Shown here: piece after piece, positions 1-64,000 of the stretch
How the letters are laid out: each line of letters begins with the position of its first letter
How positions within the stretch are numbered: position 1 is the stretch's first letter
Source: Escherichia coli
GTDB lineage: Bacteria > Pseudomonadota > Gammaproteobacteria > Enterobacterales > Enterobacteriaceae
NCBI RefSeq assembly: GCF_003334405.1
Contig: NZ_QOWM01000008.1
Length of the DNA: 64,000 bases
Reading direction: 5' to 3' (one strand)
The notes under the pieces: model-generated
Databases searched by the model: none
What the model saw: only the letters and a program-made list of their open reading frames with translations
What the model was told of the DNA's origin: nothing
Made by a program: the position numbers and the translations under genes

Positions 1-1
1 T

Positions 2-1402
2 CTTGACGGTCATCCAGCACCTGGCGTCGCTGAATCCTGGGATAATAAAGACGCGAAAGTCTGGACCTTCCATTTGCGTAAAGATGCGAAATGGTCTGAT
101 GGCACGCCAGTCACAGCACAAGACTTTGTGTATAGCTGGCAACGTTCTGTTGATCCGAACACTGCTTCTCCGTATGCCAGTTATCTGCAATATGGGCATA
201 TCGCCGGTATTGATGAAATTCTTGAAGGGAAAAAACCGATTACCGATCTCGGCGTGAAAGCTATTGATGATCACACATTAGAAGTCACCTTAAGTGAACC
301 CGTTCCGTACTTCTATAAATTACTTGTTCACCCATCAACTTCACCGGTGCCAAAAGCCGCTATCGAGAAATTCGGCGAAAAATGGACCCAGCCTGGTAAT
401 ATCGTCACCAACGGTGCCTATACCTTAAAAGATTGGGTCGTAAACGAACGAATCGTTCTTGAACGCAGCCCGACCTACTGGAACAACGCGAAAACCGTTA
501 TTAACCAGGTAACCTATTTGCCTATTGCTTCTGAAGTTACCGATGTCAACCGCTACCGTAGTGGTGAAATCGACATGACGTATAACAACATGCCGATCGA
601 ATTGTTCCAGAAGCTGAAAAAAGAGATCCCGGACGAAGTTCACGTTGATCCATACCTGTGCACTTACTATTACGAAATTAACAACCAGAAACCGCCATTC
701 AACGATGTGCGTGTGCGTACCGCACTGAAACTAGGTATGGACCGCGATATCATTGTTAATAAAGTGAAAGCGCAGGGCGACATGCCCGCCTATGGTTACA
801 CTCCACCGTATACTGATGGCGCAAAATTGACTCAGCCAGAATGGTTTGGCTGGAGCCAGGAAAAACGTAACGAAGAAGCGAAAAAACTGCTGGCTGAAGC
901 GGGTTATACCGCAGACAAACCGTTGACCATCAACCTGTTGTATAACACCTCCGATCTGCATAAAAAGCTGGCGATTGCTGCCTCTTCATTGTGGAAGAAA
1001 AACATTGGTGTAAACGTCAAACTGGTTAACCAGGAGTGGAAAACGTTCCTCGACACCCGTCACCAGGGTACTTTTGATGTGGCCCGTGCAGGCTGGTGTG
1101 CTGACTACAACGAACCAACTTCCTTCCTGAACACCATGCTTTCGAACAGCTCGATGAATACCGCGCATTATAAGAGCCCGGCCTTTGACAGCATTATGGC
1201 GGAAACGCTGAAAGTGACTGACGAGGCGCAGCGCACAGCTCTGTACACTAAAGCAGAACAACAGCTGGATAAGGATTCGGCCATTGTTCCTGTTTATTAC
1301 TACGTGAATGCGCGTCTGGTGAAACCGTGGGTTGGTGGCTATACCGGCAAAGATCCGCTGGATAATACCTATACCCGGAATATGTACATTGTGAAGCACT
1401 AA
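2..1402 (+). CDS. oppA: Periplasmic oligopeptide-binding protein OppA, 5'-truncated at window edge (frame continues open from nt 2)
   Basis: Open frame from window start; translation ...WDNKDAKVWTFHLRKDAKWSDGTPVTA... is typical of ABC substrate-binding family 5; followed by oppBCDF. Confidence 0.93.
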   Translation, partial: LDGHPAPGVAESWDNKDAKVWTFHLRKDAKWSDGTPVTAQDFVYSWQRSVDPNTASPYASYLQYGHIAGIDEILEGKKPITDLGVKAIDDHTLEVTLSEPVPYFYKLLVHPSTSPVPKAAIEKFGEKWTQPGNIVTNGAYTLKDWVVNERIVLERSPTYWNNAKTVINQVTYLPIASEVTDVNRYRSGEIDMTYNNMPIELFQKLKKEIPDEVHVDPYLCTYYYEINNQKPPFNDVRVRTALKLGMDRDIIVNKVKAQGDMPAYGYTPPYTDGAKLTQPEWFGWSQEKRNEEAKKLLAEAGYTADKPLTINLLYNTSDLHKKLAIAASSLWKKNIGVNVKLVNQEWKTFLDTRHQGTFDVARAGWCADYNEPTSFLNTMLSNSSMNTAHYKSPAFDSIMAETLKVTDEAQRTALYTKAEQQLDKDSAIVPVYYYVNARLVKPWVGGYTGKDPLDNTYTRNMYIVKH

Positions 1403-1413
1403 TGGCAATACGT

Positions 1414-1452
1414 GGGGCAGGAGTGTCCTGCTCCACGGTGTCTGATTTTTAT
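1414..1452 (+). terminator. Candidate intra-operon partial terminator between oppA and oppB: GC hairpin (gcagga-gtg-tcctgc, extendable) then T-run
   Basis: Stem-loop at 1414-1435 followed by 'ctgattttta' about 10 nt downstream. Confidence 0.3.
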
Positions 1453-1487
1453 CGCATTACAGAAGGCACAGGCCAGAAGGTAGGGCA

Positions 1488-2408
1488 ATGTTAAAATTTA
1501 TTCTACGTCGCTGTCTGGAAGCGATTCCGACGCTATTTATTCTTATTACTATTTCGTTCTTTATGATGCGCCTCGCGCCGGGAAGCCCTTTTACCGGCGA
1601 ACGTACTTTACCGCCAGAAGTGATGGCCAATATCGAAGCGAAATATCATCTTAATGATCCGATCATGACACAGTATTTCAGCTACCTGAAACAACTGGCG
1701 CACGGTGATTTCGGTCCATCGTTTAAATATAAAGATTATTCGGTCAATGACTTGGTTGCATCCAGTTTTCCCGTTTCTGCCAAACTGGGAGCCGCAGCAT
1801 TTTTCCTTGCGGTAATACTGGGTGTTAGTGCTGGCGTTATTGCTGCATTAAAACAAAACACCAAATGGGACTATACCGTGATGGGGCTGGCAATGACCGG
1901 GGTTGTTATCCCCAGTTTTGTGGTTGCACCATTATTAGTCATGATATTTGCGATCATTTTGCATTGGCTGCCGGGCGGTGGCTGGAATGGTGGGGCGCTT
2001 AAATTCATGATATTGCCGATGGTGGCGTTGTCACTCGCTTATATCGCCAGTATTGCGCGTATTACCCGTGGCTCTATGATTGAAGTATTACACTCCAATT
2101 TTATTCGTACTGCCCGGGCGAAAGGGTTACCTATGCGGCGGATCATTTTACGTCACGCATTAAAACCTGCTCTGTTACCCGTGCTCTCTTATATGGGCCC
2201 CGCATTTGTCGGCATTATTACCGGTTCTATGGTTATCGAAACCATTTATGGTTTGCCGGGGATTGGACAACTGTTCGTTAATGGCGCATTGAACCGTGAC
2301 TATTCCTTAGTGTTAAGCCTGACCATCCTGGTTGGTGCTTTAACCATTTTGTTTAATGCCATTGTCGATGTGCTATATGCGGTTATCGACCCGAAAATCC
2401 GTTACTGA
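1488..2408 (+). CDS. oppB: Oligopeptide ABC transporter permease OppB
   Basis: 306-aa ORF with multiple hydrophobic segments; operon position. Confidence 0.95.
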   Translation: MLKFILRRCLEAIPTLFILITISFFMMRLAPGSPFTGERTLPPEVMANIEAKYHLNDPIMTQYFSYLKQLAHGDFGPSFKYKDYSVNDLVASSFPVSAKLGAAAFFLAVILGVSAGVIAALKQNTKWDYTVMGLAMTGVVIPSFVVAPLLVMIFAIILHWLPGGGWNGGALKFMILPMVALSLAYIASIARITRGSMIEVLHSNFIRTARAKGLPMRRIILRHALKPALLPVLSYMGPAFVGIITGSMVIETIYGLPGIGQLFVNGALNRDYSLVLSLTILVGALTILFNAIVDVLYAVIDPKIRY

Positions 2409-2422
2409 TACTGGAGCTCGCG

Positions 2423-3331
2423 ATGATGTTAAGTAAGAAAAACAGCGAGACGCTGGAAAATTTCAGTGAAAAGCTGGAGGTCGAAGGGCGCAGCTTGTGG
2501 CAGGACGCACGTCGACGTTTTATGCATAACCGTGCGGCGGTTGCCAGTCTGATAGTGCTGGTGCTGATCGCGTTATTTGTAATCCTGGCACCGATGCTTT
2601 CCCAGTTTGCCTATGACGATACTGACTGGGCGATGATGTCCAGCGCCCCGGATATGGAGTCCGGTCACTACTTTGGTACTGACTCATCCGGTCGCGACCT
2701 GCTTGTGCGCGTTGCGATTGGCGGGCGTATCTCACTCATGGTCGGTGTTGCTGCGGCACTGGTGGCTGTGGTCGTCGGGACACTTTATGGTTCGCTTTCC
2801 GGTTATCTGGGCGGTAAAGTGGATTCGGTAATGATGCGTCTGCTGGAAATCCTCAACTCCTTCCCATTCATGTTCTTCGTCATTTTGCTGGTGACCTTTT
2901 TCGGTCAAAACATCCTGCTGATTTTCGTGGCGATAGGCATGGTTTCCTGGCTGGATATGGCTCGTATTGTGCGTGGGCAAACCCTGAGTCTGAAGCGCAA
3001 AGAGTTTATTGAGGCGGCACAAGTTGGCGGTGTATCGACATCGGGCATTGTTATTCGCCACATTGTGCCGAATGTACTCGGTGTGGTGGTGGTCTACGCA
3101 TCACTTCTGGTGCCCAGCATGATCCTCTTTGAATCTTTCCTTAGCTTCCTGGGGTTGGGTACGCAAGAGCCGTTAAGCAGCTGGGGTGCATTGCTGAGTG
3201 ATGGCGCGAACTCGATGGAAGTCTCTCCATGGTTATTGTTGTTCCCAGCGGGATTCCTCGTGGTGACGCTGTTTTGTTTCAACTTTATCGGCGATGGCTT
3301 GCGTGATGCCCTCGACCCGAAAGATCGTTAA
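2423..3331 (+). CDS. oppC: Oligopeptide ABC transporter permease OppC
   Basis: 302-aa ORF, membrane protein, operon position. Confidence 0.95.
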   Translation: MMLSKKNSETLENFSEKLEVEGRSLWQDARRRFMHNRAAVASLIVLVLIALFVILAPMLSQFAYDDTDWAMMSSAPDMESGHYFGTDSSGRDLLVRVAIGGRISLMVGVAAALVAVVVGTLYGSLSGYLGGKVDSVMMRLLEILNSFPFMFFVILLVTFFGQNILLIFVAIGMVSWLDMARIVRGQTLSLKRKEFIEAAQVGGVSTSGIVIRHIVPNVLGVVVVYASLLVPSMILFESFLSFLGLGTQEPLSSWGALLSDGANSMEVSPWLLLFPAGFLVVTLFCFNFIGDGLRDALDPKDR

Positions 3332-3342
3332 GGAGTGCAGCC

Positions 3343-4356
3343 ATGAGCGTAATTGAAACTGCAACTGTGCCGCTCGCACAACAACAGGCTGACGCACTGC
3401 TGAACGTGAAAGATTTGCGTGTCACCTTTAGTACCCCGGACGGCGACGTCACGGCGGTCAATGATTTGAATTTTTCCCTACGTGCCGGAGAAACGCTGGG
3501 TATTGTAGGTGAGTCTGGTTCGGGTAAATCGCAAACTGCATTTGCGTTGATGGGCCTGTTGGCTGCCAACGGACGTATTGGCGGATCGGCAACCTTCAAT
3601 GGGCGTGAAATCCTCAATTTGCCAGAGCATGAACTCAATAAACTGCGCGCTGAACAAATCTCAATGATTTTTCAGGACCCAATGACTTCGTTGAATCCCT
3701 ATATGCGCGTCGGTGAGCAGTTGATGGAAGTGCTGATGCTGCATAAGAACATGAGCAAAGCTGAGGCGTTTGAAGAGTCGGTGCGGATGCTCGATGCGGT
3801 AAAAATGCCGGAAGCGCGTAAACGCATGAAAATGTACCCGCACGAATTTTCTGGCGGCATGCGTCAGCGAGTCATGATTGCGATGGCCTTGTTATGTCGA
3901 CCTAAGCTGCTGATTGCGGATGAACCAACAACTGCGCTGGACGTCACCGTACAGGCGCAGATCATGACGCTATTAAATGAACTGAAGCGGGAATTTAATA
4001 CCGCCATCATTATGATCACCCACGATCTTGGCGTGGTGGCGGGGATCTGCGACAAAGTGCTGGTAATGTACGCCGGGCGCACGATGGAATATGGCAACGC
4101 GCGCGATGTCTTTTATCAACCCGTTCATCCTTATTCTATCGGTTTGCTCAACGCGGTGCCGCGTCTCGATGCGGAAGGTGAAACAATGTTGACCATCCCG
4201 GGTAATCCGCCAAACCTGCTGCGATTACCGAAAGGTTGCCCGTTCCAGCCACGTTGTCCGCATGCGATGGAAATTTGTAGTAGCGCACCGCCGCTGGAAG
4301 AGTTTACGCCTGGCCGTCTGCGTGCTTGCTTTAAACCGGTGGAGGAACTGTTATGA
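3343..4356 (+). CDS. oppD: Oligopeptide ABC transporter ATP-binding protein OppD
   Basis: 337-aa ORF; Walker A GESGSGKS, signature LSGGMRQR. Confidence 0.95.
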   Translation: MSVIETATVPLAQQQADALLNVKDLRVTFSTPDGDVTAVNDLNFSLRAGETLGIVGESGSGKSQTAFALMGLLAANGRIGGSATFNGREILNLPEHELNKLRAEQISMIFQDPMTSLNPYMRVGEQLMEVLMLHKNMSKAEAFEESVRMLDAVKMPEARKRMKMYPHEFSGGMRQRVMIAMALLCRPKLLIADEPTTALDVTVQAQIMTLLNELKREFNTAIIMITHDLGVVAGICDKVLVMYAGRTMEYGNARDVFYQPVHPYSIGLLNAVPRLDAEGETMLTIPGNPPNLLRLPKGCPFQPRCPHAMEICSSAPPLEEFTPGRLRACFKPVEELL

Positions 4357-5357
4357 ATGCTGTAACTGAAGGAAGAAAAGTCCTCCTTGAAATCGCCGAT
4401 CTTAAAGTGCACTTTGAAATCAAAGATGGCAAACAGTGGTTCTGGCAACCGCCGAAAACGCTCAAAGCCGTCGATGGTGTCACTCTTCGCCTGTATGAAG
4501 GGGAAACATTAGGTGTGGTAGGGGAATCGGGATGCGGTAAGTCCACCTTTGCTCGCGCCATCATCGGTTTGGTCAAGGCGACCGACGGTCATGTTGCCTG
4601 GTTAGGTAAAGAGTTGCTGGGCATGAAACCCGATGAATGGCGTGCCGTTCGCAGTGATATTCAGATGATTTTCCAGGATCCGTTGGCATCGCTAAACCCG
4701 CGTATGACCATCGGCGAGATCATCGCTGAACCACTGCGTACTTATCATCCGAAAATGTCACGCCAGGAAGTTCGCGAGCGCGTGAAGGCGATGATGCTGA
4801 AAGTCGGGTTATTGCCTAACCTGATTAACCGCTATCCGCATGAGTTCTCTGGTGGGCAGTGCCAGCGTATCGGGATTGCGCGTGCTCTTATTCTTGAACC
4901 GAAGCTGATTATCTGTGATGAGCCGGTGTCGGCGCTGGACGTGTCAATTCAGGCACAGGTGGTCAACCTGCTCCAGCAATTGCAACGTGAGATGGGATTG
5001 TCATTAATTTTTATCGCTCATGACCTGGCCGTGGTAAAACACATTTCCGATCGTGTGTTGGTGATGTATCTCGGCCATGCGGTAGAACTGGGGACCTATG
5101 ATGAGGTCTACCACAATCCACTACATCCTTACACCAGGGCATTGATGTCGGCAGTCCCCATACCTGATCCGGATCTGGAGAAGAACAAAACCATCCAGTT
5201 ACTGGAAGGGGAATTACCGTCGCCGATCAACCCGCCTTCCGGTTGTGTTTTCCGTACCCGTTGCCCGATTGCCGGTCCAGAGTGCGCCAAAACACGTCCT
5301 GTTCTGGAGGGGAGTTTCAGACACGCCGTTTCTTGCCTGAAAGTCGATCCGCTTTAA
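4353..5357 (+). CDS. oppF: Oligopeptide ABC transporter ATP-binding protein OppF
   Basis: 334-aa ORF; Walker A GESGCGKS; ATGA overlap with oppD stop. Confidence 0.95.
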   Translation: MNAVTEGRKVLLEIADLKVHFEIKDGKQWFWQPPKTLKAVDGVTLRLYEGETLGVVGESGCGKSTFARAIIGLVKATDGHVAWLGKELLGMKPDEWRAVRSDIQMIFQDPLASLNPRMTIGEIIAEPLRTYHPKMSRQEVRERVKAMMLKVGLLPNLINRYPHEFSGGQCQRIGIARALILEPKLIICDEPVSALDVSIQAQVVNLLQQLQREMGLSLIFIAHDLAVVKHISDRVLVMYLGHAVELGTYDEVYHNPLHPYTRALMSAVPIPDPDLEKNKTIQLLEGELPSPINPPSGCVFRTRCPIAGPECAKTRPVLEGSFRHAVSCLKVDPL

Positions 5358-5361
5358 AAAC

Positions 5362-5391
5362 AATAAGGGCTGACAGTTGTCAGCCCTTTTT
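5362..5391. terminator. Bidirectional rho-independent terminator between convergent oppF and yciU
   Basis: Hairpin aagggctgaca-gt-tgtcagccctt flanked by A-run upstream and T-run downstream. Confidence 0.55.
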
Positions 5392-5409
5392 CACGCTAAA
5401 AGCGATTAT

Positions 5410-7234
<1,825 letters not shown>

Positions 7235-7376
7235 AGATTAGAAATCCTTTTGAAAGCGCATTGTTATGAGTTTACGCATATGGATTCATCTGGCAAATAA
7301 AAACGCGGGAAAAGCACTGGTCAGCGTCGGGGGTGGGGGTATAATGACCATTCTGTTATTGCATAGAGTAGTTAAC

Positions 7377-7550
7377 ATGAAGCGGAGTAGAGCGGAAGTG
7401 GGGCGCTGGCGCATGCAGCGTCAGGCTAGCCGACGTAAATCGCGTTGGCTTGAGGGGCAATCGCGCCGAAATATGCGTATCCACAGCATCAGGAAGTGCA
7501 TTCTAAACAAACAGCGTAACTCGTTATTGTTTGCGATCTACAATATCTAA
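7377..7550 (+). CDS. yciY: Small basic protein YciY (57 aa)
   Basis: Sequence MKRSRAEVGRWRMQRQASRRK... within track ORF 7266-7550; TATAAT-like hexamer at 7340-7345 upstream; name from memory. Confidence 0.5.
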   Translation: MKRSRAEVGRWRMQRQASRRKSRWLEGQSRRNMRIHSIRKCILNKQRNSLLFAIYNI

Positions 7551-7604
7551 ATGTACTGGGCACCATTGCGGTGCCCAATAAGTTTACTCTTCCGTCTTTA
7601 AACT

Positions 7605-8858
7605 CTATTTTTGCGCCGATTCTTTACTGTCAGCTTTCGTTTCTAGTTCATCGTTATCGCTGAAAATACCATGACCTGAGTTCAACAACATTGAAACGAG
7701 CATATCATTATTAATCTCTTCACCATTTAAAACTCGCGCCAGAATTTCGCTGCCAAACAGTTGCGGTGAGAGAATGATATCCGGATGTACCATCTTAATC
7801 TTATTCAGGTTTTTGCTATCACTGACGGCGAGAACTGTTTTGACATCACTGCTCATATCTTTTGCCGAGAGTACAACAAACGCGTTATCTGCATCGTTAT
7901 CACTCAGCGCCAGAATGGCCCGGCAACGATCGATTCCCGCTTTCTTTAATACAGAACTGTCATTACTGTCACCGGGGATAACATCAGCATTATCGCCTAA
8001 GCGTTGCTCAAGTTGCTTGATATCATCTTCAGGCAAGTTGCTGATAACCGTTACGTTTTGTCCGCGTTGATTCAGTTGCAGGATCGTATTGATGGCGAGA
8101 ATCGAATGTCCGCAAACAATAAAATGATCTTTACGATGCATTGTATGATTGTTTCCTTTTACAAGTTTGTTGAATCCCCCGCGGATAAGCGGACCAAAAA
8201 TTGAGGTCATAGATGTGGCAAAAACGGTAATGCCGGAAATAATGACCGAAATAGTGAACAATCGTGCTGATTCAGAAACAGGGACAATATCGCCATAGCC
8301 GACGGTTGACATGGTTTCTATCGAAAAATAGAACGCGGTCATCAAACTTTCTATTCGCGGATTAAAACCTTCGCTTAAATAAAGCGCACCGTAGGTTGAG
8401 TAAAACAGTAATGTCGTGAAACTAATAAATGCAAAAATTGTCCCGGCTGCGGCGCTACTGTGGGAGAAGTCTTTGCGCAGTATCAGCAAAAACACCAGCG
8501 TAAAAATGCAAAATCCAATACTAAATTTCAGCCAGGGATAAAAATGCAGGGTGTAAATTAGCGCTATCAACAACAAAATGATACTGATTGCCCATGCGAG
8601 CTTTGCCCGGAACAGTAAGCCAATGGAGTTCAGGACAAGAAAGACGCCGAGCATAAAGAGTGGGGCGTTTGCCAGCAAGGAGAGATCCAACTCTGAAAAT
8701 GCTTTGATATGGAAAATATCAAGCAAATTGACCGACATACCATAGATTGTTTTAAAAATAAGCAATCCATTTAAAAAGACGGCCAGCGCGAGAATGTCGT
8801 GCCGAAGGGTCACCCATAAATTTGTTGCTGTTTGTTTGAATGTAGCCCAGTGACTCAC
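7605..8858 (-). CDS. kch: Voltage-gated K+ channel Kch (TVGYGD selectivity filter, C-terminal RCK domain); GTG start inferred
   Basis: ORF 7605-8876 minus; TMSTVGYGD pore motif and GHS RCK motif; 417-aa form starts at GTG 8856-8858. Confidence 0.9.
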   Translation of the reverse strand: MSHWATFKQTATNLWVTLRHDILALAVFLNGLLIFKTIYGMSVNLLDIFHIKAFSELDLSLLANAPLFMLGVFLVLNSIGLLFRAKLAWAISIILLLIALIYTLHFYPWLKFSIGFCIFTLVFLLILRKDFSHSSAAAGTIFAFISFTTLLFYSTYGALYLSEGFNPRIESLMTAFYFSIETMSTVGYGDIVPVSESARLFTISVIISGITVFATSMTSIFGPLIRGGFNKLVKGNNHTMHRKDHFIVCGHSILAINTILQLNQRGQNVTVISNLPEDDIKQLEQRLGDNADVIPGDSNDSSVLKKAGIDRCRAILALSDNDADNAFVVLSAKDMSSDVKTVLAVSDSKNLNKIKMVHPDIILSPQLFGSEILARVLNGEEINNDMLVSMLLNSGHGIFSDNDELETKADSKESAQK

Positions 8859-9157
8859 TGATACCTCTGTAACCACAATTTTGTTTAATTATCTTAGCGT
8901 GCACATTTTCTGAACATACATGCAGCGCGTGAATGTGTTAAACAATAGTAGATGACTTTATCCGCAGTAATCAAAGGATTTGAGCGAGCAACTGTACCTC
9001 AGGAAAGGTCATTTTTCCTGAATATGCTCACATCATATAAAGAAATACAGATAAAGTTATTATCTGCTTGTGGTGGTGAATGCACTGACCGGCTATAAGG
9101 AAAGGCCAAACAAGAACACGGTTGCAAAAACCGTGCCCTTAAATATTGAATCTCTAT

Positions 9158-9454
9158 TCAGAACACTTTCTTAAATGGTTTCACTGAAACGTGTTCATAG
9201 ACTCCTGCCGCTACGTACGGGTCAGCATCGGCCCAGGCCTGAGCTGCTTCCAGCGATTCAAATTCAGCAATAACGGTTGAGCCAGTAAATCCCGCAGCCC
9301 CTGGATCGTTACTGTCTACCGCTGGCATTGGACCAGCTGTCAACAAACGACCTTCATCATGCAGTAACTGTAAACGTGCTAAATGTGCCGGACGAACGGA
9401 AAGGCGTTTTTCGAGGCTATCAGCTTTGTCTTGAGCGTAAATAACATACAACAC
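9158..9454 (-). CDS. yciI: YciI-like protein (Dabb-type small protein), GTG start
   Basis: ORF 9158-9550 minus; GGAG Shine-Dalgarno 8 nt upstream of GTG at 9452-9454 gives the 98-aa form. Confidence 0.85.
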
Positions 9455-9609
9455 GGGCACAACTCCTTGTTCGGGAAAGTTGTAAAGTACGTTATTTGAA
9501 AGGGCGAAGATCTGCAACGGAAAGATGATGTCTTTGTTAAGGCCATGCATAAAGTAAGGGTAATTACGCCAAAAATGACATTTTCACTGATCCTGATCGT
9601 CTTGCCTTA

Positions 9610-9640
9610 TTGAATATGATTGCTATTTGCATTTAAAATC
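9610..9640 (+). promoter_or_regulatory. tonB promoter region with Fur-box-like AT-rich dyad (tgaatatgattgctatttgcatt)
   Basis: Partial match to Fur consensus GATAATGATAATCATTATC about 40-65 nt upstream of tonB ATG; tonB is classically Fur-repressed. Confidence 0.4.
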
Positions 9641-9677
9641 GAGACCTGGTTTTTCTACTGAAATGATTATGACTTCA

Positions 9678-10397
9678 ATGACCCTTGATTTACCTCGCCG
9701 CTTCCCCTGGCCGACGTTACTTTCGGTCTGCATTCATGGTGCTGTTGTGGCGGGTCTGCTCTATACCTCGGTACATCAGGTTATTGAACTACCTGCGCCT
9801 GCGCAGCCGATTTCTGTCACGATGGTTACGCCTGCTGATCTCGAACCGCCACAAGCCGTTCAGCCGCCACCGGAGCCGGTGGTAGAGCCAGAACCGGAAC
9901 CTGAGCCGATCCCCGAACCGCCAAAAGAAGCACCGGTGGTCATTGAAAAGCCGAAGCCGAAACCTAAGCCAAAACCGAAGCCGGTGAAAAAGGTACAGGA
10001 GCAGCCAAAACGCGATGTCAAACCCGTAGAGTCGCGTCCGGCATCACCGTTTGAAAATACGGCACCGGCACGCCTGACATCAAGTACAGCAACGGCTGCA
10101 ACCAGCAAGCCGGTTACCAGTGTGGCTTCAGGACCACGCGCATTAAGCCGTAATCAGCCGCAGTATCCGGCACGAGCACAGGCATTGCGCATTGAAGGGC
10201 AGGTTAAAGTTAAATTTGACGTTACGCCGGATGGTCGCGTGGATAACGTACAAATCCTCTCAGCCAAGCCTGCGAACATGTTTGAGCGTGAGGTGAAAAA
10301 TGCGATGCGCAGATGGCGTTATGAGCCGGGTAAGCCAGGCAGTGGGATTGTGGTGAATATCCTGTTTAAAATTAACGGCACCACCGAAATTCAGTAA
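9678..10397 (+). CDS. tonB: Energy transducer TonB
   Basis: 239 aa from ATG 9678; N-terminal anchor, (EP)n and (KP)n proline-rich repeats. Confidence 0.95.
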   Translation: MTLDLPRRFPWPTLLSVCIHGAVVAGLLYTSVHQVIELPAPAQPISVTMVTPADLEPPQAVQPPPEPVVEPEPEPEPIPEPPKEAPVVIEKPKPKPKPKPKPVKKVQEQPKRDVKPVESRPASPFENTAPARLTSSTATAATSKPVTSVASGPRALSRNQPQYPARAQALRIEGQVKVKFDVTPDGRVDNVQILSAKPANMFEREVKNAMRRWRYEPGKPGSGIVVNILFKINGTTEIQ

Positions 10398-10403
10398 GCA
10401 GAA

Positions 10404-10435
10404 AGTCAAAAGCCTCCGACCGGAGGCTTTTGACT
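10404..10435. terminator. Bidirectional rho-independent terminator between convergent tonB and yciA
   Basis: 32-nt perfect palindrome agtcaaaagcctccgaccggaggcttttgact directly after tonB stop. Confidence 0.75.
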
Positions 10436-10436
10436 A

Positions 10437-10835
10437 TTACTCAACAGGTAAGGCGCGAGGTTTTCCTTCAGGATCAACCGCGACATACTTAAATAATGCT
10501 TCTGTCGCTTTATAGCGTTGCCCAATTGGTTCAGACGCTACTTTTTTCACCCACACTTCAATATTAATGCTGACCGATGTCGTCCCTTTCTGGACACAGC
10601 GTGCATAGCAGCACACCACATCGCCGACCGCAACCGGCCGTAAGAAAGTCATTCCTTCAACCCGCACAGTCACTACGCGACCGTGGGCAATTTCTTTTGC
10701 CAGAATAGCGCCGCCAATATCCATTTGTGACATTAACCAACCACCAAAGATGTCACCATTGGCATTGGTATCGGCGGGCATGGCTAAAGTACGTAAAACA
10801 AGATCGCCCTGAGGGACGTTATGTGTTGTAGACAT
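10437..10835 (-). CDS. yciA: Acyl-CoA thioesterase YciA (hotdog fold)
   Basis: 132-aa ORF. Confidence 0.92.
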   Translation of the reverse strand: MSTTHNVPQGDLVLRTLAMPADTNANGDIFGGWLMSQMDIGGAILAKEIAHGRVVTVRVEGMTFLRPVAVGDVVCCYARCVQKGTTSVSINIEVWVKKVASEPIGQRYKATEALFKYVAVDPEGKPRALPVE

Positions 10836-10939
10836 GGTAAAACCGACTTAAAAGGAAAATCACAGGCGCGATGCTACTATGATTTTCCTGAGGAGAACAG
10901 AGGAGATACAGCGCCAGCCCCGAAGGACTGGCAGTCTGG

Positions 10940-11479
10940 TTAGGATTTATCTTCCTGCGGCATGTGGCGGTAGATATAGATACCGCTTAACAATGTGAAG
11001 ATTAAGGTAAGGGCGGTCAGGCCAAAGACTTTAAAGTTGACCCAAATATTTTGCGGCAGCCAGAATGCGATGTAGATGTTTGCCAGACCGCAAAGGATAA
11101 AGAAAACAGCCCAGGCCAGATTCAGCTTCGACCATACCGGTTGCGGCAGCGTGAGTTCTTTACCCAGCATCCGCTGAATTAGCGGCTTTTTCATCACCCA
11201 TTGGCTGACTAACAGGGCTCCCGCAAATAGAGCATAAATGACTGTAACCTTCCATTTAATAAACTCATCATTGTGGAAGAACAGCGTCAAGCCACCGAAG
11301 ACGACCACCAGAACAAAAGTGATCAGGGCCATCTTCTCAACCTTACGAAAGCGAACCCAGCTATAGATAAGCACAATCGCCGTGGCGACGATCAGCGCCG
11401 CAGTAGCCGCATAGATGTCATAAATCTTGTAAAACGCGAAAAAGACAACCAGCGGTAAAAAATCAAGAAACTGCTTCAT
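10940..11479 (-). CDS. yciB: Inner membrane protein YciB (intracellular septation protein family)
   Basis: 179-aa ORF, multiple TM helices. Confidence 0.92.
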
Positions 11480-11508
11480 TTTACGATTCCGTAATCAAAT
11501 GCTTAAGG

Positions 11509-12252
11509 TTATTGGCGAATCAACATATACAGGCGGAACAGATAGATGAGCAATATGGCTGAAATCAGGTTGCTCAAGGTGTTCGCCAGTACGGCACCAA
11601 TTTCCGGGGTTAATGCGGCAAAAGAAGAGGCAAAAAGCAGCAACAGTGTTTTTGCCAGCAACCAGCTCAGTACTGCGGGTGCCACCAGACGCATATTCGC
11701 CCAAGTCAGCCGCATACTGCTACGCATCGAGGCAAAAACGCCCATTTTGTCCTGTACCAACATCACCGGTGCCAGGGCCAGTAAAATGGCCATGATAATT
11801 CCCGGAACGACCACCAGCATGATGCCAATCTGTACTAAAAGGGTAGTCAGAAAAATCAGAATAAATAACTTTGGCAATATCGGCGCACTGGCACCAATAG
11901 CTCGCAGCGCACTGACTCTCAGACCCGCAGACACCAGCTGGATAATTAATATTACGCCTCCGGCGAGAATGGCGTTACCGATTAATCCTGAAAAAGTGGA
12001 CGCCGCTGAAGCCTGCAGCAAAATTTGTTGCTGTTCCGGTGACATATTCTGAACCAGGTCGAACAACCCACTACTGCCGCTAACGGGCACGCCGTCATTG
12101 AGCTGCGCAAGCTGTGCATCACTGGGTGAGAAAACATGCCCTAACACCACTGTGATAAACGCACATAGCAACGATACCAACAGAATGGTCATAAATTGAT
12201 TACGGAAGAAATTTCCGGTGTCACGGTATACGGACTGCGCCGTGATAGACAT
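11509..12252 (-). CDS. yciC: UPF0259 inner membrane protein YciC
   Basis: 247-aa hydrophobic ORF. Confidence 0.9.
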
Positions 12253-12446
12253 GCACTCTCCTTGAGTTTTATGCAGGTGTTAATTAGCGGGCAATTGTAC
12301 CCTGGTTAAGCCTCGGGTGGCAGCATCAGGTCTTGTATGGAAAAGCATATCTTTGTAAAGCGGAGGTAATTGCTGGCCTTCAGGCATGGGCAAATCGCGG
12401 CAAGTGGCGACCGAGTTAATATTTGCGTAGCGAAAATATTTAAAAA

Positions 12447-12460
12447 TTGATTTAAATCAC
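12447..12460 (+). promoter_or_regulatory. FNR-type site TTGATttaaATCAc upstream of ompW
   Basis: Matches FNR consensus TTGAT-N4-ATCAA at 13/14 positions, about 150 nt upstream of ompW ATG. Confidence 0.4.
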
Positions 12461-12608
12461 ATTAACCAGGATTCTCAATGCAACTTCTAAATTAATCCAG
12501 ATCAATAAAGAGTGAATTATCATATGTAATGTGATCTATGTAGGATCATTTGTTACTCCAATGTAGGTATATTCGTCACGTTTTTATAACCATAACGACG
12601 GAGCGGAT

Positions 12609-13247
12609 ATGAAAAAGTTAACAGTGGCGGCTTTGGCAGTAACAACTCTTCTCTCTGGCAGTGCCTTTGCGCATGAAGCAGGCGAATTTTTTATGCGTGC
12701 AGGTTCTGCAACCGTACGTCCAACAGAAGGTGCTGGTGGTACGTTAGGAAGTCTGGGTGGATTCAGCGTGACCAATAACACGCAACTGGGCCTTACGTTT
12801 ACTTATATGGCGACCGACAACATTGGTGTGGAATTACTGGCAGCGACGCCGTTCCGCCATAAAATCGGCACCCGGGCGACCGGCGATATTGCAACCGTTC
12901 ATCATCTGCCACCAACACTGATGGCGCAGTGGTATTTTGGTGATGCCAGCAGCAAATTCCGTCCTTACGTTGGGGCAGGTATTAACTACACCACCTTCTT
13001 TGATAATGGATTTAACGATCATGGCAAAGAGGCAGGGCTTTCCGATCTCAGTCTGAAAGATTCCTGGGGAGCTGCCGGGCAGGTGGGGGTTGATTATCTG
13101 ATTAACCGTGACTGGTTGGTTAACATGTCAGTGTGGTACATGGATATCGATACCACCGCCAATTATAAGCTGGGCGGTGCACAGCAACACGATAGCGTAC
13201 GCCTCGATCCGTGGGTGTTTATGTTCTCAGCAGGATATCGTTTTTAA
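12609..13247 (+). CDS. ompW: Outer membrane protein W
   Basis: 212-aa ORF; signal peptide ending AFA-HEAG; beta-barrel with C-terminal YRF. Confidence 0.95.
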   Translation: MKKLTVAALAVTTLLSGSAFAHEAGEFFMRAGSATVRPTEGAGGTLGSLGGFSVTNNTQLGLTFTYMATDNIGVELLAATPFRHKIGTRATGDIATVHHLPPTLMAQWYFGDASSKFRPYVGAGINYTTFFDNGFNDHGKEAGLSDLSLKDSWGAAGQVGVDYLINRDWLVNMSVWYMDIDTTANYKLGGAQQHDSVRLDPWVFMFSAGYRF

Positions 13248-13255
13248 TTCCGCAC

Positions 13256-13282
13256 AAAAACGACCCCGTAATATACGGGGTC
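13256..13282. terminator. Terminator hairpin between convergent ompW and yciE
   Basis: gaccccgta-ata-tacggggtc with A-run on the plus side (T-run for the minus-strand transcript). Confidence 0.55.
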
Positions 13283-13306
13283 AATAAGGACATGGTATAA
13301 AGGGTA

Positions 13307-13813
13307 TTATTTCTTCGCTTCTACGCCATCAGTTTCAGAGCGAATTAAAAATTTCTCAGTTGTTTGCGGAATATTCTGAATCAGCCAGTCGGCCATTTGC
13401 TTTTCCTCATTTAAAATCGCTTCGATGGTTGGAATTGAAGCTGTATCACCGGCATTTTTTGCTGCTGCTAATAGTGAGGTGTAACAGGCGATTTCAAATT
13501 GCTCGAAGACATATCCGCTAATAGAGCCTTTGACTATTTCATCAGAAGGGAATATACCACCGATTGACTGCCCAAGCGCAGCCATTTTACTCATGGAATC
13601 TTTAATGACTGAACGTGAAATGTCATTACGATCAAGAATAGTTTCCAGTTGAACAATCTGGTTTTTGGTTTCACTAAGATGTTGTTCAATACGAGCGCGT
13701 AGTTCAGGATAATTATCTATACGGCTGGCCATGGATTCAAGCATAGATTCGGCTTGCTTTTCCATTGCGTGGGCGTCACGTAACCAGTCATGATAATGTT
13801 CAATACGATTCAT
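13307..13813 (-). CDS. yciE: Ferritin-like DUF892 protein YciE
   Basis: 168-aa ORF. Confidence 0.9.
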   Translation of the reverse strand: MNRIEHYHDWLRDAHAMEKQAESMLESMASRIDNYPELRARIEQHLSETKNQIVQLETILDRNDISRSVIKDSMSKMAALGQSIGGIFPSDEIVKGSISGYVFEQFEIACYTSLLAAAKNAGDTASIPTIEAILNEEKQMADWLIQNIPQTTEKFLIRSETDGVEAKK

Positions 13814-13858
13814 GAAAATGTCCTCTTTATAAAATGACTAAAAGTTAAAATTCATATT

Positions 13859-14359
13859 TCAGGCTTTATTTTCGGCTTTCTTATTTACGTTATTAATGGC
13901 CAGATCAGTCAGTTTGATGTCGGTGGCCTTTTCTTCTTCCAGGGTTTCTTTCAGAAGCTTCGCTGCTTTACGGTAACCTAATTGTTCAGCCAGCGTCGCT
14001 AATGTCCCGTAACTGGCAATCTCATAATGCTCGACTTTCTGTGCTGCGGCAATCAGTGCGGCATCACGCACTTCGTTTTTCTCGGTACTTTCGATGACCT
14101 CATTAGCTTCTTCAATAAGACCTTCCATTGCCACACATTTCATGCGCTTAATTTTCAGGTTCGATTCGGACTCCACAACTTGATCAATACGTTCAATCTG
14201 TCCATGAGTTTCCTCGAGGTGCGCATGAAAAGCCTGACTTAATTTTTCATTTGATGTTGCTCTTGCGAGTTTTGCCAGTGCCCGGGTTAATTGTTTTTCT
14301 GCGCTGTAGGTATCTGAAAGCAGGTGAATAAATACATCTTCAATGGTCTTCATATTCAT
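13859..14359 (-). CDS. yciF: Ferritin-like DUF892 protein YciF
   Basis: ORF 13859-14407 minus; start at MNMKT (ATG 14357-14359) with GGAG Shine-Dalgarno gives 166 aa. Confidence 0.88.
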   Translation of the reverse strand: MNMKTIEDVFIHLLSDTYSAEKQLTRALAKLARATSNEKLSQAFHAHLEETHGQIERIDQVVESESNLKIKRMKCVAMEGLIEEANEVIESTEKNEVRDAALIAAAQKVEHYEIASYGTLATLAEQLGYRKAAKLLKETLEEEKATDIKLTDLAINNVNKKAENKA

Positions 14360-14444
14360 ATTTTTCTCCAGTGAAATCACTGCGAGCCATACGGCCCGCA
14401 GATGCAATTATCTTTATCAGCTGATATTAATAATTAACGGTGAA

Positions 14445-14624
14445 TCAGGATTTGCCTGATTTATTACCACCGCTTTGTTGACCGCCTTTTTTACCCGCTT
14501 CAGATGCGCGTTGCGGATCATTTTTAAAATTACCGCCGCTATGCTGACCGCCTTTACGGCCTGCGTCGGATGCCTTCTCACGGTCTTCGGCGAAATTTCC
14601 TGAACCACCACGATGTTCGGCCAT
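14445..14624 (-). CDS. yciG: Small stress protein YciG (KGG-repeat protein)
   Basis: 59-aa form MAEHRGGSGNF... inside ORF 14445-14681; repeated KGGQxSGGN motifs. Confidence 0.8.
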   Translation of the reverse strand: MAEHRGGSGNFAEDREKASDAGRKGGQHSGGNFKNDPQRASEAGKKGGQQSGGNKSGKS

Positions 14625-14970
14625 GTTATTTCTCCCGTTGCGTTGCATTGTTTCATTAATATGAGTGTTGTGTGTCGACACTCATTAAAATTAGTCGCTA
14701 ATGAGAATTAGTCAAATTAAGCGCAACGAGAAGATAGAGGGAAAATATATTTTGAGGAACATTCTGGATATATTAACAATTACCTGAGGAATAAGTGACT
14801 TAGAGAAAATTATTGATTTTACTGGTGTTATGTTGCGGGATTAATTTGTTTGATTATATTACTGTTGGGCGGAAAAATGACGTAAGTTGACGTTCGACCG
14901 GGGTAAGCGAAACGGTAAAAAGATAAATATTAAATGAATTTAGGATTTTTCCGGCTTCATTAAAGAAAGT

Positions 14971-14998
14971 TAAAATGCCGCCAGCGGAACTGGCGGCT
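14971..14998 (-). terminator. trp operon terminator trp t
   Basis: Minus-strand hairpin gccgccagttccgctggcggc followed by UUUU, immediately after trpA stop. Confidence 0.75.
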
Positions 14999-15004
14999 GT
15001 GGGA

Positions 15005-15811
15005 TTAACTGCGCGTCGCCGCTTTCATCGGTTGTACAAAAACTTTCAGTGCCGCCAGCATTTTCTCTGGCTCATTAATATGTTGCTCGATGATTTTAAC
15101 AATGGCCGAACCAGAAATCGCGCCCGCAGCTCCTGCATCAATCGCTGCTTTTACCTGATCCGGGGCGGAAATACCAAATCCCTGCAATGGAGGTGCAGCG
15201 TTGTACTCTTTCAGCTTCGCAACCAGATGATTGAGGGGTAACGCGGCGCGGTTTTCTGCGCCGGTCACGCCTGCTCGTGACAGCAAATAGGTGTAACCAC
15301 GACCGTAAGAGGCTATCTGGCGCAGCAGGTCGTCATCGGCATTTGGCGGGCAGATGAAGATAGGTGCGACATTATGACGCAACGCGGCCTGGCGGAAGGG
15401 CGCGGACTCTTCAACTGGCACATCGGCAACCAGCACCGAATCGACGCCGACTTTTTCGCACTGGGCATAAAACTCATCAATGCCTTTGTTAAACACCAGA
15501 TTGGCATACATCAACAGGCCAATGGGAATGGTCGGGTGTTTCTGGCGAATCAGTGCCAGCATTTCAAAACATTGTGCCGGAGTCACACCTGCCGCAAAGG
15601 CGCGCAGAGTGGCGTTTTGAATCGTCGGGCCATCCGCCAGTGGGTCGGAGAAGGGGATACCTAACTCCAGCGCGTCAGCACCGGCTTCAATTAGCGTATC
15701 GATAATTTTCAATGACTGCTCAATGCCCGGATCACCGAGCGTGACGAAAGGAACGAATGCGCCTTCTTTGCGCTCCTTCAACTGGGCAAACAGAGATTCG
15801 TAGCGTTCCAT
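15005..15811 (-). CDS. trpA: Tryptophan synthase alpha subunit
   Basis: 268-aa ORF; 1-nt overlap with trpB stop. Confidence 0.97.
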
Positions 15812-17004
15812 CAGATTTCCCCTCGTGCTTTCAAAATATCGTGAACGGTGAAGATGTCTTTATCGCCGCGACCGGAAAGGTTAACCACCAGTAGCTGCTC
15901 TTTATCCGGGTTTTCGCGCATCATTTTCAACGCATGGGCCAGGGCGTGGGAGGATTCCAGCGCCGGGATGATCCCTTCGTGCAGGCACAGCGTTTTGAAG
16001 GCTTCAAGGGCTTCATCATCGGTAATAGACACGTAATCAGCGCGTCCAGTGCTGTTAAGATACGCGTGTTGTGGGCCGACAGACGGGAAATCCAGTCCGG
16101 CGGAGATGGAGTAAGATTCTTCAATCTGCCCGTCTTCGGTTTGCATCATCGGCGCTTTCATACCGAAATAGATACCCACGCGACCATGTTTTAGCGGTGC
16201 GCCGTGCTCGCCAGTTTCGATACCGTGACCACCTGGCTCCACACCAATCAGGCCGACGTTGGTTTCATTGATGAAATCAGCAAACATGCCGATGGCATTC
16301 GAACCGCCGCCAACACAGGCGATAACGGCATCCGGCAGGCGACCTTCTCTTTCCAGAATCTGCGCTTTGGTTTCTTCGCCAATCATCCGCTGAAACTCAC
16401 GCACAATGGTCGGATAAGGATGCGGGCCAGCTGCGGTGCCCAGCATATAGTGCGCGGTTTCGTAACTACCGGACCAGTCGCGCAGCGCCTCGTTACAGGC
16501 ATCTTTCAGCGTCGCGGAACCGCTATGCACCGGGATCACTTCCGCACCCATTAAGCGCATACGAAAAACGTTAGGCGACTGGCGTTCAACGTCTTTGGCA
16601 CCCATATAAATACGGCATTTCAGGCCGAGCAGGGCGCTGGCAAGGGCCGACGCCACGCCATGCTGACCGGCACCGGTTTCGGCGATGATTTCGGTTTTAC
16701 CCATCCGCTTCGCCAGCAACGCCTGCCCCAGCACCTGGTTAGTTTTATGCGCGCCGCCGTGCAGCAAATCTTCACGCTTGAGATACAGCGTGGTGTTCGT
16801 CCCGGCTGTAATGTTCTGGCATTTGGTCAGCGCGGTTGGACGCCCGGCATAGTTTTTCAGCAGGTCGTTGAACTGAGCCTGAAATTCAGGATCTTTTTGC
16901 GCACTGACAAAAGCTTCTTCCAGCTGGCGCAGAGCAGGCATCAGGATTTGTGGCACGTACATGCCGCCAAACTCACCAAAATAGGGGTTAAGTAATGTTG
17001 TCAT
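15811..17004 (-). CDS. trpB: Tryptophan synthase beta subunit (PLP-dependent)
   Basis: 397-aa ORF. Confidence 0.97.
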
Positions 17005-17015
17005 TGTTCCTTTCC

Positions 17016-18377
17016 TTAATATGCGCGCAGCGTCTGGAAAACCGAGGCCAAAAGACGTGCGTCTTTGATGCCCGGTTGCGACTCTACAGCAGAATTAAAA
17101 TCAAGTCCGGCGCAGCCGGTTTGTGCCGCTTCCACGCAGTTATCTGCGCCTAAGCCCCCCGCCAGCAGAACGTTGCCAAGCGATTGACCATTTAATAGTG
17201 ACCAGTCAAAACGTTGCCCGCTTCCACCCTGGCCGTTGTCTAAAACATATTTATCAACGTGCTGAAACTCGCGGGCGGGCAGGGTTTCACCGACGCTTAA
17301 TGCTTTCCAGATGGCAACATGTGCTGGCAGAGCTTCACGCAGCGTATCGATATACAGCTGTTCTTCATTACCATGCAGTTGCACTGCCGCCAGCGATAAC
17401 ACCTTAGCTTTGTCCACCACATCGGCAATATCGTGATTGCGGAACACGCCAACATACTGCAACGGTGCCGCAGCCATCACTTCCTGCGCCTGTTCAACGT
17501 TGACGCAACGCGGTGATGTCGCAACAAAAATCAACCCACCGTAAATCGCGCCCGCGTCATAAGCTGCTTTAGCATCTTGCCCACGCGTCAGGCCACATAC
17601 TTTATTCTCACCCAGCAACACCCGGCGCACGGCGGCGTGCAAATCGTCATGGGCCATCAACGCCGAACCAATCAGAAAACCGTTAGCGAAGTGGCTTAAC
17701 TCGCGCACCTGAGCGTAAGTATTGATGCCGGATTCGCTGATTACCGTCACGTTGTGCCCCAGTTTCGGCGCAAGCTCGCGGGTACGGTTGAGATCAATCG
17801 ACAAATCACGCAGATCGCGGTTGTTGATGCCAACGACCTTTGCTCCCAATGCAATGGCGCGCTCCTGTTCCTCTTCATTACTGACTTCGGTCAGCACCCC
17901 CATCTCCAGACTGTGAGCGACGGCGGCAAGCTGGCGATATTGGTCGTCATCCAGTACTGAAAGCATTAATAAGCAGGCATCGGCCTGGTAATAGCGCGCC
18001 AGATAGATCTGGTAAGGGTCGATAATGAAGTCTTTACATAAAATCGGCTGCGGGGCGATTTGGCTGACGATGGGGAGGAAATTAAAGCTCCCCTGAAAAT
18101 ATTTCTCATCAGTCAGCACCGAAATTGCCGAAGCGTAATGTTTATAAATGGCGGCAATGCGTGCTGGATCGAAATCATCACGGATCACGCCTTTTGACGG
18201 CGACGCTTTCTTGCACTCCAGAATAAACGCCGTGCGCGCACCCTGTAGCGCATCATAAAAATGTCGCGTGCTCGGCTGAACCTCATTCTGAAAACTGGCC
18301 AGCGGTTGCTGCTGTTTGCGGGCTTCTACCCAAATCGCCTTGTCTGCGACGATTTTCGCTAAAACGGTTTGCATCAT
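17016..18377 (-). CDS. trpC: Bifunctional indole-3-glycerol-phosphate synthase / phosphoribosylanthranilate isomerase
   Basis: 453-aa ORF. Confidence 0.96.
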
Positions 18378-19973
18378 TTACCCTCGTGCCGCCAGTGCGG
18401 TGACTCTGTCGTAAGCGGAACCACTGCGCAGTACCTCAAGAACGGTTTGCGCATTGGCTTGCAGATCTTCATGGCCATGCAGGCGCATTAACATGGCGAC
18501 GTTCGCAGCGACGGCTGCTTCATGGGCGGCGTCGCCTTTACCTTGTAACAAACGTGTTAAAATGTCACGGTTTTCTTCCGGTGTTCCGCCTGCCAGTTGC
18601 TCCTGGTGGTAGGGTGTCAGGCCAAAGTCTTCTGCGGTGAGCTGATAGCTTTTAATTTCGCCGTCATGCAGTTCGGCAACGATTGTCGGCGCGTGTAATG
18701 AAACTTCATCCATCCCGCCGCTGTGCACCACCGCCGCGCGTTGATACCCCAGCACGCGCAAGGTTTCGGCAATCGGCAGCACCAGTTCCGGACTATAAAC
18801 ACCAATTAACGCCAGCGGCGGATGCGCCGGGTTAATCAATGGCCCCAGCACATTGAACAGGGTGCGGGTTTTCAGTTGCTGGCGAACCGGCATCGCGTGG
18901 CGGAATCCGGTGTGATACTTCGGCGCAAAGAGGAAACATACACCTAACTCATCCAGCGCCTGGCGCGATTTATCGGCGTTCATATCAAGATTAATACCGA
19001 ACGCCGCCAGCAGATCGGACGAACCAGATTTACTGGAGACGCTACGGTTGCCGTGTTTCGCCACTTTCAGCCCACAGGCCGCGGCGACAAACGCACTGGC
19101 GGTAGAAATATTGATACTGTTGCTGCCGTCACCGCCAGTACCGACGATATCAGCAAACAGATAATCCGGGCGCGGGAACGGCGCTGCGTTTTCCAGTAGC
19201 GCGGTTGCTGCCCCGGCGATCTCGTTCGGGTGCTCACCGCGAATTTTCATGCTCACCAGCGCCGCCGCCAGTTGTTCCGGCTTCAGCTCGCCACGCACCA
19301 CCGCTGAAAACAGCTGGTGGCTTTCTTGTTGGCTAAGCGTCTGCGCCTGATACAGTTTTTCCAGAATCGGTTGCAGCGTGTTGGCTGGCTCTAGTTTCTG
19401 CTGCGCCCAGGCCAGCGTTTGTTCCAGCAGGCGAGCGCCCTGGGTGGTGAGAATGGATTCCGGATGGAACTGGAATCCACAAACGCGATCCGCATCGTGA
19501 CGTACTGCCATCACCATGCCATTAAAATGGGCGTTGATGGTTAAACCGGCCGGAATGTTACTGCCAACCAGCGAGTGATAACGCGCCACCGGCAGCGGGT
19601 TTGTTAATCCGGCAAACATCGCCTGACCGTCATGTTCAATGCTGGAGGCTTTACCGTGGAGAATTTCGCCCGCCTGACCGACATAGCCCCCGTAAGCTTC
19701 GACAATCGCCTGATGTCCGAGGCAAATGCCAATAATGGGCAGCTTGCCACGCAAGCGGGTGAGGAGTTCCGGCATACAACCGGCTTCGCTCGGCACACCG
19801 GGGCCAGGAGAAAGCATCAGCACCGGATTGCTCATGGTCGCCAGGCGTTCAATTAAGGTTTGCGCCGGAATATGGTTGCGGTAAATCACCACGTTATGCC
19901 CATTGCTGCGCAACTGATCTGCCAGGTTGTACGTAAAAGAGTCGATATTATCGAGCAGCAGAATGTCAGCCAT
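18378..19973 (-). CDS. trpD: Bifunctional anthranilate synthase component II / anthranilate phosphoribosyltransferase
   Basis: 531-aa ORF; overlaps trpE stop. Confidence 0.96.
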
Positions 19974-21535
19974 CAGAAAGTCTCCTGTGCATGATGCGCG
20001 GTGGCAATAGCGCGCAGTACAGCGCGGGCTTTGTTACGGGTTTCGTCGGCTTCCGACTGCGGAACAGAATCAAGGACTACACCAGCACCCGCTTGCACGG
20101 TGGCGATACCGTTTTCCACCAGCGCCGAGCGGATCACAATGCAGGTGTCGAGATCGCCATGCGCGGTGAAATAACCTACCGCGCCGCCGTAGCTGCCGCG
20201 GCGACGACCTTCCGCCTCGGCAATTAACTGCATAGCGCGTACTTTCGGCGCACCGCTTAACGTCCCCATATTCATACAGGCGCGATAAGCGTGCAGGGCG
20301 TCAAGATCGTGACGCAGTTCGCCGACTACGCGAGAGACGAGGTGCATCACATAGGAATAACGGTCAACTTTGGTGAGATCGGCGACGTAGCGGCTGCCGG
20401 GGGTGCAAATGCGTGCCAGATCATTACGGGCGAGATCAACCAGCATCAGATGTTCAGACAGCTCTTTATGATCGGTACGCATTTCCAGTTCAATACGGCT
20501 GTCGAGATCTCTGTCCAGTGAACCATCGGCGCGACGACCGCGTGGGCGTGTTCCGGCAATCGGGTAGATCTCAATCTGGCGGCTGGTGGCATCATACTTG
20601 AGCGAGCTTTCCGGCGACGCGCCAAATAGGGTGAAATCATTATCCTGCATAAAAAACATGTACGGGCTGGGATTACTCTTTTTCAGCACGTAATAGGCCG
20701 CCAGCGGTGACGGGCAGGGCAGAGAGAAACGGCGAGATGGCACCACCTGGAAAATTTCTCCAGCGCGAATCGCTTTTTGCAACAAACGCACTACGCCACC
20801 GAACTCTTCATCGCTCTGATTACATTCACAACGCATATGCGGCACGGAAACCACTGGCAGCGGCGGCGCGGCTTCGGTCAGTTGCTGACGTAGTTCGTTC
20901 AGGCGAGCAGTGAGACGTTGTTTTTCTTCTTCATTCGGAGCAAACAGGCTGGCCTGAATACGGGTGCTTTTTTTCTGATGGTCAATCACCATCAGCGTTT
21001 CAGCGAGATAAAAACAGAAATCAGGGCAGTTATTTTCCGCTGACAGTTGCGGTAAATCTTCAAATCCCGCCACAAGGTCATAAGAGAACAGGCCGCCGAA
21101 GAACATGGCTTCTCGTTCTTCCTTCGGTACATTCAACAGATTCTGCAATAAACGGAAAGCGTCAAAAACCGAAAGGGAGCATAAGCGGGCGTCTTCATCC
21201 AGCAGTGGACTGACAGGGGGGAAGCGCAGCACACGGCAGTTTGGTGATTGTTCACTTTCCACACCCGCAGGCAGGGCGTTATCCAGTAGTGCCAGCAGGG
21301 CTTCGCCGTTGCCGGAAAGTGCCTGGATTGTGACAGTGTCACCTAAAGCTGTAATGCGCAGCGCACTGTCTACCAGCAGCAGGCTTTTTAAATCATCTTT
21401 GCTGTCGATATCTGCGGATTCCAGCAGCAGCGTTGCCGGACGATCCCCACACAACTGGTGAAAAAGCGCGGTGGGATTGTCGCGATAAGCGCCTTCGCAG
21501 GTTAGCAGTTCGAGAGTCGGTTTTTGTGTTTGCAT
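19973..21535 (-). CDS. trpE: Anthranilate synthase component I
   Basis: 520-aa ORF. Confidence 0.97.
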
Positions 21536-21556
21536 TGTTATTCTCTAATTTTGTTC

Positions 21557-21584
21557 AAAAAAAAGCCCGCTCATTAGGCGGGCT
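21557..21584 (-). terminator. trp attenuator (3:4 terminator hairpin plus U-run)
   Basis: Minus strand reads agcccgcctaatgagcgggcttttttttg between trpL and trpE. Confidence 0.9.
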
Positions 21585-21626
21585 GGGTATCTGATTGCTT
21601 TACGCATGGTGAATACACTGCCCGTT

Positions 21627-21671
21627 TCAGGAAGTGCGCCACCAACCTTTCAGTACGAAAATTGCTTTCAT
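21627..21671 (-). CDS. trpL: trp operon leader peptide [14 protein letters not shown]
   Basis: 14 codons with tandem Trp codons TGG-TGG, read directly on the minus strand. Confidence 0.9.
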
Positions 21672-21698
21672 TGTCGATACCCTTTTTACGTGAACTTG

Positions 21699-21733
21699 CG
21701 TACTAGTTAACTAGTTCGATGATTAATTGTCAA
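21699..21733 (-). promoter_or_regulatory. trp promoter (-35 TTGACA, -10 TTAACT) with overlapping TrpR operator
   Basis: Minus strand reads tgttgacaattaatcatcgaactagttaactagtacgcaagttcacg; core actagttaactagt is palindromic. Confidence 0.85.
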
Positions 21734-21808
21734 CAGCTCATTTCAGAATATTTGCCAGAACCGTTATGATGTCGGCGCAAAAAACATTATCCAGAACGGG
21801 AGTGCGCC

Positions 21809-22690
21809 TTGAGCGACACGAATTATGCAGTGATTTACGACCTGCACAGCCATACCACAGCTTCCGATGGCTGCCTGACGCCAGAAGCATTGGTGCACCG
21901 TGCAGTCGAGATGCGCGTCGGCACCCTGGCGATCACCGACCATGACACCACAGCTGCAATCGCGCCAGCAAGAGAGGAAATTTCACGTTCGGGACTGGCG
22001 TTGAATCTTATTCCCGGCGTGGAAATTTCCACGGTCTGGGAAAATCATGAAATTCATATTGTCGGGCTGAATATTGATATTACTCATCCGCTAATGTGTG
22101 AGTTCCTCGCGCAGCAGACAGAACGGCGCAATCAGCGGGCGCAGCTGATTGCCGAAAGACTTGAAAAAGCGCAAATACCTGGGGCGCTGGAAGGCGCACA
22201 ACGACTGGCGCAGGGCGGCGCAGTGACGCGCGGTCATTTTGCGCGTTTCCTTGTTGAGTGCGGCAAAGCCAGTTCAATGGCGGATGTCTTTAAAAAGTAT
22301 CTGGCGCGCGGGAAAACCGGATACGTTCCGCCACAGTGGTGTACAATAGAACAAGCTATTGATGTCATTCATCATTCTGGCGGTAAGGCGGTGCTAGCTC
22401 ATCCTGGGCGGTACAATCTTAGTGCTAAATGGCTGAAAAGATTGGTTGCGCATTTTGCCGAACACCACGGTGACGCGATGGAAGTCGCGCAGTGCCAGCA
22501 ATCGCCCAATGAACGTACCCAGCTGGCGGCCCTTGCGCGTCAGCATCATTTATGGGCATCACAAGGATCTGATTTTCATCAGCCATGCCCGTGGATCGAA
22601 CTGGGTCGTAAACTCTGGCTGCCCGCAGGCGTTGAAGGCGTCTGGCAGCTATGGGAACAGCCGCAGAACACCACAGAGAGGGAATTATGA
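21809..22690 (+). CDS. trpH: PHP-domain phosphoesterase TrpH/YciV (5'-3' exoribonuclease RNase AM, also called rnm); TTG start
   Basis: 293-aa ORF; N-terminal HSHTTASDG PHP motif. Confidence 0.9.
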   Translation: MSDTNYAVIYDLHSHTTASDGCLTPEALVHRAVEMRVGTLAITDHDTTAAIAPAREEISRSGLALNLIPGVEISTVWENHEIHIVGLNIDITHPLMCEFLAQQTERRNQRAQLIAERLEKAQIPGALEGAQRLAQGGAVTRGHFARFLVECGKASSMADVFKKYLARGKTGYVPPQWCTIEQAIDVIHHSGGKAVLAHPGRYNLSAKWLKRLVAHFAEHHGDAMEVAQCQQSPNERTQLAALARQHHLWASQGSDFHQPCPWIELGRKLWLPAGVEGVWQLWEQPQNTTEREL

Positions 22691-23307
22691 GCCAGTTTTT
22701 TTATATTCATCCTGATAACCCACAGCAACGTCTGATCAACCAGGCGGTGGAGATCGTGCGTAAAGGCGGGGTGATTGTTTATCCAACTGATTCCGGCTAT
22801 GCGCTCGGCTGTAAAATTGAAGATAAAAACGCGATGGAGCGTATTTGTCGTATTCGCCAGCTGCCGGACGGTCACAACTTTACCCTGATGTGTCGCGATC
22901 TTTCTGAACTCTCGACCTATTCATTTGTTGATAACGTTGCGTTTCGTTTAATGAAAAACAACACGCCGGGCAACTATACCTTCATCCTGAAGGGGACGAA
23001 GGAAGTGCCACGCCGTCTGTTGCAGGAAAAACGCAAAACCATCGGTATGCGTGTGCCTTCTAACCCTATCGCTCAGGCGTTACTTGAAGCATTGGGCGAA
23101 CCGATGCTTTCCACTTCGCTAATGCTGCCAGGCAGCGAATTTACCGAATCGGACCCGGAAGAAATTAAAGATCGTCTGGAAAAACAGGTAGATTTGATTA
23201 TTCACGGCGGCTATCTCGGGCAGAAACCGACAACGGTTATTGATCTTACCGATGATACGCCGGTCGTGGTGCGTGAAGGCGTAGGTGATGTGAAGCCTTT
23301 CTTATAA
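22687..23307 (+). CDS. yciO: YciO (YrdC/Sua5-like dsRNA-binding family)
   Basis: 206 aa from ATG 22687 inside ORF 22651-23307; ATGA overlap with trpH stop. Confidence 0.88.
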   Translation: MSQFFYIHPDNPQQRLINQAVEIVRKGGVIVYPTDSGYALGCKIEDKNAMERICRIRQLPDGHNFTLMCRDLSELSTYSFVDNVAFRLMKNNTPGNYTFILKGTKEVPRRLLQEKRKTIGMRVPSNPIAQALLEALGEPMLSTSLMLPGSEFTESDPEEIKDRLEKQVDLIIHGGYLGQKPTTVIDLTDDTPVVVREGVGDVKPFL

Positions 23308-23334
23308 CAAATTGCGTTCCACGGATGGAAGACT

Positions 23335-25230
23335 ATGGCAGGGAAGTTTCGCTGCATTTTGCTGTTGATAGCAGGGCTGTTTGTATCATCTCTAAGTTAT
23401 GCAGAAAACACGGAGATCCCTTCTTATGAAGAAGGGATCTCGCTCTTTGATGTTGAAGCCACTCTGCAACCAGATGGGGTGCTCGACATCAAAGAAAATA
23501 TTCATTTTCAGGCGCGAAATCAGCAGATTAAGCACGGCTTTTATCGTGATTTACCACGACTATGGATGCAGCCTGATGGGGACGCTGCACTGCTGAACTA
23601 TCATATTGTTGGCGTCACCCGTGATGGTATTCCTGAACCCTAGCATCTTGACTGGCATATCGGGTTAATGAGTATTGTCGTGGGCGATAAACAACGTTTC
23701 TTGCCTCAAGGCGACTATCATTATCAAATTCATTATCAGGTTAAAAATGCTTTCCTGCGTGAGGGGGATTCTGATCTGCTAATCTGGAACGTGACCGGTA
23801 ACCACTGGCCGTTTGAAATTTATAAGACCCGTTTTTCTCTCCAGTTCTCTAATATTGCGGGTAATCCATTTAGCGAAATCGATCTCTTTACCGGAGAAGA
23901 GGGCGACACATATCGTAATGGCCGCATCCTTGAGGACGGAAGAATTGAATCCCGCGATCCGTTTTATCGTGAAGATTTCACGGTCCTCTACCGCTGGCCT
24001 CACGCTTTACTTAGCAATGCCTCGGCTCCGCAAACGACGAATATTTTCAGCCATCTTCTTTTACCCTCCACGTCATCGTTGTTAATTTGGTTTCCGTGTC
24101 TGTTCCTGGTTTGTGGATGGTTATATCTCTGGAAGCGCAGGCCGCAATTTACGCCGGTAGATGTGATTGAAACCGATGTCATTCCGCCAGATTACACGCC
24201 CGGCATGTTACGTCTCGATGCGAAGCTAGTTTACGACGATAAAGGTTTTTGTGCCGATATCGTAAATCTGATTGTGAAAGGAAAAATTCATCTGGAAGAT
24301 CAGTCTGACAAGAACCAGCAAATCCTGATTCGTGTTAATGAAGGCGCGACCAGAAATAATGCGGTATTACTGCCCGCAGAGCAGTTATTACTGGAAGCGT
24401 TATTTCGTAAAGGCGATAAGGTCGTTCTTACGGGGAGACGCAACAGAGTCTTACGCAGGGCATTTTTACGGATGCAGAAATTTTATCTGCCGCGTAAAAA
24501 GTCTTCGTTTTACCGGTCTGATACTTTTTTGCAATGGGGTGGACTGGCAATATTGGCGGTCATTCTTTACGGTAACTTGAGTCCTGTAGGCTGGGCAGGA
24601 ATGAGTCTGGTGGGCGATATGTTTATTATGATCTGCTGGATTATTCCTTTTTTATTTTGTTCCCTTGAGCTTTTGTTTGCCCGCGATGATGACAAGCCTT
24701 GCGTTAATCGTGTAATCATCACTTTGTTTTTACCACTGATTTGTTCAGGCGTGGCCTTCTATTCTCTCTACATCAATGTCGGAGATGTATTCTTTTACTG
24801 GTATATGCCAGCGGGTTATTTTACCGCTGTTTGCCTGACCGGTTATCTCACTGGCATGGGGTATATTTTTCTGCCAAAGTTTACCCAAACTGGACAGCAA
24901 CGTTATGCCCACGGTGAAGCTATCGTTAACTATCTTGCGCGTAAAGAGGCAGCAACACACAGTGGACGTCGGCGGAAAGGGGAAACACGGAAACTGGATT
25001 ACGCGTTGCTAGGTTGGGCTATATCGGCAAATTTGGGGAGGGAATGGGCGTTACGCATTGCCCCTTCGCTTTCTTCGGCGATTCGCGCTCCAGAGATTGC
25101 CCGTAACGGCGTTTTATTCTCATTACAGACGCACCTAAGTTGCGGGGCCAATACCAGTTTGTTGGGGCGAAGTTATTCCGGTGGTGGTGCTGGCGGCGGC
25201 GCGGGTGGCGGAGGCGGTGGTGGCTGGTAA
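23335..25230 (+). pseudogene. yciQ: DUF2207 membrane protein YciQ interrupted by one in-frame TAG at 23641-23643
   Basis: Track ORFs 23335-23643 (102 aa) and 23668-25230 (520 aa) are in the same frame, separated only by the TAG plus 8 sense codons; 102+1+8+520 = 631 codons; signal peptide only in the N-fragment. Confidence 0.6.
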
Positions 25231-25357
25231 TTAAGCTGATGTTAATCGAAACAAGCTTTAACCATAAAGATAGTGTAGTATGTTGCGCCTCAAAGCCAGG
25301 CCGATAAACGTCGAGTCGTTTACTTAAGGCCTGAAGAGTTCAAACAGACTTTACTAT

Positions 25358-25388
25358 CAGTGAGTCAGATGTAAGTTCTGACTCACTG
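25358..25388. other. Perfect 12-bp-stem inverted repeat in the yciQ–rluB spacer
   Basis: cagtgagtcaga-tgtaagt-tctgactcactg; no T-run on either side. Confidence 0.7.
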
Positions 25389-25440
25389 TTGCACAAAAGC
25401 ATATCAGACGCCTGGGAAGGCGACACCAAAAGGAAGCTCT

Positions 25441-26316
25441 ATGAGCGAAAAGCTACAGAAAGTGCTGGCGCGTGCCGGCCACGGTTCTCGCCGTGAAATC
25501 GAATCTATTATTGAAGCCGGTCGTGTGAGTGTTGATGGCAAAATTGCTAAACTCGGCGATCGTGTTGAAGTTACCCCTGGATTGAAAATCCGTATCGATG
25601 GTCACCTGATTTCGGTACGTGAGTCCGCTGAACAAATTTGTCGCGTTCTGGCCTATTACAAACCGGAAGGTGAGTTGTGTACCCGTAACGATCCGGAAGG
25701 ACGTCCAACGGTGTTTGACCGTCTGCCAAAACTGCGTGGCGCACGCTGGATTGCCGTGGGTCGCTTGGACGTTAATACCTGTGGTCTGCTGCTGTTCACC
25801 ACCGATGGTGAACTGGCAAACCGTTTAATGCACCCAAGCCGTGAAGTTGAACGTGAATATGCCGTGCGTGTATTTGGTCAGGTTGACGACGCGAAACTGC
25901 GTGATTTGAGTCGTGGCGTGCAGTTGGAAGATGGTCCGGCAGCTTTTAAAACCATCAAGTTCAGCGGCGGCGAAGGGATCAACCAGTGGTACAACGTGAC
26001 TCTGACCGAAGGCCGTAACCGTGAAGTTCGTCGTCTGTGGGAAGCGGTTGGTGTGCAGGTGAGCCGCCTGATCCGTGTTCGTTACGGTGATATCCCACTG
26101 CCAAAAGGTCTGCCACGCGGTGGCTGGACGGAGCTGGACCTCGCCCAGACTAACTATCTGCGCGAACTGGTGGAGCTACCGCCAGAAACCAGCTCTAAAG
26201 TCGCTGTAGAAAAAGACCGTCGTCGCATGAAGGCGAATCAGATTCGTCGTGCGGTGAAACGTCACAGTCAGGTGAGCGGCGGTCGTCGTTCTGGCGGACG
26301 TAATAATAACGGTTAA
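25441..26316 (+). CDS. rluB: 23S rRNA pseudouridine synthase RluB
   Basis: 291-aa ORF; S4 domain then RsuA-type catalytic domain; Arg/Gly-rich C-terminal tail. Confidence 0.95.
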
Positions 26317-26323
26317 TCAAAGT

Positions 26324-26350
26324 ATGCCGGACGTCATATCCGGCATTTTT
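26324..26350 (+). terminator. rluB rho-independent terminator
   Basis: atgccgga-cgtcata-tccggcat followed by ttttt. Confidence 0.65.
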
Positions 26351-26355
26351 ACAGA

Positions 26356-26946
26356 TTAATAATCGATCCCTATCTGCGCTTTTACACCGGCATCAAACGC
26401 ATGTTTGACGGGGCGTAATTCACTTACCGTATCTGCCAGTTCAAGAATATCCCGATGACAACCACGACCCGTGATAATCACCGTCTGTTGATGTGGACGT
26501 TCATTTAACGCCTGCACCACTTCTTCCAGTGGCAAATAGTCATACGCCACCATATACGTCAGTTCATCAAGCAAAACCATATCCAGTGAGGAATCAGCAA
26601 GCATCCGCTTTGCATGTTGCCAGACTTCGCGGCAGGCGGCGGTATCAGACTCGCGGTTTTGTGTATCCCAGGTAAAGCCCGTTGCCATCACCTGAAACTC
26701 AACGCCATGTGGCTCCAGCAGATTGCGTTCGCCATTAGGCCAGGTGCCTTTAATAAACTGCACGACGCCTACTTTTTTTCCGTGACCAACTGCGCGTGTT
26801 GCCGTACCAAATGCCGCGGTGGTTTTGCCTTTTCCATTGCCGGTAAAGACGATGATAATACCGCGTTCATCCTGGGCCTGGGCCACACGAGCATCTACTT
26901 TTTCTTTCACTCGCTGCTGACGCTGTTGGTAGCGTTCATCACTCAT
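26356..26946 (-). CDS. btuR: Cob(I)alamin adenosyltransferase BtuR/CobA
   Basis: 196-aa ORF; P-loop GNGKGKTT. Confidence 0.93.
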   Translation of the reverse strand: MSDERYQQRQQRVKEKVDARVAQAQDERGIIIVFTGNGKGKTTAAFGTATRAVGHGKKVGVVQFIKGTWPNGERNLLEPHGVEFQVMATGFTWDTQNRESDTAACREVWQHAKRMLADSSLDMVLLDELTYMVAYDYLPLEEVVQALNERPHQQTVIITGRGCHRDILELADTVSELRPVKHAFDAGVKAQIGIDY

Positions 26947-27701
26947 TGGGAAATTCCTGGTTTACGGCCCGGTTGGGCGTCAAAGGTCATGCCGGTTTTA
27001 CGGCGGCTGTCATCGCCCATCAGCCAGAGGTAGAGCGGCATGATATCAGCGGGTGTTTTAAGTTTCTGTGGATCTTCGGTCGGGAAGGCGCTGGCACGCA
27101 TTGCGGTGCGCGTACCGCCTGGGTTAATGCAGTTGACACGCAGGCGCTGCTGATATTCATCGGCCAGTACCTGCATCATCCCTTCGGTGGCAAATTTCGA
27201 CGCTGCATATGCACCCCAGTTGGCTCGTCCCTGACGTCCAACGCTTGATGAAGTAAAGACCAGTGAACCGGCGTCCGATTTGAGTAATAAAGGAAGCAGT
27301 GCCTGGGTGAGCATAAAGGTGGCATTAACGTTGACCTGCATGACGTCCTGCCAGACCTGCGGATTTTGTTCGCTCATTGGGCAAACATCGCCGAGCAATC
27401 CGGCATTATGCAAAACACCATCCAGACGCGGATAATTAACGGCAATGCGCTGTGCCAGTTGTTGGCAATTTTCGGACGTGCAGGTCAGCAAATCGAGAAT
27501 AAACCACTGTGGCTGACGCCCAGTTTCTTCGTTTATGTGGCTGGCTACCTGACGTAATTTTTCTTCATTACGGCCCAACAGAATCACTGTCGCACCATAG
27601 CGTGCATACGTCATCGCGGCTTCACGACCAATACCATCGCTGGCTCCCGTCACCAGGATAATGCGATCATTGAGTAAATCTTGTTTTGGCTGGTAATGCA
27701 T
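26943..27701 (-). CDS. yciK: Short-chain dehydrogenase/reductase YciK
   Basis: 252-aa ORF; TGASDGIG Rossmann motif; 4-nt overlap with btuR start. Confidence 0.92.
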   Translation of the reverse strand: MHYQPKQDLLNDRIILVTGASDGIGREAAMTYARYGATVILLGRNEEKLRQVASHINEETGRQPQWFILDLLTCTSENCQQLAQRIAVNYPRLDGVLHNAGLLGDVCPMSEQNPQVWQDVMQVNVNATFMLTQALLPLLLKSDAGSLVFTSSSVGRQGRANWGAYAASKFATEGMMQVLADEYQQRLRVNCINPGGTRTAMRASAFPTEDPQKLKTPADIMPLYLWLMGDDSRRKTGMTFDAQPGRKPGISQ

Positions 27702-27920
27702 GGCTACTCCTCAACGACGTTGTCTGTCGCGCTGCCAGTGTACTTTATGACTTTGGGGCTTTATGCCTGAAACAGAAGGGCATTTCAATCAGCCTGGGGC
27801 GATAACACCGCAAAATGGATACTTTGTCATACTTTCGCTGCAATAACATCTCTGCGAGACGGCTTAACATGCCTGTTGTAAACTGTGAGCCAAAGCGTTG
27901 TTTAACCAAGGTGGGGACTC

Positions 27921-28970
27921 GTGGAATTGTTGTCTGAATATGGTTTGTTTTTGGCGAAAATCGTTACCGTTGTGCTAGCGATTGCGGCGATTGCCGCCAT
28001 TATTGTCAATGTTGCTCAACGTAATAAACGCCAGCGTGGCGAGTTACGGGTCAACAATCTCAGCGAACAGTATAAGGAGATGAAAGAAGAACTGGCCGCG
28101 GCGCTGATGGACTCACATCAGCAAAAACAGTGGCACAAAGCGCAGAAGAAAAAGCATAAGCAAGAAGCGAAAGCAGCAAAAGCGAAAGCCAAACTGGGCG
28201 AGGTGGCAACTGACAGTAAACCCCGCGTCTGGGTGCTGGATTTTAAAGGCAGCATGGACGCCCATGAAGTGAACTCGCTACGTGAAGAGATAACGGCTGT
28301 ACTCGCAGCATTCAAACCGCAGGATCAGGTTGTGCTCCGTCTGGAAAGCCCTGGTGGCATGGTGCATGGTTACGGGCTGGCGGCTTCGCAACTGCAGCGT
28401 CTGCGCGATAAAAACATTCCTTTAACTGTTACGGTAGACAAAGTCGCTGCCAGCGGCGGTTACATGATGGCCTGTGTGGCGGACAAAATTGTTTCCGCAC
28501 CGTTTGCTATTGTGGGTTCCATTGGCGTGGTGGCGCAAATGCCCAACTTTAACCGCTTCCTGAAAAGCAAAGATATTGATATCGAACTGCACACTGCCGG
28601 GCAGTATAAGCGCACGCTGACGTTGCTGGGTGAAAATACCGAAGAAGGGCGGGAGAAATTCCGCGAAGAGTTGAACGAAACGCATCAGTTGTTTAAAGAT
28701 TTTGTGAAGCGTATGCGTCCTTCTCTGGATATTGAACAGGTGGCAACGGGTGAACACTGGTACGGACAACAGGCGGTAGAGAAAGGCCTGGTTGATGAAA
28801 TCAACACCAGTGATGAAGTTATTCTTAGCCTGATGGAAGGCCGTGAAGTGGTCAATGTACGCTATATGCAGCGTAAACGACTCATTGACCGATTCACCGG
28901 CAGCGCGGCAGAGAGCGCCGATCGATTGTTGCTACGCTGGTGGCAGCGGGGTCAAAAGCCATTGATGTAA
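27921..28970 (+). CDS. sohB: Periplasmic serine protease SohB (S49 family); GTG start
   Basis: 349-aa ORF. Confidence 0.93.
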   Translation: MELLSEYGLFLAKIVTVVLAIAAIAAIIVNVAQRNKRQRGELRVNNLSEQYKEMKEELAAALMDSHQQKQWHKAQKKKHKQEAKAAKAKAKLGEVATDSKPRVWVLDFKGSMDAHEVNSLREEITAVLAAFKPQDQVVLRLESPGGMVHGYGLAASQLQRLRDKNIPLTVTVDKVAASGGYMMACVADKIVSAPFAIVGSIGVVAQMPNFNRFLKSKDIDIELHTAGQYKRTLTLLGENTEEGREKFREELNETHQLFKDFVKRMRPSLDIEQVATGEHWYGQQAVEKGLVDEINTSDEVILSLMEGREVVNVRYMQRKRLIDRFTGSAAESADRLLLRWWQRGQKPLM

Positions 28971-28975
28971 AAGAC

Positions 28976-29004
28976 AAACGCGAGGCTAAGACCTCGCGTT
29001 TTGC
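28976..29004. terminator. Bidirectional terminator between convergent sohB and yciN
   Basis: aaacgcgagg-ctaaga-cctcgcgttt directly after sohB stop. Confidence 0.55.
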
Positions 29005-29005
29005 T

Positions 29006-29257
29006 TTAATCAACCAGATGATATTTTTCTGAAAGCACATGGGCCAGGTGTTTGAACATATTAAACACCGCGGTGCTTTTGGCTGTTGGCAATCCTTGTT
29101 CATCTAAAAAGTAGTCGCCGGTAAATACCAGCACGCCATTACGCTGCGTGACGCCGGTGGCTTCAATCCCTGCGAGCGTATCCTCATGCTCACGAATGAT
29201 TTTGTTGGCCTCTTTCAACAGCGTTTCGCGGTCGATGGGTTGTGTCTCTTTGTTCAT
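29006..29257 (-). CDS. yciN: Small protein YciN (DUF2498)
   Basis: 83-aa ORF. Confidence 0.9.
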
Positions 29258-29636
29258 TATTTACTCCTTAAACAAGGACATTAGTCTACGCCAGGCATGG
29301 CTTGCAGACAAATATACCACGCTGGTGGCAAGAGCGCCTTACTGGCAACTTTGGATTTTGCATGCTAATAAAGTTGCGTATCGGATTTTATCAGGTACAG
29401 TGTGACGCTTTCGTCAATCTGGCAATAGATTTGCTTGACATTCGACCAAAATTCCGTCGTGCTATAGCGCCTGTAGGCCAAGACCTGTTAACTCAGTCAC
29501 CTGAATTTTCGTGAACAGAGTCACGACAAGGGGTTGATATCCGCAGAGAGCGAGTCCATATCGGTAACTCGTTGCCAGTGGAAGGTTTATCAACGTGCGA
29601 CGCATTCCTGGAAGAATCAAATTAGGTAAGGTGAAT

Positions 29637-32234
29637 ATGGGTAAAGCTCTTGTCATCGTTGAGTCCCCGGCAAAAGCCAAAACGATCAACAAGTATCTGG
29701 GTAGTGACTACGTGGTGAAATCCAGCGTCGGTCACATCCGCGATTTGCCGACCAGTGGCTCAGCTGCCAAAAAGAGTGCCGACTCTACCTCCACCAAGAC
29801 GGCTAAAAAGCCTAAAAAGGATGAACGTGGCGCTCTCGTCAACCGTATGGGGGTTGACCCGTGGCACAATTGGGAGGCGCACTATGAAGTGTTGCCTGGT
29901 AAAGAGAAGGTCGTCTCTGAACTGAAACAACTGGCTGAAAAAGCCGACCACATCTATCTCGCAACCGACCTTGACCGCGAAGGGGAAGCCATTGCATGGC
30001 ACCTGCGGGAAGTGATTGGGGGTGATGATGCGCGCTATAGCCGAGTGGTGTTTAACGAAATTACTAAAAACGCGATCCGCCAGGCATTTAACAAACCGGG
30101 TGAGCTGAATATTGATCGTGTTAATGCCCAGCAGGCGCGTCGCTTTATGGACCGCGTGGTGGGGTATATGGTTTCGCCGCTGCTATGGAAAAAGATCGCT
30201 CGTGGTCTGTCTGCCGGTCGTGTGCAGTCGGTGGCGGTTCGCCTGGTGGTCGAGCGTGAGCGTGAAATTAAAGCGTTCGTGCCGGAAGAGTTCTGGGAAG
30301 TCGATGCCAGCACGACCACGCCATCTGGTGAAGCGTTGGCGTTACAGGTGACTCATCAGAACGACAAACCGTTCCGTCCGGTCAACAAAGAACAAACTCA
30401 GGCTGCGGTAAGTCTGCTGGAAAAAGCGCGCTACAGCGTGCTGGAACGTGAAGACAAACCGACAACCAGTAAACCTGGCGCTCCTTTTATTACCTCTACG
30501 CTGCAACAAGCTGCCAGCACCCGTCTTGGATTTGGCGTGAAAAAAACCATGATGATGGCGCAGCGTTTGTATGAAGCAGGCTATATCACTTACATGCGTA
30601 CCGACTCCACTAACCTGAGTCAGGACGCGGTAAATATGGTTCGCGGTTATATCAGCGATAATTTTGGTAAGAAATATCTGCCGGAAAGTCCGAATCAGTA
30701 CGCCAGCAAAGAAAACTCACAGGAAGCGCACGAAGCGATTCGTCCTTCTGACGTCAATGTGATGGCGGAATCGCTGAAGGATATGGAAGCAGATGCGCAG
30801 AAACTGTACCAGTTAATCTGGCGTCAGTTCGTTGCCTGCCAGATGACCCCAGCGAAATATGACTCCACGACGCTGACCGTTGGTGCGGGCGATTTCCGCC
30901 TGAAAGCACGCGGTCGTATTTTGCGTTTTGATGGCTGGACAAAAGTGATGCCTGCGTTGCGTAAAGGCGATGAAGATCGCATCTTACCAGCAGTTAATAA
31001 AGGCGATGCTCTGACGCTCGTTGAACTTACACCAGCCCAGCACTTTACCAAGCCGCCAGCCCGTTTCAGTGAAGCATCGCTGGTTAAAGAGCTGGAAAAA
31101 CGCGGTATCGGTCGTCCGTCTACCTATGCGTCGATCATTTCGACCATTCAGGATCGTGGCTACGTGCGAGTAGAAAATCGTCGTTTCTATGCGGAAAAAA
31201 TGGGCGAAATCGTCACCGATCGCCTTGAAGAAAATTTCCGCGAGTTAATGAACTACGACTTTACCGCGCAGATGGAAAACAGCCTCGACCAGGTGGCAAA
31301 TCACGAAGCAGAGTGGAAAGCTGTACTGGATCACTTCTTCTCGGATTTCACCCAGCAGTTAGATAAAGCTGAAAAAGATCCGGAAGAGGGTGGTATGCGC
31401 CCGAACCAGATGGTTCTGACCAGCATTGACTGCCCGACTTGTGGTCGCAAAATGGGGATTCGCACAGCGAGCACCGGGGTATTCCTTGGCTGTTCTGGCT
31501 ATGCGCTGCCGCCGAAAGAGCGTTGCAAAACCACCATTAACCTGGTGCCGGAAAACGAAGTGCTGAACGTGCTGGAAGGCGAAGATGCTGAAACCAACGC
31601 GCTGCGCGCAAAACGTCGTTGCCCGAAATGCGGCACGGCGATGGACAGCTATCTCATCGATCCGAAACGTAAGTTGCATGTCTGTGGTAATAACCCAACC
31701 TGCGACGGTTACGAGATCGAAGAGGGCGAATTCCGCATTAAAGGTTATGACGGCCCGATCGTTGAGTGTGAAAAATGTGGCTCTGAAATGCACCTGAAAA
31801 TGGGGCGTTTCGGTAAATACATGGCCTGCACCAACGAAGAGTGTAAAAACACACGTAAGATTTTACGTAACGGCGAAGTGGCACCACCGAAAGAAGATCC
31901 GGTGCCATTACCTGAGCTGCCGTGCGAAAAATCAGATGCTTATTTCGTGCTGCGTGACGGTGCTGCCGGTGTGTTCCTGGCTGCCAACACTTTCCCGAAA
32001 TCGCGTGAAACGCGTGCGCCACTGGTGGAAGAGCTTTATCGCTTCCGCGACCGTCTGCCGGAAAAACTGCGTTATCTGGCCGATGCGCCACAGCAGGATC
32101 CGGAAGGTAATAAGACCATGGTTCGCTTTAGCCGTAAAACCAAACAGCAATATGTCTCTTCGGAAAAAGACGGAAAGGCGACTGGCTGGTCAGCATTTTA
32201 TGTTGATGGCAAATGGGTTGAAGGAAAAAAATAA
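29637..32234 (+). CDS. topA: DNA topoisomerase I
   Basis: 865 aa from ATG 29637 ([17 protein letters not shown]...) inside ORF 29595-32234; Toprim, C-terminal Zn-ribbon Cys clusters. Confidence 0.96.
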
Positions 32235-32262
32235 CCTTTAATTCTGTCAGGTTTTTATAAAC

Positions 32263-32292
32263 AAAGGGTCGCGAAAGCGGCCCTTTTTTATT
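32263..32292 (+). terminator. topA rho-independent terminator
   Basis: aaagggtcgcgaaagcggccc followed by ttttttatt. Confidence 0.6.
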
Positions 32293-32419
32293 GCATATTA
32301 TTTTTTCTTCACACCTATACACTAAGGCTATAAATGATATAGTGGTTATAGTTAGCACCTTTTTTATTATTAAATCGTATTAGTCACCCGCCAGGTGTGA
32401 CGAAAAAACGATGTTCTGA

Positions 32420-33418
<999 letters not shown>

Positions 33419-33434
33419 TTTCTTGCGTTATTTT

Positions 33435-33475
33435 CGGCACCTTTTATGTAGCGAAGGTGCCGGAATATATTCTCT
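33435..33475 (+). terminator. Candidate cysB terminator
   Basis: cggcacctt-(10 nt loop)-aaggtgccg followed by T-rich gaatatattctcttttgtt. Confidence 0.4.
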
Positions 33476-33736
33476 TTTGTTACTTATTTCTATACCGTGC
33501 ACAATATTTTTATCCCTCATATTTATAGGGTAAATTACCTGTAAAGTAGTGTCTAATTACCCGCCTCGCAAACTCCAGTTTTCAAATATCTATTTCAGGT
33601 CAAAAGATTGAATTATTCACTGGAGACGATTCGTAAATTCGCTGGATTTTTGACTAAAGTTTCTTTAGGATTTGTCTCATCGTATGATTAATTACACCAA
33701 TCGTTCAACGTCTTGCTGATAAGTGATGGCGATTAT

Positions 33737-33877
33737 ATGAGGTTAGCAATGCCTTCTGGAAATCAGGAACCCCGCCGCGATCCTGAATTAAAACGTAAAG
33801 CCTGGCTGGCGGTTTTTCTTGGTTCTGCACTTTTCTGGGTGGTTGTCGCACTGCTGATTTGGAAAGTGTGGGGATAA
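33737..33877 (+). CDS. ymiA: Small membrane protein YmiA (46 aa)
   Basis: ATG 33737; MRLAMPSGNQEPRRDPELKRKAWLAVFLGSALFWVVVALLIWKVWG; too short for the ORF track. Confidence 0.6.
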   Translation: MRLAMPSGNQEPRRDPELKRKAWLAVFLGSALFWVVVALLIWKVWG

Positions 33878-33879
33878 CT

Positions 33880-34047
33880 ATGGTCGGTCAGGAGCAACTG
33901 GAGTCGTCACCATTATGCCAGCATAGTGACAATGAAACAGAAACGAAACGGGAATGTTCCGTCGTTATTCCAGACGACTGGCAACTAACATCGCAGCAGC
34001 AAGCCTTTATAGAACTGTTTGCTGAAGATGATCAGCCGAAACAATAA
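33880..34047 (+). CDS. yciX: Small protein YciX (55 aa)
   Basis: MVGQEQLESSPL... inside ORF 33859-34047; ATG 2 nt after ymiA stop. Confidence 0.6.
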   Translation: MVGQEQLESSPLCQHSDNETETKRECSVVIPDDWQLTSQQQAFIELFAEDDQPKQ

Positions 34048-34160
34048 TTATCATCATTCTTATTACCCATTTTTAATGAATTAAAGGGCTTTTAATACAC
34101 CGCAGCAATAACAGCTTGAGTTATCTCAACACAAAATAATAACCGTTAAGGGTGTAGCCT

Positions 34161-34256
34161 ATGATCAACACAAATATGAAATATTGGTCCTGGATGGGCG
34201 CGTTTTCTCTGTCGATGCTCTTCTGGGCCGAACTCCTCTGGATCATTACTCACTGA
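34161..34256 (+). CDS. Candidate 31-aa hydrophobic small protein MINTNMKYWSWMGAFSLSMLFWAELLWIITH
   Basis: ATG preceded by aagggtg Shine-Dalgarno; single predicted TM helix; followed by terminator at 34264-34293. Confidence 0.35.
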   Translation: MINTNMKYWSWMGAFSLSMLFWAELLWIITH

Positions 34257-34263
34257 TCCTTGA

Positions 34264-34293
34264 CCCCGCTGCGGCGGGGTTGTCATTTGCTTT
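34264..34293 (+). terminator. Rho-independent terminator after the 31-codon ORF
   Basis: ccccgc-tgcg-gcgggg followed by ttgtcatttgcttt. Confidence 0.45.
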
Positions 34294-34419
34294 GCCACAA
34301 GGTTTCTCCTCTTTTATCAATTTGGGTTGTTATCAAATCGTTACGCGATGTTTGTGTTATCTTTAATATTCACCCTGAAGAGAATCAGGGCTTCGCAACC
34401 CTGTCATTAAGGAGGAGCT

Positions 34420-37095
34420 ATGTCGTCAACCCTACGAGAAGCCAGTAAGGACACGTTGCAGGCCAAAGATAAAACTTACCACTACTACAGCCTGCCGCTT
34501 GCTGCTAAATCACTGGGCGATATCACCCGTCTACCCAAGTCACTCAAAGTTTTGCTCGAAAACCTGCTGCGCTGGCAGGATGGTAACTCGGTTACCGAAG
34601 AGGATATCCACGCGCTGGCAGGATGGCTGAAAAATGCCCATGCTGACCGTGAAATTGCCTACCGCCCGGCAAGGGTGCTGATGCAGGACTTTACCGGCGT
34701 ACCTGCCGTTGTTGATCTGGCGGCAATGCGCGAAGCGGTTAAACGCCTCGGCGGCGATACTGCAAAGGTTAACCCGCTCTCACCGGTCGACCTGGTCATT
34801 GACCACTCGGTGACCGTCGATCGTTTTGGTGATGATGAGGCATTTGAAGAAAACGTACGCCTGGAAATGGAGCGCAACCACGAACGTTATGTGTTCCTGA
34901 AATGGGGAAAGCAAGCGTTCAGTCGGTTTAGCGTCGTGCCGCCAGGCACAGGCATTTGCCATCAGGTTAACCTCGAATATCTCGGCAAAGCAGTGTGGAG
35001 TGAATTGCAGGACGGTGAATGGATTGCTTATCCGGATACACTCGTTGGTACTGACTCGCACACCACCATGATCAACGGCCTTGGCGTGCTGGGGTGGGGC
35101 GTTGGTGGGATCGAAGCAGAAGCCGCAATGTTAGGCCAGCCGGTTTCCATGCTTATCCCGGATGTAGTGGGCTTCAAACTTACCGGAAAATTACGTGAAG
35201 GTATTACCGCCACAGACCTGGTTCTCACTGTTACCCAAATGCTGCGCAAACATGGCGTGGTGGGGAAATTCGTCGAATTTTATGGTGATGGCCTGGATTC
35301 ACTACCGTTGGCGGATCGCGCCACCATTGCCAATATGTCGCCAGAATATGGTGCCACCTGTGGCTTCTTCCCAATCGATGCTGTAACCCTCGATTACATG
35401 CGTTTAAGCGGGCGCAGCGAAGATCAGGTCGAGTTGGTCGAAAAATATGCCAAAGCGCAGGGCATGTGGCGTAACCCGGGCGATGAACCAATTTTTACCA
35501 GTACGTTAGAACTGGATATGAATGACGTTGAAGCGAGCCTGGCAGGGCCTAAACGCCCACAGGATCGCGTTGCACTGCCCGATGTACCAAAAGCATTTGC
35601 CGCCAGTAACGAACTGGAAGTGAATGCCACGCATAAAGATCGCCAGCCGGTCGATTATGTTATGAACGGACATCAGTATCAGTTACCTGATGGCGCTGTG
35701 GTCATTGCTGCGATAACCTCGTGCACCAACACCTCTAACCCAAGTGTGCTGATGGCCGCAGGCTTGCTGGCGAAAAAAGCCGTAACTCTGGGCCTCAAGC
35801 GGCAACCATGGGTCAAAGCGTCGCTGGCACCGGGTTCGAAAGTCGTTTCTGATTATCTGGCAAAAGCGAAACTGACACCGTATCTCGACGAACTGGGGTT
35901 TAACCTTGTGGGATACGGTTGTACCACCTGTATTGGTAACTCTGGGCCGCTGCCCGATCCTATCGAAACGGCAATCAAAAAAGGCGATTTAACCGTCGGT
36001 GCGGTGCTGTCCGGCAACCGTAACTTTGAAGGCCGTATCCATCCGCTGGTTAAAACTAACTGGCTGGCCTCGCCGCCGCTGGTGGTTGCCTATGCGCTGG
36101 CGGGAAATATGAATATCAACCTGGCTTCTGAGCCTATCGGCCATGATCGCAAAGGCGATCCGGTTTATCTGAAAGATATCTGGCCATCGGCACAAGAAAT
36201 TGCCCGTGCGGTAGAACAAGTCTCCACAGAAATGTTCCGCAAAGAGTACGCAGAAGTTTTTGAAGGCACAGCAGAGTGGAAGGGAATTAACGTCACACGA
36301 TCCGATACCTACGGTTGGCAGGAGGACTCAACCTATATTCGCTTATCGCCTTTCTTTGATGAAATGCAGGCAACACCAGCACCAGTGGAAGATATTCACG
36401 GTGCGCGGATCCTCGCAATGCTGGGGGATTCAGTCACCACTGACCATATCTCTCCGGCGGGCAGTATTAAGCCCGACAGCCCAGCGGGTCGATATCTACA
36501 AGGTCGGGGTGTTGAGCGAAAAGACTTTAACTCCTACGGTTCGCGGCGTGGTAACCATGAAGTGATGATGCGCGGCACCTTCGCCAATATTCGCATCCGT
36601 AATGAAATGGTGCCTGGCGTTGAAGGGGGGATGACGCGGCATTTACCTGACAGCGACGTAGTCTCTATTTATGATGCTGCGATGCGCTATAAGCAGGAGC
36701 AAACGCCGCTGGCGGTGATTGCCGGGAAAGAGTATGGATCAGGCTCCAGTCGTGACTGGGCGGCAAAAGGTCCGCGTCTGCTTGGTATTCGTGTGGTGAT
36801 TGCCGAATCGTTTGAACGAATTCACCGTTCGAATTTAATTGGCATGGGCATCCTGCCGCTGGAATTTCCGCAAGGCGTAACGCGTAAAACGTTAGGGCTA
36901 ACCGGGGAAGAGAAGATTGATATTGGCGATCTGCAAAACCTACAACCCGGCGCGACGGTTCCGGTGACGCTTACGCGCGCGGATGGTAGCCAGGAAGTCG
37001 TACCCTGCCGTTGTCGTATCGACACCGCGACGGAGTTGACCTACTACCAGAACGACGGCATTTTGCATTATGTCATTCGTAATATGTTGAAGTAA
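34420..37095 (+). CDS. acnA: Aconitate hydratase A
   Basis: 891-aa ORF. Confidence 0.97.
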
Positions 37096-37100
37096 CAACT

Positions 37101-37137
37101 ATTTGCTTGCCGGTTATTTTGCTTCCGGCAAGCAAAT
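37101..37137. terminator. Bidirectional terminator between convergent acnA and ribA
   Basis: 13-bp perfect arms atttgcttgccgg / ccggcaagcaaat around a T-rich loop. Confidence 0.5.
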
Positions 37138-37158
37138 GAATTACACAATGCAAGAGGG

Positions 37159-37749
37159 TTATTTGTTCAGCAAATGGCCCATTTTCTCGGCTTTGGTATC
37201 GAGATAATGTTCGTTATTGGGGTTACGACCTACAATCAATGGTACGCGTTCAACAATATTAATCCCTGCTTCGGTCAGAATTTCGACTTTTTTCGGGTTA
37301 TTGGTTAACAAGCGGACTTCATTGACGCCAAGGAGTTTGAACATATCAGCGCAAAGAGTGAAGTCGCGCTCATCAGCGGCGAAGCCTAACTGGTGGTTAG
37401 CCTCTACGGTATCGTAACCTTGATCCTGCAGTGCGTAAGCGCGGATTTTATTCAGCAGACCAATGTTACGACCTTCCTGACGGTGATACAGCAAAATACC
37501 ACGGCCTTCCTCGGCAATTTGCGTCAATGCCGCTTCGAGCTGGAAGCCACAATCGCAGCGCAAGCTGAACAGGGCGTCACCGGTCAGACATTCGGAATGG
37601 ACGCGCGCAAGTACCGGGGTATGCCCGGAAATATCGCCATAGACTAGCGCGACATGATCGTGTCCGGTTGCCAGTTCTTCAAATCCCACCATCAGGAAAT
37701 CGCCCCATGGGGTTGGCAGTTTGGCTTCTGCCACACGTTTAAGCTGCAT
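37159..37749 (-). CDS. ribA: GTP cyclohydrolase II
   Basis: 196 aa from ATG 37747-37749 ([18 protein letters not shown]...) inside ORF 37159-37812. Confidence 0.93.
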
Positions 37750-37918
37750 GAAATTCTCCAGATAATGCTGGTTCTGTATTGGCTTATTTTGCCATAACGA
37801 GAAGGGGTTCACCTAATCACGACGCGTCGATCGTTCACGGAATGGCACAAATCTGTCAATTTTTCCTGGAACTGGCGTTTTCAGTTATGATTGTGGGACT
37901 TATCAAAAAGGAGAGGCC

Positions 37919-38683
37919 ATGCGTTCGATTGCCAGACGTACCGCAGTGGGAGCTGCACTATTGCTTGTCATGCCAGTAGCCGTATGGATTTCTGGCTGGC
38001 GTTGGCAACCTGGAGAACAAAGTTGGCTACTAAAAGCGGCTTTTTGGGTTACTGAAACTGTCACCCAGCCCTGGGGCGTCATTACACATTTGATTTTATT
38101 CGGCTGGTTTCTCTGGTGTCTGCGTTTTCGCATTAAGGCTGCCTTTGTATTATTTGCCATTCTGGCGGCCGCAATCCTTGTGGGACAAGGCGTTAAATCC
38201 TGGATCAAAGACAAAGTCCAGGAACCACGACCTTTTGTTATCTGGCTGGAAAAAACACATCATATTCCGGTTGATGAGTTCTACACTTTAAAGCGAGCAG
38301 AACGCGGAAATCTAGTGAAAGAACAGTTGGCTGAAGAGAAAAATATCCCACAATATTTGCGTTCACACTGGCAGAAAGAGACGGGGTTTGCCTTTCCTTC
38401 CGGTCACACGATGTTTGCTGCCAGTTGGGCACTGCTGGCCGTTGGTTTGCTGTGGCCGCGTCGGCGAACGTTAACCATTGCTATCTTGCTGGTCTGGGCA
38501 ACGGGAGTCATGGGAAGCCGCCTGCTGCTCGGGATGCATTGGCCACGCGATCTGGTAGTAGCTACGTTGATTTCGTGGGCGCTGGTGGCGGTGGCAACGT
38601 GGCTTGCGCAACGAATTTGTGGGCCATTAACACCACCTGCGGAAGAAAATCGCGAAATAGCGCAACGAGAACAAGAAAGTTAA
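37919..38683 (+). CDS. pgpB: Phosphatidylglycerophosphatase B (PAP2 family)
   Basis: 254-aa ORF, membrane protein. Confidence 0.94.
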   Translation: MRSIARRTAVGAALLLVMPVAVWISGWRWQPGEQSWLLKAAFWVTETVTQPWGVITHLILFGWFLWCLRFRIKAAFVLFAILAAAILVGQGVKSWIKDKVQEPRPFVIWLEKTHHIPVDEFYTLKRAERGNLVKEQLAEEKNIPQYLRSHWQKETGFAFPSGHTMFAASWALLAVGLLWPRRRTLTIAILLVWATGVMGSRLLLGMHWPRDLVVATLISWALVAVATWLAQRICGPLTPPAEENREIAQREQES

Positions 38684-38831
38684 CGCTGGTTGATTTTCCG
38701 AATTTAGCCCTTAAATCATCAACAATGCGTGTGGATGCCATTTCGCAGACGGCGCGAAAATGGTACTTTAAAGGGCTATTGCGGTAAGTTGACCATAATT
38801 TATTCGCTCTAACCACATAACGGGAAGTAAT

Positions 38832-39140
38832 GTGAAATATTTACTCATTTTCTTACTGGTGTTAGCGATCTTCGTGATTTCGGTCACGTTGGGTGCGCAG
38901 AACGATCAACAGGTGACGTTTAATTATCTGTTAGCGCAAGGGGAGTACCGTATTTCCACATTGCTGGCGGTATTGTTTGCTGCGGGGTTTGCTATCGGTT
39001 GGTTGATTTGTGGCCTGTTCTGGCTGCGAGTTCGTGTTTCCCTGGCGCGCGCTGAACGTAAAATAAAGCGACTGGAAAACCAGCTTTCACCCGCGACTGA
39101 CGTGGCTGTAGTGCCGCACTCGTCAGCGGCGAAGGAATAA
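38832..39140 (+). CDS. lapA: LPS assembly protein LapA (YciS)
   Basis: 102-aa ORF, two TM helices. Confidence 0.9.
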   Translation: MKYLLIFLLVLAIFVISVTLGAQNDQQVTFNYLLAQGEYRISTLLAVLFAAGFAIGWLICGLFWLRVRVSLARAERKIKRLENQLSPATDVAVVPHSSAAKE

Positions 39141-39146
39141 CTTTCT

Positions 39147-40316
39147 ATGCTGGAGTTGTTGTTTCTGCTTTTGCCTGTAGCCGCTGCCTATGGCTGGTAT
39201 ATGGGCCGCAGAAGTGCGCAACAAAACAAGCAAGATGAAGCCAACCGCTTGTCGCGTGATTACGTAGCGGGGGTTAACTTCCTGCTTAGTAATCAACAGG
39301 ATAAAGCGGTAGACCTGTTTCTCGATATGCTTAAAGAGGATACAGGCACCGTTGAAGCCCACCTTACGCTCGGAAACCTGTTCCGTTCGCGTGGCGAAGT
39401 TGATCGCGCTATTCGCATCCATCAGACCCTAATGGAAAGCGCCTCGCTGACCTATGAACAGCGTCTGTTGGCGATTCAACAACTGGGGCGTGATTACATG
39501 GCCGCCGGGTTATATGACCGCGCGGAAGACATGTTCAATCAGCTGACCGATGAAACTGACTTCCGCATTGGCGCGCTGCAACAGTTGCTACAAATCTACC
39601 AGGCTACCAGTGAGTGGCAGAAAGCAATTGATGTTGCCGAACGCCTGGTGAAGCTGGGTAAAGATAAACAGCGCGTCGAAATTGCCCATTTCTACTGTGA
39701 GTTAGCCCTGCAGCATATGGCCAGCGACGATCTCGATCGTGCCATGACCTTGCTAAAAAAAGGGGCGGCGGCAGATAAAAACAGCGCCCGCGTATCCATA
39801 ATGATGGGACGCGTGTTTATGGCGAAAGGAGAATACGCCAAAGCCGTCGAAAGTCTGCAACGCGTGATATCCCAGGACAGAGAACTGGTCAGCGAAACGC
39901 TGGAAATGTTGCAAACCTGCTATCAGCAGTTGGGTAAAACTGCCGAATGGGCAGAATTCCTGCAGCGTGCGGTGGAAGAGAACACCGGTGCCGATGCTGA
40001 ATTGATGCTTGCTGATATCATCGAAGCGCGCGACGGTAGTGAGGCCGCACAGGTCTATATTACGCGCCAGCTTCAGCGTCATCCGACCATGCGTGTGTTC
40101 CATAAGTTAATGGATTACCACTTAAATGAAGCGGAAGAAGGGCGTGCCAAAGAGAGCCTGATGGTGCTGCGTGACATGGTTGGCGAGAAGGTACGTAGTA
40201 AGCCTCGTTATCGTTGCCAGAAATGTGGTTTTACCGCATACACCCTCTACTGGCATTGTCCGTCTTGTCGGGCCTGGTCAACCATTAAACCGATTCGCGG
40301 TCTTGATGGCCTGTAA
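39147..40316 (+). CDS. lapB: LPS assembly protein LapB (YciM; TPR repeats, C-terminal rubredoxin-type Cys4)
   Basis: 389-aa ORF; C-terminal CQKCG...CPSC. Confidence 0.94.
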   Translation: MLELLFLLLPVAAAYGWYMGRRSAQQNKQDEANRLSRDYVAGVNFLLSNQQDKAVDLFLDMLKEDTGTVEAHLTLGNLFRSRGEVDRAIRIHQTLMESASLTYEQRLLAIQQLGRDYMAAGLYDRAEDMFNQLTDETDFRIGALQQLLQIYQATSEWQKAIDVAERLVKLGKDKQRVEIAHFYCELALQHMASDDLDRAMTLLKKGAAADKNSARVSIMMGRVFMAKGEYAKAVESLQRVISQDRELVSETLEMLQTCYQQLGKTAEWAEFLQRAVEENTGADAELMLADIIEARDGSEAAQVYITRQLQRHPTMRVFHKLMDYHLNEAEEGRAKESLMVLRDMVGEKVRSKPRYRCQKCGFTAYTLYWHCPSCRAWSTIKPIRGLDGL

Positions 40317-40509
40317 TTTTTAAAAAAAATCCGACTTTAGTTACAACATACTAATTATTAATGTTCCATTGTGCTCCGGCAACGACGGCGCAGAAAAAGC
40401 CTGCCAGGGGAGAAATCGCAACTGTTAATTTTTTATTTCCACGGGTAGAATGCTCGCCGTTTACCTGTTTCGCGCCACTTCCGGTGCCCATCATCAAGAA
40501 GGTCTGGTC

Positions 40510-41247
40510 ATGACGTTAACTGCTTCATCTTCTTCCCGCGCTGTTACGAATTCTCCTGTGGTTGTTGCCCTTGATTATCATAATCGTGATGACGCGCTGG
40601 CCTTTGTCGACAAGATCGACCCACGCGATTGTCGTCTGAAGGTCGGCAAAGAGATGTTTACATTGTTTGGGCCACAGTTTGTGCGCGAACTTCAACAGCG
40701 TGGTTTTGATATCTTTCTTGACCTGAAATTCCACGATATCCCCAACACTGCAGCGCACGCTGTCGCTGCTGCAGCTGACTTAGGCGTGTGGATGGTGAAT
40801 GTTCATGCCTCTGGTGGGGCGCGTATGATGACCGCAGCGCGTGAGGCACTGGTTCCGTTTGGCAAAGATGCACCGCTTTTGATTGCTGTGACAGTGTTGA
40901 CCAGCATGGAAGCCAGCGACCTGGTCGATCTTGGCATGACACTGTCACCTGCAGATTATGCAGAACGTCTGGCGGCACTGACGCAAAAATGTGGCCTTGA
41001 TGGTGTGGTGTGTTCTGCTCAGGAAGCTGTGCGCTTTAAACAGGTATTCGGTCAGGAGTTCAAACTGGTTACGCCGGGCATTCGTCCGCAGGGGAGTGAA
41101 GCTGGTGACCAGCGCCGCATTATGACGCCAGAACAGGCGTTGTCGGCTGGTGTTGATTATATGGTGATTGGTCGCCCGGTAACGCAATCGGTAGATCCAG
41201 CGCAGACGCTGAAAGCGATCAACGCCTCTTTACAGCGGAGTGCATGA
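40510..41247 (+). CDS. pyrF: Orotidine-5'-phosphate decarboxylase
   Basis: 245 aa from ATG 40510 ([12 protein letters not shown]...) inside ORF 40450-41247. Confidence 0.94.
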
Positions 41248-41573
41248 TGAGTGATTCCAACAGCCGTCTGGTCTACTCAACGGAAACCGGACGTATTGAT
41301 GAGCCCAAAGCGGCCCCTGTACGCCCTAAAGGCGACGGTGTGGTGCGTATTCAGCGTCAGACCAGTGGACGTAAAGGTAAGGGCGTTTGCCTGATTACCG
41401 GTGTCGATCTCGATGATGCCGAACTGACAAAACTTGCAGCGGAACTGAAGAAAAAATGCGGCTGCGGCGGAGCAGTTAAAGATGGAGTTATTGAAATCCA
41501 GGGCGATAAGCGTGATTTATTAAAATCACTACTTGAAGCGAAAGGGATGAAGGTAAAACTCGCAGGCGGTTAA
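41244..41573 (+). CDS. yciH: SUI1/eIF1-family translation factor homolog YciH
   Basis: 108/109-aa ORF overlapping pyrF stop. Confidence 0.9.
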
Positions 41574-41578
41574 CATAA

Positions 41579-41606
41579 AAAGCCACGGATATATCCGTGG
41601 CTTTCG
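41579..41606. terminator. Bidirectional terminator between convergent yciH and osmB
   Basis: aagccacggata / tatccgtggctt perfect palindrome with flanking A and T runs. Confidence 0.6.
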
Positions 41607-41698
41607 AATATTTTACTGTGCGTATTATTCAGTTATTTCGTACTGAACAGAATCAAGCGTATTATAATTGCGAGTCGATAATCGACATTTATTTACGA

Positions 41699-41917
41699 TT
41701 ATTTACCGACCTGGTGACCAATAACACCACCGACAGCTGCACCACCTAATGTACCCAACGTACTGCCATCGGTCAGTACTGCACCGCCTAATGCCCCTGC
41801 ACCCGCGCCGATTGCGGTGTTGCGGTCCCGTTTAGACCAGTTAGAACAGGCACTCAGAGACATTGCCAAAGTAATTGCCAGAACAGCCGCGGTCATTTTT
41901 TTGCTCGTTACAAACAT
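41699..41917 (-). CDS. osmB: Osmotically inducible lipoprotein OsmB
   Basis: 72-aa ORF; lipobox LSAC, Gly-rich repeats. Confidence 0.93.
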   Translation of the reverse strand: MFVTSKKMTAAVLAITLAMSLSACSNWSKRDRNTAIGAGAGALGGAVLTDGSTLGTLGGAAVGGVIGHQVGK

Positions 41918-42139
41918 AATACTCTCTCCTGAATTTATGATTCACGGAAGTAAGCTCTCTATAACTATAATAGCTAAGAATAAGCTTGGTGAAATTATTC
42001 CGTGAAATCTGCTCGCGCGCAGGGTTATATCACGCAGGTGATAATGACTTCCTGTTATATCGCTGATAATAATTTTATATCTTGAGAGTGTTAATAACAG
42101 GTAAATAGTCTTAATTATCAACCAGGAATCATCTTAGAG

Positions 42140-42169
42140 CGGATGATTTGCCAAACTGCAAATCATCCG
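42140..42169. other. Perfect 12-bp-stem inverted repeat just downstream of yciT stop, far upstream of osmB
   Basis: cggatgatttgc-caaact-gcaaatcatccg. Confidence 0.7.
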
Positions 42170-42185
42170 TAGAGAAGGGAAATGG

Positions 42186-42935
42186 TTAAATGTCAACGAC
42201 GTGAACGGTGAGTTTACTGTGCTCAAGATGCATCAGATCGCTGGCGCGTATTTTCGAATCGGTAATCACGCGATTGAATCGCTCAACGGGACCGATGGAG
42301 TATGAATGTACAGCACCAAATTTCGAGCTGTCAGTCAGGACTATCGCTTCGCACTCTTTTTCCAGCACGGCATTGACCACATCGGTACGCATCATATCGC
42401 GACCGGTAAATCCAGTTTCAGGTTGCCAGCCATCAATACCAATAAATGCTTTGCTGAAATGCACCTGTTGGATGCACTGGCGTGTCAAAGGGCCAACCAT
42501 ACTTTCGCTTTTTTTCTGATACACGCCACCGAGCAAAATAACTTCACAAGGCGCGTCTTTCAGCAAATGCGCGATGTAGCTGCTGACCGTGATGATAGTG
42601 ACATTTTTCTTCTGCTCGCCCAGAGTCCGGGCGAGTAGGGCATTGCTGCTGCCATTTTCGATAAAGATGGTTTCGCCCGGTTGAACCAGCGACGCGGCAA
42701 ACTCGGCGAGTTCACGCTTCAGCGTATAGTTGCTCATCATACGGGTTTCGACGTCATCACTATCAAGCGAAACAGCAAAGCCATGTGCACGGCGGAGGTA
42801 ACTCAGTTTTTCGAGTGTGTTGAGATCCTGGCGAATGGTAACTTCAGAAACTCCAGTGGCTTTTGCCAGATCGGTTACGCTAACCTGACCCTGGTCAATG
42901 ACCATCTGTAGAATAGTTTGTTGTCGGGAATTCAT
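42186..42935 (-). CDS. yciT: DeoR-family transcriptional regulator YciT
   Basis: 249-aa ORF; N-terminal HTH. Confidence 0.92.
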
Positions 42936-43024
42936 CGCTGTAATTCTTATAACGTTATAATACTTAATAAAAAAATACTGACGCGCCGGGCATCCTCAAA
43001 TAGGAAAACCTGAAGGCACGATTG

Positions 43025-43198
43025 TTAAATCTCCCACGGTGCCTTCGGGATGTCTGGCGTAGATTCAGCAACCTGGCGCAAGAGTTCTGCTTTAAGTATC
43101 TCGAGATTATGGATCGCAGAGTGGTAATCGCCTGCCACAAGGATATCTAACACAATATCAATACGTTCGGCAACGCGCTGGGCATCAAATTCAGACAT
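43025..43198 (-). CDS. yciZ: Small protein YciZ (57 aa)
   Basis: ORF 43025-43207; second ATG (43196-43198) has AAGGA at good spacing. Confidence 0.75.
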
Positions 43199-43345
43199 CA
43201 AGGACATCCTTATAGCAAAAGGGGGAAAATGAATAATGCAAAAATTGCCGCTAAAAGAGAAGTGTTTAACAGCAACGGCTAATTATCATCCAGGAATACG
43301 ATATATAATGACGGGATATAGCGCTAAGTATATATATTCATCTAC

Positions 43346-45331
43346 TTATGCGCGCTTCAGATAGCGTTTATACCAGCGTTCGAAGGCGACGGCGGGCATC
43401 GGTTTGGCAAACAAAAATCCTTGCCGCTCATTGATCCCGTTCTTGGTTAAAAAAGCATCTTCCTTTGCACTCTCTACACCTTCGGCGATCACCTGAAGAT
43501 TCAATGCCTGGGCCACAGCGACGATCGCCCGGACCAGTGACTGCGAGACAGGTTGTTTGTGAATATCTCGAACAAAAACCTGGTCAAGTTTGATGGCATC
43601 GATCGGAAAGCGCGCCAGTTGCGAAAGTGAAGAGTAGCCGGTACCAAAATCATCCAGATGCACTTGCGCACCTAGTTGGCTAAATTGTTGAATAACAGAC
43701 AGTGCCAGTTCATCATTCTCAATCAGACAACTCTCTGTCAGTTCAACATCTATAGGGCAGTATTCAAAATTGAGTTCCTGGAGAACCTGTTTCAGGGCGG
43801 TGAAAATGGTTTGATCGGCGAGCTGACGTGCAGAAATATTTACCGCCACTCGCAGGTTTATGCCTTTATCCCGCCACTTTGCCACCTGGCGTACGACATC
43901 GAGAATCACCCAACGGCCTAAAGGCACAATTAGCCCTGACTCTTCGGCGTAGGAAATGAAGTCCAACGGTGGAATCAACCCACGTTCAGGTGACTGCCAA
44001 CGTACTAGTGCTTCCAGACTGCGCACTTCGCCACGCCAGGTGATTTTCGGTTGATAGTGAATAACCAACTGATCGTTTTCCAGTGCTTTACGCAAGTTGG
44101 TATCCAGCCAGAGATATTCAAATACCCGTTGATTCATTTCTGGGGTAAAAACGCAAAATTGTCCTCGTCCGCCTTCCTTCGCTGTGTACATTGCTGTGTC
44201 GGCGTGACGAATAATAGCCGTGCTGTCTGAACCATGTTCGGGAGAGAGTGCAATACCTACTGAACAGCTGGTATAAACTTCAATTAAACCAATGCGAAAG
44301 GGGAGCCGTAAGCGGGTCAAAATTCGTGATGCCATTGCTTCCAGCGCGCTTTGTGAGGTGTTGGATGCCAGTACCAGAAACTCATCCCCACCTGGACGCG
44401 CCAACACCTGGTCATGTTCGAGACAGCTTAAAATAGCCAATGACACGTCGCGTAATAACTGGTCACCAAACAAATGCCCATAGGCGTCGTTGACCTTTTT
44501 GAAATTATCCAAATCAAGATACACAACCCCAACTTTATTGTTATCTGCATGATTAATAGCGTGATCGATTAAATCCTGCATTGCGTTACGATTCGGCAGT
44601 CCGGTGATACTGTCGGTATTTGCCAGAATACGCAGTCGCTCCTGAGCGCGGCGCTCTTCGGTAATGTCGGTGCCGGAACAGATTAAAAAAATCTCGTTTT
44701 TGCCACTGCCGCTGTGGACAAATTTATTGCGAAACAGAAACAGCCGCTGGCCTTTACATGTTGGTATCCACAGTTCGACTTCATATGCATTGCCGCTTCG
44801 AAAAAATACACGGTTATTGCGCCTGGATGCCGCAGCTTCACGACGGCTCATAAACAGTTTAAACACGCTTTGCCCAATGACGTCGTGTTCTTTCAACCCT
44901 GTGTAATCTTCACATAACCGATTGAAGCGTTGGATATTCCCCCGGCTGTCGAGAATCACTATTGCGGAATGTGCTTCAGAAACTACCTGCTCAGCAAAGG
45001 AAAGCCCGTGTGATAAATCACGAGCAACCGCCGGTGTGTCATGCCATGCAGACGCGTTGCCAGCCCATTCCCGTTTATTGATTTTTCGTCCTACCAGATG
45101 CACAGAAAGATCGCTTTCATCGACGGTCAGACTCATCATCAGGCTGGAGGTGATGACCGTCATTTCCCTGATGCGAGCAGCCTGTTCGGCAGATAACTGC
45201 AATGTACGATCAGGTTCTGTGGTTTCGGTGGTAGAAAAGCGCAAAACATCGCTGCTTTCCGTCAACCGCCAGTATGGATTGTGCGATCCGAGAAAGTTGT
45301 ACAACGTTGTGGACTCCCTAACGGTTTTCAT
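43346..45331 (-). CDS. pdeR: c-di-GMP phosphodiesterase PdeR (YciR/Gmr; PAS-GGDEF-EAL)
   Basis: 661-aa ORF; GGDEF and EAL motifs present. Confidence 0.94.
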   Translation of the reverse strand: MKTVRESTTLYNFLGSHNPYWRLTESSDVLRFSTTETTEPDRTLQLSAEQAARIREMTVITSSLMMSLTVDESDLSVHLVGRKINKREWAGNASAWHDTPAVARDLSHGLSFAEQVVSEAHSAIVILDSRGNIQRFNRLCEDYTGLKEHDVIGQSVFKLFMSRREAAASRRNNRVFFRSGNAYEVELWIPTCKGQRLFLFRNKFVHSGSGKNEIFLICSGTDITEERRAQERLRILANTDSITGLPNRNAMQDLIDHAINHADNNKVGVVYLDLDNFKKVNDAYGHLFGDQLLRDVSLAILSCLEHDQVLARPGGDEFLVLASNTSQSALEAMASRILTRLRLPFRIGLIEVYTSCSVGIALSPEHGSDSTAIIRHADTAMYTAKEGGRGQFCVFTPEMNQRVFEYLWLDTNLRKALENDQLVIHYQPKITWRGEVRSLEALVRWQSPERGLIPPLDFISYAEESGLIVPLGRWVILDVVRQVAKWRDKGINLRVAVNISARQLADQTIFTALKQVLQELNFEYCPIDVELTESCLIENDELALSVIQQFSQLGAQVHLDDFGTGYSSLSQLARFPIDAIKLDQVFVRDIHKQPVSQSLVRAIVAVAQALNLQVIAEGVESAKEDAFLTKNGINERQGFLFAKPMPAVAFERWYKRYLKRA

Positions 45332-45522
45332 GATGCATATCCTCCGGTTAACAGCGGAGTCCGCGGTTAAATAAAAGGAACAACATGACTTACATGAAAT
45401 TAACGGCGGCTAAACGCATTGTTTTTTTTTATATATTTATTTGTAATCCAGTTTTGGAAAAACGCCAGTTTTCAAACGAAAGTCAGTTAAAAAATCTGCC
45501 TGGATATAACGAAGGTAGAGCG

Positions 45523-45557
45523 GGGAAATAAACGGCCCATCCATGAGGAATGGGCCG
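45523..45557 (-). terminator. Candidate rnb terminator
   Basis: Hairpin cggcccat-ccatgaggaa-atgggccg 10 nt after rnb stop, followed on the minus strand by tttatttcc. Confidence 0.5.
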
Positions 45558-45567
45558 TGAAAGGAGA

Positions 45568-64000: not shown

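Follow-up and report, generated by a model that had tools for sequence, protein, structure and literature searches.

The kch gene of Escherichia coli is very probably a two-product gene, in which the channel is translated from the GTG at 8858 and a soluble RCK protein from the in-frame ATG at 8141, the codon for Met240 of the channel. The internal start is already known: this very codon of kch was described in publications of 2001-2003 and later, and the site described here shows no difference from the one treated there (Jiang et al., 2001, Neuron; Kuo, Saimi and Kung, 2003, EMBO J; Lundback et al., 2009). Beyond the known Kch start, the present analysis contributes a broader comparison, across homologues, of the start codon and of the Shine-Dalgarno (SD)-like element upstream of it. 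In what follows, the window means the whole stretch of 64,000 nucleotides of E. coli DNA that was analysed (NCBI RefSeq assembly GCF_003334405.1, contig NZ_QOWM01000008.1). The features on which the argument draws are listed below in window positions, each with its basis where one applies.

8864..8867, minus strand: GAGG Shine-Dalgarno sequence of the primary GTG start, 5 nt upstream of it (upstream sequence; duplex -7.1 kcal/mol)
7605..8858, minus strand: kch coding sequence, 417 aa plus stop (ORF list and translation, RefSeq annotation of the identical gene, Pfam)
8196..8414, minus strand: Ion_trans_2 pore domain, residues 149-221, containing TVGYGD (Pfam PF07885, E = 6e-16)
8124..8195, minus strand: linker from the pore inner helix to the first RCK strand, residues 222-245, 24 aa (Pfam limits, column conservation)
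8154..8158, minus strand: SD-like AAGGA in the codons of Lys234-Gly235 (AAA GGA), at -17..-13 from the A of the ATG, with a 12-nt spacer
8139..8141, minus strand: in-frame ATG of Met240 inside kch, where the short soluble RCK product starts (sequence, SD rank, homologue column, literature)
7605..8141, minus strand: nested frame from Met240 to Lys417, 178 aa plus stop, 19,434 Da (19.4 kDa)
7764..8123, minus strand: TrkA_N/RCK Rossmann fold, residues 246-365 (Pfam PF02254, E = 1e-19; PDB 1ID1)
5774..7234, minus strand: cls, cardiolipin synthase, 486 aa, downstream of kch
9158..9550, minus strand: YciI-family protein, upstream of kch

The anatomy of kch and its domain boundaries are directly visible in the sequence and its translation. 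The annotated start is the GTG at 8858..8856 on the minus strand, and the CDS has 1254 nt in RefSeq, where the identical gene is labelled 'kch: voltage-gated potassium channel protein'. Compared with complete E. coli genomes, the kch of the window gave 100% identity, and the gene was found in 5423 of 5426 genomes. Its product is a 6TM voltage-gated-type K+ channel with the TVGYGD filter in its translation and a single C-terminal RCK/TrkA_N domain. A second in-frame GTG lies six codons 5′ of the annotated one, at 8876 on the minus strand, and opens a 423-aa ORF (7605..8876); of these two GTGs, it is the annotated one at 8858 that the GAGG sequence (8867..8864) serves. Variation in the gene is seen among other E. 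coli: an IS903B-family element interrupts kch in at least one complete genome, and truncated Kch proteins form sizeable clusters (P0009 and P0040), one example being a form of 319 aa without an RCK domain, which counts 593 sequences as members. Therefore, kch is sometimes inactivated or shortened in natural isolates.

The neighbourhood of the gene, yciI-kch-yciY-cls, is the standard E. coli order according to both the RefSeq annotation and the ORFs of the window. yciY (57 aa in RefSeq; 7377..7550, plus strand) is convergent to kch and sited between kch and cls, and its annotated start is an internal start of a longer ORF, because a 94-aa ATG ORF (7266..7550, plus strand) has the same stop. The gap of about 55 nt between the stops of kch (7605) and yciY (7550) contains a 7-bp G+C-rich inverted repeat, GGGCACC gcaat GGTGCCC (7558..7576), which lacks a T-run and was not flagged by the terminator scan; it could act as a bidirectional terminator or as an RNA-stability hairpin.

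Met240 lies in the linker between Ion_trans_2, which ends at residue 221, and TrkA_N, and is followed by HRKDHFIVCGHS in the 417-aa numbering that begins with GTG 8858. The frame that runs from Met240 to Lys417 spans the entire TrkA_N domain (246-365) together with the crystallised domain (241-393); over the latter residues its product matches PDB 1ID1 (E. coli K+ channel, RCK domain) at 100% identity. As PDB 1ID1 begins at residue 241, the crystallised RCK domain opens right after Met240. The N-terminal peptide expected of the short product is MHRKDHFIVCGHSILAINTILQLNQR. These positions agree with the initial annotation, which had assigned the ATG at 8139-8141 on the minus strand to Met-240 of a 417-aa Kch, just before the RCK domain, and had noted an AAGGA about 13-17 nt upstream and a short product of about 19 kDa. 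The sequence and the RefSeq start give the same residue number, TrkA_N begins at residue 246, six residues further on, the AAGGA is located at 8158..8154, that is, at -17..-13, and the computed mass of the 178-aa product is 19,434 Da.

That the internal start exists, that it has been removed experimentally and that an RCK product is expressed from it has been shown in the literature. The initial annotation had stated that internal initiation producing a soluble RCK fragment was described for Kch-type channels, and this is indeed reported for kch itself. In the study of Kuo et al. (2003), changing the internal ATG reportedly causes loss of the short second product of kch while the toxicity of the gain-of-function channel persists, which was taken to suggest that the channel can work in vivo without it.

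Later papers return to the same site. Roosild et al. (2009; PMC2920069) cite Kuo et al. (2003) for the removal of the internal start from Kch, and from the same source they give Kch expression and function as unaltered by this removal. They also describe the linkers of Kch-type channels as ones that 'invariably contain methionine residues', which are possible translation initiators (Roosild et al., 2009; PMC2920069). RCK expression from an internal Met is listed for Kch, MthK, and MjK1 by Kuang et al., whose sources on Kch are Jiang (2001) and Lundback (2009), and the same paper relates that electron crystallography of 2D crystals of Kch pointed to RCK domains that are free and form no ring. 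MthK is well documented to make a soluble RCK from Met107 that co-assembles into an octameric gating ring (including Roosild et al., 2009, PMC2920069), and Kong et al. are cited as a further source on this channel. The Ribo-RET study, which mapped internal starts in E. coli, does not name kch in its main text, and a full-text literature search on Kch Met240 or its internal ATG returned nothing beyond the papers cited here.

A soluble RCK fragment would also appear if full-length Kch were clipped by a protease in the exposed linker, without any internal initiation. The linker is exposed and basic, and over-expressed membrane proteins are often clipped; however, proteolysis does not predict conservation of an ATG or GTG with an SD-like element, and the short product is said to be gone once the ATG is changed. 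Moreover, the literature treats the site as a translation start that can be removed by mutation (Roosild et al., 2009, PMC2920069; Kuang et al.), and proteolysis is very unlikely as the origin of the fragment.

The E. coli SD signal at Met240, taken alone, is no better than chance. The stretch from -20 to -4 was scored against the 3′ end of 16S rRNA for all internal in-frame ATGs in the window ORFs of at least 200 aa, and an anti-SD duplex of -5.6 kcal/mol or lower was found for 25 of 397 such ATGs (6.3%); at least one ATG as strong as that of Met240 was present in 20 of the 43 ORFs. Within kch, the duplex at Met240 (-5.6 kcal/mol) is the strongest among the 25 internal in-frame ATG, GTG, and TTG codons, only the annotated start has a better SD match (-7.1 vs -5.6 kcal/mol), and the local A+U content at Met240 (0.71) is joint-highest among the same 25 codons. 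When the seven residues upstream of Met240 were resampled with synonymous codons, an equal or better SD match was obtained in 24% of cases (p_syn = 0.24). Indeed, the AAGGA of E. coli is not separable from amino-acid constraint, because the codons of Lys234-Gly235 nearly force AAGG. This motif pairs with the 3′-terminal part of the anti-SD, and its spacer becomes about 10 nt when it is aligned to the canonical GGAGG register, a spacing that exceeds the textbook optimum. The RNA around Met240 showed no conserved or unusually stable structure (z = 0.13). On the opposite strand, the antisense plus-strand ORFs at 7774..8070 and 8004..8204 were considered and judged irrelevant, as neither had any support.

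The RCK product could in principle be translated from a separate short transcript that starts at a promoter inside kch, and such a transcript is still compatible with use of the same ATG; supporting evidence for it was not found. A consensus scan for sigma-70-like sites gave none on the minus strand of kch from 8858 to 8141, and two in the whole 1.8 kb scanned against 4.4 expected by chance. An internal promoter is so improbable an origin of the product that it ranks last among the explanations considered, and initiation at Met240 within the kch message is preferred.

The comparison with homologues bears on the main rival to a two-product gene, in which Met240 is kept as an amino acid, for example for a hydrophobic contact between the linker and the RCK domain, the SD-likeness is a by-product of a basic, glycine-rich linker, and the short product is a by-product of low level or of over-expression with no selected role. 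Part of the E. coli evidence given above fits this explanation well: the Lys-Gly codons account for the SD-like motif (p_syn 0.24), about 6% of the internal ATGs in the window match its SD strength by chance, and Kch was expressed and functioned as before once the start was removed (cited by Roosild et al., 2009; PMC2920069). A protein search gave 495 Kch relatives, of which 93 were full-length and were aligned (35-89% identity). In the column of Met240, 85 of these 93 have Met, five have Val, and three have Met one residue later, so that each of the 93 homologues has a start-type codon (ATG or GTG) either in the column or next to it. The flanking linker residues 236-239 and 241 are variable among the same proteins. 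Conservation of the putative start codon of Met240 throughout the family is thus far beyond chance. The residue-conservation explanation does not account for the poor conservation of the neighbours at 236-241, the start codon apart, and the crystallised domain, which begins at 241, leaves Met240 outside.

Among the exceptions in this column, the Val variants are encoded by GTG, a valid bacterial start, in five of five cases when the DNA of each gene is inspected, and in one case the GTG is preceded by AAGGAG at a distance of 6 nt. From the Val codon usage of each gene, the chance that all would be GTG is about 0.04, or 0.06 with two related sequences counted once. Although this pattern argues against conservation of a residue, Val is a conservative substitute for Met and GTG is reached from ATG by a single transition; as this is how one mutation turns a Met codon into a Val codon, the test is weakened. 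Met is also shifted by 1-3 residues in six homologues that retain the upstream SD-like element, and a start codon fits better than a fixed structural contact because Met shifts while this element is kept.

The upstream element was followed at the DNA level in 20 Kch orthologues from a scan of a genome collection, with GC contents from 41% to 71% and taxa that include Escherichia albertii, Endozoicomonas, Photobacterium, Acetobacteraceae, Nitrospirae, and Planctomycetota. In 20 of 20, an ATG stands at the Met240 column or within three codons of it, and a purine-rich SD-like stretch precedes each. Several of these are textbook SD sites (cccAGGAGaaaaaaaATG, cccAGGAGGagaaagATG, cctAAAGGAGctgtaATG, and gcGGAGGaaaaccaagATG), and some read AGGAGG. 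The SD-like score of the orthologues falls, in the median, in the top 5% or so of codon positions in their own gene, and the ranks combine to a p of about 1e-8 with one locus taken per apparent clade. This positional enrichment is confounded with composition, because the linker is rich in Lys, Arg, Gly, and Glu, whose codons are purine-rich. A combined synonymous-codon test, which removes the confound, gave p = 0.005 without near-duplicates and p = 0.07 with related lineages collapsed, and the latter, conservative value is in line with the residue-conservation explanation. The signal of the test stems from high-GC genomes, in which rare AGG and AGA codons for Arg spell AGGAG or AGGAGG; that these rare codons of high-GC lineages fall exactly at the SD-like stretch speaks against that explanation.

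Across the Kch family, retention of the predicted start codon is therefore clear in these comparisons. Selection on the ribosome-binding site itself is suggestive and unproven, because the synonymous test weakens from p = 0.005 to 0.07 when lineages are collapsed. Conservation of Met240 merely as a residue, with a by-product as the short protein, is disfavoured and unlikely, though it is the main alternative. The statement in the initial annotation that the sequence is compatible with a separately translated RCK domain can be carried further, in that the start codon and the SD-like stretch upstream of it are kept in the 6TM-RCK Kch family.

More distant RCK channels, which are mostly 2TM channels of bacteria and archaea, carry an ATG no more than 14 codons ahead of their RCK domain in 37 of 56 cases, against an expectation of about 25-35%. 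The loci of these channels with a conserved linker Met of their own are L036, L039-L041, L049, L052, L055-L060, L065, L068, L069, and L020-L026 of the survey. In many proteobacterial and Nitrospira 2TM RCK channels, a motif 'E-x-[WFY]-R-M' was seen 10 residues ahead of the first RCK strand, and in haloarchaeal 2TM RCK channels a motif 'LG-x-M-T' was seen 11 residues ahead of it, the latter without SD-like matches. The distribution among these channels suggests that an internal start may have been kept independently in several channel subfamilies, or may have come down to them from a very old origin.

On the two-product reading, ribosomes that initiate at GTG 8858 would produce the full-length 417-aa channel subunit, and others that bind the A/U-rich, weakly structured AAGGA stretch would start at the in-frame ATG 8141 (Met240). 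Initiation at Met240 would yield a soluble protein of 178 aa and 19.4 kDa that consists of the RCK domain and the C-terminal tail. By analogy with Met107 of MthK, this free RCK might pair with a membrane-tethered RCK through the conserved dimer interface, and the single kch gene would thereby supply both halves of the cytoplasmic regulatory assembly. Co-assembly of free RCK in Kch and its physiological importance in E. coli are both inferred from this analogy and stay uncertain, because removal of the start reportedly left Kch expression and function unchanged; for the same reason, a physiological need for the short product is unproven.

MthK of Methanothermobacter, a textbook precedent, has a similar layout, as its one gene encodes a pore and one C-terminal RCK with an in-frame Met (Met107) in the linker, and its RCK is homologous to that of Kch (E about 1e-7). 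The soluble RCK from Met107 co-purifies and co-assembles with full-length subunits to form the octameric gating ring. However, MthK is an archaeal, Ca2+-gated 2TM channel whose ring is considered to depend on the soluble RCK, whereas Kch is a 6TM channel. Unlike in MthK, the channel function assayed for Kch did not depend on the internal start (Roosild et al., 2009, PMC2920069), and 2D crystals suggest free RCK domains (Kuang et al.). KtrA and TrkA, homologues of which were matched by the Kch RCK query, resemble the proposed arrangement in that a soluble RCK/KTN protein assembles beneath a K+-conducting membrane protein, but their soluble subunit has its own gene and no start is nested in the channel gene. 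GsuK and BK (Slo1) share with Kch the RCK fold and the logic of a gating ring, and need no separately translated RCK because each polypeptide carries two RCK domains. Outside channels, infB, clpB, and mrcB of E. coli likewise use an SD-assisted internal start, so that one mRNA also yields an isoform shortened at its N terminus. These sites differ from kch in that they have been confirmed by Ribo-RET at native expression, in a study whose main text does not include kch.

For genome annotation and channel biology, the site itself adds nothing new. As RefSeq annotates the 417-aa product only, analyses that start from the annotation miss the second proteoform, and with the start retained throughout the family, the soluble RCK should count when kch alleles, tags, and deletions are designed. 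Recent work has given Kch a role in the control of porin permeability and antibiotic susceptibility (PMC12669030), and another in biofilm electrical signalling. Because Kch has recently gained such measurable phenotypes, the retention across the family of a start that appears dispensable in the laboratory is now more testable. That purifying selection maintains the internal start throughout the 6TM-RCK Kch family is a serious but tentative proposal, to which we would give slightly less than even credence; it draws on the ATG or GTG of all 93 homologues, on SD-like elements that different lineages build from different codons, and on the rare Arg codons of high-GC genomes. If it is true, free RCK would have a conserved physiological role that was missed by the gain-of-function assay of 2003, and this role may lie in setting the stoichiometry or the ligand sensitivity of the regulatory assembly under conditions for which an action of Kch is now established, such as the glucose-driven control of membrane potential and porins.

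Follow-up and report, generated by a model that had tools for sequence, protein, structure and literature searches.

The promoter and Fur site of Escherichia coli tonB, the repeats coding for its proline-rich spacer, and the terminator that it shares with an opposing gene have been known since the 1980s and 1990s and are textbook material, published by Postle & Good (1983, 1985) and Young & Postle (1994). In Fur ChIP-seq, tonB is listed with the operons that Fur not only binds but also regulates (PMC4676285), and the gene is included in the Fur-2 iModulon. At the other end of the unit, the title of Postle & Good 1985 (Cell 41:577) calls the terminator lying between tonB and the gene opposed to it bidirectional and rho-independent, and the tonB terminator is in use as a standard terminator part. 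The finding described here is therefore nothing new, and the initial annotation of this DNA, which called all of these known tonB features, is borne out by the published record. The practical value of the analysis lies in exact coordinates for each tonB element within the window, by which we mean the whole 64-kb stretch of DNA that was analyzed. Identity, anatomy, conservation, and covariation were determined in this analysis, while Fur binding, the transcription start, and two-way termination come from the literature.

We are almost certain that the locus is the chromosomal tonB transcription unit of K-12-type E. coli, behaving as published. Over positions 9500 to 10500 of the window (1001 nt), K-12-type E. 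coli chromosomes were 100% identical, and 5423 of 5426 complete E. coli genomes carried this segment, annotated tonB/yciA. In the RefSeq annotation of the identical ER1709 record, the genes run yciI (minus strand), tonB (plus strand), and yciA, yciB, and yciC (minus strand). yciA is the last gene of the yciC-yciB-yciA run, with its stop codon at 10437-10439 on the minus strand. The yciI-tonB intergenic region is 223 nt long, and a divergent yciI was found upstream of tonB in all 26 orthologous loci. The three genes of immediate concern are as follows.

9158-9454, minus strand: yciI, the divergent upstream neighbor, 98 aa (RefSeq annotation; NCBIfam NF008473, 183 bits)
9678-10397, plus strand: tonB coding sequence, 239 aa plus a TAA stop at 10395-10397 (translation, RefSeq annotation, and NCBIfam NF008083)
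10437-10835, minus strand: yciA, a convergent acyl-CoA thioesterase gene (RefSeq annotation; NCBIfam NF007970, 285 bits)

Some E. coli genomes had up to 4 places matching a 1-kb tonB query, and 13 of the 5682 matching places were on records classed as plasmids. Two genomes had an insertion sequence at the locus. In MC4100_0.1s (L044), a culture grown with 0.1 uM antibiotic, a 768-bp IS1A lay inside the region for the TonB C-terminal domain at the equivalent of window positions 10334-10342, with a 9-bp target duplication (GCCAGGCAG); WP7-S17-ESBL-04 had an IS1 in the tonB region as well. IS1 insertions at tonB probably reflect selection for losing TonB-dependent uptake. Beyond the far end of the opposing genes, between yciC and ompW, the fragment of a YkgJ-family cysteine-cluster protein is annotated as a RefSeq pseudogene at window positions ~12280-12369 (from L001:5781-5870).

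Promoter and Fur site

Between positions 9400 and 10900, a promoter scan returned a single sigma-70-like match, consisting of TTGAAT and TAAAAT separated by an 18-nt spacer. From this match we infer that transcription starts near 9646, a few bases 3' of the -10 hexamer. A 256-aa reading frame opening at TTG 9627 was rejected as an artifact of ORF listing; its start would fall within the promoter, upstream of the -10 hexamer. The elements of the region are as follows.

9604-9641, plus strand: conserved promoter/operator block, defined by alignment and containing the Fur footprint at 9605-9637
9610-9615, plus strand: -35 hexamer TTGAAT (promoter scan)
9634-9639, plus strand: -10 hexamer TAAAAT (promoter scan)

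The Fur footprint at tonB has been reported at NC_000913 1309040-1309072 (Chen et al. 2007, PMC2189734, Table 3). Counted from the tonB start codon at 1309113 (Shultzaberger et al. 2007, PMC1807945), the protected stretch corresponds to window positions 9605-9637, which take in the -35 hexamer with its spacer and the greater part of the -10 hexamer. Shultzaberger et al. also located a pair of Fur walkers, of 8.7 and 11.5 bits, on top of the RNA polymerase site; one of the pair competes with the -35 walker (PMC1807945). No footprinted Fur site in the published list carries less information than that of tonB, at 11.5 bits (PMC2189734). The initial annotation had proposed footprint or ChIP data as the check on its Fur site, and both kinds of published data agree with it: the footprint falls on 9605-9637, and tonB is bound and regulated in ChIP-seq.

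We scored the DNA against the 19-bp Fur consensus GATAATGATAATCATTATC and also as a 7-1-7 motif, as an array of four hexamers, and as an internal dyad. The best consensus match near the promoter was 12/19 at 9612, accompanied by 11/19 at 9606 and 10/19 at 9618, so that the matches follow a 6-nt periodicity; together they extend over 9606-9635 and cover both promoter hexamers and the spacer between them. A score of at least 12/19 was reached at 105 positions in the 64-kb window. Two adjacent 7-1-7 matches of 9/14 each, at 9611 and 9617, ranked in the top 0.36% of window positions, and both the internal dyad symmetry (6/9 pairs) and the best four-hexamer array ranked in the top ~1%. A+T content was 76% in the 33-nt block at 9605-9637 versus 50% for the window. 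By themselves, such sequence statistics would not establish a Fur site; the 12/19 match is not distinguishable from chance. The AT-rich Fur-like dyad that had been noted over the tonB promoter is indeed AT-rich, overlaps the promoter, and coincides with the footprint, but "dyad" is a loose description for a site with 6/9 symmetric pairs and a 12/19 consensus match. Among footprinted Fur sites, the tonB box ranks with the weakest, and it hardly qualifies as a dyad.

Conservation set the region apart more clearly. From tonB loci retrieved for 36 species, we took 24 and aligned the 140 nt that precede the start codon. The segment CTTATTGAATATGATTGCTATTTGCATTTAAAATC, including its 18-nt spacer, was nearly invariant in 22 enterobacterial genera. 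Across 23 to 24 loci, the mean majority fraction was 0.95 to 0.97 in the promoter block (0.97 in the footprint) versus 0.52 in the 64 nt upstream (9540-9603). The Fur site is thus more conserved than the adjoining noncoding DNA, which is randomized just upstream. We take the Fur site as real because of this conservation across genera together with the published footprint. More generally, a real, footprinted Fur site can escape consensus matching statistically and yet stand out by cross-genus conservation.

The block might instead be conserved merely as a promoter, or for another regulator such as a second, upstream-acting factor of anaerobic repression, with Fur playing a minor part. The weak consensus match, the poor dyad symmetry, and the bottom rank of tonB among the listed footprinted sites would all suit such a reading, and the title of Young & Postle 1994 invokes a second factor. 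However, the published DMS footprint and the conserved block coincide within 1 to 4 nt, ChIP-seq found Fur binding together with regulation at tonB, and the 18-nt spacer shows an invariance that promoters do not ordinarily need. Moreover, the DNA upstream, to which the second factor is said to bind, shows no conservation. We regard a minor role for Fur as highly improbable.

In the reading that we favor, transcription of the short leader and of tonB (239 codons) would start from the TTGAAT-18 nt-TAAAAT promoter. Fur loaded with iron would bind the AT-rich array of degenerate hexamers at 9605-9637 and, when iron is sufficient, would keep RNA polymerase off the tonB promoter. A site this weak would fit modest repression, not on/off control. 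One locus departed from the pattern: in Enterobacter sp. BIGb0383 (L022:1363-1503), tonB with its divergent yciI had neither the promoter/Fur block nor the conserved leader described below, and tonB regulation may differ in this strain.

Leader, TonB protein, and spacer repeats

Just 5' of the start codon, the leader sequence ATTATGACTTCAATG was conserved to a degree resembling that of the promoter. The features of the leader and coding region are as follows.

9659-9677, plus strand: conserved distal 5' leader TGAAATGATTATGACTTCA, majority fraction 0.89-0.95, with in-frame ATGs at 9663 and 9669
9774-10148, plus strand: Pfam TonB_N (PF16031), the polyproline region, aa 33-157, E=1.1e-37
9885-9908, plus strand: (Glu-Pro)4 codon repeat, GAGCCA GAACCG GAACCT GAGCCG, followed by IPEP to 9920
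9948-9983, plus strand: (Lys-Pro)6 codon repeat (TRF period 6, 6 copies, 76% matches, score 44)
10155-10367, plus strand: Pfam TonB_C (PF03544), the C-terminal domain, aa 160-230, E=5.8e-20

Three in-frame ATGs open the E. coli gene, at 9663, 9669, and 9678, the last being the annotated start. ATG 9663 is ACG in most genera; ATG 9669 and its 9-nt distance to the annotated ATG were invariant in 22 genera. The substitutions found between 9669 and 9678 were ACT to ACC or ACG, TCA to TCG, and TCA to GCA (Ser to Ala), three of the four being synonymous in frame, a codon-position pattern with an estimated chance of ~0.2 and numbers too small for significance. In Serratia and Rahnella, tonB starts at an ATTATG aligned with E. 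coli 9669, which precedes the annotated start by 9 nt, and in three NCBIfam TonB models the N terminus was offset by +3 residues. These observations raise the possibility, which we consider unlikely, that translation of TonB in E. coli and its relatives starts wholly or partly at ATG 9669, three codons earlier, giving a predicted 242-aa protein beginning MTSMTLDL. If so, TonB residue numbering would shift by three. The conserved leader could instead serve ribosome binding or translational control or act as a regulatory element, and no clear Shine-Dalgarno sequence was seen within 9659-9677. Alternatively, it may be a second, unfootprinted Fur-like site, as a 12/19 consensus match at 9665 suggests. 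The 1983 tonB sequence paper is said to have noted alternative starts giving 239 to 244 aa, and Postle & Skare 1988 (J Biol Chem 263:11000) reportedly includes an analysis of the TonB N terminus; a literature search on N-terminal sequencing of TonB returned nothing usable.

Judged by its translation, the identity of the gene as tonB is certain. The product scored 538 bits against the NCBIfam TonB equivalog NF008083 (cutoff, 448 bits), with residues 1-239 aligned to model positions 1-239, and it was identical to the solved TonB chains 9ddo_F, 2grx_C, and 1u07_A, the first of which spans residues 1-239. Structures 1u07, 1ihr, 2grx, and 2gsk have been solved for the TonB_C region. Within the N-terminal anchor PTLLSVCIHGAVVAGLLYTSV, the translation contains S16, H20, L27, and S31. 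In the TonB literature, these four residues on one helix face characterize the membrane anchor, and insertion into the membrane is predicted. The protein would accordingly be laid out as an N-terminal membrane anchor, a rigid proline-rich spacer, and a C-terminal domain contacting outer-membrane transporters.

The (EP)n and (KP)n repeats that the initial annotation placed at the DNA level in 9880-9990 were both present and were perfect as protein, but as DNA they were imperfect. Pairwise identity between 6-nt units was only 75% in the EP array and 81% in the KP array because synonymous codons alternate, and the longest perfect period-6 run was 14 nt. At a minimum score of 30, TRF reported the KP array alone and did not report the EP array. 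Across 26 orthologues, the longest run had 2 to 6 units for EP and 3 to 8 units for KP, which indicates that unit number changes over evolutionary time. The alternation of synonymous codons in the spacer restricts perfect DNA repetition, and copy number nonetheless drifts between genera.

Length variation was also seen within E. coli. Strain Ecol_448 (L043) carried a 238-aa tonB allele, WP_001357407.1, that lacks Gln107 (VQEQ to VEQ) and differs from the window by T51A and L133P too, with unchanged numbers of EP and KP units. Repeat slippage was ruled out as the origin of this allele, since the missing residue is Gln107 and not an EP or KP unit.

The terminator shared with yciA

The 39-nt gap between the tonB and yciA stop codons is filled by a palindrome.

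10404-10435, no single strand assigned: shared bidirectional intrinsic terminator, a 15+2+15 inverted repeat with core AAAAGCCTCC-GACC-GGAGGCTTTT

It consists of two 15-nt arms (10404-10418 and 10421-10435) of 100% complementarity with 2 nt between them, so that 30 of the 32 positions are symmetric and only the central AC is not. The palindrome is separated by 6 nt from the tonB stop on one side and by 1 nt from the yciA stop on the other. The claim of a 32-nt palindrome after the stop, common to convergent yciA, was confirmed in these terms, the arms being perfect and the central AC lying outside the symmetry. No longer perfect short-range inverted repeat occurs in the 64-kb window, and by our own arithmetic ~5e-4 such repeats would be expected by chance. 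Further short-range inverted repeats were found at 5362-5391 and 23406-23448, and a perfect 26-nt true palindrome at 41579-41604 (AAAGCCACGGATA/TATCCGTGGCTTT) looks like another A/T-flanked terminator.

When folded as RNA, either strand formed a 14-bp stem with 7 GC pairs and a 4-nt loop at -23.5 kcal/mol. The fold z scores for the two strands were -8.1 and -7.2, and none of 200 shuffled sequences folded as well. Read on either strand, the core, AAAA-GCCTCC-GACC-GGAGGC-TTTT, gives a GC-rich hairpin and, 3' of it, a short U-run. The sequence 3' of the GC core, TTTTGACT, has 5 T in 8 positions, a short run in which TTTT is followed by GACT. A scan for terminators picked out the minus strand, with the stem complete. 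The fold predicted for the yciA strand also included a weak outer helix of 6 pairs, G-U pairs among them, joining 10438-10443 to 10395-10400, both of which are stop-codon regions. Cambray et al. (2013) found that the minimal tonB terminator was weak and that a version with 30 nt of context performed better, and they proposed a nested outer structure; the outer helix predicted here fits that proposal for the extended tonB terminator. The hairpin alone may not account for the full termination efficiency.

Among other genera, ten loci with a convergent yciA had a gap of 26 to 48 nt containing a single hairpin. All ten had a 3' T-run, and most, though not all, had a matching 5' A-run. The stems themselves differed among genera (e.g., GCCTC, TCTCCC, and GGTCGC). 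In an alignment of 11 sequences, 8 of 13 stem pairs had changed on both sides while keeping their pairing, although some of these stems may be replacements and not homologous drift. The terminator has kept its architecture, with compensatory substitutions altering its sequence. In E. albertii, Kluyvera, Pluralibacter, Cedecea, and others, the gene downstream of tonB was not yciA.

The form and conservation of the hairpin bear on how the two transcripts end. Termination could depend mainly on Rho, or on head-on collisions of convergent RNA polymerases, leaving the palindrome as a pause or stability element; the short U-run and the weakness of the minimal tonB terminator in a reporter (Cambray et al. 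2013) are compatible with such a role, and the literature contains a proposal that polymerase collisions assist bidirectional termination where E. coli genes converge. Yet collision-type terminators are described as unlike intrinsic ones, which the tonB terminator resembles: its form is canonical on both strands, where a loop of 4 nt closes a GC-rich stem and T occupies 5 of the 8 nt that follow the core. The compensatory changes that maintain the stem, and the word "rho-independent" in the title of Postle & Good 1985, point the same way, and we judge termination mainly by Rho or collision to be very unlikely.

A different explanation would make the palindrome a dispersed repetitive element of the REP/BIME kind or a palindromic protein operator. 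The Citrobacter loci (L004-L006) could be read in that direction, as their tonB-yciA gap of 68 to 87 nt holds longer GC-rich palindromes, GCCGGATG...CATCCGGC, that were judged REP-like by eye only. In 5313 E. coli genomes, however, the 44-nt segment around the hairpin had a median of one locus per genome, the two matching places per genome being the two strands of the same palindrome, and we rejected a REP element on this copy number. A/T runs of the kind typically seen at terminators also border the palindrome, and from genus to genus its stem keeps the same shape while varying in sequence. The probability that it is a repetitive element or an operator is close to nil. A permissive Rfam scan of positions 9000-11500 found no RNA family and returned only a chance miRNA match inside yciA (E=0.69).

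As an intrinsic terminator, the palindrome would end transcription of both tonB and the opposing yciC-yciB-yciA run at one GC-rich hairpin. The A-run before it and the T-run behind it would give the RNA of each strand a stem-loop followed by a U-run, making termination bidirectional and factor independent.

Of 5423 E. coli genomes, 3267 matched the 44-nt hairpin segment (10398-10441) exactly, and about 2070 had 1 to 2 differences. The five variants that we read (L038-L042) carried G10401T, which lies outside the stem, and/or C10434T, and one of them (L040) also diverged from 10436 onward. These variants indicate that the "perfect" palindrome is an allele and not a fixed property. C10434T, a common E. 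coli allele, affects the second outermost pair, which becomes G-U in the tonB RNA and a C-A mismatch in the yciA RNA. In terms of predicted pairing, it is an asymmetric weakening of the bidirectional hairpin, and the mismatch that it leaves on the yciA strand suggests that the outer four pairs are not strictly required.

One record labeled E. coli, SCPM-O-B-8794 (L002:2225-2260), combined C10407T with G10432A and a loop change; the two stem substitutions together keep Watson-Crick pairing on both strands. This compensated 44-nt haplotype was absent from all 5426 complete E. coli genomes, and the record probably belongs to a neighboring Escherichia lineage outside the sampled population. We therefore do not claim a compensatory pair segregating within E. 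coli.

Comparison with described systems

The elements of the unit can be set beside their described relatives one at a time. In the strong Fur operators (fepA-fes, cir, fhuF, and entC), an AT-rich array of overlapping, 6-nt-spaced sites lies over the promoter hexamers, as it does in tonB, and this shared placement suggests repression by occlusion. The difference is one of strength: tonB has 11.5 bits, whereas most other footprinted sites have 17 to 23 bits.

The TonB proteins of Serratia, Rahnella, and Pantoea share the three-part layout of E. coli TonB, EP and KP runs included, and their genes likewise have a divergent yciI upstream. In contrast to this shared layout, their identity to E. 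coli TonB is 43 to 54%, with fewer repeat units.

The tonB-yciA terminators of the Enterobacterales resemble that of E. coli in having one hairpin between convergent stops, followed by a T-run. The E. coli version has an A/T run of 4 nt only, extended by AGTC/GACT, whereas many relatives have 6 to 7 A/T. The Citrobacter gap, in turn, is without the simple A/T-flanked hairpin of E. coli.

The closest described system is the tonB locus of E. coli K-12 (Postle & Good 1983, 1985; Young & Postle 1994). It is identical to the window over 1001 nt and has the same neighbors, yciI and yciA. We detected no difference between the two, and they are the same locus.

Follow-up and report, generated by a model that had tools for sequence, protein, structure and literature searches.

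The trp promoter, operator, leader peptide and attenuator in an Escherichia coli contig are intact and identical to those of K-12

The question raised by this locus is whether the segment upstream of trpE in an E. coli contig is the complete native control region of the trp operon, with every element intact, or something that only resembles it. A preliminary description, made from the letters of the window (the whole stretch of 64,000 nucleotides that was analysed), had read a complete promoter, operator, leader peptide and attenuator in positions 21557-21737 and had called the system a textbook one. The feature is real, intact and already known, and the label is apt: the region is identical to the trp regulatory region of K-12, which ranks among the best-understood biological switches. 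The boundaries also fit the elements, since position 21557 is the last T of the run that closes the attenuator and position 21737 lies 4 nt upstream of the -35 hexamer. We regard it as virtually certain that this is the native control region of the E. coli trpLEDCBA operon, which controls tryptophan synthesis at two levels, and no part of the sequence speaks against it. Coordinates of the individual features are listed in Table 1.

A segment of 261 nt (21790 to 21530) is 100% identical to E. coli K-12 MG1655 and to many other strains. It was found in 5422 of the 5426 complete E. coli genomes, where it is annotated as "trpL | Trp leader region | trpE", and it is missing from the other 4. The window as a whole is collinear with the chromosome of E. 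coli at an identity of 99.97-99.99%, and the genes along it run in the order oppA, tonB, ompW, trpABCDEL, rnm, topA, cysB, acnA, pyrF, rnb, fabI, sapA-F and puuB. The regulatory region is flanked by rnm/yciO/yciQ on one side and by trpEDCBA-yciG-yciF-yciE-ompW on the other. When the window was compared with one MG1655 stock assembly, 4 differences were found in 18.3 kb and the regulatory region was free of any; thus the preliminary statement that nothing disrupts the Trp codons or the terminator stem is borne out by the 100% identity to K-12, which extends to the operator. One of the four differences lies at 21296 in trpE (third base of codon 80), and the remaining three are divided as two in yciQ (23642 and 23886) and one in topA (30206). 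Other natural strains, FORC_081 and NCTC9041 among them, are 100% identical to the window across positions 1-25000.

Table 1. Features of the trp control region and operon, with positions counted from the first letter of the window.
Feature	Position	Strand	Remarks
trp promoter -35 hexamer TTGACA	21733..21728	minus	6/6 consensus, read directly
trp promoter -10 hexamer TTAACT	21710..21705	minus	3/6 consensus, read directly
Perfect 14-nt palindrome ACTAGTTAACTAGT	21715..21702	minus	operator core, overlaps -10 hexamer
TrpR operator CGAACTAGTTAACTAGTACG, 20 nt	21718..21699		18/20 symmetric, encloses ACTAGTTAACTAGT
Inferred transcription start +1, A of AAGTTCACG	21697	minus	7 nt past -10 hexamer
trpL Shine-Dalgarno AAGGG	about 21680-21684	minus	9-13 nt upstream of AUG
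trpL, 14-codon leader peptide gene and stop	21671..21627	minus	annotated as WP_001700591.1 in identical genomes
Tandem Trp codons TGGTGG in trpL	21644..21639	minus	
Hairpin 1:2	21607..21644	minus	leader nt 54-70/74-91, dG -17.5 kcal/mol, z = -2.22
Hairpin 2:3, antiterminator	21579..21624	minus	leader nt 74-86/107-119, dG -15.6 kcal/mol, z = -3.82
Hairpin 3:4, attenuator terminator AGCCCGCCTAATGAGCGGGC and eight T's	21584..21557	minus	dG -14.0 kcal/mol, z = -4.09
Shine-Dalgarno/distal helix	21680-21682 / 21585-21591	minus	leader nt 16-22 with 107-113
trpE, anthranilate synthase component I, 520 aa	19973..21535	minus	TIGR00565, 933 bits
trpD (trpGD), 531 aa	18378..19973	minus	NF007073, 1237 bits
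trpC (trpCF), 453 aa	17016..18377	minus	starts right after trpD stop (TAAATG)
trpB, 397 aa	15811..17004	minus	
trpA, 268 aa	15005..15811	minus	
Operon-end terminator hairpin GCCGCCAGTTCCGCTGGCGGC, then ATTTT	14977..14997	minus	9 pairs, 7 G-C

The promoter had been read on the minus strand as TTGACA-spacer-TTAACT, and both hexamers were found there. They are separated by a spacer of 17 nt, and the combination TTGACA-N17-TTAACT occurs once in the window against 0.01 expected from a pattern count. Sigma-70 promoters usually have hexamers 16-18 nt apart and a start 5-9 nt downstream, and the spacer of 17 nt and the predicted start 7 nt past the -10 hexamer agree with this. A simple sigma-70 scan of 14.5-22.5 kb called no minus-strand promoter, the real trp promoter included, and the latter was missed because TTAACT matches TATAAT at just three positions of six. 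Nor did the scan of this range call any site in trpD that could be the internal promoter trp p2. The sole promoter-like site it returned is TTCAGA-17-TATGAT at 21742-21770 on the plus strand, which adjoins the trp -35 hexamer in back-to-back orientation at a distance of 9 nt. The gene rnm, which diverges from the trp promoter, has a TTG start at 21809 (plus strand; feature 21742-21811); it was formerly called yciV or trpH and codes for RNase RNM (NCBIfam NF047791, 506 bits).

The palindromic operator core reported earlier, ACTAGTTAACTAGT, is in place. Perfect 14-nt palindromes occur in the 64 kb at the chance rate (4 seen and 4.06 expected); because of this frequency the palindrome alone is not evidence of an operator, and it is its sequence and position that carry weight. 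The whole of the -10 hexamer (21705-21710) falls inside the 20-nt operator (21699-21718), and since the operator overlaps the core promoter, binding of repressor and of polymerase should be mutually exclusive. A search of the window for the symmetric 18-nt TrpR operator with at most three mismatches found one site against 0.00 expected. This site, CGAACTAGTTAACTAGTACG, has one mismatch to the symmetric 18-mer, and its CTAG-containing half-sites match the TrpR consensus. When read on the other strand, the operator is the published TrpR motif CGTACTAGTTAACTAGTTCG (PMC2811016). The 1TRO crystal contains a 20-nt operator whose central 18 nt (GTACTAGTTAACTAGTAC) depart from the present site at a single position (PMC2504314).

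The transcription start was placed at 21697 from its spacing to the -10 hexamer and from the published leader numbering. With this +1, the AUG of trpL is at +27, the Trp codons are at +54..59, the stop codon is at +69-71, the U run ends at +141 and the AUG of trpE is at +163. The leader peptide gene is the 14-codon frame with tandem Trp codons that had been described. The Rfam family Trp_leader (RF00513) matches positions 21650..21557 of the minus strand with 93.1 bits (gathering score 41, E = 1.1e-18), and the match spans the full model (positions 1-100 of 100). Alignment to the known leader, which had been proposed as a check, gives 100% identity over 261 nt together with a full-length RF00513 match. 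The terminated leader of 141 nt folds better than 200 of 200 shuffled sequences (z = -3.69).

The second check proposed was the folding of the 1:2, 2:3 and 3:4 structures, and all of them form in silico at the published positions. Folding of sub-segments gives the pairs nt 54-59/86-91, 61-65/79-83 and 67-70/74-77 for hairpin 1:2, whose segment 1 holds the Trp codons (nt 54-59) and the stop codon of trpL; we take this hairpin to double as the transcription pause hairpin. By the same procedure, the antiterminator 2:3 consists of nt 74-78/115-119, 80/113 and 82-86/107-111. The terminator 3:4 consists of nt 114-120/128-134 and 121/126, with a U run to nt 141. Its stem has 7 pairs (6 of them G-C) and is followed by eight T's, the first of which pairs in the stem. 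As had been stated, this terminator, AGCCCGCCTAATGAGCGGGC with its T run, precedes trpE, and it ends 21 nt before the trpE AUG (21535).

Segment 2 (nt 74-91 in hairpin 1:2 and nt 74-86 in 2:3) is able to pair with either segment 1 or segment 3. Since nt 114/115-119 are common to 2:3 and 3:4, these two hairpins are mutually exclusive. When RNA 71-141 was folded at equilibrium with segment 1 masked, the terminator had -20.3 kcal/mol and the enforced 2:3 structure -16.4 kcal/mol, whereas an RNA cut off at +125, when segment 4 has yet to be made, adopts 2:3. Because the terminator is favoured at equilibrium and 2:3 at +125, the folding model indicates that the decision on read-through is kinetic and co-transcriptional, as in the classical model; on these calculated energies, the choice between 2:3 and 3:4 must be settled kinetically during transcription.

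For comparison across species, one genome per species was scanned for GGTTGGTGGCGCACNTCC, an 18-nt pattern of segment 1, and 77 loci were obtained. Thirty of the 77 are trp leaders of Enterobacterales, each with a GWWRTS leader peptide and a downstream terminator, and they belong to Escherichia, Citrobacter, Enterobacter, Leclercia, Raoultella, Erwinia, Pectobacterium and Affinibrenneria. The other 47 matches were set aside as chance hits, being in unrelated, mostly high-GC genomes and having neither a downstream terminator nor leader features. In an alignment of 25 distinct sequences (A1), the pairs of 1:2 and 3:4 are standard in 86.4% of cells as compared with 33-54% when the partners are slid, and the pairs of 2:3 in 86.5% as compared with 12-51%. 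Over the 25-30 leaders, helix pairs are kept in 86% of cells, with 30-54% in the slid controls. Covariation for 1:2, 3:4 and 2:3 equals that of shuffle controls in alignments A1 and A2, which hold 25-30 close relatives. The lack of a covariation signal is attributable to the close relationship of the set and to the search pattern, which fixed one arm of 1:2. What so shallow a set displays is conservation of the helices, not covariation, and independent support for the structure goes no further than that.

Conservation is not uniform along the leader. The outer helix of 1:2 (nt 54-59/86-91) is not kept outside Escherichia, alignment columns 10-14 being unpaired in 11-17 of the 25 sequences, and its pairs (GGUGG with CACC) are specific to that genus. 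Within Escherichia, the variation lies in the terminator loop and at one synonymous site of trpL. Citrobacter, Enterobacter, Leclercia, Erwinia and Pectobacterium have in common with E. coli the GWWRTS peptide, the inner helix of 1:2, the GGGC/GCCC core of 2:3 and the GCCCGC/GCGGGC terminator with its U run; other Enterobacterales leaders depart from that of E. coli in the N-terminal portion of the peptide and in the loop that joins segments 2 and 3. In the Erwinia group the peptide runs on beyond WWRTS, unlike in E. coli. Many Citrobacter and Raoultella leaders have an extra upstream in-frame ATG (MKKVSEM...), and the second ATG, which is preceded by an AAGGT Shine-Dalgarno sequence, is the likely start in them.

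Downstream of the leader, the structural genes stand in the order E-D-C-B-A with no internal stops, and TrpE, TrpGD, TrpCF, TrpB and TrpA all exceed the NCBIfam equivalog cut-offs. The junction overlaps noted earlier at trpE/trpD and trpB/trpA are both TGATG stop/start overlaps, with shared bases 19973 and 15811, respectively. The operon-end hairpin begins 8 nt past the stop codon of trpA and can be equated with the classical trp t site. No tRNA genes were found in the 64-kb window, and the gene tables of the collinear reference genome list no trpR in the part that covers the window. The word "complete" in the preliminary description thus holds for the cis elements and should not be extended to the trans factors TrpR and tRNA-Trp, since the window has no genes for them.

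For the mechanism, the cis elements, their positions and integrity, the alternative folds and the identity to K-12 were computed here, and TrpR binding, pausing, ribosome positions and the in vivo response are taken from the literature. The combination of TrpR repression with ribosome-mediated attenuation is the established model (PMC13178558; PMC12612679), and termination responding to charged tRNA-Trp is known for the identical K-12 sequence (PMC13178558). According to this model, at initiation a tryptophan-bound TrpR dimer would sit on the operator over the -10 hexamer and block RNA polymerase. A polymerase that has passed initiation would transcribe the leader of 162 nt and be halted by the 1:2 hairpin until a ribosome starts on trpL. 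When charged tRNA-Trp is abundant, the ribosome would clear both Trp codons, reach the stop codon and cover segment 2, so that segments 3 and 4 pair and the terminator with its U run stops transcription at about +140. When charged tRNA-Trp is scarce, the ribosome would stall at the Trp codons in segment 1 and leave segment 2 free to pair with the nascent segment 3, by which the terminator is prevented and polymerase reads through into trpE. Further downstream, the TGATG overlaps would link the translation of TrpE to that of TrpD, and the translation of TrpB to that of TrpA; these are the subunit pairs of two enzyme complexes.

Two other explanations of the same sequence can be weighed against this model. 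If the short frame and the hairpins had arisen by chance, or if the hairpin before trpE were a constitutive terminator with no sensing, TrpR would be the sole regulator; the chance frequency of a 14-nt palindrome and of single terminator-like hairpins in the window agrees with such a reading, as does the absence of significant covariation from the leader alignment. Against it, the Rfam match has E = 1e-18, the Trp codons lie exactly in segment 1 and segment 3 is common to 2:3 and 3:4. The arrangement of a GWWRTS leader peptide and a terminator recurs in Citrobacter, Enterobacter, Leclercia, Erwinia, Pectobacterium and Affinibrenneria, whose leader peptides are otherwise different. Related species have kept the Trp codons along with the hairpins, whereas hairpins kept after loss of these codons would have spoken for the rival reading. 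Published attenuator deletions and leader-codon mutants contradict a plain terminator. Decades of genetics on this exact sequence also speak against chance (summary in PMC13178558), and we find a leader of this kind with no sensing scarcely credible. An engineered or vector-derived trp promoter cassette in place of the native chromosomal locus seems just as improbable. On E. coli plasmids the 261-nt query does have 9 matches, with as many as 4 in one genome, and a piece of 41 nt (window 21750-21790) is present in an unannotated contig of an engineered K-12 strain, which shows that promoter pieces circulate in constructs. Fragments of the trp/tac promoters of cloning vectors are the most likely source of these plasmid and engineered-contig matches. 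For the locus itself a vector origin was rejected, because all 64 kb are collinear with natural E. coli chromosomes and contain no vector sequence or junction.

A third proposal would add to the attenuator model and is no competitor to it: the released leader RNA of about 140 nt (rnTrpL) may be a trans-acting, Hfq-dependent sRNA as well, so that the locus has a dual function. We consider this added role reasonably probable. According to a review that cites Li et al. 2021 (RNA Biol) and Iosub et al. 2020, E. coli rnTrpL base-pairs with dnaA, sanA, mhpC and other mRNAs (PMC12612679), and there is a precedent for a trans-acting leader RNA in Sinorhizobium (PMC6614838). Since the window has the K-12 sequence, the properties of K-12 rnTrpL should hold here. 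Like many sRNAs, the terminated transcript combines a stable fold (z = -3.69) with an intrinsic terminator end. On the other side, the trans role is taken from a review summary, and the window does not include dnaA or the other targets. Trans action of rnTrpL is the sole more recent aspect of the locus, and it too is already published. The attenuator model is retained for the region, which is the type specimen of ribosome-mediated attenuation combined with repressor control. Apart from compensatory base changes, for which the shallow set gave conservation and no covariation, it has the features of this class that can be tested in silico. Its value is that of a positive control: the preliminary description had recognised it correctly and with exact coordinates from the letters, and it is recovered unambiguously by Rfam, folding and genome comparison. 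The locus further identifies the window as the stretch of the E. coli chromosome that surrounds the trp operon, in a form very close to K-12; it contains no new biology, and this identity helps in weighing other findings from the same window.

An additional long-range pairing appeared in the minimum-energy fold of the terminated leader, where GGGUAUC of the Shine-Dalgarno region (nt 16-22) forms a helix with GAUACCC (nt 107-113). The latter block immediately precedes the terminator stem on its 5' side and shares bases with the 3' arm of the antiterminator. Both GGUAUC(UG) and (CA)GAUACC are conserved in the 30 Enterobacterales leaders (Escherichia, Citrobacter, Enterobacter, Leclercia and Erwinia among them), and the helix is paired in 82.6% of alignment cells as compared with 19-38% in slid controls. 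It has no significant covariation in these alignments of close relatives, and in an Erwinia MAG it extends to about 11 bp. Judged from the predicted fold, this helix probably sequesters the leader ribosome-binding site after termination. In the 1980s the Yanofsky laboratory reportedly found that the leader ribosome-binding site pairs with a distal leader segment and that this limits re-translation of the leader. Novelty would therefore lie only in a link to rnTrpL function, and it is a long shot that the pairing could determine how stable rnTrpL is or how well it acts in trans, or could favour one of 2:3 and 3:4 over the other.

The present region corresponds most closely to the E. coli K-12 trp promoter-operator-trpL-attenuator (RF00513; EcoCyc/RefSeq trpL); the regulatory sequence is identical, and the flanking genes and gene junctions are the same. 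The same logic of a short frame rich in cognate codons with alternative hairpins is seen in hisL, pheL, thrL, leuL and ilvL of E. coli, whose leader peptides are listed in PMC7815308. The trp leader differs from these in having just two regulatory codons and a dedicated repressor, TrpR, whereas most other E. coli attenuators use attenuation alone. In the TRAP system of Bacillus subtilis there is likewise a tryptophan-dependent choice between antiterminator and terminator in the leader (PMC13178558), but the sensor is a tryptophan-binding RNA-binding protein, and a translating ribosome, a leader peptide and an initiation repressor are lacking. Sinorhizobium meliloti trpL/rnTrpL is also a ribosome-mediated attenuator whose released RNA acts in trans (PMC6614838; PMC12612679); there, however, TrpR is lacking, the trp genes are distributed over three operons and the targets of rnTrpL are trpDC and sinI.

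Several minor features were recorded elsewhere in the window. At about 12280-12369, the reference annotation has a 90-nt fragment of a YkgJ-family cysteine-cluster gene, a pseudogene without its N-terminus, and places it between ompW and yciC. A perfect palindrome of 16 nt, CGTGGAAATTTCCACG, was found at 22018-22033 inside the rnm coding sequence; it is probably meaningless, because palindromes of at least 14 nt occur at the chance rate in the window. Another perfect palindrome, AAAGCCACGGATATATCCGTGGCTTT of 26 nt (41579-41604), lies in the short space that separates yciH from osmB, two convergent genes; A and T runs flank it on either side, and it resembles a bidirectional intrinsic terminator. 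For the Rfam sRNA family STnc180, a match of 198 bits was obtained at 34088-34290 on the plus strand, and the match wholly contains ymiC (34161-34256, MINTNMKYWSWMGAFSLSMLFWAELLWIITH), the annotated gene of a 31-aa small membrane protein between acnA and yciX. The window and the reference genome differ by a 1-nt indel, by which the reference coordinates are shifted at this gene. The STnc180 "sRNA" family and the mRNA of the small protein YmiC are thus one locus.

Follow-up and report, generated by a model that had tools for sequence, protein, structure and literature searches.

A premature amber codon in place of Trp103 interrupts yciQ in a strain of Escherichia coli

The yciQ gene carried by the 64,000-nucleotide stretch of Escherichia coli DNA analyzed here (the window) is, with high confidence, a genuine loss-of-function amber allele produced by a single G:C-to-A:T transition at position 23642, which changed the Trp103 codon from TGG to TAG. 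The same allele is already flagged as a pseudogene in RefSeq, in strain N61. Our analysis adds that the mutated G lies in a Dcm methylation site, that the stop recurs on several yciQ haplotypes, that this codon is TGA in strain HB101 and in its parent RR1, and that yciQ is frequently lost from E. coli.

Reading frame, gene identity and predicted product

The pseudogene occupies positions 23335-25230 of the plus strand, and translation of this interval yields 632 codons, of which one is an internal stop at codon 103 and the last is a TAA. Upstream of the internal stop, an open reading frame of 102 codons (23335-23643, plus strand) begins with ATG and ends at the TAG at 23641-23643, which is followed by a C; it encodes a signal-peptide-like segment (hydrophobic residues 5-23, then SYA/EN) and, after it, the beginning of the periplasmic DUF2207 N-terminal domain. 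A second open reading frame of 520 codons (23668-25230, plus strand) lies in the same frame and starts at Met112, and between the stop and this methionine are eight sense codons, HLDWHIGL (23644-23667), corresponding to residues 104-111 of intact YciQ. A Kyte-Doolittle scan of the C-terminal fragment marked a hydrophobic segment at residues 245-267 (24067-24135), a predicted first membrane span followed by KRR, and a cluster of hydrophobic segments at residues 421-482 (24595-24780), predicted to form further spans. The fragment closes with a Gly-rich tail, GGGAGGGAGGGGGGGW (25180-25227). A preliminary description, made from the sequence alone, had noted two frames in one register parted by the TAG and eight codons, with the signal peptide on the first and the membrane segments and Gly-rich tail on the second, and both the translation and the hydropathy scan agree with it. 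It had also given the joint span of 631 codons as the length of intact YciQ, which is indeed what E. coli C and K-12 encode (1,896 nt, 631 amino acids; WP_001326916.1).

Gene identity was established by similarity and by gene order. The window allele is identical to yciQ of E. coli C at 1,895 of 1,896 nucleotides, the sole difference being A instead of G at 23642, and it differs from a K-12 allele at that base and at a synonymous C/T at 23886. Upstream lie trpE, trpL, rnm and yciO and downstream rluB, cobO, yciK and sohB, the same neighbors as in E. coli C and K-12. The position between yciO and rluB in the order rnm-yciO-yciQ-rluB, together with 99.9% identity to annotated yciQ, bears out the name given in the preliminary description. 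The last gene of the rnm-yciO-yciQ cluster is yciQ, and its product is a functionally uncharacterized inner-membrane protein of the DUF2207 type. A scan for sigma-70-like promoters across 22600-25500 returned no sites, and no canonical terminator was found between yciQ and rluB.

In a megablast search with the 1,896-base query, annotated yciQ (DUF2207 domain-containing protein) was matched in 3,977 of 5,426 complete E. coli genomes, the top full-length matches showing one mismatch. About 3,970 complete genomes carry yciQ as one continuous gene, so that the two open reading frames are not chance neighbors, and orthologues with two separate genes at this junction, which would have spoken against a nonsense allele, were not what the comparison gave. 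When Trp was restored at residue 103, a Pfam scan placed PF09972, the DUF2207 N-terminal domain, at residues 35-175 (23437-23859; i-Evalue 2.1e-21) and PF20990, the DUF2207_C domain, at residues 284-535 (24184-24939; i-Evalue 5.6e-9). The stop breaks the former at residue 103, inside a single domain, which likewise argues against two genes. An NCBIfam scan of the restored protein assigned no family, and a sequence search of solved structures returned nothing meaningful (best E-value 0.037, to the Gly-rich tail only). Because the frame of some 631 codons is interrupted at codon 103, we regard the locus as a pseudogene of the yciQ/DUF2207 family and not as a functional member.

Reading of the homologous codon in orthologues settled what had preceded the stop. 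E. coli C, K-12, CP53, ST540, CFT073 and O157:H7 all have TGG at codon 103, and the consensus 38-mer with TGG matches exactly in at least 2,974 complete genomes, with 900 more showing one mismatch at an end. The locus thus departs from intact orthologues only in that one of their sense codons has become an in-frame stop, and the TGG-to-TAG transition offered earlier as a guess is seen directly as G to A at 23642 in comparison with E. coli C. A programmed recoding of the stop, by pyrrolysine or by conserved readthrough, would call for a conserved in-frame stop, and the distribution of the two codons (TAG in 1 of 5,426 genomes versus TGG in at least 2,974 by exact 38-mer) does not provide one.

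A separate feature of the gene is an inverted repeat at 23413-23441, about 80 nt past the start codon, whose 13-bp arms match perfectly around a 3-nt loop (GAGATCCCTTCTT ATG AAGAAGGGATCTC); by chance, about one window in 1,000 of this size would be expected to hold such a repeat. E. coli C, CP53 and CFT073 all retain it unaltered. One arm is changed in ST540 (C to T, with G-U pairing kept) and in O157:H7 (C to G, a mismatch), and the repeat is thus not strictly conserved.

Translation of the amber allele would be expected to end after 102 residues, giving a signal peptide and about 80 residues of an incomplete periplasmic domain; the product would have no membrane span, no DUF2207_C domain and no Gly-rich tail. 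One could suppose instead that the gene has been split functionally, into a secreted N-terminal fragment of 80 residues and a re-initiated membrane protein of 520 residues, since Met112 is only 24 nt past the stop, where terminating ribosomes could re-initiate, and since gene callers report both frames as proteins. We hold this to be extremely improbable. Such a split would cut the DUF2207 N-terminal domain in two, it would deprive the C-terminal fragment of the signal peptide on which export of its first 130 residues depends, and thousands of orthologues are unsplit. The Shine-Dalgarno match for Met112 is, moreover, at background level: its predicted duplex reaches -3.2 kcal/mol, versus -5.7 kcal/mol at the native start and a mean of -2.6 kcal/mol at nearby ATG triplets. 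Given this weak ribosome-binding match and a product with neither a signal peptide nor the first half of the N-terminal domain, rescue of function by re-initiation at Met112 is unlikely, and the C-terminal fragment is probably not translated efficiently.

Carriers of the amber codon and an opal codon at the same position

Among the 5,426 complete E. coli genomes in RefSeq, from which the source strain of the window is absent, the 38-mer centered on the TAG matches exactly in one, that of strain N61, which was isolated from bovine mastitis milk in Japan. The count was made with the 38-mer, as a 71-bp probe (also with one exact match) could miss a TAG on haplotypes bearing a nearby single-nucleotide polymorphism. 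RefSeq lists N61 yciQ (NZ_AP028880.1, locus ACZ5FD_RS12415) as a pseudogene and adds the note "internal stop". It has the same TAG at codon 103 on the same haplotype and differs from the window allele by one synonymous change (24669; G in the window, A in N61). Across 47.4 kb, the two sequences show 9 mismatches and 1 gap, and N61 is a different strain.

The TAG was also read in contigs fetched from five more assemblies derived from separate samples (SRR7304389, GCA_002484135.1, ERR12183207, SRR25949876 and SRR33017421). In total, it occurs on three yciQ haplotypes that are 34-82 nt apart. For each, the nearest TGG allele differs by G308A only: the window allele pairs with E. coli C, that of contig L007 with CP53, and that of contig L010 with ST540, the last two being identical over 2.5 kb except at this base. 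A 102-residue fragment on what seemed a fourth haplotype (P0015) was rejected as a further origin, being a truncation at a contig end, where the sequence terminates in "...CCCTG". The assembly GCA_002484135.1 (L009, DLJE01000067.1) has a yciQ identical to that of the window, but in its trpD, trpE and rluB short segments are replaced or missing (relative to the window, 18873-18942, 20264-20627 and 25698-25924), which may be either assembly defects of a metagenome-derived genome or real lesions.

These carriers bear on the concern, raised with the preliminary description, that the stop might be a sequencing or assembly error. The changed base does fall within a Dcm motif, Dcm-methylated sites trouble nanopore base-calling, and in E. 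coli O157 about 95% of the discrepancies between nanopore and Illumina data were at CC(A/T)GG motifs (PMC6703438). The nanopore miscalls in that study were, however, A-to-G and T-to-C changes at the central base, not G-to-A (PMC6703438), and an artefact of the window's assembly would not account for the same TAG elsewhere: the complete genome of N61 carries it, as do five or more further assemblies built from separate runs, several of them on long k-mer-assembled contigs. Nor do the remaining Dcm sites look damaged: over 7.9 kb, the window shows no other altered Dcm site relative to E. coli C, the window and N61 each have 128 CCWGG sites over the 47 kb they share, and no general damage was seen among the 165 CCWGG sites of the window. 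Since the TAG occurs in independent assemblies on three yciQ haplotypes, sequencing error is unlikely, and we give an artefact of base-calling very little credence.

Exact look-up in a collection of 15 billion proteins returned both the 102-residue and the 520-residue products, the former under the name of E. coli HB101. This name, and the 255 contigs attached to the 102-residue fragment, could not be taken as further copies of the window's allele, because the DNA of HB101 and of RR1 shows TGA, not TAG. Two assemblies of HB101 and one of its parent RR1 (NZ_CP184671.1, NZ_CP178859.1 and NZ_CP011113.2) carry TGA at codon 103 (positions 10307-10309 of the NZ_CP184671.1 segment, L005), generated by G309A on the K-12 haplotype. 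The two alleles affect the same codon and predict identical fragments of 102 and 520 residues, so that exact-protein look-ups merge them. They differ in that the opal allele arose opposite the outer, unmethylated C of the Dcm site and has T at 23886, as in K-12. We conclude that the HB101/RR1 TGA is an independent event in a heavily mutagenized laboratory lineage.

Could the gene still work in its host, either through an amber suppressor tRNA of the supE or supF type or through leaky termination at UAG-C that gives useful full-length protein? The C after the stop makes a relatively weak termination context, and HB101, which is known to carry glnV44, has a stop at the same codon; that stop, however, is TGA, which supE does not read. 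No tRNA genes are present within the 64-kb window. Amber suppressors are uncommon in natural isolates, and the TAG is unconserved, being confined to the single genome among the complete set. The wider record of the gene also argues against retained function, as the L010 lineage has a second stop (TAA at codon 345) and other lineages have frameshifts or insertion sequence (IS) elements, which indicates that the gene decays freely. Continued activity by suppression or readthrough is therefore very unlikely in our estimation.

Probable mutational origin at a Dcm site and recurrence of the stop

The altered base lies in a former Dcm site. All TGG-bearing alleles examined read CCTGG at 23639-23643, where the window reads CCTAG, and G23642 is opposite the inner, methylated C of the bottom-strand CCAGG; the change thus has the form of an inner C to T on the bottom strand of an ancestral CCWGG. 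The second C of CCWGG is methylated by Dcm on both strands, which makes such sequences recognized hotspots of G:C-to-A:T change: deamination of 5-methylcytosine yields T, and Vsr acts on the T:G mismatch then present in CTWGG/CCWGG (PMC3527292, PMC2715241, PMC13250602). As G23642 pairs with the bottom-strand inner C, TGG to TAG is exactly the change expected from deamination. We consider it probable that G23642A originated by spontaneous deamination of the Dcm 5-methylcytosine on the bottom strand. In such a sequence of events, the 5-methylcytosine paired with G23642 would have deaminated spontaneously to thymine, and the T:G mismatch would have escaped very-short-patch repair by Vsr, leaving CCTAG and an amber codon for Trp103. 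Only two Dcm sites are present in yciQ, and their four deamination outcomes comprise three silent changes and one stop, the TAG at W103. In N61, the closest complete carrier, dcm and vsr are both intact; the dcm locus is outside the window.

The proposed route has a textbook counterpart in lacI, whose amber hotspots at CCAGG Dcm sites were reportedly described by Coulondre, Miller, Farabaugh and Gilbert in 1978. Both cases involve C-to-T change at the inner 5-methylated C of CCWGG, a TAG product and a T:G intermediate that is a Vsr substrate. In yciQ, by contrast, the methylated C is on the noncoding strand and it is a Trp codon (TGG), not a Gln codon (CAG), that becomes amber; the yciQ case is also a comparative one, drawn from natural isolates.

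A replication error or the deamination of an unmethylated cytosine, without any part for Dcm, could also have produced the G-to-A change, with recurrence on different haplotypes reflecting the huge number of sequenced genomes. This account concerns the origin of the mutation only, and under it the locus would still be a nonsense pseudogene. We rate it as possible, if less so than deamination at the methylated base. G:C to A:T is the commonest spontaneous change whatever the context, and CCWGG sites contribute a small share of all such transitions (PMC13250602). Set against this, the changed base is exactly opposite the methylated C, although 249 single-base nonsense changes are possible in yciQ.

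Controls at other codons of the gene bear on the same question. Truncated products for 10 other Gln or Trp nonsense sites were all present in the 15-billion-protein collection (7-135 contigs each, many of them contig-end partials), as would be expected without Dcm. The codons W77 and W107, which lie outside Dcm sites, likewise bear genuine stops, both TAG and TGA, on several haplotypes (at least two). In addition, C306T, the silent change to which this Dcm site can give rise, is found in 20 complete genomes, all on one haplotype, and so has one origin. The counts for W103 are nevertheless higher. Its stop occurs in 323 index blocks, versus 61 and 41 for W77 and W107, but the TGA allele of the heavily sequenced strains HB101 and RR1 inflates this figure, and of the W103 contigs read about half carry TGA and not TAG. 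When only blocks with contigs of 5 kb or longer are counted, the numbers are 208 versus 17 and 7, and the natural W103 stops seen are all TAG, whereas W107 stops are mostly TGA. Together, these comparisons are only suggestive of a raised mutation rate at the W103 Dcm site, a reading weakened by the recurrent nonsense alleles at other Trp codons.

The circumstances of the individual recurrences differ. In the ST540-type gene, a TAA at codon 345 preceded G308A; since the gene was already dead, G308A needed no selection there, which points to mutation pressure rather than selection. The haplotype of contigs L007 and L008 is identical to that of the window across 23563-24832, and the TAG in these contigs could derive from a short recombination tract instead of a new mutation. 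A stronger proposal would make Trp103 a true natural nonsense hotspot driven by Dcm that repeatedly inactivates yciQ, the recurrent loss, in combination with the many deletions and IS insertions, perhaps being selected in some hosts, as in bovine mastitis isolates such as N61. If this were true, cytosine methylation would predictably knock out yciQ in independent E. coli lineages, but we judge the proposal improbable.

Two further Dcm-type sites differ between the window and N61. At 41985-41989, outside any long open reading frame, the window reads CTTGG and N61 CCTGG, a second change of an inner C to T at a Dcm site and one among only 10 differences between the two sequences over 47 kb. The reverse case is at 35292, where N61 has TCTGG and the window CCTGG, a synonymous change of the outer C.

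Loss of yciQ across E. coli

The amber allele is one of many natural lesions that inactivate or remove the same dispensable gene, and these differ widely in kind. Sensitive blastn detected no yciQ DNA in 1,449 of the 5,426 complete genomes (about 27%); in such genomes, for example APEC O78, yciO and rluB are about 100 bp apart. The APEC O78 spacer (858-957 of segment L019, corresponding to the window interval 23308-25440) has a sequence that is not simply the window's flanks joined. Where the gene is present, it may have a 300-bp in-frame deletion, as in O157:H7 (L018), in which it is annotated as an intact protein of 527 amino acids, or a TAA at codon 345, as in ST540 (L012). It is frameshifted in the Santai/APEC37 lineage (L040-L044: Santai, SM107, APEC37, 3CM and GF66.1), and other genomes have IS1, IS26, IS3 or IS5 insertions. 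Stops also occur at Q45, Q59, W77, Q79, W107 and other codons, and RefSeq annotates some of these further lesions as pseudogenes.

The gene's 3' part shows a second kind of variation. Across 24951-25150, the window haplotype differs from the CP53 and ST540 haplotypes at about 30 positions within 200 bp, and the CP53-type gene is otherwise nearly identical to that of the window. On this pattern of differences, the 3' end of yciQ appears to be a recombinant mosaic.

As yciQ is dispensable and repeatedly lost across E. coli, its loss is probably neutral or nearly so. The gene serves metabolic engineers as a neutral integration locus (PMC11943725), and no paper that we found gives it a tested function or phenotype. 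A pan-genome study of 2025 files yciQ under "transcriptional regulators and DNA-binding proteins" (PMC12595684), which conflicts with the predicted signal peptide, membrane spans and DUF2207 domains. It could be argued instead that positive selection favors the loss of YciQ in certain niches, for instance if the protein is a target exposed at the surface or envelope; the recurrent stops, deletions and IS insertions would then reflect adaptation and not neutral decay. Such selection would fit the many independent inactivations, which are of diverse kinds, and an unusually high allelic divergence (90-95% identity in 1,763 genomes, with the mosaic 3' end). However, selection for loss cannot explain G308A in a gene that had already been inactivated, the literature found records no yciQ phenotype, and most genomes keep an intact gene. 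We regard adaptive loss as unlikely.

Overall, we conclude that the W103 amber codon is a case of ordinary gene decay and that the locus is a nonsense pseudogene. For annotation, both open reading frames, which several gene callers report as two proteins, should be merged into one pseudogene. For the biology of E. coli, the allele carries little weight, since it merely adds to the inactivating lesions of a dispensable gene whose function is unknown. It does illustrate neatly, in nature, how a Dcm site can turn into an amber codon by the textbook route. It also flags yciQ as a gene unusually often lost in E. coli, which may interest those seeking its function.

Follow-up and report, generated by a model that had tools for sequence, protein, structure and literature searches.

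The inverted repeat upstream of rluB in Escherichia coli is a stem-loop of the mRNA leader and apparently derives from the arm of a decayed integrative island

The yciQ–rluB spacer and the transcribed rluB leader

The window, a 64-kb stretch of E. coli DNA analysed at its full length of 64,000 nucleotides, carries yciQ and rluB, and a perfect inverted repeat (hereafter the dyad) lies in the spacer between the two genes. Positions 25225–25445 are identical to K-12 MG1655, and the gene names rluB and yciQ are correct. Window coordinates equal NC_000913.3 coordinates minus 1301411, which places the dyad at K-12 1326769–1326799. According to a repeat finder, its two 12-nt arms are 100% complementary and 7 nt apart, and they occupy exactly the positions given in the initial annotation (25358–25388), which was also right about the distances to the neighboring genes: the rluB ATG at 25441 lies 52 nt past the end of the dyad, and the dyad begins 127 nt after the yciQ stop at 25230. 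The flank 3' of the dyad reads TTGCACAAAAGC on the plus strand and ATAGTAAAGTCT on the minus strand, the respective tails being UUGCACAAAAGC and AUAGUAAAGUCU; there is a T-run on neither, in agreement with the earlier claim that no U-run follows on either strand. The features of the spacer and of two related islands are listed in Table 1.

Table 1. Positions of features in the yciQ–rluB spacer (window coordinates) and of two E. coli islands (coordinates of loci L088 and L093)
Feature	Position	Strand	Remarks
rluB -10 hexamer TAGTAT	25276..25281	+	7 nt upstream of published start
rluB 5' UTR	25289..25440	+	152 nt, from published starts; ATG at 25441
Fossil integrase N-terminus (by alignment)	25260..25289	-	G-A-T-Y-Y-T-I-F-M-V, compared with intact G-R-T-Y-Y-T-N-F-R-L; stop codon precedes
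Dyad	25358..25388	+	cagtgagtcaga-tgtaagt-tctgactcactg; arms 25358-25369 and 25377-25388; loop 25370-25376
Tail after stem	25389..25406	+	TTGCACAAAAGCATATCA; homologous to TTGTTTTTGAAAGTATACCA in other species
Extended -10 TGaTATGCT	25398..25406	-	homologous to TGgTATACT in intact arms
GNRA-type-loop hairpin	25407..25424	+	GACGCCTGGGAAGGCGAC, CGCCU[GGGA]AGGCG; 16 nt before rluB ATG
H15 island (L088)	13406-21727		8.3 kb; repeats 13390-13405 and 21728-21743, perfect 16 bp
A17 island (L093)	12594-21695		9.1 kb; repeats 12578-12593 and 21696-21711, same 16 bp

Perfect inverted repeats of at least 12 bp with a loop of 3–10 nt occur at four places in the 64 kb, compared with a chance level of 0.03 per window in 30 first-order Markov simulations, and the dyad is more than a chance occurrence. 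As RNA, it is predicted to fold into a hairpin of -20.1 kcal/mol (z-score -5.4 relative to shuffled sequences); the corresponding minus-strand RNA reaches -19.6 kcal/mol in E. coli. A scan of 24900–25800 against Rfam, with E values of up to 10, gave only chance-level snoRNA matches far under their gathering scores. No second copy of a dyad arm is present in the window, even when one mismatch is allowed (0.13 expected). The search for the same dyad elsewhere in the genome that the initial annotation had proposed gave one copy per genome: the dyad is found in 3977 of 5426 complete E. coli genomes, with a median of one place per genome, and this single copy rules out a dispersed intergenic repeat of the REP/BIME, ERIC or MITE kind. 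An AUG-UAA start-stop pair at 25369–25374, in the dyad loop, is probably a matter of chance; it is broken by the allele A25373C and absent from other species. The dyad also resembles what we take to be the sequence of helix 93 of 23S rRNA (GUGAGNCAG...GUUC), but this holds for E. coli alone and was treated as chance.

Some other features of the window were noted in passing. Two more perfect inverted repeats lie at 10404–10435 (AGTCAAAAGCCTCCGACCGGAGGCTTTTGACT), which looks like a bidirectional terminator between tonB and yciA, and at 42140–42169, just past the yciT stop and without a T-run. The 5' part of the yciQ coding sequence holds a perfect 13-bp palindrome, GAGATCCCTTCTT-ATG-AAGAAGGGATCTC, at 23413–23441. 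At 23641–23643, yciQ has an in-frame TAG where K-12 has TGG, which leaves ORFs at 23335–23643 and 23668–25230. The segment 23560–23720 is found identical in a single one of 5426 complete genomes (strain N61), and the TAG is thus a rare nonsense allele.

Published data on transcript starts place the dyad within the rluB mRNA. The Class I forward start of rluB determined by dRNA-seq lies at U00096.2 1324724–1324725 (Romero et al. 2014, PMC4681348), and SMRT-Cappable-seq yielded a full-length capped transcript at NC_000913.3 1326700–1327761 that covers b1269 only, and a further start of rluB lies at 1326297 in that data set (Yan et al. 2018, PMC6131387). After an offset of +1976 is applied to convert U00096.2 into NC_000913.3 coordinates, the rluB starts of both data sets agree. 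Two independent K-12 data sets therefore put the primary rluB start at window 25289, and the dyad occupies +70 to +100 of the mRNA. Strong structure is predicted for the leader over its full length (fold z-score -4.5). The hexamer TAGTAT had been picked as the -10 element from the sequence ahead of consulting the published starts, and the GC-rich discriminator GTTGCGC follows it at 25282–25288. A consensus promoter scan found no plus-strand promoter in the yciQ–rluB spacer; we assign the rluB promoter on the basis of the published start together with the conserved TAGTAT. A GC-rich discriminator between the -10 element and the start is present in all three leader types described below, in keeping with growth-rate or stringent control. 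A higher abundance of RluB in the exponential phase has been reported (PMC12236707).

The sole rluB-associated 3' end on the plus strand in Term-seq is 1327761, and the published tables give none in the yciQ–rluB spacer (Adams et al. 2021, PMC7815308). Capped full-length transcripts read through the dyad to the rluB terminator at 1327761 (PMC6131387), SMRT-Cappable-seq being a method that selects long molecules and would miss short attenuated transcripts. Because the start lies upstream and no 3' end is found in the spacer, the dyad is transcribed and read through in E. coli. Taken together, we conclude that the dyad is a stem-loop in the rluB mRNA leader: it lies inside the primary transcript, and its pairing on the sense strand is accompanied by covariation, as described below. 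A 5'-UTR structure had been one of three options in the initial annotation, and it is the one that the published starts (PMC4681348, PMC6131387) bear out. The annotation had also held that the repeat is not a typical intrinsic terminator and had named Term-seq as a check. This view stands for E. coli, where the stem is stable (12 bp, -20.1 kcal/mol) but the U-run is missing, a terminator scan is silent, and no RNA 3' end is reported at the dyad, although short products could escape detection.

Homologous leaders across Enterobacterales

We compared the rluB locus in 80 Enterobacterales species and found yciQ in none of these loci. An 18-nt element, GACGCCTG[T/G]GAAGGCGAC, precedes rluB and is invariant apart from the T/G position in 79 of the 80 species loci. 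Its fold is CGCCU[GNGA]AGGCG, with GUGA or GGGA as the loop. The first 16 nt of the element, GACGCCTGTGAAGGCG, lie 18 nt downstream of the dyad and are the same as the direct repeat of the islands described in the next section. Upstream of the element, the leader is of one of three types. Type A is short and comes directly after yciO, as in E. albertii, Citrobacter, Enterobacter and yciQ-less E. coli. Type B consists of ATCAGTGAGTTA-loop-TAACTC[G/A]TTG followed by TTTTTGAAAGTATACCA, and type C has a near-consensus promoter, GGTTACA-N17-TGTATAAT. The dyad of E. coli corresponds to the hairpin of type B.

For the analysis of covariation, 23 type B leaders of related species, picked from loci showing the motif, were aligned. 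In the helix, 84% of the cells are paired across the 23 species, compared with at most 52% of whole-structure cells after the partners were slid; 9 of the 12 helix pairs are changed on both sides, and none of 500 shuffles matched the observed helix covariation. The wobbles are asymmetric, with 28 G·U on the plus strand against 3 A·C, and the plus-strand fold is more stable than that of the minus strand in 23 of 23 species (mean -12.9 vs -6.6 kcal/mol). The spacing between the arms ranges from 4 to 18 nt among the homologues. Together, these features speak for an RNA helix on the sense strand of rluB and not for a fixed protein dyad. Pairing in the homologous hairpins is preserved by covarying changes and favors the rluB-sense strand; it is kept in genera as distant as Yersinia and Erwinia, integrase-less sites included. 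The initial annotation had named conservation in related species as a test of the dyad, and a homologous hairpin is indeed found in 23 Enterobacterales species, whereas its option of a regulator-binding dyad is disfavored for any protein of fixed geometry by the 4–18 nt spacing.

In most species the hairpin is followed by a U-run, UUGUUUUUG. The Escherichia tail, TTGCACAAAAG, is homologous to this U-run (Table 1), suggesting that the U-run was lost in Escherichia. The Kosakonia homologue was flagged as a plus-strand terminator-like site with 14 pairs and the tail TTTTTGAAAG, and leaders free of islands likewise have a hairpin and a U-rich tract before the 16-bp core.

Variation closer to E. 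coli was also examined. An Escherichia sp. locus (L008) has the same decayed spacer, with arms CAGTGGGGCAGG and TCTGCCCCACTG. These arms differ from those of the window at five positions and keep 12 of 12 pairs, an outcome with a chance of 0.002 under random substitutions and of 0.08 if only transitions are considered. Within E. coli, 2640 genomes share the same 47 nt around the dyad, and another 1337 have one difference there; among the alleles sampled, two carry changes in the loop and one is C25386T, by which a G·U arises on the plus strand.

Integrative islands at the 16-bp core

Approximately 68 nt from the 18-nt element, Kosakonia and Erwinia have the start of a 555-aa ORF that is read from the opposite strand. 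The ORF encodes a tyrosine integrase (phrog_1, E = 4e-31) and is divergent from rluB. An integrase that is 82% identical to the Kosakonia protein is intact and divergent from rluB in six complete E. coli genomes, and the two of these that were inspected, H15 and A17, both carry full islands (Table 1). The H15 island sits between yciO and rluB with the type A spacer preserved at its left junction, and it carries YagK/YfjJ, DUF4238, a serine recombinase and the integrase. Across H15 and A17, we noted a 2.3-kb DUF4238 protein, a serine recombinase, YagK/YfjJ, and RelA/SpoT-domain, HTH and DUF6150 proteins, a cargo that could be of the defense type. Repeats of TGTGTGACA are present on both island arms, about 70–130 bp from the core. 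Because direct repeats flank the H15 and A17 islands and the type A spacer stands at the left junction, the invariant leader element is, on the evidence of these sequences, the att core, and type A corresponds to the empty site. The window has one copy of the core only, with no second copy that would mark a left junction.

We rejected three further interpretations of these sequences. A tyrosine-recombinase core site of the 12+7+12 form does not agree with the 4–18 nt spacing of the homologues, and the duplicated sequence is the 16-bp GACGCCTGTGAAGGCG, not the dyad. The stretch read as a Cys-rich leader peptide (MCAHESLCVTACV...) in other species corresponds, in reverse complement, to the N-terminal codons of the integrase and the TGTGTGACA repeats. 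A phage origin of the integrase was set aside because the phage collections searched hold no relatives: the integrase has no match in 50,697 phage records, and the arm-plus-core 19-mer has none in IMG/VR.

At the DNA level, the window spacer aligns with the H15 and Kosakonia island arms. The rluB -10 region is conserved in island arms as GTGTAGTATGTGCGCC, the upstream element of type B, whose opposite strand encodes the integrase residues RGRTYYT, and the rluB -10 hexamer TAGTAT overlies the Tyr-Tyr codons of the fossil integrase on the opposite strand. The spacer contains no integrase body, no TGTGTGACA repeats and no second copy of the core. The segment of approximately 25250–25406 is homologous to the integrase-proximal arm of islands that insert at the 16-bp core GACGCCTGKGAAGGCG. 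The island of K-12-type E. coli is a decayed one, with the integrase and the left junction gone, and yciQ fills what remains of the yciO–rluB interval.

This interval (window 23308–25406; loci L001, L088 and L093) is polymorphic in E. coli. The 3977 genomes with the dyad carry yciQ and the fossil arm, and at least about 940 have a partial match only; in L001, the sole partial-match genome inspected, yciO is followed directly by rluB. Varied cargo in the yciO–rluB interval was also seen in other genera, such as an Hcp-like ORF in Leclercia (L027). A non-tRNA attachment site, the 16-bp rluB-leader sequence that is nearly invariant in Enterobacterales, is identified and would account both for yciQ being present in some genomes and absent from others and for the differing gene content of the yciO–rluB interval. 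Our literature search returned no paper linking rluB to yciQ, an integrase or an island at this site, and the history of the dyad and of the adjoining attachment site appears to be undescribed; taken alone, the dyad is of a familiar kind, being a leader stem-loop and an inverted repeat of an att arm.

Origin and present role of the stem-loop

We consider it probable that the dyad is an rluB leader stem-loop derived from an island arm and that it serves today, most likely, as a non-terminating structural module. Insertion at the core would separate rluB from its native promoter, so that the island arm would have to supply an outward promoter and a leader; in K-12, the mapped start would represent this arm-derived outward promoter, which lies on fossil integrase codons. 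In intact arms, the inverted repeat would consist of two inverted copies of an ATCARTGAGTTA motif matching the IHF core consensus, and the sense RNA is predicted to form a weak terminator-like hairpin with a U-run, parallel to the layout of island-free leaders. The ancestral hairpin was probably a weak leader terminator or attenuator. In Escherichia, the U-run would then have been lost, so that the hairpin would no longer terminate, and the stem would have been tightened to a perfect 12 bp. At present, the stem-loop may act on RNA polymerase by slowing or pausing it, may shield the leader from degradation, or may prevent pairing of the upstream UTR with the conserved hairpin and the ribosome-binding site downstream. 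If the hairpin is a decayed attenuator, short products are expected after UUGUUUUU in island arms and none in K-12. The perfect symmetry seen in E. coli and L008 could, however, arise without selection, by quasipalindrome template-switch correction, and part of the conservation may be exerted at the DNA level, given that the IHF-type motif also occurs on the other island arm.

The same template switching, together with a short time of decay, would account for the perfection of the stem if the dyad were a remnant of the island arm with no present function. The spacer is demonstrably a decayed island arm; approximately 27% of complete E. coli genomes are without the dyad spacer (present in 3977 of 5426), and genomes in which yciO adjoins rluB, as in L001, evidently manage without the dyad. 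Furthermore, the Escherichia stems have only Watson-Crick pairs or a single wobble, as template switching predicts, and between the window and L008 the hairpin has diverged faster than its flanks (9 of 31 positions vs 15 of 163). We nevertheless regard such a functionless remnant, the foremost alternative, as unlikely, while giving it appreciable weight. Copying at the DNA level favors no strand, and the one-strand G·U bias that is kept across distant genera, at integrase-less sites too, thus counts against it; moreover, the common variant C25386T produces a G·U instead of a corrected pair.

Alternatively, the arms may act as DNA, as sites inherited from the att arm that bind IHF or another nucleoid or recombination-accessory protein and now influence the rluB promoter or the antisense promoter. 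The IHF consensus is WATCARNNNNTTR, and in lambda att sites an IHF bend is located between the core and the arm sites. Intact arms carry TATCAGTTAGTTA, a perfect match found in the H15 arm; in E. coli the 5' arm, TATCAGTGAGTCA, agrees at 12 of 13 positions with one mismatch, and the bottom strand of the 3' arm has 3–4 mismatches. On the other island arm, the stretch from the core to the TGTGTGACA repeats contains AATCAATGAGTTA or AATCAATGAATTG, at the place where an IHF bend would be expected in a lambda- or P4-type att site, and motifs of the ATCA[A/G]TGAGTTA type lie between the TGTGTGACA repeats and the core on both island arms. The 4–18 nt range of arm spacing, the loss of the consensus TT from L008 with its pairing kept, and the strand-biased wobbles, which a DNA site leaves unexplained, make this role of the dyad improbable in our judgment. 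We give very little credence to the third option of the initial annotation, a processing site cleaved by RNase III or another nuclease, or to an end of the yciQ transcript, both of which are suggested by the perfect stem downstream of yciQ. Typical RNase III substrates offer roughly two helical turns, about 20 bp or more of double-stranded RNA, and the stem has 12 bp. As for termination, no U-run follows the stem, Term-seq has no 3' end in the spacer, and the rnm-yciO transcript ends earlier than the annotated rnm-yciO-yciQ unit (PMC6131387).

It also seems highly doubtful that the hairpin belongs to an antisense RNA, where it would occupy +3 to +33 of a minus-strand transcript from 25391 and stabilize an RNA overlapping the promoter and leader of rluB. 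One published reverse start of Class II, RVS_(II)-1324826 in U00096.2 (PMC4681348), corresponds to window 25391 with the +1976 offset, and the RNA from it would begin 3 nt before the dyad. The extended -10 TGaTATGCT is homologous to TGgTATACT beside the core in intact arms; we infer from this homology that it is a putative fossil integrase promoter, which fits the antisense start. The minus-strand hairpin is stable in E. coli (-19.6 kcal/mol). However, a Class II start is one that is enriched with no transcript edge following it (PMC4681348), and SMRT-Cappable-seq has no reverse start at 25391 (PMC6131387). Among the 22 species other than E. coli, the fold of the minus strand is far less stable, and in none does it surpass that of the plus strand.

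A more ambitious version of the leader stem-loop, in which the level of rluB expression is set by a conserved regulatory leader made up of the dyad hairpin, the following tract and the GNRA-loop hairpin, is in our opinion a long shot. If this were the case, premature termination or translational control responding to the state of ribosome assembly would be possible, or else control by RluB itself through a hairpin that loosely resembles its substrate, which we take to be helix 93 of 23S rRNA, also with a GUGA loop. In that case, islands targeting the core would need to bring along a working version of the leader's upstream half, which would explain why native and island-derived leaders converge on one layout.

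With the preferred reading, an island-derived and non-terminating leader stem-loop, the unannotated K-12 spacer gains a promoter for rluB, a structured leader of 152 nt and a stem-loop within it, and the end of a decayed integrative island would be the source from which the promoter and leader were recruited. In practical terms the value is modest and lies in better annotation, in a testable instance of promoter capture from a mobile element, and in a candidate leader of a ribosome-modification enzyme whose abundance depends on the growth phase (PMC12236707).

The rluB leader can be compared with several known systems. It is similar to leader terminators and attenuators in that, in most species, a hairpin with UUGUUUUUG after it stands upstream of the rluB ribosome-binding site and downstream of the promoter, with an analogous hairpin and U-rich tract in island-free leaders; it differs in that the U-run has been lost in E. 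coli, for which published data show no premature 3' end. We found neither an antiterminator alternative nor a leader peptide nor a ligand-binding fold in the rluB leader, and it has no Rfam match. Like the stabilizing stem-loops in 5' UTRs of the ompA type, the dyad is a stable hairpin within a long structured leader, but it is located 70 nt from the 5' end, not at the end.

The arm from which the dyad appears to derive shares several traits with lambda- and P4-type att arms. The 16-bp core of the island is repeated at both ends, TGTGTGACA repeats occur on both arms with IHF-consensus motifs on their core side, and the island integrase begins approximately 68 bp from the core with its -10 element beside the core. 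Unlike those systems, the target is the conserved 5' UTR hairpin of a protein-coding gene, not a tRNA gene, and the window holds a decayed arm only, with neither an integrase nor a left junction nor TGTGTGACA repeats. Finally, some elements rebuild the gene that they target: islands at tRNA genes restore the tRNA 3' end, and prophages can supply a promoter. The rluB islands are comparable to these, as insertion parts rluB from its native promoter and the outward start of the arm drives rluB in K-12. Here, however, it is the promoter and the upstream leader that are replaced, not coding or tRNA sequence, and the replacement at rluB has outlived the island.

Follow-up and report, generated by a model that had tools for sequence, protein, structure and literature searches.

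The interval between cysB and acnA of Escherichia coli holds two very small genes, ymiA and yciX, that stand back to back, and it raises the question of whether yciX is translated on its own or in dependence on ymiA. We analyzed this locus in a window of 64,000 nt (the whole stretch of E. coli DNA under study, from contig NZ_QOWM01000008.1), and all coordinates given here are positions of that window. The original prediction had assigned 46 amino acids to YmiA and 55 to YciX and had viewed the short step from the ymiA stop codon to the yciX start codon as a sign of translational coupling. Both lengths and the back-to-back arrangement were read from the sequence at exact coordinates and are the same in RefSeq. 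The distance was likewise read directly from the sequence, with the ymiA TAA at 33875-33877 followed by 2 nt and then by the yciX ATG at 33880. Neither gene was found at its true length in the list of open reading frames (ORFs) prepared for the window, as had also been noted; this list has 54 aa (from TTG 33713) and 62 aa (from TTG 33859) in their place.

The gene order in the E. coli window is cysB-ymiA-yciX-ymiC-acnA (Table 1). The ymiA product is MRLAMPSGNQEPRRDPELKRKAWLAVFLGSALFWVVVALLIWKVWG (46 aa), opened by the ATG at 33737-33739, and the yciX product is MVGQEQ...DDQPKQ (55 aa), read from the ATG at 33880 to a stop codon that ends at 34047. On DNA that is 100% identical to the window, ymiA (141 nt), yciX (168 nt) and ymiC have RefSeq annotations at exactly matching positions. 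The RefSeq name 'protein YciX' was assigned here by this identical DNA, by the syntenic position after ymiA and by protein matches of 100% identity. A 1-kb query spanning the cysB-acnA interval had matches in 5,422 of 5,426 complete E. coli genomes, and the 71-nt junction was recovered full-length in 5,409 of the 5,426. The product of the third gene, ymiC, scored 66.3 bits against NCBIfam NF041484 (cut-off 42), and the gene lies inside a match to Rfam STnc180 (RF02079) at 34088-34290 (198 bits).

Table 1. Features of the cysB-acnA region of E. coli, in positions of the window.
Feature	Position	Strand	Description
cysB	32444-33418		
Candidate ymiA-yciX-ymiC promoter	33658-33688	+	PhoP-box-like and -10-like elements; putative
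ymiA	33737-33877	+	46 aa; stop TAA 33875-33877; small inner-membrane protein with a single C-terminal TM helix (tail-anchor-like)
Second in-frame ymiA ATG (42-aa form)	33749-33751	+	Shine-Dalgarno (SD) element GAGGT at 33739-33743
Predicted E. coli mRNA hairpin	33801-33892	+	ymiA 33801-33836 pairs with 33857-33892 (SD, stop, AUG); uncertain
SD-like GGGG for yciX	33870-33873	+	Within the last two ymiA sense codons TGG GGA; 6 nt 5' of the ATG
Stop-start junction TAA-CT-ATG	33875-33882	+	Spacer 'CT' at 33878-33879, 2 nt
yciX	33880-34047	+	55 aa; soluble; N-terminal half fast-evolving and probably disordered; C-terminal module conserved
Conserved YciX module, residues 30-50 (IPDDWQLTSQQQAFIELFAED)	33967-34029	+	Motif IPxSWxL(T/S)xxQxxFIxxF; predicted helix 38-47
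ymiC	34161-34256	+	31-aa small membrane protein; third operon gene; ORF, RefSeq and NCBIfam
acnA	34420-37095		

YmiA had been described as a one-helix membrane peptide, and its 19-aa hydropathy peak, its match to the NCBIfam YmiA model and the published membrane location of a GFP fusion all agreed with this description (PMC11429745). The peak 19-aa hydropathy was 2.54, with KRK preceding the helix. The protein scored 96.8 bits against NF000536 (cut-off 30, equivalog model), with residues 5-46 aligned to model positions 1-42, and YmiA homologues carry Pfam PF22868. GFP-YmiA was found at the membrane or cell periphery (PMC11429745), and PRM mass spectrometry gave about 1000-3000 copies of the 46-aa protein per cell (PMC12529367).

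Three ymiA starts have been annotated over time, giving 54, 46 and 42 aa. By TetRP, the main ymiA initiation signal was at the ATG of the 46-aa form, and a tryptic peptide, LAMPSGNQEPR, rules out a YmiA that is of 42 aa only (PMC4909307). An independent study by inhibitor-based initiation profiling found that ymiA 'likely initiates with MRLAMP' (bioRxiv 10.1101/511675). When upstream regions were compared among species, the ATG at 33749 was invariant in all 73 distinct sequences and was the sole ymiA start common to every species, and the AGG codon that precedes it, which is part of the GAGGT SD element, never varied. The ATG of the 46-aa form was replaced by ACG, GCG, GAG or AAG in 18 of the 73. 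Predicted SD pairing was -6.8 kcal/mol at the start of the 42-aa form compared to -5.0 kcal/mol at that of the 46-aa form. Taken together, the 46-aa YmiA is the experimentally supported product of E. coli, and the conserved part is a 42-aa core.

We examined yciX in 86 loci, of which 80 came from a YmiA-profile scan of one genome per species (covering Escherichia, Citrobacter, Salmonella, Enterobacter, Lelliottia, Leclercia, Kosakonia, Phytobacter, Trabulsiella, Cedecea and other genera) and six were additional. An ORF of 49-59 codons with the YciX motif followed ymiA in 85 of these, the lone exception being Salmonella enterica subsp. arizonae, in which the yciX copy has decayed. In Salmonella and E. 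fergusonii, for example, ORFs of 55-56 codons with the motif W-x-L-T-x-Q-Q-x-A-F-I were present downstream of ymiA. A word-indexed search and RefSeq naming had returned Escherichia/Shigella alone; the idea of YciX as an Escherichia orphan was ruled out by these ORFs after ymiA elsewhere. When 1.84 billion representative proteins were searched with a profile, 75 matched; nearly all were small members of the YciX family, and in the few large ones the similarity was confined to Q-rich stretches. The remotest relatives were found in Atlantibacter, Mangrovibacter, Pantoea and Izhakiella, where the motif is kept and the annotation is 'hypothetical protein'. At all four distant loci examined (including those of Atlantibacter, Mangrovibacter and Pantoea) yciX directly followed a YmiA-like gene, and at three of the four it was located between cysB and acnA. 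By homology and synteny, YciX orthologues span the Enterobacteriaceae and appear to reach the Erwiniaceae (Pantoea).

Conservation of YciX is concentrated in the C-terminal part of the protein. Residues W34, L36, Q40, F43 and I44 were invariant among 48 aligned orthologues, and an AlphaFold2 monomer model built with these 48 had a pLDDT of 94 for residues 31-40, a predicted helix at 38-47 and an N-terminal half predicted to be disordered. By the method of Nei-Gojobori, applied to all pairs with usable divergence, dN/dS of yciX was 0.20 in the last 27 alignment columns (C-terminal) and 0.79 in the rest; that of ymiA was 0.13. As judged from these substitution patterns, ymiA and yciX encode real proteins, and both ORFs are evidently under purifying selection. 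The protein had also been called acidic and soluble. This stood for E. coli YciX, which is non-hydrophobic with a pI of 4.05 and a net charge of -9, but not for the family: the median pI of 82 YciX orthologues was 8.96, and acidity is therefore a trait of the lineage. Searches with YciX returned DUF4280 alone in Pfam (E = 0.12), no family model in NCBIfam (best E = 0.12) and no relative in a profile search of the PDB (best E = 0.57). A literature search found neither a functional study of yciX nor direct protein or initiation data on it, and the TetRP supplementary text lists ymiA and not yciX.

For a ribosome to pass from ymiA to yciX, the two must share an mRNA. By use of promoter reporters, ymiA, yciX and ymiC were previously assigned to one PhoQ-dependent operon, and in promoter fusions the sole active region was that upstream of ymiA, which was PhoQ-dependent and low-Mg2+-induced (PMC11429745). 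Membership of ymiC in the operon is also given in the sPepFinder preprint. Both ymiA and yciX are on the same strand and, by the above operon assignment, on the same transcript (PMC11429745). A promoter or a terminator would not fit into the 2 nt between them, and when the cysB-to-ymiC region was scanned, terminator-like hairpins were detected only after cysB (33432-33465) and after ymiC (34261-34282). Thus, co-transcription of ymiA and yciX is supported by the spacer, the terminator positions and the published promoter fusions.

Upstream of ymiA, a PhoP-box-like AGTTTC-TTTAG-GATTTG at 33658-33674 and a -10-like TATGAT at 33683-33688 form a candidate promoter block (33658-33688) that was nearly invariant across 81 aligned upstream regions. 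A strict PhoP-box pattern, searched with 1 mismatch allowed, had no match in the ymiA promoter region, and we therefore call the box PhoP-like only. A generic sigma-70 scan found no promoter on the + strand upstream of ymiA. Regarding the physiology of the pair, yciX is listed among the Cpx-regulon genes upregulated by Salmonella in egg white (PMC6374596), inhibition of LolCDE led to repression of yciX (PMC5105897), and overexpression of YmiA resulted in a longer lag phase and elongated cells (PMC11429745).

The stop-start junction was then compared among the 86 loci (Enterobacteriaceae and relatives), and in 85 of them the yciX start and the ymiA stop were -4 to +4 nt apart. By the first selection rule for the start codon, the gap was +2 in 53 loci, +1 in 14, +3 in seven, +4 in three and 0 in four (two with ATG and two, of Salmonella, with GTG), and an ATGA-type overlap of -4 or -1 was seen in five; where the overlap is -4, as in four of these, there is a second in-frame ATG at +2. 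The standard deviation of the gap was 0.8 nt for ymiA-yciX, compared at the same loci to 25 nt for yciX-ymiC, 117 nt for yciX-acnA and 114 nt for cysB-ymiA. Gaps of 1-3 nt were also found in the relatives from Atlantibacter and Pantoea. In Mangrovibacter the gap is 14 nt, and tight spacing is therefore not obligatory. The ymiA stop codon was TAA in 63 loci, TGA in 16 and TAG in seven, all four bases were seen at both positions of the spacer, and the relative reading frame of the two genes shifts with the gap. Since the gap is kept while stop codon, spacer bases and frame all vary, the length of the junction is constrained and its sequence is not. By this comparison, the junction appears to be under selection for its geometry and not for its sequence. 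The start codon of yciX was ATG in 70 of 72 distinct junctions. In Salmonella it is a GTG that abuts the ymiA TAA, a weaker start codon that is located exactly at the site of the terminating ribosome.

The SD-like element of yciX is part of the coding sequence of ymiA. Its duplex with the anti-SD had an energy of -5.5 kcal/mol in E. coli, and among 56 distinct junctions the pairing had a median of -5.9 and was never weaker than -4.7 kcal/mol, compared to a median of -2.0 kcal/mol at random positions of the window. Each of the positions from -10 to -7 was a G in 63-68 of the 72 junctions, and the TGGGG run, which belongs to Trp-Gly codons, was nearly invariant. In two species with a YmiA that ends in Trp-Ser, the run is TGGAGC, which yields a canonical GGAG.

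Taken together, the conserved spacing from stop to start and the ever-present SD in the 3' end of ymiA provide strong, though indirect, comparative support for coupling, and we consider it fairly probable that translation of yciX is coupled to that of ymiA by termination-reinitiation (TeRe). In its anatomy the pair matches what is reported for TeRe in E. coli: both cistrons share a transcript, the start is a few nt from the stop, and the upstream ORF contains the SD. Huber et al. in 2019 reportedly found that TeRe in E. coli is efficient only when the first gene carries, within its 3' end, an SD for the second. The 2-nt distance of ymiA-yciX may be viewed against reporters of three native pairs in E. 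coli, in which widening of a -1 overlap to +2 nt resulted in loss of 5-70% of reinitiation, with 30-95% kept, and a gap of 38 nt removed 80-100% (PMC10666635). A search of the literature for a measurement of yciX initiation, a test of its dependence on ymiA or a mention of coupling of the pair found none.

The mechanism that we propose is as follows. A PhoQP-activated mRNA carries ymiA-yciX-ymiC in this order, and its first two cistrons both yield real proteins. After termination at the ymiA stop (33875-33877), the ribosome would be held by the GGGG at 33870-33873, which is derived from the last codons of ymiA itself, and would restart on the yciX ATG located 2 nt downstream. Reinitiation of this type would tie the output of YciX to that of YmiA. 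In E. coli and its closest relatives, a hairpin over the yciX start may disfavor independent initiation and thus add to the dependence. The two products are a tail-anchored-type peptide of the inner membrane (YmiA) and a small, presumably cytoplasmic protein (YciX) that is conserved only in its C-terminal IPxSWxLTxxQxxFIxxF helix motif. We infer that yciX depends on translation of ymiA and that fixed stoichiometry may be the benefit selected.

The alternative that survives best is independent initiation, in which 30S subunits bind the yciX SD and ATG de novo and the short gap is a result of genome compaction and co-transcription. The presence of an SD and an ATG that belong to yciX makes initiation of this kind possible, and several observations agree with it. 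The SD is of ordinary strength, with its -5.5 kcal/mol similar to values for ymiC (-6.4 kcal/mol) and cysB (-6.7 kcal/mol); ATG prevails as the start codon, as described above; the gap of Mangrovibacter is tolerated; and the yciX ribosome-binding site (RBS) is predicted to be slightly less structured than control windows across species, with an opening cost (positions -13 to +6, 42 species) of 7.5 compared to 9.0 kcal/mol in controls. However, compaction alone fails to explain a gap of 0-4 nt in about 80 species in which the neighboring spacers differ in length by tens to hundreds of nt, and it leaves the GTG starts at 0-1 nt after the stop (Salmonella, Atlantibacter) unexplained. For E. coli, free 30S binding is also disfavored by a predicted RBS opening cost of 10.3 kcal/mol. 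Based on these considerations, we regard independent initiation as rather unlikely.

Unfolding of mRNA by the ribosome was considered as a second alternative. By this mechanism, a hairpin formed with ymiA codons would lock the yciX SD and AUG and would be melted by the ribosome that translates ymiA, such that reinitiation by the same ribosome would be unneeded. Consistent with this, the predicted MFE fold of the E. coli mRNA (33800-33940) pairs 33823-33836 with 33861-33873, which includes the SD, pairs 33801-33813 with 33880-33892, which includes the yciX AUG, and has the stop codon paired; the RBS opening cost in Escherichia loci was 10-14.6 kcal/mol, above that of control windows. By contrast, the MFE of -45.2 kcal/mol has a z-score of just -1.27 and is ordinary for the composition, RNAalifold of 63 sequences returned zero consensus pairs, and pair counts were without covariation beyond that of shuffles, both arms being constrained by coding. 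Nor would unfolding by itself require that a gap of 0-4 nt be conserved. Thus, we hold this mechanism to be improbable. As a feature of the whole family, the hairpin was ruled out by the lack of consensus pairs among the 63 sequences and by covariation at or below that of shuffled controls; RBS occlusion was rejected as a general property of the family by the slightly lower structure of the RBS relative to controls, with the RBS more structured than controls in 31% of the 42 species. The predicted fold may possibly represent an Escherichia-specific reinforcement and not a conserved mechanism.

That yciX is non-functional, that the pair is the frameshifted or split remnant of one ORF, or that the two are joined by frameshifting or readthrough is highly improbable: earlier K-12 annotation tables merged the names as 'yciX(ymiA)', ORFs of 91-97 aa from metagenomes fuse the N-terminal sequence of YmiA with YciX, and in Salmonella, E. 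fergusonii and some Citrobacter both ORFs are in frame with only a stop between them, but the C-terminal module of YciX has the dN/dS of 0.20 noted above with synonymous change nearly saturated, the 82 distinct orthologues have kept a length of 49-59 aa, the intervening stop codon is present in all loci, a slippery heptamer was not evident by inspection of the 3' half of ymiA, and the fusion ORFs require a 17-nt deletion that loses the TM helix and is absent from the best-matching complete E. coli genomes. The relation of the reading frames differs between genera with gaps of 0-4 nt, which excludes any single recoding model, and fusion by frameshift or readthrough was therefore ruled out by the genus-varying frame together with a deletion unseen in the best-matching genomes.

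If termination-reinitiation is the mode of yciX translation, a further question is what the coupling may serve. Closely spaced gene pairs were found to be enriched for subunits of heteromeric complexes (PMC10666635), and this enrichment suggests a possible interaction of YmiA with YciX. When YmiA-(GGGGS)6-YciX was modeled by AlphaFold2 with a paired alignment of 54 rows, the pTM was 0.24, a weak test that was read without a contact map, and the pLDDT of the YciX motif went from about 94/85 in the monomer to about 75/77 in the linker fusion. As modeled, the linker fusion lends no support to the idea that coupling serves assembly of a complex. A broader proposal is that YmiA-YciX may constitute a conserved two-part module of envelope/Mg2+ stress across the Enterobacterales, in which YmiA would be a tail-anchored membrane peptide with YciX as its cytoplasmic partner, the invariant YciX helix would dock on the conserved RRDPELKRK cytoplasmic tail of YmiA or on a larger target, the junction would set ratio and place, and YciX would be a family-wide small regulator. 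We view this proposal as speculative and, on the present evidence, unlikely.

Much of what is described here was known: both genes, the ymiA start, the operon and its regulation had been reported, coupling of close cistrons is textbook knowledge, and a stop-start gap of 2 nt is a routine feature of operons. The conservation of a 0-4 nt junction throughout the family, as well as the breadth and motif of the YciX family, were unrecorded in the sources searched. The ymiA-yciX junction offers a clean natural test case for reinitiation at a non-overlapping (+2) site between two very small ORFs. YciX itself, annotated as 'hypothetical' outside of Escherichia, is conserved widely and has a C-terminal motif that is sharply delimited. 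If the pair acts together in the PhoPQ response to low Mg2+, a module composed of a membrane peptide plus a soluble partner would join the catalogue of small proteins.

Among known protein families, YmiA (NF000536, PF22868) and the RefSeq 'protein YciX' are those to which the proteins of the window belong, as the E. coli reference members, with YciX not covered by a profile model. Compared to classical coupling by unfolding of mRNA (PMC12548453), the likeness is a predicted pairing of the E. coli yciX RBS with codons of the gene upstream; the difference is that this pairing in ymiA-yciX is statistically undistinctive and is neither conserved nor covarying. With respect to regulation and gene content, the pair resembles mgtS-mgtT and yriA-yriB, which are also low-Mg2+-induced, PhoQ-dependent and composed of adjacent small ORFs with at least one membrane peptide (PMC11429745). 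Unlike ymiA and yciX, with their spacer of 2 nt, these two pairs have out-of-frame overlaps. The 50-aa limit of that study left out yciX with its 55 aa (PMC11429745). In the layout of its junction, ymiA-yciX is similar to the TeRe pairs hyfH-hyfI, ydbH-ynbE and menD-menH, which are likewise co-directional and carried on one mRNA, with a stop and a start within a few nt, an SD internal to the upstream gene and a spacing that is kept (PMC10666635). These three pairs have overlaps of 1 or 4 nt and a dependence that was measured, whereas ymiA-yciX has a gap of +2 nt (0-4 across species) and a dependence that is proposed; in further contrast to the three, the ymiA-yciX products are very small (46 and 55 aa).

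The start of ymiA was found to vary between species when the E. coli sequence was compared to the enterobacterial loci L001-L086. Of 73 species, 18 lack a start codon at the position of the experimentally mapped ATG of the 46-aa form. The ATG of a 42-aa form and the AGG preceding it, with SD sequence GAGGT, displayed no variation in the same set (73 of 73 sequences). An ATG 11 codons upstream (53-aa form) was detected in most species outside Escherichia, while E. coli carries a TTG (54-aa ORF) one codon upstream of the position of this 53-aa ATG. Zero synonymous changes were observed in the AGG TTA GCA of the ymiA start, which suggests that this stretch is constrained as RNA and not as protein.

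The region 5' of ymiA, comprising promoter and leader, was very strongly conserved among 81 sequences and includes a PhoP-box-like element, a -10-like hexamer and a leader block. A strict PhoP-box pattern search gave no match at the PhoP-box-like element, and a generic sigma-70 scan of the + strand returned no promoter in the ymiA upstream region.

Coordinates of features at the ymiA-yciX-ymiC locus (window positions)
Feature	Position	Strand	Remark
Promoter and leader	~33620-33736	+	5' of ymiA
PhoP-box-like AGTTTCTTTAGGATTTG	33658-33674	+	within conserved upstream region
-10-like TATGAT	33683-33688	+	within conserved upstream region
Leader block TGATAAGTGAT..CGATT	within ~33620-33736	+	conserved upstream of ymiA
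ymiA start region	33713-33751	+	compared with L001-L086
ATG, 46-aa form	33737	+	experimentally mapped
ATG, 42-aa form	33749	+	
17-nt segment deleted in fusions	33822-33838		
STnc180 match	34088-34290	+	Rfam
ymiC ORF	34161-34256		
Terminator hairpin	34261-34282		

YciX is encoded at window positions 33880-34047 on the + strand. Most of the 82 YciX orthologues analyzed were basic (median pI of 8.96), because they carry many Lys and Arg residues in the N-terminal half, which is variable. Strong acidity, as in E. coli YciX (pI of 4.05), was found in only about one quarter, including Escherichia, Salmonella and some Citrobacter sequences; the C-terminal tail was the only part consistently acidic.

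Decay of yciX was detected in a single case among the 86 loci, that of Salmonella enterica subsp. arizonae (L062, ~2139-2330, downstream of ymiA), where stops occur in frame and the C-terminal motif is gone, with ymiA intact. At the more distant locus of Mangrovibacter phragmitis (L090, 1486-1501), TGA-TAA closes ymiA; the ATG called for yciX follows 14 nt further on, with no obvious SD at this called start. This exception shows that tight ymiA-yciX spacing is not obligatory across all lineages.

Five metagenome-derived ORFs of 91-97 aa (P0003, P0004, P0013, P0038 and P0039) join the YmiA N-terminus to YciX. In P0004, P0013 and P0038, the fusion results from a 17-nt deletion (TCTGCACTTTTCTGGGT) through which the transmembrane helix is lost; P0003 and P0039 are joined otherwise. 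Because junction-specific BLAST against the best-matching complete E. coli genomes gave only wild-type (two-piece) matches and no fusion, these ORFs are judged to be rare alleles or assembly errors.

In Escherichia marmotae L002 and L003, the stretch starting at 2331 holds a gene of the type typical of group II introns, for a reverse transcriptase/maturase (Pfam RVT_1 and GIIM). This gene is located after ymiC at the place of acnA in other loci and is absent from E. coli. In E. coli EC931 (H1, NZ_CP049118.1 45269-47045), the cysB-acnA intergenic segment is broken by IS1A and matched in two pieces over 1.8 kb. Since a record titled 'Chryseobacterium sp. 18061' (L033, CACSKA010000006.1) carries a typical enterobacterial ymiA-yciX locus, this assembly is probably mislabelled or contaminated; its YmiA is 87% identical to that of E. 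coli.

A full-length match to the enterobacterial sRNA STnc180 (198 bits, E = 1e-42) was found to contain the entire ymiC ORF and the terminator hairpin. Thus, the 'sRNA' is the 3' portion of the ymiA-yciX-ymiC mRNA. This region codes for the ymiC product, a validated membrane protein of 31 aa, and STnc180 may be an RNA of 3' origin, or one with a dual function.

Follow-up and report, generated by a model that had tools for sequence, protein, structure and literature searches.

The open reading frame of 31 codons at positions 34161-34256 (+ strand) is, with a probability of about 0.9, the translated gene ymiC (b4741), whose product is an inner-membrane protein of 31 residues with a single membrane pass. 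The ORF lies in the window, that is, the whole analysed stretch of 64,000 nucleotides of Escherichia coli DNA (contig NZ_QOWM01000008.1). The gene has had a name, an annotation and experimental validation since 2018; the original prediction, which had proposed a hydrophobic ORF with its own translation signal and terminator upstream of acnA, is correct and is not new. The case of ymiC means that a genuine gene of only 31 codons can be recovered by a tool-free reading of the sequence alone. The genes and signals around the ORF are as follows.

33737-33877, + strand: ymiA (b4522), encoding a 46-aa small membrane protein, the first gene of the operon (RefSeq; NCBIfam NF000536, 96.8 bits; PhoQP-dependent promoter upstream of the operon, PMC11429745).
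33880-34047, + strand: yciX (b4523), 55 aa, the second gene of the operon (RefSeq annotation).
34148-34154, + strand: Shine-Dalgarno-like AAGGGTG of ymiC (sequence; predicted anti-SD duplex of -6.4 kcal/mol; GGTG nearly invariant in the orthologs).
34161-34256, + strand: ymiC (b4741), CDS (exact match to the RefSeq CDS; NF041484 and PF23694; published SPA and GFP data; frame-specific purifying selection).
34261-34293, + strand: predicted intrinsic terminator of ymiA-yciX-ymiC (terminator scan; fold; hairpin in 72 of 79 species, covarying).
34420-37095, + strand: acnA, the downstream neighbour (ORF and annotation; own proximal promoter P2 beyond the ymiC terminator).

The ORF extends from the ATG at 34161 to the TGA at 34254-34256, and its 31-aa product is MINTNMKYWSWMGAFSLSMLFWAELLWIITH. 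Across 32289-34589, the window and MG1655 do not differ at a single base, so that subtraction of 1,301,411 from an MG1655 coordinate gives the window position, and b4741 (MG1655 1335572-1335667) corresponds to 34161-34256. A 721-nt query around the ORF was matched in 5422 of the 5426 complete E. coli genomes, and the RefSeq label at the matched E. coli locus is ‘small membrane protein YmiC'. The curated profiles agree with this label: residues 3-31 cover positions 2-30 of the 30 in the NCBIfam YmiC equivalog NF041484 (66.3 bits, with the cutoff of 42; E = 1.2e-18), and residues 1-31 cover the entire Pfam profile PF23694 (positions 1-31 of 31; 87.4 bits, i-Evalue 4.8e-25). The ORF had originally been described as unlisted, which holds for the track supplied at that point, limited to ORFs of at least 60 aa, but not for RefSeq, where it is annotated as ymiC.

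Two of the checks suggested at the outset, ribosome profiling and tagging at the chromosomal locus, are already in the literature. VanOrsdel et al. 2018 include the exact YmiC sequence and coordinates among the small proteins whose synthesis they confirmed with a chromosomal SPA tag, so that the tagged product was detected, and state that ymiC was already positive in a tetracycline ribosome-profiling screen (PMC6001520); the published profiling signal is positive in a later study as well (PMC11429745). The conjecture that the peptide might match a small protein known from ribosome profiling is thus borne out, and that protein is YmiC. According to the later study, a 2024-25 preprint, low Mg2+ raises both the ribosome footprints and the transcripts of ymiC, GFP-YmiC is found at the cell periphery, i.e. 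at the membrane, and growth and morphology stay unchanged, under the conditions tested, when ymiC is deleted or overexpressed (PMC11429745). The family matches, the SPA tag and the peripheral GFP fusion together support the reading of the ORF as a translated single-helix membrane peptide (PMC6001520, PMC11429745).

Judging by the pattern of substitutions, the YmiC peptide is under purifying selection across the Enterobacteriaceae, in this reading frame only. The orthologs were collected by scanning one genome per species with a degenerate DNA pattern, which returned 97 stretches; approximately 85 of these came from roughly 20 Enterobacteriaceae genera, and approximately 9, from unrelated phyla, matched by chance and were left out. 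The pattern fixes K7-W11 and F15, so the invariance of these positions is partly circular, but an independent phmmer search, run exhaustively against 1.84 billion representatives, which yielded ten relatives with the common core KYWSW..F..S.LFW, shows the same residues there. Four of these ten relatives are found in the cysB-ymiA-yciX-ymiC-acnA context, a gene order that is kept in Kosakonia, Enterobacter, Yokenella and other genera; upstream of ymiC, a yciX homolog is present in 74 of the 80 orthologous loci, as is a YmiA ortholog (74 of 80). Salmonella and Klebsiella are absent among the pattern-scan matches, which reflects the strictness of the pattern rather than absence of the gene, because the Rfam consensus for this locus, discussed below, carries the ORF.

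In all 80 unique orthologous core sequences, the stop codon lies 25 codons from K7. In the same set, S18 and W22, both of which lie outside the constraint imposed by the pattern, are invariant, L20, F21 and W27 are nearly invariant, and position 24 holds a polar residue, Q or E, throughout. For codons 16-31, the part outside the pattern, dN/dS is 0.36 in frame but 0.66 and 2.15 when the frame is shifted, and the entropy at the three codon positions (1.19, 0.53 and 1.41, respectively) is highest at the third. The ymiC frame is open in all 80 sequences, whereas each of the other five frames is interrupted by stops in 20-62 of them. Codon-level conservation, another of the checks suggested for this ORF, is accordingly present as a coding signature across about 80 Enterobacteriaceae species. 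An additional copy of ymiC, identical to that of E. coli, occurs on a 454-bp contig with a coverage of 1.3 in the assembly of Terrisporobacter mayombei DSM 6539 (Clostridia); this contig is almost certainly E. coli contamination of the assembly.

ymiC is the third and last gene of a ymiA-yciX-ymiC unit that is induced by low Mg2+ in a PhoQ-dependent manner from a promoter upstream of ymiA. The RefSeq mapping bears out the predicted series of three consecutive small same-strand genes between cysB and acnA, namely ymiA, yciX and ymiC. The operon is supported by reporter data, because the region upstream of ymiA drives PhoQ-dependent expression, whereas the activity of the region immediately upstream of ymiC is negligible (PMC11429745). 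A sigma-70 scan of the cysB-acnA interval found no sigma-70-like promoter site on the + strand. The scan for PhoP boxes (KGTTTA-N5-KGTTTA, with up to 3 mismatches) is uninformative because the candidates upstream of ymiA (33651 and 33662) all have 3 mismatches and the 182 matches obtained compare with about 137 expected.

The unit is followed by a GC-rich hairpin and a T-run. The stem (34261-34282) starts 4 nt past the ymiC stop codon and consists of 9 bp, six of them GC pairs, with a GC core at 34264-34279 and the loop TGCG; the tail after the stem, up to 34293, is TCATTTGCTTT, and the U-tract that follows the 9-bp stem and 4-nt loop reads TCATTTGCTT. A perfect stem with a U-rich tail is found in 72 of the 79 species, beginning at the median distance of 5.5 nt past the stop codon. 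The sequence of the stem varies from genus to genus (CCUCGC/GCGGGG, CCCGGC/GUCGGG, GCCCGGC/GCCGGGC, CACCCCGG/CCGGGGUG), so it is the structure itself that is conserved. ymiC had been credited with a terminator of its own; the hairpin and the T-run are indeed located where they had been placed, but the better reading is that they terminate the ymiA-yciX-ymiC operon as a whole, given that the region upstream of ymiC is nearly inactive in the reporter assay (PMC11429745). The Term-seq data of Adams 2021, obtained in LB, list no 3' end at the ymiC hairpin and none between MG1655 1333823 and 1335835, so that termination at this hairpin is a prediction.

The U-tract of the E. coli ymiC hairpin (34283-34293, + strand) contains an interruption (UUGUCAUUUGCU). 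In other Escherichia species and in most of the genera, the corresponding tract is UUUUCUUUU or a longer run, and an A-tract often flanks the stem on its 5' side. Judging by this interruption, the E. coli terminator may be leakier. In a few E. coli strains, IS1 is inserted at the extreme 3' end of ymiC (e.g. EC931, NZ_CP049118.1, locus 762-1551), which alters the C-terminus of YmiC (99-nt CDS, WP_127534809.1) and splits ymiC from the terminator and acnA.

The same stretch of DNA is covered by an Rfam family and contains conserved elements in the ymiC leader.

34088-34290 (203 nt), + strand: full-length match to Rfam RF02079, ‘Enterobacterial sRNA STnc180' (cmscan 198 bits, gathering threshold 50, model positions 1-208 of 208).
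34096-34111, + strand: leader block TACACCGCAGCAATAA (= TACACnnCAGCAATA), with almost no variation in its columns of alignment A2 (77 species).
34116-34129, + strand: leader stem-loop TTGAG-TTAT-CTCAA (structure-aware count against shuffles; part of the Rfam consensus structure).

The RF02079 match spans the ymiC leader, the whole CDS and the terminator, and the RF02079 consensus itself encodes an intact 31-aa YmiC, MINTNMKYWSWIGAFSVSILFWAELIWIVFH. Within the leader, the stem is found at the same offset in 94% of the 71 unique orthologous segments, and the stem score is at least 9 in 66% of the segments compared with 2% of the shuffles; there are 30 distinct inner stem sequences, with the pairing kept. 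RNAalifold predicts no pairs on the MAFFT alignment of the leader; because differences in loop length mis-register the stem in this alignment, the structure-aware count against shuffles was used instead. In both the Rfam consensus structure and the E. coli MFE fold, the TACACC (34096-34101) of the invariant block pairs with GGTGTA of the Shine-Dalgarno region (34151-34156), and the block can form a duplex of 6 bp or more with the Shine-Dalgarno region in 46% of the orthologs compared with 11% of the shuffles. This conserved pairing suggests that translation of ymiC might be gated by sequestration of the Shine-Dalgarno sequence. Such a conserved leader structure of ymiC, with a possible role in the control of translation, was not found stated in the literature searched.

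Taken singly, the ORF, the Shine-Dalgarno sequence and the hairpin are not above chance for intergenic DNA. Short ORFs are abundant, with 72 of at least 20 aa in the 4-kb region; the AAGGGTG that had been proposed as the gene's own Shine-Dalgarno sequence is present 6-8 nt before the ATG, but it is only a moderate match, with a duplex energy in the top 8.8% of the 2135 ATGs of the window and far weaker than that of the acnA AGGAGG (-12.1 kcal/mol); and the fold of the hairpin (-18 kcal/mol) has a z-score of only -2.5 against shuffles. All these values would suit a chance intergenic ORF with a fortuitous Shine-Dalgarno-like motif and hairpin. What places the ymiC ORF above chance is its conservation in about 80 species together with the published protein evidence: the frame-specific conservation, the matches to curated HMM families and the tagged protein reported in the literature already refute the chance reading, which retains practically no probability. 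The GGTG before the start codon is nearly invariant across the orthologs in the 77-species alignment. A different objection, that the 203-nt stretch is primarily a regulatory sRNA (STnc180) or a dual-function RNA pairing with targets, so that the ORF is incidental or secondary, is very improbable, even though it can point to the full-length 198-bit RF02079 match, to the conserved non-coding features of the leader (the invariant block and the covarying stem-loop), and to the origin of STnc180, which first surfaced in Salmonella in screens based on Hfq co-IP and on promoter/terminator pairs (PMC2515195). However, Sittka 2008 detected no small RNA for STnc180 but only signals of 500-2000 nt, and judged it to be a likely processed mRNA (PMC2515195); species of this size are consistent with a roughly 590-nt operon transcript. 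The locus does not have the makeup of a discrete non-coding sRNA: it contains an intact 31-codon ORF, also in the Rfam consensus, the substitution pattern is of the coding type, the YmiC protein is detected (PMC6001520), and independent promoter activity is missing in that the reporter with the ymiC-upstream region is nearly silent (PMC11429745) and the + strand lacks a sigma-70-like site. Because the consensus encodes YmiC and the signals of Sittka 2008 looked like processed mRNA, the best reading of the sRNA label of STnc180 is that a small-protein cistron was historically misclassified. The identity of the STnc180 ‘sRNA' family with the ymiC cistron was not found stated in the literature searched.

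The remaining alternative concerns acnA: ymiC could be mainly a cis-acting uORF or leader, such that a ribosome at its stop codon hinders the terminator and thereby sets the read-through into acnA, of transcription driven by PhoQP or started at a distal acnA promoter, with the peptide being secondary. The short and conserved gap between the stop codon and the stem, as well as the interrupted E. coli U-tract with the leaky terminator that it suggests, would fit this scheme; a hairpin right after the stop codon is, however, common at the ends of ordinary operons. A distal promoter P1, reportedly described by Cunningham in 1997 about 407 nt upstream of the acnA ATG, would put ymiC inside a long acnA leader. 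The distal P1 (-407) was not found in the literature search, which confirmed only P2, with the transcription start at -50 (PMC2760140), i.e. about 34370 in the window. The ymiC-acnA pair is among the candidate uORF pairs of Adams 2021, but the Rho-independent 3' end in that study (MG1655 1335835, window 34424) lies in codon 2 of acnA, downstream of the P2 start, and not at the ymiC hairpin, on which it is therefore uninformative. Also against the scheme, antiterminator pairing is absent from the consensus structure of RF02079; it is the amino acid sequence and not just the length of the ORF that is under purifying selection (S18 and W22 are invariant); and the YmiC protein accumulates and inserts in the membrane (PMC6001520, PMC11429745). 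Because acnA has its own proximal promoter, in a region that is conserved past the terminator, and because the peptide is under selection, a purely cis-acting role of ymiC is unlikely, although some read-through into acnA may occur.

The region between the ymiC terminator and acnA has conserved elements of its own. The block at 34318-34368 (+ strand), ATCAATTTGGGTTGTTATCAAATCGTTACGCGATGTTTGTGTTATCTTTAAT, which immediately precedes the acnA P2 start, hardly varies between genera (alignment A1) and presumably represents the acnA regulatory region. Inverted repeats that overlap one another are conserved in the acnA 5' UTR (CCCTGA..TCAGGG, 34374-34391, and CAGGGCTTCGCAACCCTG, 34386-34403; + strand), and the 3' end at 34424, four bases inside acnA, implies an acnA 5' UTR fragment of about 55 nt.

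Within the operon, YmiA and YmiC are probably paralogs, i.e. diverged duplicates, to judge from their transmembrane segments. The segment of YmiA (KRKAWLAVFLGSALFWVVVALLIWK) can be aligned gaplessly with that of YmiC (KYWSWIGAFSVSILFWAQLIWLALH), and the residues K, W, F, S, L, F and W, conserved in both, occupy matching positions, yielding the common motif K-x3-W-x3-F-x2-S-x-LFW. In a profile comparison with hhalign, the 17 gapless columns score 29.05 (probability 94.6%, E = 7.2e-8), compared with 9.8 +/- 2.6 (maximum 18.35) for 300 column permutations and 12.3 for the reversed profile, and none of 200 trials in a stricter control reached this score (maximum 20.15); the comparison involves short hydrophobic segments and a YmiC set retrieved by pattern. 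The gapless alignment and the score above all the controls make the two proteins look like diverged duplicates, which would be a simple reason for the silence of the single deletions. In the literature searched, paralogy of YmiA and YmiC was not found mentioned, and the paper that treats both proteins uses neither ‘paralog' nor ‘homolog'.

Many YmiA orthologs have the N-terminal extension MISDVDCMRLAMPSG, and in E. coli, the matching YmiA frame is open from a TTG at 33713 (MLISDGDYMRLAMPSG...; window 33713-33877, + strand). Going by this comparison, the annotated start of the 46-aa YmiA at 33737 may not be the sole start used.

As for function, YmiC most likely acts through helix-helix binding to a larger membrane protein, by analogy with other small membrane proteins under PhoQP control. 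The Kyte-Doolittle maximum over 19 residues is only moderate, 1.54 at residues 12-30. The topology would be N-in/C-out, with K7 and the aromatic belt of KYWSW at the cytoplasmic interface and the helix extending approximately from W11 to W27; the invariant S18 and the E or Q at position 24 would form a buried polar face. YmiC might act redundantly or jointly with its apparent paralog YmiA. A broader scheme, tentative and possible rather than probable, combines these features: YmiA and YmiC would be diverged duplicates that use one helix face (K-x3-W-x3-F-x2-S-x-LFW) to bind the same target or each other, the TACACC leader helix would gate the translation of ymiC, and STnc180 would be a structured, translationally controlled cistron.

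Comparison with known systems places the ORF as follows. From the YmiC family (b4741; NF041484; PF23694), it does not differ in sequence, coordinates, length or context. STnc180 (RF02079) and ymiC are the same locus of about 200 nt and have in common the nested stem-loop, the helix between the block and the Shine-Dalgarno sequence, and the terminator; the difference lies in the classification, Rfam typing STnc180 as a non-coding sRNA whereas the evidence on ymiC makes it the 3' cistron of an operon mRNA that codes for proteins. YmiA (b4522; NF000536; PF22868) is, like YmiC, a small membrane protein with presumably one membrane pass, and both are expressed from the same PhoQP-dependent promoter, but YmiA has a charged N-terminal extension of roughly 20 residues and a WKxWG tail, the two proteins belong to separate families in both Pfam and NCBIfam, and overexpression of YmiA delays growth and elongates the cells whereas that of YmiC has no effect (PMC11429745). 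With leader peptides and uORFs of the MgtL, MdtU, TnaC and PyrL types, ymiC shares a short ORF that ends before a hairpin and a larger same-strand gene downstream; unlike these, it is followed by a gene that has its own promoter past the terminator, and it encodes a conserved, stable membrane peptide. A further comparison is with the PhoQP-regulated small membrane proteins that bind larger ones, such as MgrB, which acts on PhoQ, and MgtS, which acts on MgtA and PitA. YmiC resembles MgrB and MgtS in size, in the predicted single transmembrane helix, in the PhoQP-dependent induction by low Mg2+ and in membrane localisation; there is no sequence similarity to either, so the likeness is one of functional analogy only.

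Follow-up and report, generated by a model that had tools for sequence, protein, structure and literature searches.

The closest described relatives of the element reported here are the Rho-dependent 3′ ends of Dar and Sorek (2018). These carry stable stem-loops without a U-tract or an upstream A-tract, and show a mild excess of C over G downstream. Transcription ends diffusely at some distance past such a stem-loop, which then acts as a barrier to PNPase and RNase II. A palindrome at the 3′ end of yciT in Escherichia coli resembles this class, as its stem-loop lies just upstream of a precise 3′ end, with few U, no A-tract and more C than G, and a bicyclomycin-sensitive region has been reported nearby. 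That said, the Rho signal at yciT has low resolution and the osmB promoters confound it, and membership of the class is putative.

Other systems invite comparison. As at a canonical intrinsic terminator, for example the one between yciH and osmB (41579-41604), the yciT hairpin follows soon after a stop codon and the 3′ ends lie 4-8 nucleotides past the stem. However, the yciT hairpin lacks a U-tract of 7-8 nucleotides and its stem is A/U-rich. REP and BIME palindromes can also stabilise upstream mRNA. Like them, the yciT palindrome is intergenic, sits at the 3′ end of a gene and can block exonucleases, but it is found in a single copy per genome, and we take its sequence to be unrelated to the REP consensus. 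Finally, the RcsB box of the osmB promoter osmBp1 (PMC7913699) lies only 3 nucleotides from the palindrome and the two have the heptamer GATGATT in common. The arms of the palindrome nevertheless misfit the 14-bp RcsB consensus, and the box is conserved family-wide whereas the palindrome is not.

We propose that the palindrome is the 3′-end-defining RNA stem-loop of the yciT mRNA, and give this reading a probability of roughly 85%. The element is most probably one more of the U-less 3′-terminal stem-loops that form a known class in E. coli mRNAs. The 3′ end as such is already known: it is tabulated in two publications, and has never been discussed individually. RefSeq has no feature annotated at the site, which can now be assigned as the yciT transcript end; the import of this beyond annotation is small.

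The palindrome and the mapped 3′ ends of yciT

The window, by which we mean the whole stretch of 64,000 nucleotides that was analysed (E. coli contig NZ_QOWM01000008.1), contains a chromosome segment with pyrF and yciH on the plus strand followed by osmB, yciT, yciZ and pdeR on the minus strand. The features of the yciT-osmB region are listed in Table 1. The region is present, with yciT and osmB annotated as such, in 5421 of 5426 complete E. coli genomes, in agreement with the gene names given in the initial annotation. Over 1.4 kb the window is 100% identical to strain Br_178_kylling. A few base differences from K-12 MG1655 around osmB-yciT (41976-41990 and 42195-42200), with aataagcttgg for aataagtctgg and gtgaacggt for gtgaatggt, show that the window does not come from MG1655 itself.

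Table 1. Features of the yciT-osmB region, in window coordinates.
Feature	Position	Strand	Description
yciT coding sequence (DeoR-family regulator)	42186..42935	-	ORF list and RefSeq annotation; transcript ends at the hairpin
Spacer between yciT stop and stem	42170..42185	-	16 nt, CCAUUUCCCUUCUCUA; pyrimidine-rich, no G
yciT 3′ stem-loop	42140..42169	-	5′ arm 42169-42158, loop 42157-42152 (AGUUUG), 3′ arm 42151-42140
Mapped steady-state yciT mRNA 3′ ends	42132..42136	-	Two published E. coli K-12 datasets
RcsB-box match TAAGAUGAUUCCUG (TAAGATGATTCCTG)	42123..42136	-	3 nt past the stem; upstream limit of the conserved osmB control DNA
osmB sigma-70 promoter TTAACA-17-TATTAT	42066..42094	-	Consensus scan, 10 of 12; start near 42059
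Bicyclomycin-sensitive (putative Rho) region, reported centre	41954 (NC_000913.3 1343365)	-	Adams et al. 2021, Supplementary file 2, 'orphan'

The initial annotation described a perfect 12-bp palindrome with a 6-nucleotide loop, starting 17 nucleotides past the yciT stop, about 220 nucleotides upstream of the osmB start and without a flanking U-run. Each of these points is borne out. The arms CGGATGATTTGC (42140-42151) and GCAAATCATCCG (42158-42169) are complementary at 12 of 12 positions. The palindrome begins at the 17th nucleotide past the stop codon (42188-42186), and position 42140 is 223 nucleotides from the osmB ATG at 41917. On the yciT-sense strand the sequence 3′ of the stem is CUCUAAGAUGAUUCC, with just two U among the first eight nucleotides, so there is no U-run. 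A 30-codon ORF with a TTG start (42134-42226, minus strand) overlaps the end of yciT and crosses the hairpin; it shows no sign of being a gene.

The predicted RNA hairpin is stable, with a free energy of -19.2 kcal/mol in the yciT sense and -20.5 kcal/mol on the plus strand. Relative to shuffled sequences the corresponding fold z-scores are -5.9 and -8.0. These values are reached with a stem in which only 5 of the 12 pairs are G-C.

Could such a palindrome be an accident, or a copy of a REP/BIME-like repeat with no specific role? The motif CGGATG within it is presumably reminiscent of REP sequences, which would speak for a repeat. On the other hand, the window has perfect 12-bp inverted repeats with loops of 3-10 nucleotides at four places, and since 100 dinucleotide-preserving shuffles yield 0.03 on average, the palindrome is not a product of chance. 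A repeat copy should have many relatives in the genome, whereas a sensitive search of 5423 E. coli genomes placed the palindrome at a median of one site per genome. In addition, its position is kept across the family and RNA ends map to it, both as described below. We give next to no credence to either version of this idea.

Besides the palindrome, the perfect inverted repeats of at least 12 bp in the window are found at 10404-10435, 23413-23441 and 25358-25388. The first (AGTCAAAAGCCTCCGACCGGAGGCTTTTGACT) resembles a bidirectional terminator, the second lies inside a 102-amino-acid ORF (23335-23643), and the third is located between two plus-strand ORFs and has no U-run.

Mapping the 3′ ends of the yciT mRNA was the experiment proposed in the initial annotation, and two independent published maps already provide it. 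Both place the dominant yciT RNA end at the hairpin. Window coordinates are obtained by subtracting 1301411 from the coordinates of NC_000913.3, a conversion that we verified on the MG1655 record; the palindrome, likewise checked on MG1655, corresponds to 1343551-1343580. The curated Term-seq list of Adams et al. 2021 (eLife, PMC7815308; Supplementary file 1) gives 1343547 on the minus strand as the "primary" yciT 3′ end, with the sequences ...CGGATGATTTGCAGTTTGGCAAATCATCCGCTCT and AAGATGATTC printed on its two sides. This is position 42136 of the window, 4 nucleotides past the stem. The entry is given in two conditions which, judging from row position, appear to be the LB OD 0.4 and M63 sheets; by the same token the end appears to be missing from the stationary-phase list. 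The second map is the TRS study (RNAtag-seq/term-seq; PMC10687069, Supplementary Data 2-4), which reports a 'Primary yciT' terminus in the region 1343541-1343551, with its peak at 1343543/1343544. The ends at 1343544 and 1343543 are positions 42133 and 42132 of the window, 7 and 8 nucleotides past the stem. The same hairpin was predicted there (-19.2), with a yciT 3′ UTR of 55 nucleotides. The SMRT-Cappable-seq and TERMITe supplements have no entries for yciT or osmB.

We also considered an antisense terminator acting on the plus strand, and rejected it. The plus strand has no U-run either, Adams et al. 2021 (PMC7815308) list no plus-strand 3′ ends at 13435xx-13436xx, and the wobble pairs seen among relatives (see below) pair on the minus strand only.

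Position and sequence of the hairpin among relatives

We scanned one genome per species and collected 80 loci from the Enterobacteriaceae that encode relatives of YciT with 74-100% identity. In 79 of these loci osmB lies 3′ of yciT on the same strand, with a spacer of 236-304 nucleotides (588 in one case). A hairpin of -9 kcal/mol or better (median -15.1) is found in 78 of the 79 syntenic loci, and in 76 of these 78 it begins no more than 20 nucleotides past the yciT stop. Structure is concentrated at this end of the spacer. The median fold of its first 50 nucleotides is -16.6 kcal/mol, compared with -4.9 to -7.3 for the next four 50-nucleotide windows.

The sequences that form these hairpins are not homologous across the family; rather, the stems make up several unrelated sequence families. 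The arms GATGATTTGC/GCAAATCATC are common to Escherichia, Citrobacter and Salmonella. In Enterobacter, Lelliottia and Leclercia the stem is GCGCCCG.../...CGGGCGC, in Kosakonia, Phytobacter and Cedecea it is (A)GCCCGC.../...GCGGGC(T), and Kluyvera, Trabulsiella, Atlantibacter and others have further unrelated stems. This makes for a clean comparative case, in which a 3′-end hairpin persists through turnover of its sequence, with a tail that remains poor in U and rich in C. The pattern lends support to the published view that at many E. coli genes the end is a protective stem-loop rather than a classical terminator.

Two of the records in the scan carry questionable labels. A 3.6-kb contig of a metagenome-assembled genome named 'Actinomycetes bacterium' (JAEWQO010000093.1, locus L002) encodes a YciT identical to that of the window, together with the E. 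coli hairpin region, and is probably a contamination or a misbinning. 'Citrobacter freundii M-21' (NZ_JAALBX010000013.1, locus L068) has an Atlantibacter-like hairpin and RcsB box, and its label is doubtful.

At closer range, we aligned 22 distinct sequences from Escherichia, Citrobacter and Salmonella. Standard pairs fill 91% of the cells of this alignment; when the pairing partner is slid by 1-3 columns the figure is 24-54%. Six stem pairs are invariant. The one-sided changes in the core take A-U to G·U in two sequences, U-A to U·G in three, G-C to G·U in one and C-G to U·G in six. A full compensatory change accounts for one U-A, and the pair formed by columns 26 and 55 alternates between A-U (nine sequences) and G-C (eight). 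The wobbles of the core are pairs in the yciT sense alone; read from the opposite strand they become A·C mismatches. In all, roughly five independent events preserve pairing and one breaks it (locus L004), and because the numbers are this small the covariation is suggestive rather than significant; a shuffle control came out at 1 of 500, a value inflated by the relatedness of the sequences.

Of 5424 E. coli records, 4481 share an identical 61-nucleotide region, and the sampled variants alter the loop or the flank and leave the stem unchanged. The stem sequence is highly conserved over Escherichia, Citrobacter and Salmonella as a whole, more so than a purely structural role would call for. Yet the stem GCCACGG of the yciH/osmB terminator is likewise kept in several Citrobacter loci, so the conservation of the yciT stem is not exceptional, although the osmB 3′ region serves as a rough control only, because its terminator lies about 95 nucleotides from the osmB stop.

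Intrinsic termination, Rho and a putative protective stem-loop

Does the hairpin terminate transcription by itself? A self-sufficient, non-canonical intrinsic terminator would release the transcript 7-8 nucleotides downstream without Rho, despite its poor U-tract. The stability of the stem is in keeping with this, the ends mapped at +7 and +8 lie at the canonical release distance, and a few relatives have a real T-run after the hairpin, with 6 T in 8 nucleotides in a Leclercia locus (L040) and in Enterobacter Cy-643 (L069). Ends at +4 to +8 could also be produced by stalling of exonucleases. Against such a terminator, the tail CUCUAAGA, with its two U in eight, falls short of the U-tract of a canonical intrinsic terminator, and the stem is poor in G-C pairs. 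A simple terminator consensus scan called the yciH/osmB terminator 540 nucleotides away and did not call the hairpin. A rough score of the d'Aubenton-Carafa type, for comparative use only, gave -42 for the hairpin and +27 for the osmB terminator.

The relatives tell the same story. Across the 78 loci with a hairpin, the 8-nucleotide tail consists of 37% C, 35% T and 10% G, against a background of 22%, 30% and 19%, respectively. The number of T per tail, 2.8 with 2.4 expected, is not really enriched, and tails with at least five T are found in only 6 of 79 species. The eight nucleotides before the stem, at 38% C, 39% T and 7% G, contain no A-tract. Because these tails are U-poor, C-rich and G-poor, we infer that self-sufficient intrinsic termination is improbable, and we rate it as a doubtful explanation. 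A U-less protective stem-loop on a Rho-terminated transcript fits better: the yciT hairpin combines a precise 3′ end right after a stable stem-loop with the absence of a U-tract and an A-tract, as is typical of the class of Dar and Sorek.

A role for Rho is also consistent with published data, at coarse resolution. Around the bicyclomycin-sensitive position 1343365, Adams et al. 2021 (PMC7815308) counted 101 3′ ends upstream and 25 downstream in untreated cells, and 259 and 233 with bicyclomycin, for a Rho score of 3.63 (p 9.7e-9). This signal could come from Rho acting in the yciT-osmB spacer or the osmB leader; it may instead reflect induction of osmB by bicyclomycin and not read-through from yciT. 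Since the score uses 800-nucleotide windows, with a resolution of about +/-800 nucleotides, and the reported centre lies at the predicted start of the osmB promoter osmBp2, some 37 nucleotides upstream of the osmB ATG, the signal is compatible with Rho termination of yciT and not decisive. A further point against Rho is that in E. coli itself the downstream spacer has just a slight excess of C over G.

In the mechanism that we favour, the palindrome would form the final structured part of the yciT transcript, with a 3′ UTR of about 50-55 nucleotides, and the folded 12-bp stem-loop would set the steady-state 3′ end. Polymerases that pass the hairpin would most likely meet Rho and be released in the yciT-osmB spacer, which is untranslated and AT-rich and in which H-NS binding is on record too, and the extra tail would then be cut back to the stem by the 3′-to-5′ exonucleases PNPase and RNase II. 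The stem may also shield the yciT mRNA from decay. As a by-product, transcription of yciT would be kept apart from the osmB promoter region that begins 3 nucleotides downstream. On how the end arises within this explanation we lean somewhat towards Rho with trimming. Weak intrinsic termination at the hairpin, possibly assisted by a factor, is a tentative second choice, and the rest falls to a mixture of the two. The suggestion of a non-canonical yciT terminator in the initial annotation accordingly holds in substance. RNA does end 4 and 7-8 nucleotides past the stem, and the stem-loop is kept in the Enterobacteriaceae; it is the hairpin as an autonomous terminator that fares less well.

The strong 3′-end signal at the hairpin might alternatively mark the terminator end of a stable small RNA derived from the 3′ UTR, or a docking site for ProQ or Hfq. 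U-less 3′ hairpins are typical ProQ ligands. We know of no internal 5′ end that would belong to a small RNA from the yciT 3′ UTR. The TRS comparison of 3′-UTR with coding-sequence coverage (PMC10687069) has 38 outliers and yciT is not among them, a scan of 41550-43100 with the Rfam 15 covariance models (E <= 1) returned no matches, and a literature search for yciT together with ProQ found nothing relevant. Both forms of this proposal seem to us far-fetched.

The osmB control region beside the hairpin

The initial annotation raised a second option, namely that the palindrome is a binding site in the osmB upstream region. To weigh this we need to know what else lies there. The RcsB-box match, at 42136-42123, fits TN(G/A)GAN4TC(T/C)NA except for its last base, which is G in place of A, and its first base coincides with the yciT 3′ end mapped by Term-seq (42136). 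A box is found in 73 of 79 related loci, 2-41 nucleotides 3′ of the hairpin. The osmBp1 promoter reportedly requires an RcsB-box-like sequence upstream of its -35 element. EMSA showed phosphorylated RcsB binding to the osmB box of Salmonella (TAAGACTTTTCTGA, at -73 to -59 relative to the start site; PMC7913699).

The best sigma-70-like match on the minus strand has its hexamers TTAACA at 42094-42089 and TATTAT at 42071-42066. It is probably osmBp1, and the same hexamers are given for osmB in an RpoD genomic SELEX study (PMC3946193), where H-NS is placed in this spacer. If transcription starts near 42059, the centre of the RcsB box falls at around -70, and the palindrome occupies about -81 to -110. 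The sequence TTCACC-18-TATAGT at 41993-41964 resembles a second promoter and is in keeping with both osmBp2, which depends on sigma-S, and an RpoS SELEX peak near 42003.

When 73 loci are aligned by anchoring on the RcsB-box match 3′ of the hairpin, the mean frequency of the top base is 0.46 in the 45 nucleotides upstream of the box, 0.81 in the box and 0.67-0.78 over the 110 nucleotides that follow it. Structure is thus conserved without sequence at the hairpin, and sequence is conserved from 3 nucleotides further on, which points to an RNA 3′-end element beside a DNA control region. The palindrome is outside every known or conserved osmB element, and the RcsB box can be taken as the limit of the osmB regulatory DNA on its upstream side.

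Several observations could nevertheless be read as marks of a DNA operator, at which a dimeric factor (YciT, RcsB or another) would regulate osmB. The palindrome has perfect dyad symmetry, the arms GATGATTTGC/GCAAATCATC and their 6-nucleotide spacing are (nearly) invariant in the 22 Escherichia, Citrobacter and Salmonella sequences, the RcsB box adjoins it and repeats GATGATT, and osmB rises 3.6-fold (log2 1.83, padj 0.011) in a yciT deletion in the RNA-seq data of Gao et al. 2021. The rise could be due to repression, to an indirect effect or to an artefact of the deletion construct. In the ChIP-exo data of the same study, which cover YciT (49 sites) and other tested factors, no site has osmB or yciT as its nearest gene. 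Furthermore, unrelated hairpins take the place of the palindrome in other genera, where the box and the promoter blocks (0.81 and 0.78, against 0.46 at the hairpin) are conserved. The one-sided substitutions disrupt the DNA dyad and preserve the RNA pairing. For RcsB in particular, the arms hold only the half-motifs GGA...TCC, 20 nucleotides apart, which departs from the consensus and its spacing, and the position of about -81 to -110 from osmBp1 lies beyond the RcsB box. The half-site GGATGATTTGC, allowing one mismatch, has 4 matches in the window with 1.9 expected, which is no enrichment. We regard an operator as very improbable. The unrelated stem families, the conserved osmB DNA and the G·U wobbles in the yciT sense together argue that the hairpin is an RNA element and not an osmB operator, and the binding-site option of the initial annotation is set aside accordingly.

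A narrower version of that option, an RcsB site inside the palindrome itself, had been suggested to us by the shared GATGATT. It was discarded, given that the palindrome fits neither the RcsB consensus nor its spacing and that it is not conserved across genera in the way the box is.

Since it has no U-tract and adjoins the RcsB box, the hairpin could act as a conditional Rho-dependent gate, through which yciT polymerases would read into osmB under Rho limitation or during activity of the sigma-S-dependent yciT promoter. The rise of osmB in the yciT deletion and the bicyclomycin-sensitive signal in the spacer are both compatible with such a gate, and neither is proof of it. If true, osmB would receive a third input that does not depend on its own promoters, and RcsB or H-NS bound downstream might modulate the gate. 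We think a gate unlikely, and prefer to read the palindrome as the stem-loop that defines the 3′ end of yciT.

In the osmB upstream region, long blocks within 42035-42117 (minus strand) are conserved across Enterobacteriaceae genera, namely AATTAAGACTTTTTACCTGT (E. coli copy 42116-42097) and GTAAAATTAAT.TTAGCGATATAACAGGAAGTGACTATCACCTGCGTGAT. These blocks exceed what the RcsB box and the promoter hexamers need, and further factors may bind them. They include two GATATAAC repeats, 30 nucleotides apart, at 42024-42031 and 42054-42061 on the plus strand.

Follow-up and report, generated by a model that had tools for sequence, protein, structure and literature searches.

Does the strong Shine-Dalgarno (SD)-like run between the yciZ and pdeR genes of Escherichia coli belong to a real small gene, or do the short reading frames behind it merely happen to lie there? 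The stretch of E. coli DNA analysed, here called the window, comprises 64,000 nucleotides. In the region concerned yciT/deoT (42186-42935), yciZ (43025..43198), pdeR (43346-45331) and rnb (45568-47502) are all encoded on the minus strand. The yciZ gene was identified with the NCBIfam model NF010179 (126 bits), pdeR from the open reading frame (ORF) list and the MG1655 annotation, and the two flanking genes from the ORF list and MG1655 names. On the plus strand, GGGGG at 43221-43225, embedded in aaagggggaaa (43218-43228), precedes an ATG at 43229 that opens 17 codons (43229..43282, stop at 43280-43282) and, out of frame with it, an ATG at 43236 that opens 42 codons followed by a TAG stop (43236..43364, stop at 43362-43364). 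The longer ORF diverges from yciZ, its start codon lying 37 nt from that of yciZ, and its 3' end overlaps the last codons and the stop of pdeR in antisense over 19 nt (43346..43364, both strands). A preliminary description of this DNA had located the G-run, both ATG codons and the pdeR overlap exactly, and had considered the small ORFs probably spurious.

The 42-codon ORF is ymiD, already known as an E. coli gene for a small protein. At the locus the window matches E. coli K-12 MG1655 with 100% identity, the MG1655 ymiD coding sequence (WP_211180493.1) maps to window positions 43236-43364 (+), and the 42-residue translation is exactly that of 'Protein YmiD' (YMID_ECOLI) in UniProt, with the name YmiD likewise used by NCBI. 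With hmmscan, residues 1-42 aligned to positions 1-42 of the 42-position Pfam model PF23497 'YmiD' (E 2e-35, 120.9 bits). In sequence, length, position and strand the ORF is identical to the K-12 gene, and no difference was found. A megablast search with region 43100-43450 gave matches in 5423 of 5426 complete E. coli genomes, the locus being present at 95% identity or more in 5420 of them, and of 40 genomes taken from all parts of the ranked matches, 39 carry the annotation 'ymiD: protein YmiD' at the matching site. YmiD matched no NCBIfam model, PADLOC returned no result for it, and no PDB sequence matched below E 0.8. The predicted protein (4.9 kDa) is basic (pI 9.8), not hydrophobic, and contains 6 Tyr in 42 residues, and the gene has a GC content of 36% vs about 48% for the neighbouring genes. 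An AlphaFold2 model of YmiD, built with 13 Escherichia variants, was of low confidence (pLDDT 61, pTM 0.27).

Several published data sets bear on the expression of ymiD. RiboReport (PMC8921622) lists ymiD as one of 31 E. coli small ORFs validated by western blot, and credits these 31 ORFs to the start-site profiling study of Weaver et al. 2019 (mBio). According to the preprint of that study, Onc112 and retapamulin were used to hold ribosomes at start codons and the candidates were then SPA-tagged on the chromosome, whereupon 36 of the first 38 tagged candidates were detected. The translation and start-site evidence for ymiD itself is thus second-hand, since it reaches us from Weaver et al. 2019 by way of RiboReport (PMC8921622), which also gives a very low coverage of ymiD in standard Ribo-seq (5 RPF). 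The 42-residue protein was identified by top-down mass spectrometry (MS) in a proteomics paper from 2025 (PMC12529367), where the identification missed the criterion of five consecutive ions and was compared with a synthetic peptide, and where PRM found YmiD in a single ethanol-stressed replicate, under the quantitation limit; the MS support is consequently weak. Finally, ExcludonFinder (PMC12288877) classified ymiD-pdeR as a convergent and yciZ-ymiD as a divergent excludon, and counted pdeR-ymiD-yciZ among the only three noncontiguous operons present in at least 50% of the MG1655 RNA-seq samples, both strands being transcribed as judged by RNA-seq coverage alone.

On this literature, ymiD is translated in K-12 from ATG 43236, and the verdict of a probably spurious ORF fails for the 42-codon frame, which is annotated as ymiD and for which tagging (as credited by RiboReport), MS and RNA-seq have been reported. 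Ribosome profiling, which the preliminary description had proposed as a check, was the appropriate test for the ORF. The absence of plus-strand transcription or ribosome occupancy had been named in the preliminary description as the observation that would speak against the ORF; the RNA-seq coverage shows transcription of both strands, and start-site profiling is reported through RiboReport. The best overall explanation, to which we assign a probability of roughly 85%, is that the ORF is the known gene ymiD, a young ORF confined to Escherichia with an SD-led start at ATG 43236.

The distribution of ymiD suggests a recent origin. Protein searches returned relatives of YmiD from Escherichia and Shigella alone; among the full-length ones that of E. 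marmotae is the most distant (74% identity), and in the marmotae-like lineage (L005) the gene is intact with 42 codons. In three other Escherichia lineages, L002, L006 (Escherichia sp. E1V33) and L007 (E. whittamii), ymiD stops after 21-22 codons, while in L004 (Escherichia sp. MOD1-EC7003) and L008 (E. albertii) pdeR has been lost and ymiD along with it. The L002-type truncation was also considered as a common E. coli allele and rejected, as no complete E. coli genome covers at least 80% of the L002 sequence. Conservation in relatives, proposed as a check in the preliminary description, holds for the 42-codon frame in E. coli and the marmotae-like lineage and breaks down elsewhere, where the frame is truncated, lost or replaced by an unrelated ORF. 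Judged from these comparisons, ymiD appears to be a young ORF found solely in Escherichia.

It appears to be put together from three pieces of DNA. Codons 1-12 are the reverse strand of a conserved element upstream of yciZ, codons 13-36 a fast-changing AT-rich spacer, and codons 37-42 the antisense of the pdeR end. For codons 13-36, comparison of E. coli with the marmotae-like lineage gave a pN/pS of 0.94 in the ymiD frame vs 0.68 and 0.89 in the two alternative frames, values that come from a small sample and have low power. Ten E. coli alleles, sampled over the range of identity, carry 2 synonymous and 6 missense changes, and the same sample includes one nonsense allele (a RefSeq pseudogene) and one in-frame deletion of 21 nt. 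Codons 13-36 appear to evolve neutrally, with no selection on the protein detectable at this level, and the purifying selection and conserved ORF length that mark a functional small protein were not observed for ymiD.

The conserved element beneath the first third of the gene is in our view the most interesting side observation of the analysis. Starting from an alignment of the YciZ protein, 80 loci were fetched from one-genome-per-species contigs, representing about 20 genus names of Enterobacteriaceae and a few mislabelled records, and the DNA upstream of yciZ was aligned across genera (81 sequences). Two blocks, block A (ATGATGCA.AAA on the plus strand, 43233..43244) and block B (AAAAGAGAAG on the plus strand, 43253..43262), are near-invariant over the roughly 20 genera and lie at a constant distance from each other. 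Together they cover ymiD codons 1-12, block B overlying codons 6-9. Read in the direction of yciZ, they give TTCTCT-17 bp-CATCAT across genera, with CATTAT in E. coli, and contain a putative -35 box (TTCTCT, 43261-43256) in block B and a putative -10 box (CATTAT, 43238-43233) in block A. In a position weight matrix (PWM) scan no minus-strand promoter candidate scored above TTCTCT-17-CATTAT, itself a weak one, for which transcription is predicted to start at about 43226. The two-block element is thus probably the yciZ promoter and, if the -10 assignment is right, the ATG of ymiD is merely the leading CAT of the yciZ -10 box read in reverse complement.

The element was also considered as the coding sequence of a cross-genus peptide beginning at the conserved ATG and containing KEKGK, a candidate that was rejected. 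Outside Escherichia, at about 70 loci of other genera, the conserved ATG opens ORFs that vary between 5 and 56 codons and are unrelated past 'MQK..xKEK', several genera have a stop at codon 10 of the ymiD frame, and the third codon positions are invariant. Invariant third positions, stops at codon 10 and ORF lengths of 5-56 codons together imply a constraint on the DNA and not on a peptide.

Other signals were scarce. A scan for consensus promoters and terminators gave nothing on either strand of the intergenic region 43199-43345, and the PWM scan returned weak candidates only, none of them a credible plus-strand promoter for ymiD; no site resembling an intrinsic terminator was found between pdeR and yciZ. 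A permissive Rfam scan of 42500-44000 produced only a chance match (bxd_5, 15.7 bits vs a gathering score of 50), RNA folding was on both strands no better than that of shuffled sequences (z-scores +1.1 and -0.4), and the only repeats at the locus were short palindromes.

The G-run itself fits a ribosome-binding site well in the window, and poorly among relatives. The AGGGGG run (43220..43225, +) is predicted, from its duplex energy with the 16S anti-SD ACCUCCUUA and from its spacing, to be the ribosome-binding site of ymiD. The computed energy of this duplex is -10.7 kcal/mol, which exceeds the values for pdeR (-9.5 kcal/mol) and yciZ (-6.0 kcal/mol) and bears out the strong ribosome-binding-site-like signal that had drawn attention to the locus. 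Exact matching in about 5417 complete E. coli records revealed four alleles of the run with distinct predicted SD strengths: the GGGGG allele of the window in about 2770 records (about 51%), a GTGG allele one nucleotide shorter in about 1552 (about 29%; -3.3 kcal/mol), GGGGA in about 359 (about 7%; -7.8 kcal/mol) and GTGGG in about 39 (less than 1%; -4.7 kcal/mol). Among orthologues the run is missing in the marmotae-like, E1V33 and whittamii lineages, and the marmotae-like lineage keeps the full ymiD ORF yet reaches only -1.8 kcal/mol. As about 29% of E. coli genomes have only a weak SD and the marmotae-like lineage has none, the SD cannot be essential for whatever role ymiD has, and no constraint on the ribosome-binding site is visible in these alignments. 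Seen from yciZ, the run consists of C and lies 23-27 nt ahead of the start codon, which probably places it within the yciZ 5' UTR. The earlier suggestion that the G-run may simply belong to the divergent yciZ promoter region was therefore right in its geometry, but the run is not a constrained part of the promoter, as its conservation does not extend beyond E. coli and even there it is polymorphic.

In the mechanism that we propose, a plus-strand transcript would begin within the yciZ 5' region, or a short way upstream of it, and run antisense into the 3' end of pdeR. AGGGGG (43220-43225) would recruit ribosomes, initiation would take place 9-10 nt downstream at ATG 43236, and the product would be a 4.9-kDa basic, Tyr-rich, non-membrane peptide.

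Whether such a peptide is what selection acts upon is a separate matter. The strongest rival, which we hold to be nearly as probable as its opposite, accepts that ymiD is translated but regards the peptide as a by-product, the selected feature, if any, being antisense transcription in an excludon or noncontiguous operon and the ORF a transient proto-gene. As part of the same reading, the plus-strand RNA over the 5' end of yciZ and the 3' end of pdeR may modulate read-through from pdeR to yciZ, or the stability of the mRNA. This reading agrees with the pN/pS of about 1 in the unique part of ymiD, which resembles that of the other frames, with the 2 synonymous against 6 missense changes, the nonsense allele and the 21-nt deletion among the ten E. 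coli alleles, with three further Escherichia lineages in which just 21-22 codons of the gene remain, with the polymorphic SD and with the poor AlphaFold2 model. It is also in line with the cataloguing of the locus as convergent excludon, divergent excludon and noncontiguous operon by ExcludonFinder (PMC12288877) and with the passage from pdeR to yciZ without an intrinsic terminator. Against it, the 42-codon frame is open in 8 of the 10 sampled E. coli alleles and in the marmotae-like lineage has stayed intact through 21 substitutions in an AT-rich stretch, and the excludon listing is derived from RNA-seq coverage only. An antisense excludon role is thus a reasonable rival to a functional peptide, and one that is compatible with translation. 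If 'spurious' is taken to mean translated without a selected function, the word describes this same reading, and in that sense it may apply.

A bolder version, which we think unlikely, would make ymiD a gene observed in the course of its de novo birth. Its start would be the reverse complement of the yciZ -10 box and its tail the antisense of pdeR, its transcript or peptide would tune the read-through of pdeR into yciZ-deoT, and the natural SD alleles (GGGGG vs GTGG, with an about 1000-fold difference in predicted affinity) would set a strain-specific curli c-di-GMP switch. The product of pdeR, a key regulator of biofilm formation, serves this switch as its trigger phosphodiesterase.

The geometry of the SD bears on the choice between the two start codons. 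Full pairing of AGGGGG with the anti-SD leaves a spacing of 9-10 nt to ATG 43236 and just 2-3 nt to ATG 43229, and an SD spacing of 2-3 nt lies under the usual functional minimum. The canonical arrangement, with anti-SD complementarity about 5-10 nt ahead of the start, is accordingly found for ATG 43236 and not for ATG 43229, so that the SD geometry favours the start of the 42-codon ORF. We infer from the sequence that the G-run would act as the working SD of ymiD and that ribosomes pass over ATG 43229, which lies too near the run.

The alternative, that the 17-codon ORF is translated beside or in place of ymiD, perhaps as an overlapping uORF that competes with ymiD initiation, seems distinctly improbable to us. 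It draws on a weaker SD register (-6.6 kcal/mol), a partial pairing that gives ATG 43229 a spacing of 4 nt, and on the retention of the ATG, the 17 codons and the TAA in E. coli and two other Escherichia lineages, L002 and L005 (L003 being an E. coli contig). This seeming conservation is, however, accounted for by the conserved DNA blocks beneath the ORF, and the full pairing leaves ATG 43229 with the short spacing given above. Moreover, E. whittamii has ATA and E. coli DSM 101139 has AGG in place of the ATG, Escherichia sp. E1V33 lacks the stop, and the 17-codon ORF is annotated in none of the sampled genomes. In one supplementary file of Stringer et al. 2021 neither the 17-codon nor the 42-codon ORF appears, by coordinate or by peptide, and for the shorter ORF this absence counts against the alternative. 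With no support for it, the 17-codon ORF is probably not the main initiation site.

How often would a signal of this kind arise by chance? Considering both strands of the 64-kb window, ymiD is the sole ATG ORF of 17-100 codons with an SD this strong at a spacing of 4-11 nt. In second-order Markov sequences of the same composition as the window, the expectation per 64 kb is 0.75 ± 0.83 such ORFs of at least 42 codons and 1.95 ± 1.43 of at least 17 codons. As random sequence yields comparable numbers, the SD and ORF signal is by itself not beyond chance and the literature decides. The weakest rival, in which both ORFs are chance frames beside a chance G-run upstream of yciZ and nothing is translated, can appeal to about one such SD-plus-ORF being expected per 64 kb of random sequence of this composition, to the lack of detectable protein-level conservation in the ymiD frame and to the very low standard Ribo-seq coverage (RiboReport, PMC8921622), but we consider it highly improbable given the western-blot validation of chromosomally tagged ymiD that RiboReport (PMC8921622) credits to Weaver et al. 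2019, the detection of YmiD by MS (PMC12529367), the plus-strand transcription at ymiD (PMC12288877) and the curated entries in RefSeq, UniProt and Pfam.

The assignment to ymiD adds little as a discovery, as RefSeq, UniProt and Pfam already contain the gene and translation has been reported. New here are the restriction to Escherichia, the overlap with the two-block element, the neutral middle part and the polymorphic G-run. The locus is also useful as a calibration case, in which a reader of the sequence alone spotted a real small gene and then dismissed it, and the chance estimate explains why the sequence alone could not decide. Taken together, ymiD offers a tidy and testable case of a young ORF that is translated but whose function is doubtful, situated beside pdeR.

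The known E. coli small ORFs closest in kind are those of the Weaver et al. 2019 set. Its members, for example yqgG, yqhJ, yoaM and yibX, likewise have 50 codons or fewer and a narrow taxonomic range, were found by start-site profiling and confirmed by SPA tags on the chromosome, and, like ymiD, overlap a gene on the opposite strand. For ymiD the overlap is confined to the last 19 nt of pdeR, and its 5' third lies on the yciZ upstream element. With de novo or taxonomically restricted proto-genes ymiD shares the confinement to one genus, the AT-rich composition, a pN/pS of about 1 and the absence from homologous DNA of sister genera, and, as in proto-genes, polymorphism extends to its presence, its truncation and its expression signals. 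Unlike proto-genes that emerge from purely neutral spacer, it lies partly on constrained DNA, namely the yciZ blocks and the 3' end of pdeR. As for excludons and noncontiguous operons, ymiD is convergent with pdeR by overlap of the coding sequences and divergent from yciZ (37 nt), and no terminator separates pdeR from yciZ. Mutually exclusive expression and processing by RNase III are features of excludons, the classification of the ymiD locus being made from RNA-seq coverage alone. The layout of an excludon, with neighbours on opposite strands and transcripts that are forced to overlap, is found here, the SDs of ymiD and yciZ both lying within the same 37 nt.

A two-block element is found upstream of yciZ on the minus strand, that is, the yciZ strand (window 43233-43244 and 43253-43262), and comparison across about 20 genera of Enterobacteriaceae showed it to be almost invariant. 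At loci L009-L081 of this comparison it is located approximately 37-65 nt upstream of yciZ, and it is retained also in genera where pdeR does not adjoin yciZ. Read along the yciZ strand, CTTCTCTTTTG is followed by a spacer and then by TGCATCAT, the spacer being fixed in length and variable in sequence. The two blocks supply the hexamers TTCTCT-17-CATCAT, and the element resembles a promoter with non-consensus hexamers. No match to Rfam was obtained at this position.

The putative -35 block of the element is spanned by an imperfect 12-bp hairpin (43243-43279, minus strand), with arms GUUGCUGUUAAA and UUUUAGCGGCAA, which is present in the minimum free energy and centroid folds alike. Since the stem includes G-U pairs, the hairpin can form only on the minus-strand RNA. 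Folding of the whole region around it was not better than that of shuffled sequences (z -0.4).

The same strand contains a candidate ORF of 21 codons with a TTG start (43275-43210), which would encode a very hydrophobic product (2.3); 11 nt lie between its end and the start of yciZ. Three further lineages of Escherichia (L002; L005, marmotae-like; L007, E. whittamii) share its start and stop, and it is not retained in genera other than Escherichia. The candidate ORF is positioned upstream of the predicted yciZ transcription start, and would thus occur only on transcripts reading through from pdeR.

Within Escherichia, pdeR is absent beside yciZ in two species, represented by Escherichia sp. 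MOD1-EC7003 (L004, positions ~1300-1470 of the locus) and E. albertii NBRC 107761 (L008, upstream of position 986). In the former, the sequence switches a few bases past the ymiD ATG to a match of window ~45270-45400, the surroundings of the pdeR start; some 2 kb, with both pdeR and ymiD, has been cleanly deleted. In E. albertii, AT-rich and unrelated DNA is found in place of pdeR. Natural alleles with loss or alteration of ymiD were also observed in E. coli. In strain 19SZHZ713Rt (L089) codon 11 is changed from TTA to TAA, and RefSeq labels the gene a pseudogene with an internal stop, while in WP3-W18-ESBL-07 (L091) an in-frame deletion of 21 nt leaves a 35-aa product annotated as "hypothetical protein".

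Typical enterobacterial pdeR-yciZ loci were encountered in the records of an 'Actinomycetes bacterium' MAG (L003, JAEWQO010000093.1) and of 'Chryseobacterium sp. 18061' (L050, CACSKA010000006.1), both of which look contaminated or mislabelled. The ymiD, yciZ and pdeR C-terminal protein sequences of the former are 100% identical to those of E. coli, and in the sampled DNA the G-run is the sole difference. In a UniRef entry the yciZ product is named 'protein YciZ/DeoL', which suggests a recent renaming by which yciZ is tied to deoT (yciT), the regulator encoded downstream; no paper on this renaming was found in the literature searched.

A previous genomic-SELEX study of the RpoS holoenzyme reported a class D peak with an intensity of 48.2, which falls within gmr/pdeR and has yciZ and rnb as its flanking genes (PMC5493296). 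By our own coordinate conversion, the peak (U00096.2 coordinate 1342872) corresponds to approximately window 43437, within about 200 bp of ymiD and the region upstream of yciZ. A sigma-S promoter that drives either yciZ or the antisense transcript may underlie this peak.
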